This document shows, piece by piece, positions 1 through 13,199 of a stretch of 13,199 bases of DNA. Within the stretch, counting starts at the first letter, position 1, and each line of letters begins with the position of its first letter. The translations under genes were made by a program, and so were the position numbers. Below the pieces are notes generated by a model that searched no databases, was not told the origin of the DNA, and worked only from the letters and a program-made list of their open reading frames with translations. This DNA comes from Selaginella moellendorffii (Eukaryota; Plantae; Lycopodiophyta): assembly GCF_000143415.4 (NCBI RefSeq), contig NW_003314556.1, forward strand, positions 1-13,199, read 5' to 3'.

Positions 1-1
1 T

Positions 2-1600
2 CGCGAGGAACACGTCCGAGTTGCAGCTGCTTACTCCCGCCGCCTGCGAGTGGAGCGCCATTCCCAGCTCCAGGGACTTCACTTTCACCAACCTGTTGCC
101 AACTCCCTGTCCCTGTTCCTTCTCTGCGATGCTGGCGCAGGCCTTCAGCGCAGCGACGAAGCTCCGGGCGTCCCGGACGCAGCCCTGCCGCTGCATTTGC
201 TCGTGCAGCTCCAGAGCCAGATGACCATCGCCGTTCTCCGCGTAGGCGAGCATCAGAACTGTCCACGAGACAGCATCACGCTGCTGCATGGCGTCGAAGA
301 CTCTGCGAGCGTCGCCCAAGCTTCCACACTTGGCGTAGACGTCCAGGAGAGCGTTCGTCACGTAGATGTCCGTGTCAAGCCCGGCATCTCTGGCTTCTCC
401 ATGCACCCGCGTTCCCCTCTCGAGGGCCTCGGCCTTGATGATCGAGTTCGTGTCCACTTGCCGCGAGCTTTCTTTCTCGGCAAGACCACTGCAAGCTCTC
501 AACGCGGCAACGAAGCTCCGGGAGTCCGGTGCTAAGCTTTGTTCGCGCAAACGCTCGAAGAGATCCAAGGCCAGCTCCTCTTCACCATTGTCGGCGTGTC
601 CCAGCATCAGCGCGTTCCAGGACACCACATTGTGGCAGCGCATGCGATCGAAAACTCTGCGGGAGTCCAGCAAGCTCCCACACCTTGCGTACAGGTCGAC
701 GAGAGTGTTGTTCACGAATATATCCGTCACGCAGTGCTGAAACCGAGCCGCCTGGGAGTGAAGACCCATCCCCTCCTCCAGCGCCACCATCTTGTCGCCA
801 CTTTGATCCGCTATACTGCCGCAGGCTTGAAACGCAGCGACGAAAGTTCGAGCGTTTGGACCGCAGCCTCGATCTCCTCCTCTCAACCGAGTGAATAACT
901 CCAGCGTCACCTGTGGCTCTCCATTCTCTGCGTATCCCAGAAGCAATGCGTTCCACACCACCACGTCGTGAGAAGGCATCCTGTCGAAGATGAGCCGAGC
1001 ATCAAGCATGCTGCCGCAGTTCGCATACATGTCCACCAGGATGCTCGAAACAAACACGTCTTCGCAGCCACTTCTCGAGGCCTGCGAGTGAATCGCCATG
1101 CCTTGCTCGAGAGTCCCCAGCTTGACACGCCTGCCGCCAACTTCCAGAGGCTTTTTTTTCGCTGCGGAGCCCGTGCACGCCTTGAGAGCGGCCACAAAAG
1201 TCTGAGCATCCGCTTGCTGAGAGCTCTCGTGTTGCATGCGTCGAAACAGCTCCAACCCGGTCTCGTATTCTCCGTTGTCGGCATAGCCCAAGATCAATGA
1301 AGTCCAGGACACCGCATTCCGGGACTCCATGGCGTCGAAGATCTCTCGAGCCTCCGCCACATTCCCACACTTTGCGTACATGTTGACGAGGCTACTGGCC
1401 ACGAAAATGTCGGAGTCCTTCCCGTATTTAACTGCATCTGCGTGAACTCTCCTTCCGTTTTCGATGTCGCTCGAGCTCGTCGAGGCTTTCAGCGCTGAAA
1501 GAAGAACGGGAACGCTTGGTTTCACCCGGTGGAGTGACTGTACGATGGCTTTTAAGATATCAGCTGGGCCTCGGAAGCTCTTGAACTTCCGCTGCAGCAT
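2..1600 (-). CDS. PLS-class pentatricopeptide repeat (PPR) protein, probable organellar RNA-editing factor; 3'-truncated by the window edge
   Basis: Manual translation from the ATG at 1600 stays open for 533 codons to the window edge. It contains repeating S-P-L triplets, e.g. IFVASSLVNMYAKCGNVAEAREIFDAMESRN / AVSWTSLILGYADNGEYETGLELFRRMQ / AQTFVAALKAC...LEQGMAIHSQA, with four S, four P and four long L motifs plus a first L-like motif. An in-frame TGA lies directly upstream of the ATG. Any E/DYW domain would be outside the window. Confidence 0.93.
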   Translation of the reverse strand, partial: MLQRKFKSFRGPADILKAIVQSLHRVKPSVPVLLSALKASTSSSDIENGRRVHADAVKYGKDSDIFVASSLVNMYAKCGNVAEAREIFDAMESRNAVSWTSLILGYADNGEYETGLELFRRMQHESSQQADAQTFVAALKACTGSAAKKKPLEVGGRRVKLGTLEQGMAIHSQASRSGCEDVFVSSILVDMYANCGSMLDARLIFDRMPSHDVVVWNALLLGYAENGEPQVTLELFTRLRGGDRGCGPNARTFVAAFQACGSIADQSGDKMVALEEGMGLHSQAARFQHCVTDIFVNNTLVDLYARCGSLLDSRRVFDRMRCHNVVSWNALMLGHADNGEEELALDLFERLREQSLAPDSRSFVAALRACSGLAEKESSRQVDTNSIIKAEALERGTRVHGEARDAGLDTDIYVTNALLDVYAKCGSLGDARRVFDAMQQRDAVSWTVLMLAYAENGDGHLALELHEQMQRQGCVRDARSFVAALKACASIAEKEQGQGVGNRLVKVKSLELGMALHSQAAGVSSCNSDVFLA

Positions 1601-1662
1601 TCAAGCACTGTCATACCTCGTCCCACCGAAGACCCAAACTCAGGAAAACCCTAGTAAAACCT

Positions 1663-1836
1663 CTGTAGAGTTACAGATAGCAACATTGATCAGTTTGACA
1701 TTTTTTAAAACGTACCAATGTATCAAACCTCGATTTTTCGTGAATTTGCCGGTAACAGTGAACCTATCGATTGTCGACACTGTAACTTGGAAGAGCAAAT
1801 CACTGTTAACAAAAAACGGAAAAGAAAAATACATAC
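1663..1836 (-). other. Two probable GT-AG introns upstream of the PPR ATG (about 1836-1786 or 1780, and 1715-1663 or 1651)
   Basis: The donors are GAG|gtatgt at 1836 and TTG|gtacgt at 1715. Both have T-rich bodies and candidate acceptors (ttccaag/ttacag and ctctacag/ttactag). Lengths of 51-65 nt match the other introns in the window. Confidence 0.5.
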
Positions 1837-1959
1837 CTCTTCCAGATAATTCCATTCGAGACACTGCATATTTTCCGGAAAGCTTCGAAGAAAAAGGAAA
1901 AACGGTTCTTAGCATTTCTTCGTCTTGTCTTCTAAAGGAAGGCTCTTTGTTCCAACGCC

Positions 1960-1967
1960 ATATATAT
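1960..1967 (-). promoter_or_regulatory. Candidate TATA box for the PPR transcript
   Basis: ATATATAT lies about 45 nt upstream of the first leader ATG (1915) and upstream of the putative leader introns. This is a motif match only. Confidence 0.35.
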
Positions 1968-2218
1968 TGACGGAAAACAGGCAAAGAAAAAGAGCCAAGC
2001 CAGCGAAGGAGCGCTTGCCTGGATAAAGGCTTGAGGATGCCCGGATGACGGCAGGGAGCGTATGTGGAGCTGGAGATGCTCAGTAAAGGGCTGGGTCCGC
2101 TCCTTCAAGGACCAAAAACCATGCTAGGTCCTTTGCTCCAAGTACAGTGGTCTGATATCAATAACTCACATCAGTTCGTTTGTAAGGAAGCTTAAAAGAA
2201 TTTAGACGTACCCATTCC

Positions 2219-5200
2219 TTATGCTGAAGCAACTTTGAGGGTAAGCTTCACGTTCATGGCTGCCAATTCTGCTGCGAGATACCGGAAGACGAATGGCATG
2301 GCAACCTTGACGACTCCAGCATTCGACTGGCAGACTTTGCAGGTAGCCTTCTTGGGTTTGTTCCGAGCACCGACTGCGGGCTGCTTTGAGGGTACCATCA
2401 GAGTTGACAGCAGACTCCCGCAAGTGGTGCACACGTCTCCAACGTGGTAGTCGGAGGATGTGTGCAATCGATCGTGTAGTAAATACGCTGCACCGTGTGC
2501 AAGTAGCGAGTCACGCTCCATCTCTCCAAAACGTATGCCTCCACCGAGCTTGCGACCACCTACTGGCTGTCTAGTGACGGGATTGATAGCACCGAGCGAG
2601 CGGACCTGGGATAAAGACCACATTAATCCGATTTTCAGTTCTCCGAGTTGAGTTACCTGAAACTTGTCCGAAACCATATGTCGCAGTCGCTGATAATACA
2701 CAACACCGATGAAGATCTCACAGGTGAGTTCCGTTCCTAGCAAACCGCTGTACATAACCTCGGTGCCATGGTAATTGAAACCGTGCTGTGCCAGCTGCTC
2801 CCCAAACTCACTAATCGCGGGATAATGCTTATCTTTACCCTTGTAGCCGCTTCCTGTTTTACCATCTTTTGCATCTAAAGCTGCTGAGCTGCTTCTAAAG
2901 GGAGTCGAATCCACGTACTCGCCTCGAAGAACGCCGGCCTAAAATAGGCATGAAGCATAAGGAGCACATCGCTAGTTCGCTAGTACCTTGGCAGCCATAG
3001 ACTCCATAAGCATACCGATCGTCATACGAGACGGGAATGCGTGGGGATTGATAATAATATCGGGACGCATCCCGGTGACAGCCGAAAATGGCATGTCGAT
3101 ATCTGGCCACAACTGTGACAGAATTCCTTTCTGTCCATGGCGACTGCTGAACTTGTCACCAATAACCGGGTTTCGATCATGGCGGAACTTCACAGCGATC
3201 TGCAGAGAAAGCCAATTATTGGCATGCATCGAGATAAGGAGATTGTGACCTTTTGAAGTGGGTCTCTGCCATGCCCGATGGCAATGACGGAATCTATGAC
3301 GACATTTTCTGCAGCTTTAAGCTTATGTAGCTTCGCATCACCAGTCATTGTATTCAAAACACTGCAATAAGGATCTCCATTATGCATAGTCTGCAGAGAA
3401 AACGATTAATAGCATTTCGAGCGGATTTAATCAGACCTGGCCAATGTGTGGAAGACCGTCCACGTCAAGAAAATTATGTATATTTCTCTTCCCAGTTGGT
3501 CTTGAAAAGAGGTTCACAATTCCATCAGATTTTTTTTGCAGCAAACTTAAATCGACATGCTCGGTCTAAAAAGAAAAAACATATCAATTTACAAAGGACA
3601 AAGCAAAAATCACTGTCAAACAGCACCTTATAGATTTGTCCATGTGCTAAACCTCTCTCCATCGATGATTTGTTCATAATCATAGCATCTTCCATGTCAA
3701 AACTACATGAAAACCACTCAAATTCAAACCTTAAAATGGATCTCAGTTAGCTTTACCCTGTGTACGCTAACACTGCAACAACAGCGTTGGTGCCAAGTGG
3801 AAATTCGTCCATGTTGTACTTTTTGTAATTAACGTTGCGCGCAACAGGAGACTGAGGGTTCTACAAGAAAAGCAAAGAATATGGCTAACACAAAGAACAC
3901 TTAAATCTAGTCTTACCTGAAGATTGTACATTTTGTGATCCGTTCTAAACTTCAAAGCCTGTGAAGCAAAGCCTAGCGTTTGTTTTCCCATCTGTAGAAA
4001 CTGTTAGAAAAACTAAACGTGATGTAGCGCTCGTATAAACCTGGCACTGGTACATATTTCGAGGACTTTGATTGTGATCCGACCAAGGTGTTGAGCTTGC
4101 AACCACACTCAACATAGCCGTCGGATGCAGTTCAATGTGAGTTGCTGGTGGAGCTGAAGGTGTTCGACCGCAATTTCCTCCGTCGGGGCATGCAATTTCC
4201 ATGTATGCCTGCACATAGAAGCTTAAAAGTGAGCTTATAAAAAATTATAAAACCTGTTCGAAGGCAGAGATAAGTTCAATAGCTCCTGTATCAAGTTGCT
4301 TCACTGGGCGAAGAAACCGTGATGGCGTCGTGTACAGAAACAAGCCAGGGTAAGCTCCAGCATACGTGCAAGGAACATATCCAATCTCTAGATCGATAGG
4401 GACCTGCACTAACACGTTAGTTCAAGCAGAACAGCAGTAAAAAACGGTGGCAACCTGAGAACCCTTGGTCACTTTCAAACTTCGTAAGTGAGAAACGGTT
4501 TGAGGTATGTTTCCAACCGGCATATAGCCGAGTACACACCCGTCAAGGAGAACCGCCAGATACTTGGGAGGGCCTGACAACGCCAATAAAGGTGAAATCG
4601 AAACCATGCCGAGTTGAGCTAACACCGTAGCAATAGTTCGATGAATAACCTTGGGGTCCTTGGGATGATTATTTTGATCGAGGTCAGTGGAAATTTCTGA
4701 ACAACAGAAAACCGAGTTAGTTCCCGTGACATTGAGCAAAATAAAAAGCTTACTGCACAATGAGCTTAAATGAGTGAGCAACCCACAAGGTTCACCATCG
4801 GGAGTGTGAACGGGGCAAAGAAATCCCCACGATCTACACATCCATAAAGTTAAAGGGACTGGAGTAGAATCAGTGTCCTTACTCTGGTAGTAGCTTGCGC
4901 ACGGATGTAGTTCTCTGTCTTGCAAAAAAAGCTCCCCTATGGACGGAACGAAAATGAGATATGAATCTGAAAAAATTCAGCTTTTCGGCTACCACGCTAA
5001 AACCATTTGCCTAAAGATGAGAAAATGAGCACCACAAAGAAACACGTTGTACTCAACCTGCTGAAGGTCCATATGCGACTGGGATTGAATATTTCCAGTG
5101 CTTAATAAATATTCAATCCGTTTGCCTATATCCACAGCATTATTTTTCTCCACAATTTTTAAAACCTTTGCATCTGAAAAGAGAAGTTTGGCCGCCATCA

Positions 5201-7153
5201 GAAAATGAAAACGCAAATCATACGGTCGCTTAAGTCGAACTCTTCCTTGAGTTGCATTTCCCTTTGCAACAACCTCTTGCACCTGTAAAGCCAGTCTTCT
5301 AGTCTATCCTGAAATACATATTTGTAACCAAAGCAGAACATTATTTGTAATGTTTACCTTCAAATAGATATTCATCAGATGTCCGGGTAGTAAGAGCTCC
5401 TGATGTTGTAAAGTATCGGAACTATCAATCGAGGCCGACCCATCCACAACCGCAAAAAGCTTGTGCAGCATATGACTGAGCTAAAAAACACAATTAGACC
5501 AAGAAAACACACCAATCAACTTACATGAGCAAGTTAAACTTATCACGGAAATTGTCCAAATGTACAAAGACAAATCTCCTCAGAACATCCTCTCCGACCT
5601 GAGGATGCGAAGACGAGTCAAACACTTATGAAATAACGCTAGTCTTACCTCGGCGTTGGACATACTAGACAGCGCCTCCAAAGGAGTCCGAAATGTTTCA
5701 CCTGGTTTACAGTTCGCATATAAAAGATAAAAACAAAACAAAAAAAAAGTATTTCCATCAGGCTTACCAATATAACGAAGGCAATCCAAACGTGTAAGGC
5801 AAGGTTGTCGTTGCGTCTCTTCAATAATGATTCTTGCTCTTTGACTTATAAGCTGGCTTCCAACTGCACCTTTGGACTGCTCTTGCCCTTGGACGTGGAT
5901 GCCACTCAGCTGCTCGAAAATTTCTCGGTCACTTGTGTCCATGAACGCCTGCACGGACAGTCAGTAAACAAAAGATGCAGGTAACGTAGCAGCACCTTCA
6001 AAATTATTCCGACCGGAATCACAAACTCCTGCCTCCGAATCCTGAAAACATTTGCTCAGTCGTAACAAGCAATAACAATGTTGTGACTTACACAAAACCA
6101 AGCCTAGCCGTGCCATGATGCAGGTAGTAAAGTTTGATAGTTGACCCTGTTTGGTCTGGTCTCACACATCTGAACAAACACAGTAACAAAAGGGCCCATA
6201 AAACCGCCTATGTATACCTCATCATCAACCCGATGTCAGAGAATCCTGCTCCTCTGTTTTGAAACGCATTTCTCCTTATAGCAATTATCTGTTCAAACAC
6301 ATCCCAAAGTTCAAGCGCCATGATATTTTCTATGCGACCATACATGATTTCGTTTCGGTACAATGAGCATTCGTATGATTCTTTCAATTCCTTTCACAAT
6401 GAAGTACCTACAAACAAGTAGCTGAGTTACTATCAGGAAAGGTTTGAAGGTAGAGACCATACCCTCCCATCTCCGTGCCCTCCTCTTTCAAAGAAATAAG
6501 CTTTTGTGGCGACAAGCCTCTCAAATGGCAAAGGCTCGACTACAAGAATTTACTCAAATTTAAGGAAGAAATGAGAGCAGAAACCAAATACCTTCAACAT
6601 TATAGGCAGCTTTCCAAGCGAAAGTTGATGGTGTCTAGTCATTGAACCGTAATCCAAGATAAGCTGGATATTGAGCGCGCCAGTATAGCTCAAGAACCCT
6701 TGCCGGCACTACGATAAAATAAACTATAAGGAAGAAGAATCAAAGAAAAAAACTACTGCTCACACCTCCTTTGGAAGAAGACGATGCTCCATTGCCTTCT
6801 CCTTGAGATCCTTCACGGGCGGTTGGACAACAGGCTTGTCGAGCGTCAGTGCCAAAACAACGTCAAGGGAAAATCCAAAATCTCCAGAATGAAATCCATC
6901 TAGCAGTGCAAGGCAATGCGCCTATACTCATCCAAAGGATATAAATCAGCTTATTCCCAGTCGAACCCTGCTCGATCTCCACCGGCGCGATCCCCTTCAC
7001 TGCTTCCACCAGTCCCCGCTGCACGAAGTAGTCGAAGGAATCGATGTGAGGCGAGACGAGATCCTCCAGCGCCTTGTACGCTGCGGAATCGGGAATGCGC
7101 GGCGGTCGAGATGTCGTCGCGCCGTCCTTCTCCTTCTTCCTCTTCTTCTCCAT
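2219..7153 (-). CDS. NRPA2: DNA-directed RNA polymerase I second-largest subunit (RPA2/RPA135 family), about 27 exons
   Basis: Manual splicing gives a continuous frame from the ATG at 7153 to TAA at 2219-2221. Motifs include [145 protein letters not shown] and a C-terminal CTTC...CKVC zinc site. The [31 protein letters not shown] and [11 protein letters not shown] variants are Pol I type. First exons are 7153-6943, 6848-6766, 6708-6592, 6539-6463, 6407-6344, 6288-6218 and 6169-6092. Confidence 0.96.
6849..6942 (-). other. U12-type (minor spliceosome) AT-AC intron, intron 1 of NRPA2
   Basis: The 5' end is ATATCCTTT (6942-6934), the branch-site-like sequence is TTTTCCCTTGAC (6873-6862), and the terminal AC is at 6850-6849. 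Removing it joins ...[16 protein letters not shown]...LLPKE in frame. Confidence 0.9.
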
Positions 7154-7426
7154 GCCTAGAACCCTAAACCCGCAAAACCCTGGTTATAAACGTGATACCT
7201 TTATATGCCATATTTTCCTCGTCGGCGTCTCATTCGTGCCAGGTGTCGCGCTTTTGGTTCGTTGGCCAGGGTTTCTAAAGAGTAGCGTCACTCTTGCTGC
7301 GGTGCCCCACTCTCTTCGCTCGATCGATCTGCAGTAGGGTAAGTAGAGCGCAGCGCCGCATTTCCATCGATTTTACTCGCTCAGCCGATCGCCTTGATCT
7401 AAAAGGTAGATCCTAGATCGCGACAG
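7154..7426. promoter_or_regulatory. Compact divergent (bidirectional) promoter region between NRPA2 and fructokinase
   Basis: Only 273 bp separate the two opposed start codons. The region contains telo-box-like AACCCTAA (7160-7167) and AAAACCCT (7174-7181), TATAAA (7185-7190), and a probable fructokinase 5'UTR intron donor AGG|gtaagt at 7339. Confidence 0.6.
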
Positions 7427-8998
7427 ATGGCCGCGTCTCCTGCTTCTCAGATCTCGCAGCTTTCGACGGGATTGCCGCGGCAGAGCTTCCTGTTTGGGGA
7501 TAGACCGCAGTGCTTGAATCTGAGGAGAAGTAGCTCGAGCTCCAATTGTCTCTCATCGTCAAAATCAGGTACTGGAGCTCTGTTCTACCTTTTTCTTCTC
7601 CTGGCTTGATGGACGCTTCACTGTGTAGGATCTCCTAGAGCGGTGGATTCCGTGAGAGATCCCAGCTCCAATCTAGTGGTGTGTTTTGGAGAGATGCTTA
7701 TAGACTTCGTTCCAACAGTAGGGGAAGTTTCTTTGGCCGATGCTCCAGCGTTTAAGAAAGCTCCTGGAGGAGCTCCAGCCAATGTTGCTGTTGGTATCTC
7801 TCGGCTGGATGGAAACTCTGCTTTCATCGGTAAGGTGACAATCTAATCTATGATCACCTTTTCCAGCTTTCAAACAAAATTTTCTAAGTTTTTTGGTTCT
7901 CCACCACTTTGCTTTTACCAGGTTGGAGAGGATGAATTTGGTTTCATGCTCGTGGACATTCTCAAAGAGAACAAGGTGGAAAGCAAAGGCATGCGTTTTG
8001 ATCCCGGTGCTCGCACGGCTCTCGCGTTTGTGACTCTCCGCAAGGATGGCGAGCGCGAGTTTATGTTTTACCGCAATCCTAGCGCGGATATGTTACTTAA
8101 GCCTGAGGAGCTTGACGCTGACCTTATCAAGCAGGTATCAAAAGTATTACTTCACATCACTTGCGTTCTTACTTGGCGTGATAACTTCCAGGCATCCATT
8201 TTTCACTACGGCTCTATCAGTCTCATCGCGGAGCCTTGCAGATCCGCTCACTTGGCCGCGATGAAAATTGCCAGAGAAGCTGGAGCGGTCCTCTCGTATG
8301 ACCCCAACTTAAGACTTCCGTTGTGGAGCTCGGCAGAGGCTGCGCGCACAGGCATCAAAAGCATTTGGAACGAAGCCGATATCATCAAGGTTTGTGTGAA
8401 TGAGTTCTTTTATTTTTCAAAGGTCTTAAGTTTCCAAGTTTCTAAGTTTGCTCGGTGGCTTTAAAATTTGAAGATAAGTGAGGAGGAGATCACATTTCTA
8501 ACTGAAGGAGGTGACCCTTACAGCGATGAAGCAGCTCAAGCTCTCATGCATCCAAACTTGAAGCTCTTGCTAGTGACCGAAGGCGAAGGCGGCTGCCGCT
8601 ATTACACAAAGGTTCCAGTTTTTCTTTTGTTTAGCCTTGTCTTTCCTTGGTTTTTCATGTTCGCTTACTGTTACAGGAGTTTCTTGGTCGTGTGGACGGT
8701 ATCAAAGTCGACGCCGTCGACACAACAGGCGCAGGCGATGCGTTCGTCGCTGGAGCCTTAACTCAGCTCGTAAAAGAGCCATCCTTGTACAAGGTAAGAT
8801 TCGTTGCGTTCCTAGAAATGGAGAATGAATCAAATGTTTTTGTGTCAGGACGAACCGAGGCTGAGAGAAGCTCTCCTCTTTGCAAATGCTTGCGGTGCGA
8901 TCGCAACTACGGAGAGGGGAGCAATCCCCGCCCTGCCGTCGAAATCCGCAGCGTTTCAACTTATAGAAAAGTCGTCTGCCAAAGTCTTGCAGCCATGA
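7427..8998 (+). CDS. FRK: Fructokinase (pfkB carbohydrate kinase family), probably plastid-targeted, 7 coding exons
   Basis: Exons are 7427-7568, 7629-7834, 7922-8134, 8192-8389, 8474-8611, 8677-8793 and 8849-8998; all introns are GT-AG and phase-consistent. Motifs include [79 protein letters not shown], the pfkB signature DTTGAGDAF and [19 protein letters not shown]. Exon 1 is Ser-rich and poor in acidic residues, like a transit peptide. Confidence 0.95.
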
Positions 8999-9169
8999 AA
9001 GTTTTAAGAACACAATTTTTCCTCTTTTTTATCCTGCTTTGGAACTTTTACATTTAAGATATTTAATCGCGAACTCTAAAGTGTTATAGATCCCGTGGCA
9101 GCACCGAAACAGTCTAACCAAGTCAATCCTACTTTTATTGACAAGAAGAACACACGAGTCCCCACAGCA

Positions 9170-10195
9170 ATGGCGATGGCAACATCGGCACGAAGTGTTC
9201 TTTCTTTTCCTCTTGATCTTATCTGTGCATCAAGACAGGAGTAGCTTGAGCGGCCTCCCGCAATTGTGGAAAAATACGAGGGTGTTGGTGTTGTCGAGAG
9301 GATCAACTTGGCTGGCTATGATTTGGAGCGGCTGGATCTCATCGGGTGCGAGCTCCCGTCAATGCTTGCATTCAACGCTTCTGCGAACAATATCTCCCGC
9401 GTTGGCCCGATTCAACAATGCTCACTGTCACAGCTGGATCTGTGTCACACCAAGATCTATGGCCACATTCCAAAGTAGACATCGCAACTTCGATCGGTCA
9501 AGGTTTTGGTCTTGGGGCGTAACAATCTTACTGGGCGATTGCCTGATTCGCTAGGGAACTGCTCGAATCTGGAAGAGCTTAGCCTTGAGCTCACTGGGGG
9601 GATACCATTGAGTTTGGGCAACCTTTCTCACTTGGCTACCATAGATCTGGGATACAACTTTCTTACAGAGAGACTGTGTATTCGGGGACAATGCATTTCA
9701 AGGACTTTCTCTTCCACATAACAACTTTAGAGACGCTTAACCTCAGGATCCTAGTTCTCTCTGGTAATTTACTTACTCAGAGCTCCATTGCTCAGAGCTA
9801 TAGCAAACTGAGAAAGGAATGACAACAAGCTCAATGGCTCAATCCTCGGAAGACTAACTGGGCGATTGCCTGATTCGCTAGGGAACTGCTCGAATCTGGA
9901 AGAGCTTAGCCTTGAGCTCACTGGGGGGATACCATTGAATTTGGGCAACCTTTCTCACTTGGCTGCCATAAATCTGGAATACAACTTTCTTACAGAGAGA
10001 CTGTGTATTCGGGGACAATGCATTTCAAGGACTTTCTCTTCCACATAACAACTTTAGAGACGCTTAACCTCAGGATCCTAGTTCTCTCTGGTAATTTACT
10101 TACTCAGAGCTCCATTGCTCAGAGCTATAGAAAGGAATGACAACAAGCTCAATGGCTCAATCCTTGGAAGACTAAGTCATCTCCAAGTTCTCGGC
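9170..10195 (+). pseudogene. Degenerate plant extracellular LRR (RLK/RLP-type) gene remnant
   Basis: A signal-peptide-like stretch (VFFLFLLILSV) is out of frame with the ATG at 9170. The LRR-like text LSQLDLCHTKIYGHIPK*TSQLRSVKVLVLGRNNLTGRLPDSLGNCSNLEELSLE-LTGGIPLSLGNLSHLATIDLGYNFLT contains an in-frame TAG (9476-9478) and a shortened repeat lacking the conserved Asn. Further frameshifts follow, with the fragment NDNKLNGSILGRLSHLQVL. No TM or kinase region is recognisable. Traces may extend to about 10480. Confidence 0.8.
9530..10174 (+). repeat. Near-perfect head-to-tail tandem duplication (327 bp + 318 bp)
   Basis: Copy 1 is 9530-9856 and copy 2 is 9857-10174; both begin ACTGGGCGATTGCCTGATTCG and end GGAAGACTA. 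By manual comparison they differ by 5 transitions and one 9-bp indel (CAAACTGAG is absent in copy 2). Confidence 0.95.
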
Positions 10196-10602
10196 TAAGG
10201 TATCAGGTTTGAGTGCCGCATGACTGCACAGAAAGACCCAGCAGAACCACCAGTTGCAAAGCTAATCAAGACCATAGCCGCTACATTGTTGTGTGCAAGA
10301 ATTAAAATACATATCAACTTTACTTGGGACACAGTGTCACGCGGACATGCAAGTCTCCTTCACGTACAATGGATCTCCAGAACTGGTTGTAGCTGTGGGC
10401 TGCTGAATGATCTCCAAATTGGCTTACCTTCCAATGCGGGTGTTGGTATCTAAGCTTGAACACCTCAGTGTTCTGGATAGCAAACTCTTAGAAAAAGATA
10501 ACCCGAAGCCTATTTTGCTGATTTAAACACATTTGAAGTCTGAAGGAACCATGACATAGCAGAAGTCATGCCACCAGACCTTTTGAAGGGAAGGCTCGAT
10601 AT

Positions 10603-11830
10603 TTAAGATGCTGAAATGTCTCTCGTGCTCTTATACACGTACGTGTTTAAAGAGAGCATCCATACTCACCACATCTTTTCCACCAGGGGCAGCAGCAGGG
10701 TCTGGCCCTGGGAGGGCAGCACGCAAAGGTTGGAAACAACGACCTGCAGCTAATCCTTTTACTGCACGGAACCGGGGGCGACGGTCTTGGAGAGGGTGGC
10801 GGCGGAGATGGCGGTGGTGGAGATGGCGGTGGTGGAGACGGTGGTAGCTTCTGTTTGACGGGAAAGTAGACGAAGCCATTCACTCCACATCGACCCAGTG
10901 GAAGACCATGGTTTCCACGCTGCAGCCTCATGTAGCCTTGCTCTCCCCAGCTTGTCCCCGCCGAGTTTTTGATGATCCAGTAGTCCTGGCCGTTTTCGGA
11001 TCCGTAGCCGACGATGAGCACTGCTAGATACGGAGTTGCCTGGTCATCTTTGCATGGGCCCTTGTAAATCCCCTGCATTTTTAGTTCAAAGGCTTCAGCG
11101 ACTTGTCCTTCACAAAAGAAAAAAAAAAAGATTTTTTACTGACCCCTTTGTAGCGAAGGAACTCCGGCGCATTGCCATCGATTAGAGCTGTCACGGGCTG
11201 CTTGGCAACCTGCGCGACCATGTCCGTGTCGTCGCTGGAGCCATAGAGATTGTCGAAGTCGTCAATGCCGACGGAGTAGCGGTTCTGGAGAGCACAACTT
11301 TAGTAAAAAACAATGGTTCACGTACTTACATGTTTTCGGCAGGTGGCATTGAAACCTGTGAAGTGGTAATCCGATGCGATCGAGAGGCCATTGCCTGTTT
11401 CGACGAGGTACTCAAATGCGTTCTGGGGAAAGCCGTTGTGGCAGCCATTGGTGCCATAGCTCCGGGAGCAATCCAGCAGCTGCTGCGCCGACAGCTCCAC
11501 CAAAACTCCAGTTGCAATCTTGTTGATTCCCTCGATGGCTTCTGCCGCCGCGAAAGCCCAGCTACCATCTTTCCATCCATGCCATAATATAAATATAAAG
11601 TGAGAAAGCAGGATTGAAGCTGAAGTCCAAGACTTACTCTGGCATCCTTTGCGATCTTTCACAGGTGTGACAGCCCCCAAAGTCCTCCAGTCGATGGATT
11701 TGGGGACAGAGTCGACGTCGCCAAACATTCGGATCCCTGCATCCCCCTCCAGAGTACTATCACTTGCGGCATTTGCATTTGCAGCAAGCAGGAGGAGGAA
11801 CGAAATCGAGACCAAGAGATGAGGAGACAT
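10603..11830 (-). CDS. Secreted papain-like (peptidase C1A fold) protein, predicted catalytically inactive, lacking the I29 prodomain, with a Ser-Pro4 linker and Cys-rich tail (about 327 aa, 5 exons)
   Basis: Exons are 11830-11638, 11568-11330, 11284-11144, 11072-10670 and 10610-10603, with GT-AG introns and the frame preserved. The signal peptide is [23 protein letters not shown]1A motifs include [83 protein letters not shown] and [11 protein letters not shown]. The intron 1 acceptor and the last micro-exon are less certain. Confidence 0.88.
10767..10844 (-). repeat. Extensin-like Ser-Pro4 coding repeat ([26 protein letters not shown])
   Basis: Three tandem 15-nt units of the TCTCCACCACCGCCA type lie in frame within exon 4 of the papain-fold gene. 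Confidence 0.9.
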
Positions 11831-11873
11831 TCTCAGAGAGTCGTTGAAGCATGTAGATACTAGAGAACGAAGG

Positions 11874-11879
11874 TTTATA
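11874..11879 (-). promoter_or_regulatory. Candidate TATA box of the papain-fold gene
   Basis: TATAAA on the minus strand lies about 44 nt upstream of the ATG at 11830. Confidence 0.45.
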
Positions 11880-12178
11880 AAAGCATTTCACAACAGCCCA
11901 CGAGACTCATGCGGGTGTAGGCACTATCAATCGTACATGAACAGACTTTTTTGCTTTGACAAAAAACATGTGCGAAAAAGAGAATTCATGAGGTCTTCAC
12001 TTTTCCCCACGGCGGACTAACCACATTTTGCAAAGATTAAAGATGGTGTGACATTTTTCTTTCTGTTTCTTTGGCTTCTTCAAGAAGATTGCCTTTTTGT
12101 GTTGAAATTACTTTTCCATCATTATCTATTCGAATTTTTCTTTTTCAATTTTTGAAATGTTTAAGGTTAAGTGTTTTT

Positions 12179-12444
12179 TAATTGGGCCTATAAATTTAAA
12201 TTCAAAAATTTATATTTAGGTTTTGGATCCAATTATGTTAATTAACTAAAAGAATCACCATGTTAGTTTGGTCCACTAAATGAGATTAGCAATCCACCAC
12301 ACTTATCTTGACACTTTAGTGGACTGTGAAAGAACCCATCCACATCCACATTACTTTCCAATCTCTATAGCAATTGTAAGAAAATTAATGAACTCTTTTC
12401 TAAGTTTACACCAGAACCACCACATTAATTTTCACTTGCTATAG
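12179..12444. repeat. AT-rich intergenic stretch with serial imperfect inverted repeats (possible non-autonomous transposon relic)
   Basis: Arm pairs are TATAAATTT/AAATTTATA (12189-12197 and 12206-12214) within TAATTGG/CCAATTA; GTCCACTAAA/TTTAGTGGAC (12271-12280 and 12315-12324); and CTATAGCAA..GAAAATTAATG / CATTAATTTTC..TTGCTATAG (12365-12390 and 12423-12444). Confidence 0.55.
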
Positions 12445-12545
12445 CTATCTTCATCTTAGAATAAATTGACAATCTGGTCCTAACCAGCATTAAAAAATTC
12501 AACTTATTATATACTACTATTAACTAATAATTCTCAAGAATTAAC

Positions 12546-12590
12546 TAGGGTTTATGGACTACACTGAATCTTCTCGTGAGTTTAGGGTTT
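12546..12590 (+). promoter_or_regulatory. Two telo-box motifs (TAGGGTTT) immediately 5' of ATGs at the cis-prenyltransferase start
   Basis: TAGGGTTT, the reverse complement of the AAACCCTA telo-box, occurs at 12546-12553 and 12583-12590. Each copy is directly followed by ATGGA. Confidence 0.55.
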
Positions 12591-13160
12591 ATGGATTCCT
12601 CGAAGCTCCGGCTCGTGAGCGGCAGCGTCCGGCAGCGCAGTTCAACACCGCTCGCCCCACTATCGCAATGCCTCCGTCCCGACAGGAGCACGGAGAATCC
12701 GCGCGTGTTGATCAGGGCAAGCGGCGAAATCCTGGCATCGCAGCAGCAGGGTCATTCGATCGGGCAGCAGCTGCTCGCGCCGCCGCCGCCCAGTCCCGCC
12801 CGCCAAATCCCGCGGGAGCTGGATCCGCTGCGAATGCCCGAGCACGTCGCGATTATAATGGATGGGAACTCTCGCTGGGCCAAGCTCCGGGGATTGGCCA
12901 CCGACAGGGGGCACGAAGCCGGCGTGCATGCATTGCGAGAGATCGTGGCCGCCTCCAGCCGCTTGGGTATTAAAACTCTCACCGTCTTTGCCTTCTCCAC
13001 CGAGAACTGGCGTCGTCCCACGGTGCATTCCTTTTCCCCTTGTTGTTCTCCTTCCATTTTGATGAACTTGCCTCAGGATTGCCGTGATCCAGATTGAAAT
13101 CCAGTTCCTGATGCAACTGTTCGAGAGAGTGATCTCGGAGGACTCCATGAACATCTTCAC
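12591..13160 (+). CDS. CPT: cis-prenyltransferase (undecaprenyl/dehydrodolichyl diphosphate synthase family), probably organelle-targeted; first two exons, gene continues beyond the window
   Basis: Exon 1 is 12591-13022, exon 2 is 13093-13160, and the next donor gtaagt is at 13161. Conserved regions are [21 protein letters not shown] and [15 protein letters not shown]|[10 protein letters not shown]. They are preceded by an Arg/Ser/Pro-rich N-terminal extension. Confidence 0.93.
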
Positions 13161-13199
13161 GTAAGTCTCTAGTTTCTTTTCCTAGTGTTTGTTTATCAT

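Follow-up and report, generated by a model that had tools for sequence, protein, structure and literature searches.

The minus strand of a 13,199-nt stretch of Selaginella moellendorffii DNA (contig NW_003314556.1; hereafter the window) carries a gene of the papain family (C1A) whose active site has been altered. The question is whether this gene is a protease in decay or has been kept for a task other than cutting, as an initial annotation had proposed. Our analyses argue that it probably codes for a homologue of papain-like proteases (PLCPs) that is functional but non-catalytic, likely secreted and putatively a binding or scaffold module, and that belongs to a clade of catalytically dead papains. 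The locus combines what defines a non-peptidase C1A homologue: a C1A fold, a non-functional site, and an intact gene that is expressed and under selection.

Gene structure and transcription

The gene has four exons, with the ATG at 11830 and the stop codon (TAA) at 10649-10647. Joined, the exons form a 999-nt open frame (332 codons plus stop), and the 332-aa product (the window protein) comprises a signal-peptide-like start, a papain (C1A) domain, a Ser-Pro4 linker and a Cys-rich tail. The elements of the gene model are:

11874..11879, minus strand: TATAAA, candidate TATA box of putative function, read from the sequence; just upstream of the contig 5' ends
10593..11859, minus strand: approximate extent of the transcript, from spliced contigs of runs X1, X2, X8 and X10; 5' end near 11855-11859, 3' end near 10591-10595, the true ends not being fixed by the contigs
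11638..11830, minus strand: coding part of exon 1, from translation; signal-peptide-like aa 1-21 (11830-11768), a short N-terminal stretch and the start of the mature papain domain (VPKSIDW...VKDRKGCQ), with a weak PF00112 match at profile positions 1-23
11569..11637, minus strand: intron 1, 69 nt, GT-AG; splits the codon of an inserted Asn; joint 11568/11638 in four runs
11330..11568, minus strand: exon 2, GSWAF...CRKH, left lobe of the papain domain; PF00112 E=3.4e-19; bounded by contig joints
11285..11329, minus strand: intron 2, 45 nt, GT-AG; joint 11284/11330 in four runs
11144..11284, minus strand: exon 3, 47 codons, from translation; a 141-nt exon identical in length in the paralogues P0001 and P0007
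11073..11143, minus strand: intron 3, 71 nt, GT-AG; junction can shift by one G; contig pieces 11071->11143 in X2, X8 and X10
10647..11072, minus strand: coding part of exon 4, from translation; PF00112 E=1.1e-17; stop TAA at 10649-10647

The window stretch is present in contigs of 20 public runs from 10 studies. Contigs were compared over 10200-12400 in four of these runs (X1, X2, X8, X10), which come from four studies and carry three organism labels. Spliced contigs occur in all four, and their joints 11284/11330 and 11568/11638 are the predicted junctions; an mRNA of the gene thus exists and is spliced as modelled. With contigs that cover roughly 10593-11859, the transcript runs on as far as the TAA at 10649-10647, and the tail of the gene undergoes no further splicing. 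These contigs prove processed RNA; they give no expression level, strand or exact ends. The annotated GT-AG introns and intact frame are borne out as well, with all three introns GT-AG and the frame open over 332 codons. Intron 1 would leave the frame open if retained, yet it is removed in the contigs.

Papain fold and disulfide cysteines

The paralogue P0007, which is 83% identical to the window protein and has the same architecture, served as proxy for the joined 332-aa product in folding and whole-protein searches. The joined window model itself was used for translation, alignment, dN/dS and trees, and profile searches of the window gene were run exon by exon. The domain was delimited by PF00112, by HMMER with P0007, by an AF2 model and by Foldseek:

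10860..11707, minus strand: papain-fold (Peptidase_C1) domain, aa ~42-262, spread over four exons

Exons 2 and 4 match Pfam PF00112 at E=3.4e-19 and E=1.1e-17, respectively, the end of exon 1 matches it weakly, and P0007 as a whole matches Peptidase_C1 at E=9e-59. The AF2 model of P0007, built on an 80-row alignment, has block-mean pLDDT of ~74-98 over residues 41-270, with its minimum at the enlarged loop before position 159; residues 19-31 and 296-332, the latter being the Cys-rich tail, fall below 50. In Foldseek this model superposes on solved C1A structures, among them cathepsin S, barley EP-B2, actinidin and ficins, at target-normalised TM-scores of 0.90-0.96 and rmsd of 1.3-2.1 Å. The structural cysteines of the window protein (aa 63, 98, 107, 141, 198 and 253) all fall on conserved Cys columns, in agreement with the earlier claim that six are intact, and the residues of the three C1A disulfide pairs (papain Cys22-63, 56-95 and 153-200) are conserved, the bonds themselves being predicted. 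The modelled paralogue and the aligned residues show that the window protein has retained the papain fold.

Active-site residues

Four sites within this domain set the gene apart from active C1A peptidases:

11651..11653, minus strand: Arg at the position of the oxyanion-hole Gln19; alignments and codon check
11561..11568, minus strand: end of the inserted Asn codon (two bases; its first base lies at 11638, across intron 1), a Gly codon, and Ser in the column of Cys25, forming the sequon N-G-S; codon check, Ser codon AGC at 11563-11561
11025..11030, minus strand: Tyr-Leu where active enzymes have (Asp)-His159, with three inserted residues ahead of it; alignments, Leu codon at 11027-11025
10959..10967, minus strand: N-S-A, with Asn175 retained (10967-10965) and Trp177 replaced by Ala (10961-10959); alignments and codon check

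For the HMMER alignment P0007, near-identical to the window protein and identical in the active-site motifs, again stood in. Aligned with ficin A (E=3e-55) and zingipain GP-II, it has Arg at Q19, Ser at C25, (Tyr-)Leu at H159 and Ala at W177, and the same four column assignments come from MAFFT when the window protein is aligned with active relatives. The substituted codons lie exactly where they had first been placed on the minus strand. Q19, C25, H159, N175 and W177 are each invariant in the aligned active relatives (72/72), so that the changes at Q19, C25, H159 and W177 are not chance variation.

The initial annotation held that the whole catalytic apparatus is replaced. This is correct for Gln19, Cys25 and His159, whose columns are among those conserved in 72/72, but it is overstated, since the catalytic Asn175 is retained: the change of NSWG to NSAG, which had been counted among the active-site substitutions, is the loss of Trp177, and the Asn175 codon (10967-10965) is intact. 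The catalytic dyad of active C1A peptidases, Cys25/His159, is absent, with Ser and Leu in its place, and the pair Gln19 and Asn175 is incomplete (Arg at 19, Asn175 kept). Lacking the thiol, the imidazole and the oxyanion Gln, the product cannot use the papain mechanism.

In the alignments the Cys25 loop is also longer by one residue, an Asn inserted after Cys22 and ahead of position 25 (intron 1 interrupts its codon), and the His159 loop by three residues ahead of position 159. At the Gly65 position the MAFFT alignment has Asn. As aligned, the active-site loops are remodelled, beyond mere substitution.

No variant is listed at the four substituted codons in the contigs of the four runs. Assembly error at these codons was considered and is ruled out, because they are covered by concordant contigs in four runs, each from a different study; the substitutions are real, as had been claimed, and present in independent runs.

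Absence of a prodomain

The window protein begins with M-S-P-H, followed by a hydrophobic core and A-N-A|A, a start that looks signal-peptide-like by eye and when aligned with active PLCPs, which have signal peptides there. The mature domain follows from aa 42, after this stretch and ~20 further residues. A tblastn search of the window with four I29 (ERFNIN-type) prodomains found nothing upstream of the mature domain. A hidden prodomain exon was rejected as a candidate, the sole tblastn match being 'DVPxSxDWR', where the mature domain begins. The contigs start ~25-30 nt before the ATG and shortly after the TATAAA at 11879-11874, and those of the four runs contain no further 5' joint or exon. 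The gene is without the autoinhibitory I29 prodomain. The missing I29 prodomain is a point absent from the initial annotation.

With a signal-peptide-like start and with neither KDEL nor a prodomain sorting signal, the protein would be expected to follow default secretion to the apoplast or cell wall.

A clade of dead papains

A word search with the exon 1-2 frame found P0001 (S. moellendorffii 'zingipain-1', 273 aa), and a search with P0001 found P0007 (also S. moellendorffii 'zingipain-1', 332 aa, with the architecture of the window protein). Both have R/S/L/A substitutions and a four-exon structure identical to those of the window gene. The P0001 search also gave two more distant S. moellendorffii proteins with altered active sites: P0008 ('cysteine proteinase 7', 477 aa) is without a prodomain, has Ser25 and Leu159, keeps Trp177 and ends in a C-terminal LamG/ConA-like domain, and P0009 ('zingipain-2', 374 aa) keeps the I29 prodomain and has Gly25, Thr159 and Arg177. 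The remaining listed matches of the P0001 search are ≤49% identical and mostly seed-plant granulin PLCPs of the XBCP3/RD21 type; the 72 that were aligned are all catalytically intact. The window's own 332-aa protein is not among the listed matches of that search and seems to lie outside that protein collection. Word searches with the exon 1-2 frame, P0001 and exon 4 returned no protein with the dead signature beyond S. moellendorffii, although their coverage of other lycophytes is uncertain and we do not claim absence elsewhere.

P0001 and P0007 are separated by ~3 kb on scaffold GL377565.1 (locus L001), among neighbours that differ from those of the window gene, which is ~82.5% DNA-identical to them, with exons 2 and 3 of the same length. 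The different neighbours, the degree of DNA identity and the common exon structure make the window gene a third locus of the family. The splice sites are conserved in the three paralogues. P0007 is expressed as well, since a second spliced form in run X1, ~10% divergent, matches it at 19 of 21 listed sites.

In the ML tree the five dead proteins are monophyletic (UFBoot 100 / SH-aLRT 99), with the topology (P0009,(P0008,(window protein,(P0001,P0007)))), and sit beside active granulin PLCPs. The window gene thus branched off before the duplication that produced P0001 and P0007. The exact sister group of the clade is uncertain because its branch is long and the set contains no active Selaginella PLCP. 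When the tree is rooted outside the clade, the simplest scenario would have catalysis lost first and the prodomain later, given that P0009 still has its prodomain.

All five dead proteins, down to 50% identity, have open frames and the structural cysteines. The dead active site is shared, with intact frames, by relatives in the same genome. Across the clade the dead domain occurs alone (P0001), with LamG (P0008), with an I29 prodomain (P0009) and with a linker and tail (window protein). This range of contexts speaks for the dead domain as the constant functional unit.

Purifying selection

Pairwise dN/dS (Nei-Gojobori, bootstrap 95% intervals) is 0.32 (CI 0.20-0.50) for the window gene versus P0001 and 0.35 (CI 0.23-0.51) versus P0007, well below rather than near 1. 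Compared with the paralogues, the papain domain of the window gene has a dN/dS of 0.24 (one-sided Fisher p ~1e-6); the linker and tail give 0.36 (p=0.001), a soft figure owing to the repeat alignment, and the signal and N-terminal part 0.6, which is not significant. Variants between the four runs comprise seven synonymous changes, one non-synonymous change (F304I, in the tail) and a single indel, which adds 6 nt in frame to the Pro-rich repeat. Purifying selection acts on the coding sequence and is moderate rather than strong.

These data bear on the view that the gene is a transcribed relic, that is, a duplicated protease gene that has lost its activity and is drifting, its expression and frame being mere leftovers. 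True pseudogene debris does exist in the family: L001 9348-9830 is a decayed copy with stop codons and deletions, and P0126 and P0127 are truncated members. The youngest pair, P0001/P0007, moreover has a dN/dS of 0.65, but its interval (CI 0.31-1.6) includes 1 and extends above it, and the comparison is uninformative. Drift is hard to square with dN/dS significantly <1 for the window gene versus its paralogues and for the papain domain, with the 7:1 ratio of synonymous to non-synonymous polymorphisms and a sole indel that is in frame, with splice sites held in common by three paralogues, or with distant dead members (50-56% identical to P0007) that keep their frames and all six structural cysteines. 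The window gene is unlike the decayed copies (L001 9348-9830, P0126, P0127), and we regard the relic explanation as very unlikely. The original proposal of selection rather than random decay is supported by the transcript, by the dN/dS of 0.32-0.35 (0.24 for the domain) and by the presence of the substitutions in independent runs. Given its transcription, correct splicing and retention by selection, the dead gene most likely has a role that does not involve cutting, putatively in binding, and the remodelled papain domain would act in the apoplast or wall as a binding or scaffold module rather than as an enzyme.

Sequons in the former active-site loop

An N-glycosylation sequon lies within the active-site loop (residues 17-27) in 5/5 dead clade members and in 0/72 active relatives. 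It reads N-G-S in the window gene, P0001 and P0007, N-C-S in P0008 and N-C-T in P0009; in the window protein this tripeptide starts at the inserted Asn65, encoded across intron 1, and ends at the Ser that has taken the place of Cys25. A second sequon, N-A-T, which begins at Asn138 in the window protein, adjoins the Cys95 equivalent in four of the five dead proteins and again in 0/72 active relatives. The loop sequons were not listed in the initial annotation.

If the predicted loop sequon is used, its glycan would sit on the old catalytic centre. It could then block the cleft, and the binding surface may therefore lie elsewhere. A bolder reading, possible though doubtful, is that the former active site has become a glycosylation site at which a selected N-glycan caps the cleft of a prodomain-less papain fold, and that the family consists of lineage-specific secreted glycoprotein binding modules using a non-cleft surface. 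The capping glycan would, on that reading, perhaps stand in for the prodomain as a cleft cover or folding aid.

The sequon also bears on whether the protein could still be an enzyme, with Ser25 as nucleophile in a silicatein-like or serine-type chemistry. The Cys-to-Ser change does leave a potential nucleophile, and Asn175 is kept; against this, position 159 is Leu, with no His or evident general base, the oxyanion Gln is gone, and the Ser is itself the third residue of the N-G-S sequon. Clade member P0009 has Gly at position 25, so a function conserved in the clade cannot depend on Ser25. Residual catalysis is therefore highly improbable.

Linker, Cys-rich tail and neighbouring genes

Two elements follow the papain domain:

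10767..10844, minus strand: Pro-rich linker with Ser-Pro4 repeats, aa 268-293 (~26 residues), from translation; in-frame 6-nt insertion in run X8
10650..10766, minus strand: Cys-rich C-terminal tail, nine Cys in 39 aa; not recognisable as granulin; pLDDT <50 in the P0007 model

The tail drew no Pfam match at E<=10, granulin (PF00396) included, and a custom HMM trained on 65 granulin domains from the closest relatives scored it without significance (E>20). Granulin identity of the tail was rejected, neither the Pfam nor the custom HMM matching. MAFFT aligns some of the tail cysteines and a 'FSWK...AVCC' stretch in P0007, an alignment that is without statistical support. A granulin origin of the tail is plausible from its position only, the likeness to granulin being confined to location and Cys-richness. 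The linker could serve as a spacer and the tail as an anchoring or second binding element.

Ser-Pro4 repeats are an extensin-type motif. Extensins and related hydroxyproline-rich glycoproteins are recognised by Ser-Pro3-5 repeats together with Tyr cross-linking motifs, and a direct reading of the linker gives the repeats and no Tyr at all, hence no Tyr cross-link motifs; with Ser-Pro4 units but no Tyr, the linker is only extensin-like.

The neighbourhood of the gene consists of a cis-prenyltransferase gene, arranged head-to-head with it across an AT-rich spacer of 0.7 kb, weak LRR fragments downstream, and genes for a pfkB sugar kinase and an Rpb2-type RNA polymerase subunit. Nothing within the window suggests a dedicated partner gene.

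Linker and neighbours together are relevant to a role beside active PLCPs, either as a regulator that competes for substrates or prodomains or as the partner of an active paralogue in a complex, and to a related alternative in which the protein is a structural wall glycoprotein with the papain fold as its stable globular head. The extensin-type Ser-Pro4 repeats would suit the wall, and the clade-specific sequons suggest a glycoprotein; but the linker has no Tyr and so none of the cross-link motifs of extensins, and the window neighbours are housekeeping genes and weak LRR fragments, with no protease among them. We consider such a partner or wall role quite improbable.

Comparison with known PLCPs and silent homologues

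The nearest active relatives, both by score (43-49% identity) and in the tree, are the XBCP3/RD21-like granulin PLCPs. They share with the window protein the order of protease domain, Pro-rich linker and Cys-rich C-terminus; unlike it, they have an I29 prodomain, intact Q19/C25/H159/N175/W177 (72/72) and a true granulin (PF00396).

Soybean P34 is made with a prodomain and is associated with the seed vacuole or oil bodies, whereas the window protein is without a prodomain. The losses of His159, Gln19 and Trp177 further distinguish the window protein from P34, as do its Ser-Pro4 linker and Cys-rich tail. To our knowledge, catalytically dead plant relatives of papain are almost unstudied apart from P34. 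Silent C1A homologues are a known kind, of which P34 is the plant example (PMC4274471). P34, also named Gly m Bd 30K, is described there as a non-catalytic papain-family protein reported to bind syringolide elicitors (Kalinski 1990 and Ji 1998 are cited), which makes it the precedent in print for a binding role. Like the window protein, it is a plant C1A homologue with a mutated active site and silenced protease activity. The name P34 was not found among the best 120 relatives in the P0001 search, and we infer that the window protein originated independently of it.

What is new relative to the known silent C1A homologues is the combination of a missing prodomain, four lost conserved cleft residues, the linker and tail, the active-site-loop sequons and a clade so far confined to S. 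moellendorffii. We found no description of the dead Selaginella papain clade in the literature. Surveys of plant C1A/PLCP families that include Selaginella (PMC2474614; PMC5762910) give gene counts or orthologue names (RD21, RD19, ALP, CTB) and mention no dead members.

Next to a ligand receptor and a wall scaffold, a decoy had been among the functions first proposed for the gene: the dead papain would act as a sponge for pathogen or endogenous inhibitors, of the cystatin type or otherwise directed at the cleft, and so shield active PLCPs or bait an immune receptor in the way that Rcr3 does for Cf-2. The tomato protease Rcr3 is made with a prodomain. It is reported to be a secreted PLCP whose immune role is that of being bound by an effector, and as a guarded decoy it sets the precedent (PMC7468133). 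The likeness of the window protein to Rcr3 would lie in its predicted secretion and in a role of being bound. A protein that is probably secreted, catalytically dead, still folded as a papain and part of an expanded lineage-specific family has features expected of a decoy, but the surface that inhibitors contact is heavily changed, with Gln19 and Trp177 lost and Asn at the Gly65 position. Both active-site loops carry insertions (one residue at Cys25, three before 159), and a sequon found only in the clade lies inside the active-site loop, which together weaken the idea; the domain dN/dS of 0.24 bears no sign of an arms race. A classical inhibitor decoy is less likely than was originally implied, and we hold it to be unlikely.

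With a binding or scaffold role as the favoured reading, the window gene and its clade offer a natural system for asking what a papain fold does when it does not cut, and the window gene one for papain folding without a prodomain. The clade also carries a warning, in that PLCP 'protease' counts in lycophyte genomes include non-enzymes: the database names of the sibling dead papains call them proteases and do not reflect their dead state.

Clade-specific N-glycosylation sequons

Sequence alignment places an N-glycosylation sequon in the former active-site loop of all five catalytically dead papain-fold proteins (the window protein, P0001, P0007, P0008 and P0009); the 72 aligned active relatives all lack one there. 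Its form across the five is N-G-S, N-C-S or N-C-T; in the window gene the sequon Ser is the same Ser that substitutes for Cys25. Four of these five proteins share another sequon specific to the clade, N-[AGS]-T-C, which is likewise absent from the active relatives (0/72).

11638 and 11568-11561, minus strand: Asn-Gly-Ser sequon of the window gene
aa 138-140 of the window protein, exon 2: second sequon (N-A-T), immediately ahead of the Cys95 equivalent

Intron 1 and linker variation

11569-11637, minus strand: intron 1 of the window gene, 69 nt, open in frame

Because intron 1 is both 69 nt long and open in frame, its retention would add 23 residues within the active-site loop without introducing a stop. 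The equivalent intron of the paralogues carries a stop, and intron 1 was removed by splicing in every contig examined. In one of the four public sequencing runs compared (X8, organism label B), the Ser-Pro4 repeat at window position 10781 has an in-frame 6-nt insertion, with four substitutions close by; this insertion is a length polymorphism of the linker that keeps the frame.

Database representation and the paralogue locus

The 332-aa window protein was absent among the matches of a protein search with P0001 as query, in which a near-top rank was expected, and appears to be missing from the searched collection. Its paralogues P0001 and P0007 are present there under the name ‘zingipain-1’. 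The locus carrying these two intact genes (L001, scaffold GL377565.1) also contains debris of repeated local duplication, namely a decayed copy of the family gene with stop codons, deletions and ~38% identity, and a lone fragment 89% identical to exon 1 of the window gene.

L001 9348-9830 and 7620-7826: decayed family copy and exon-1-like piece, located between P0001 and P0007 and upstream of them

Neighboring DNA

9266-10048, plus strand: short LRR-like open frames, weak Pfam LRR matches
11860-12575: AT-rich spacer (GC ~0.31, ~0.7 kb) between the dead-papain gene and a divergent cis-prenyltransferase gene (PF01255)

The LRR-like frames, two of which (9506-9721 and 9866-10048) are near-duplicates of each other, probably represent a fragmentary or intron-rich LRR gene convergent to the dead-papain gene. 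The spacer may be a bidirectional promoter region shared by the dead-papain and cis-prenyltransferase genes.
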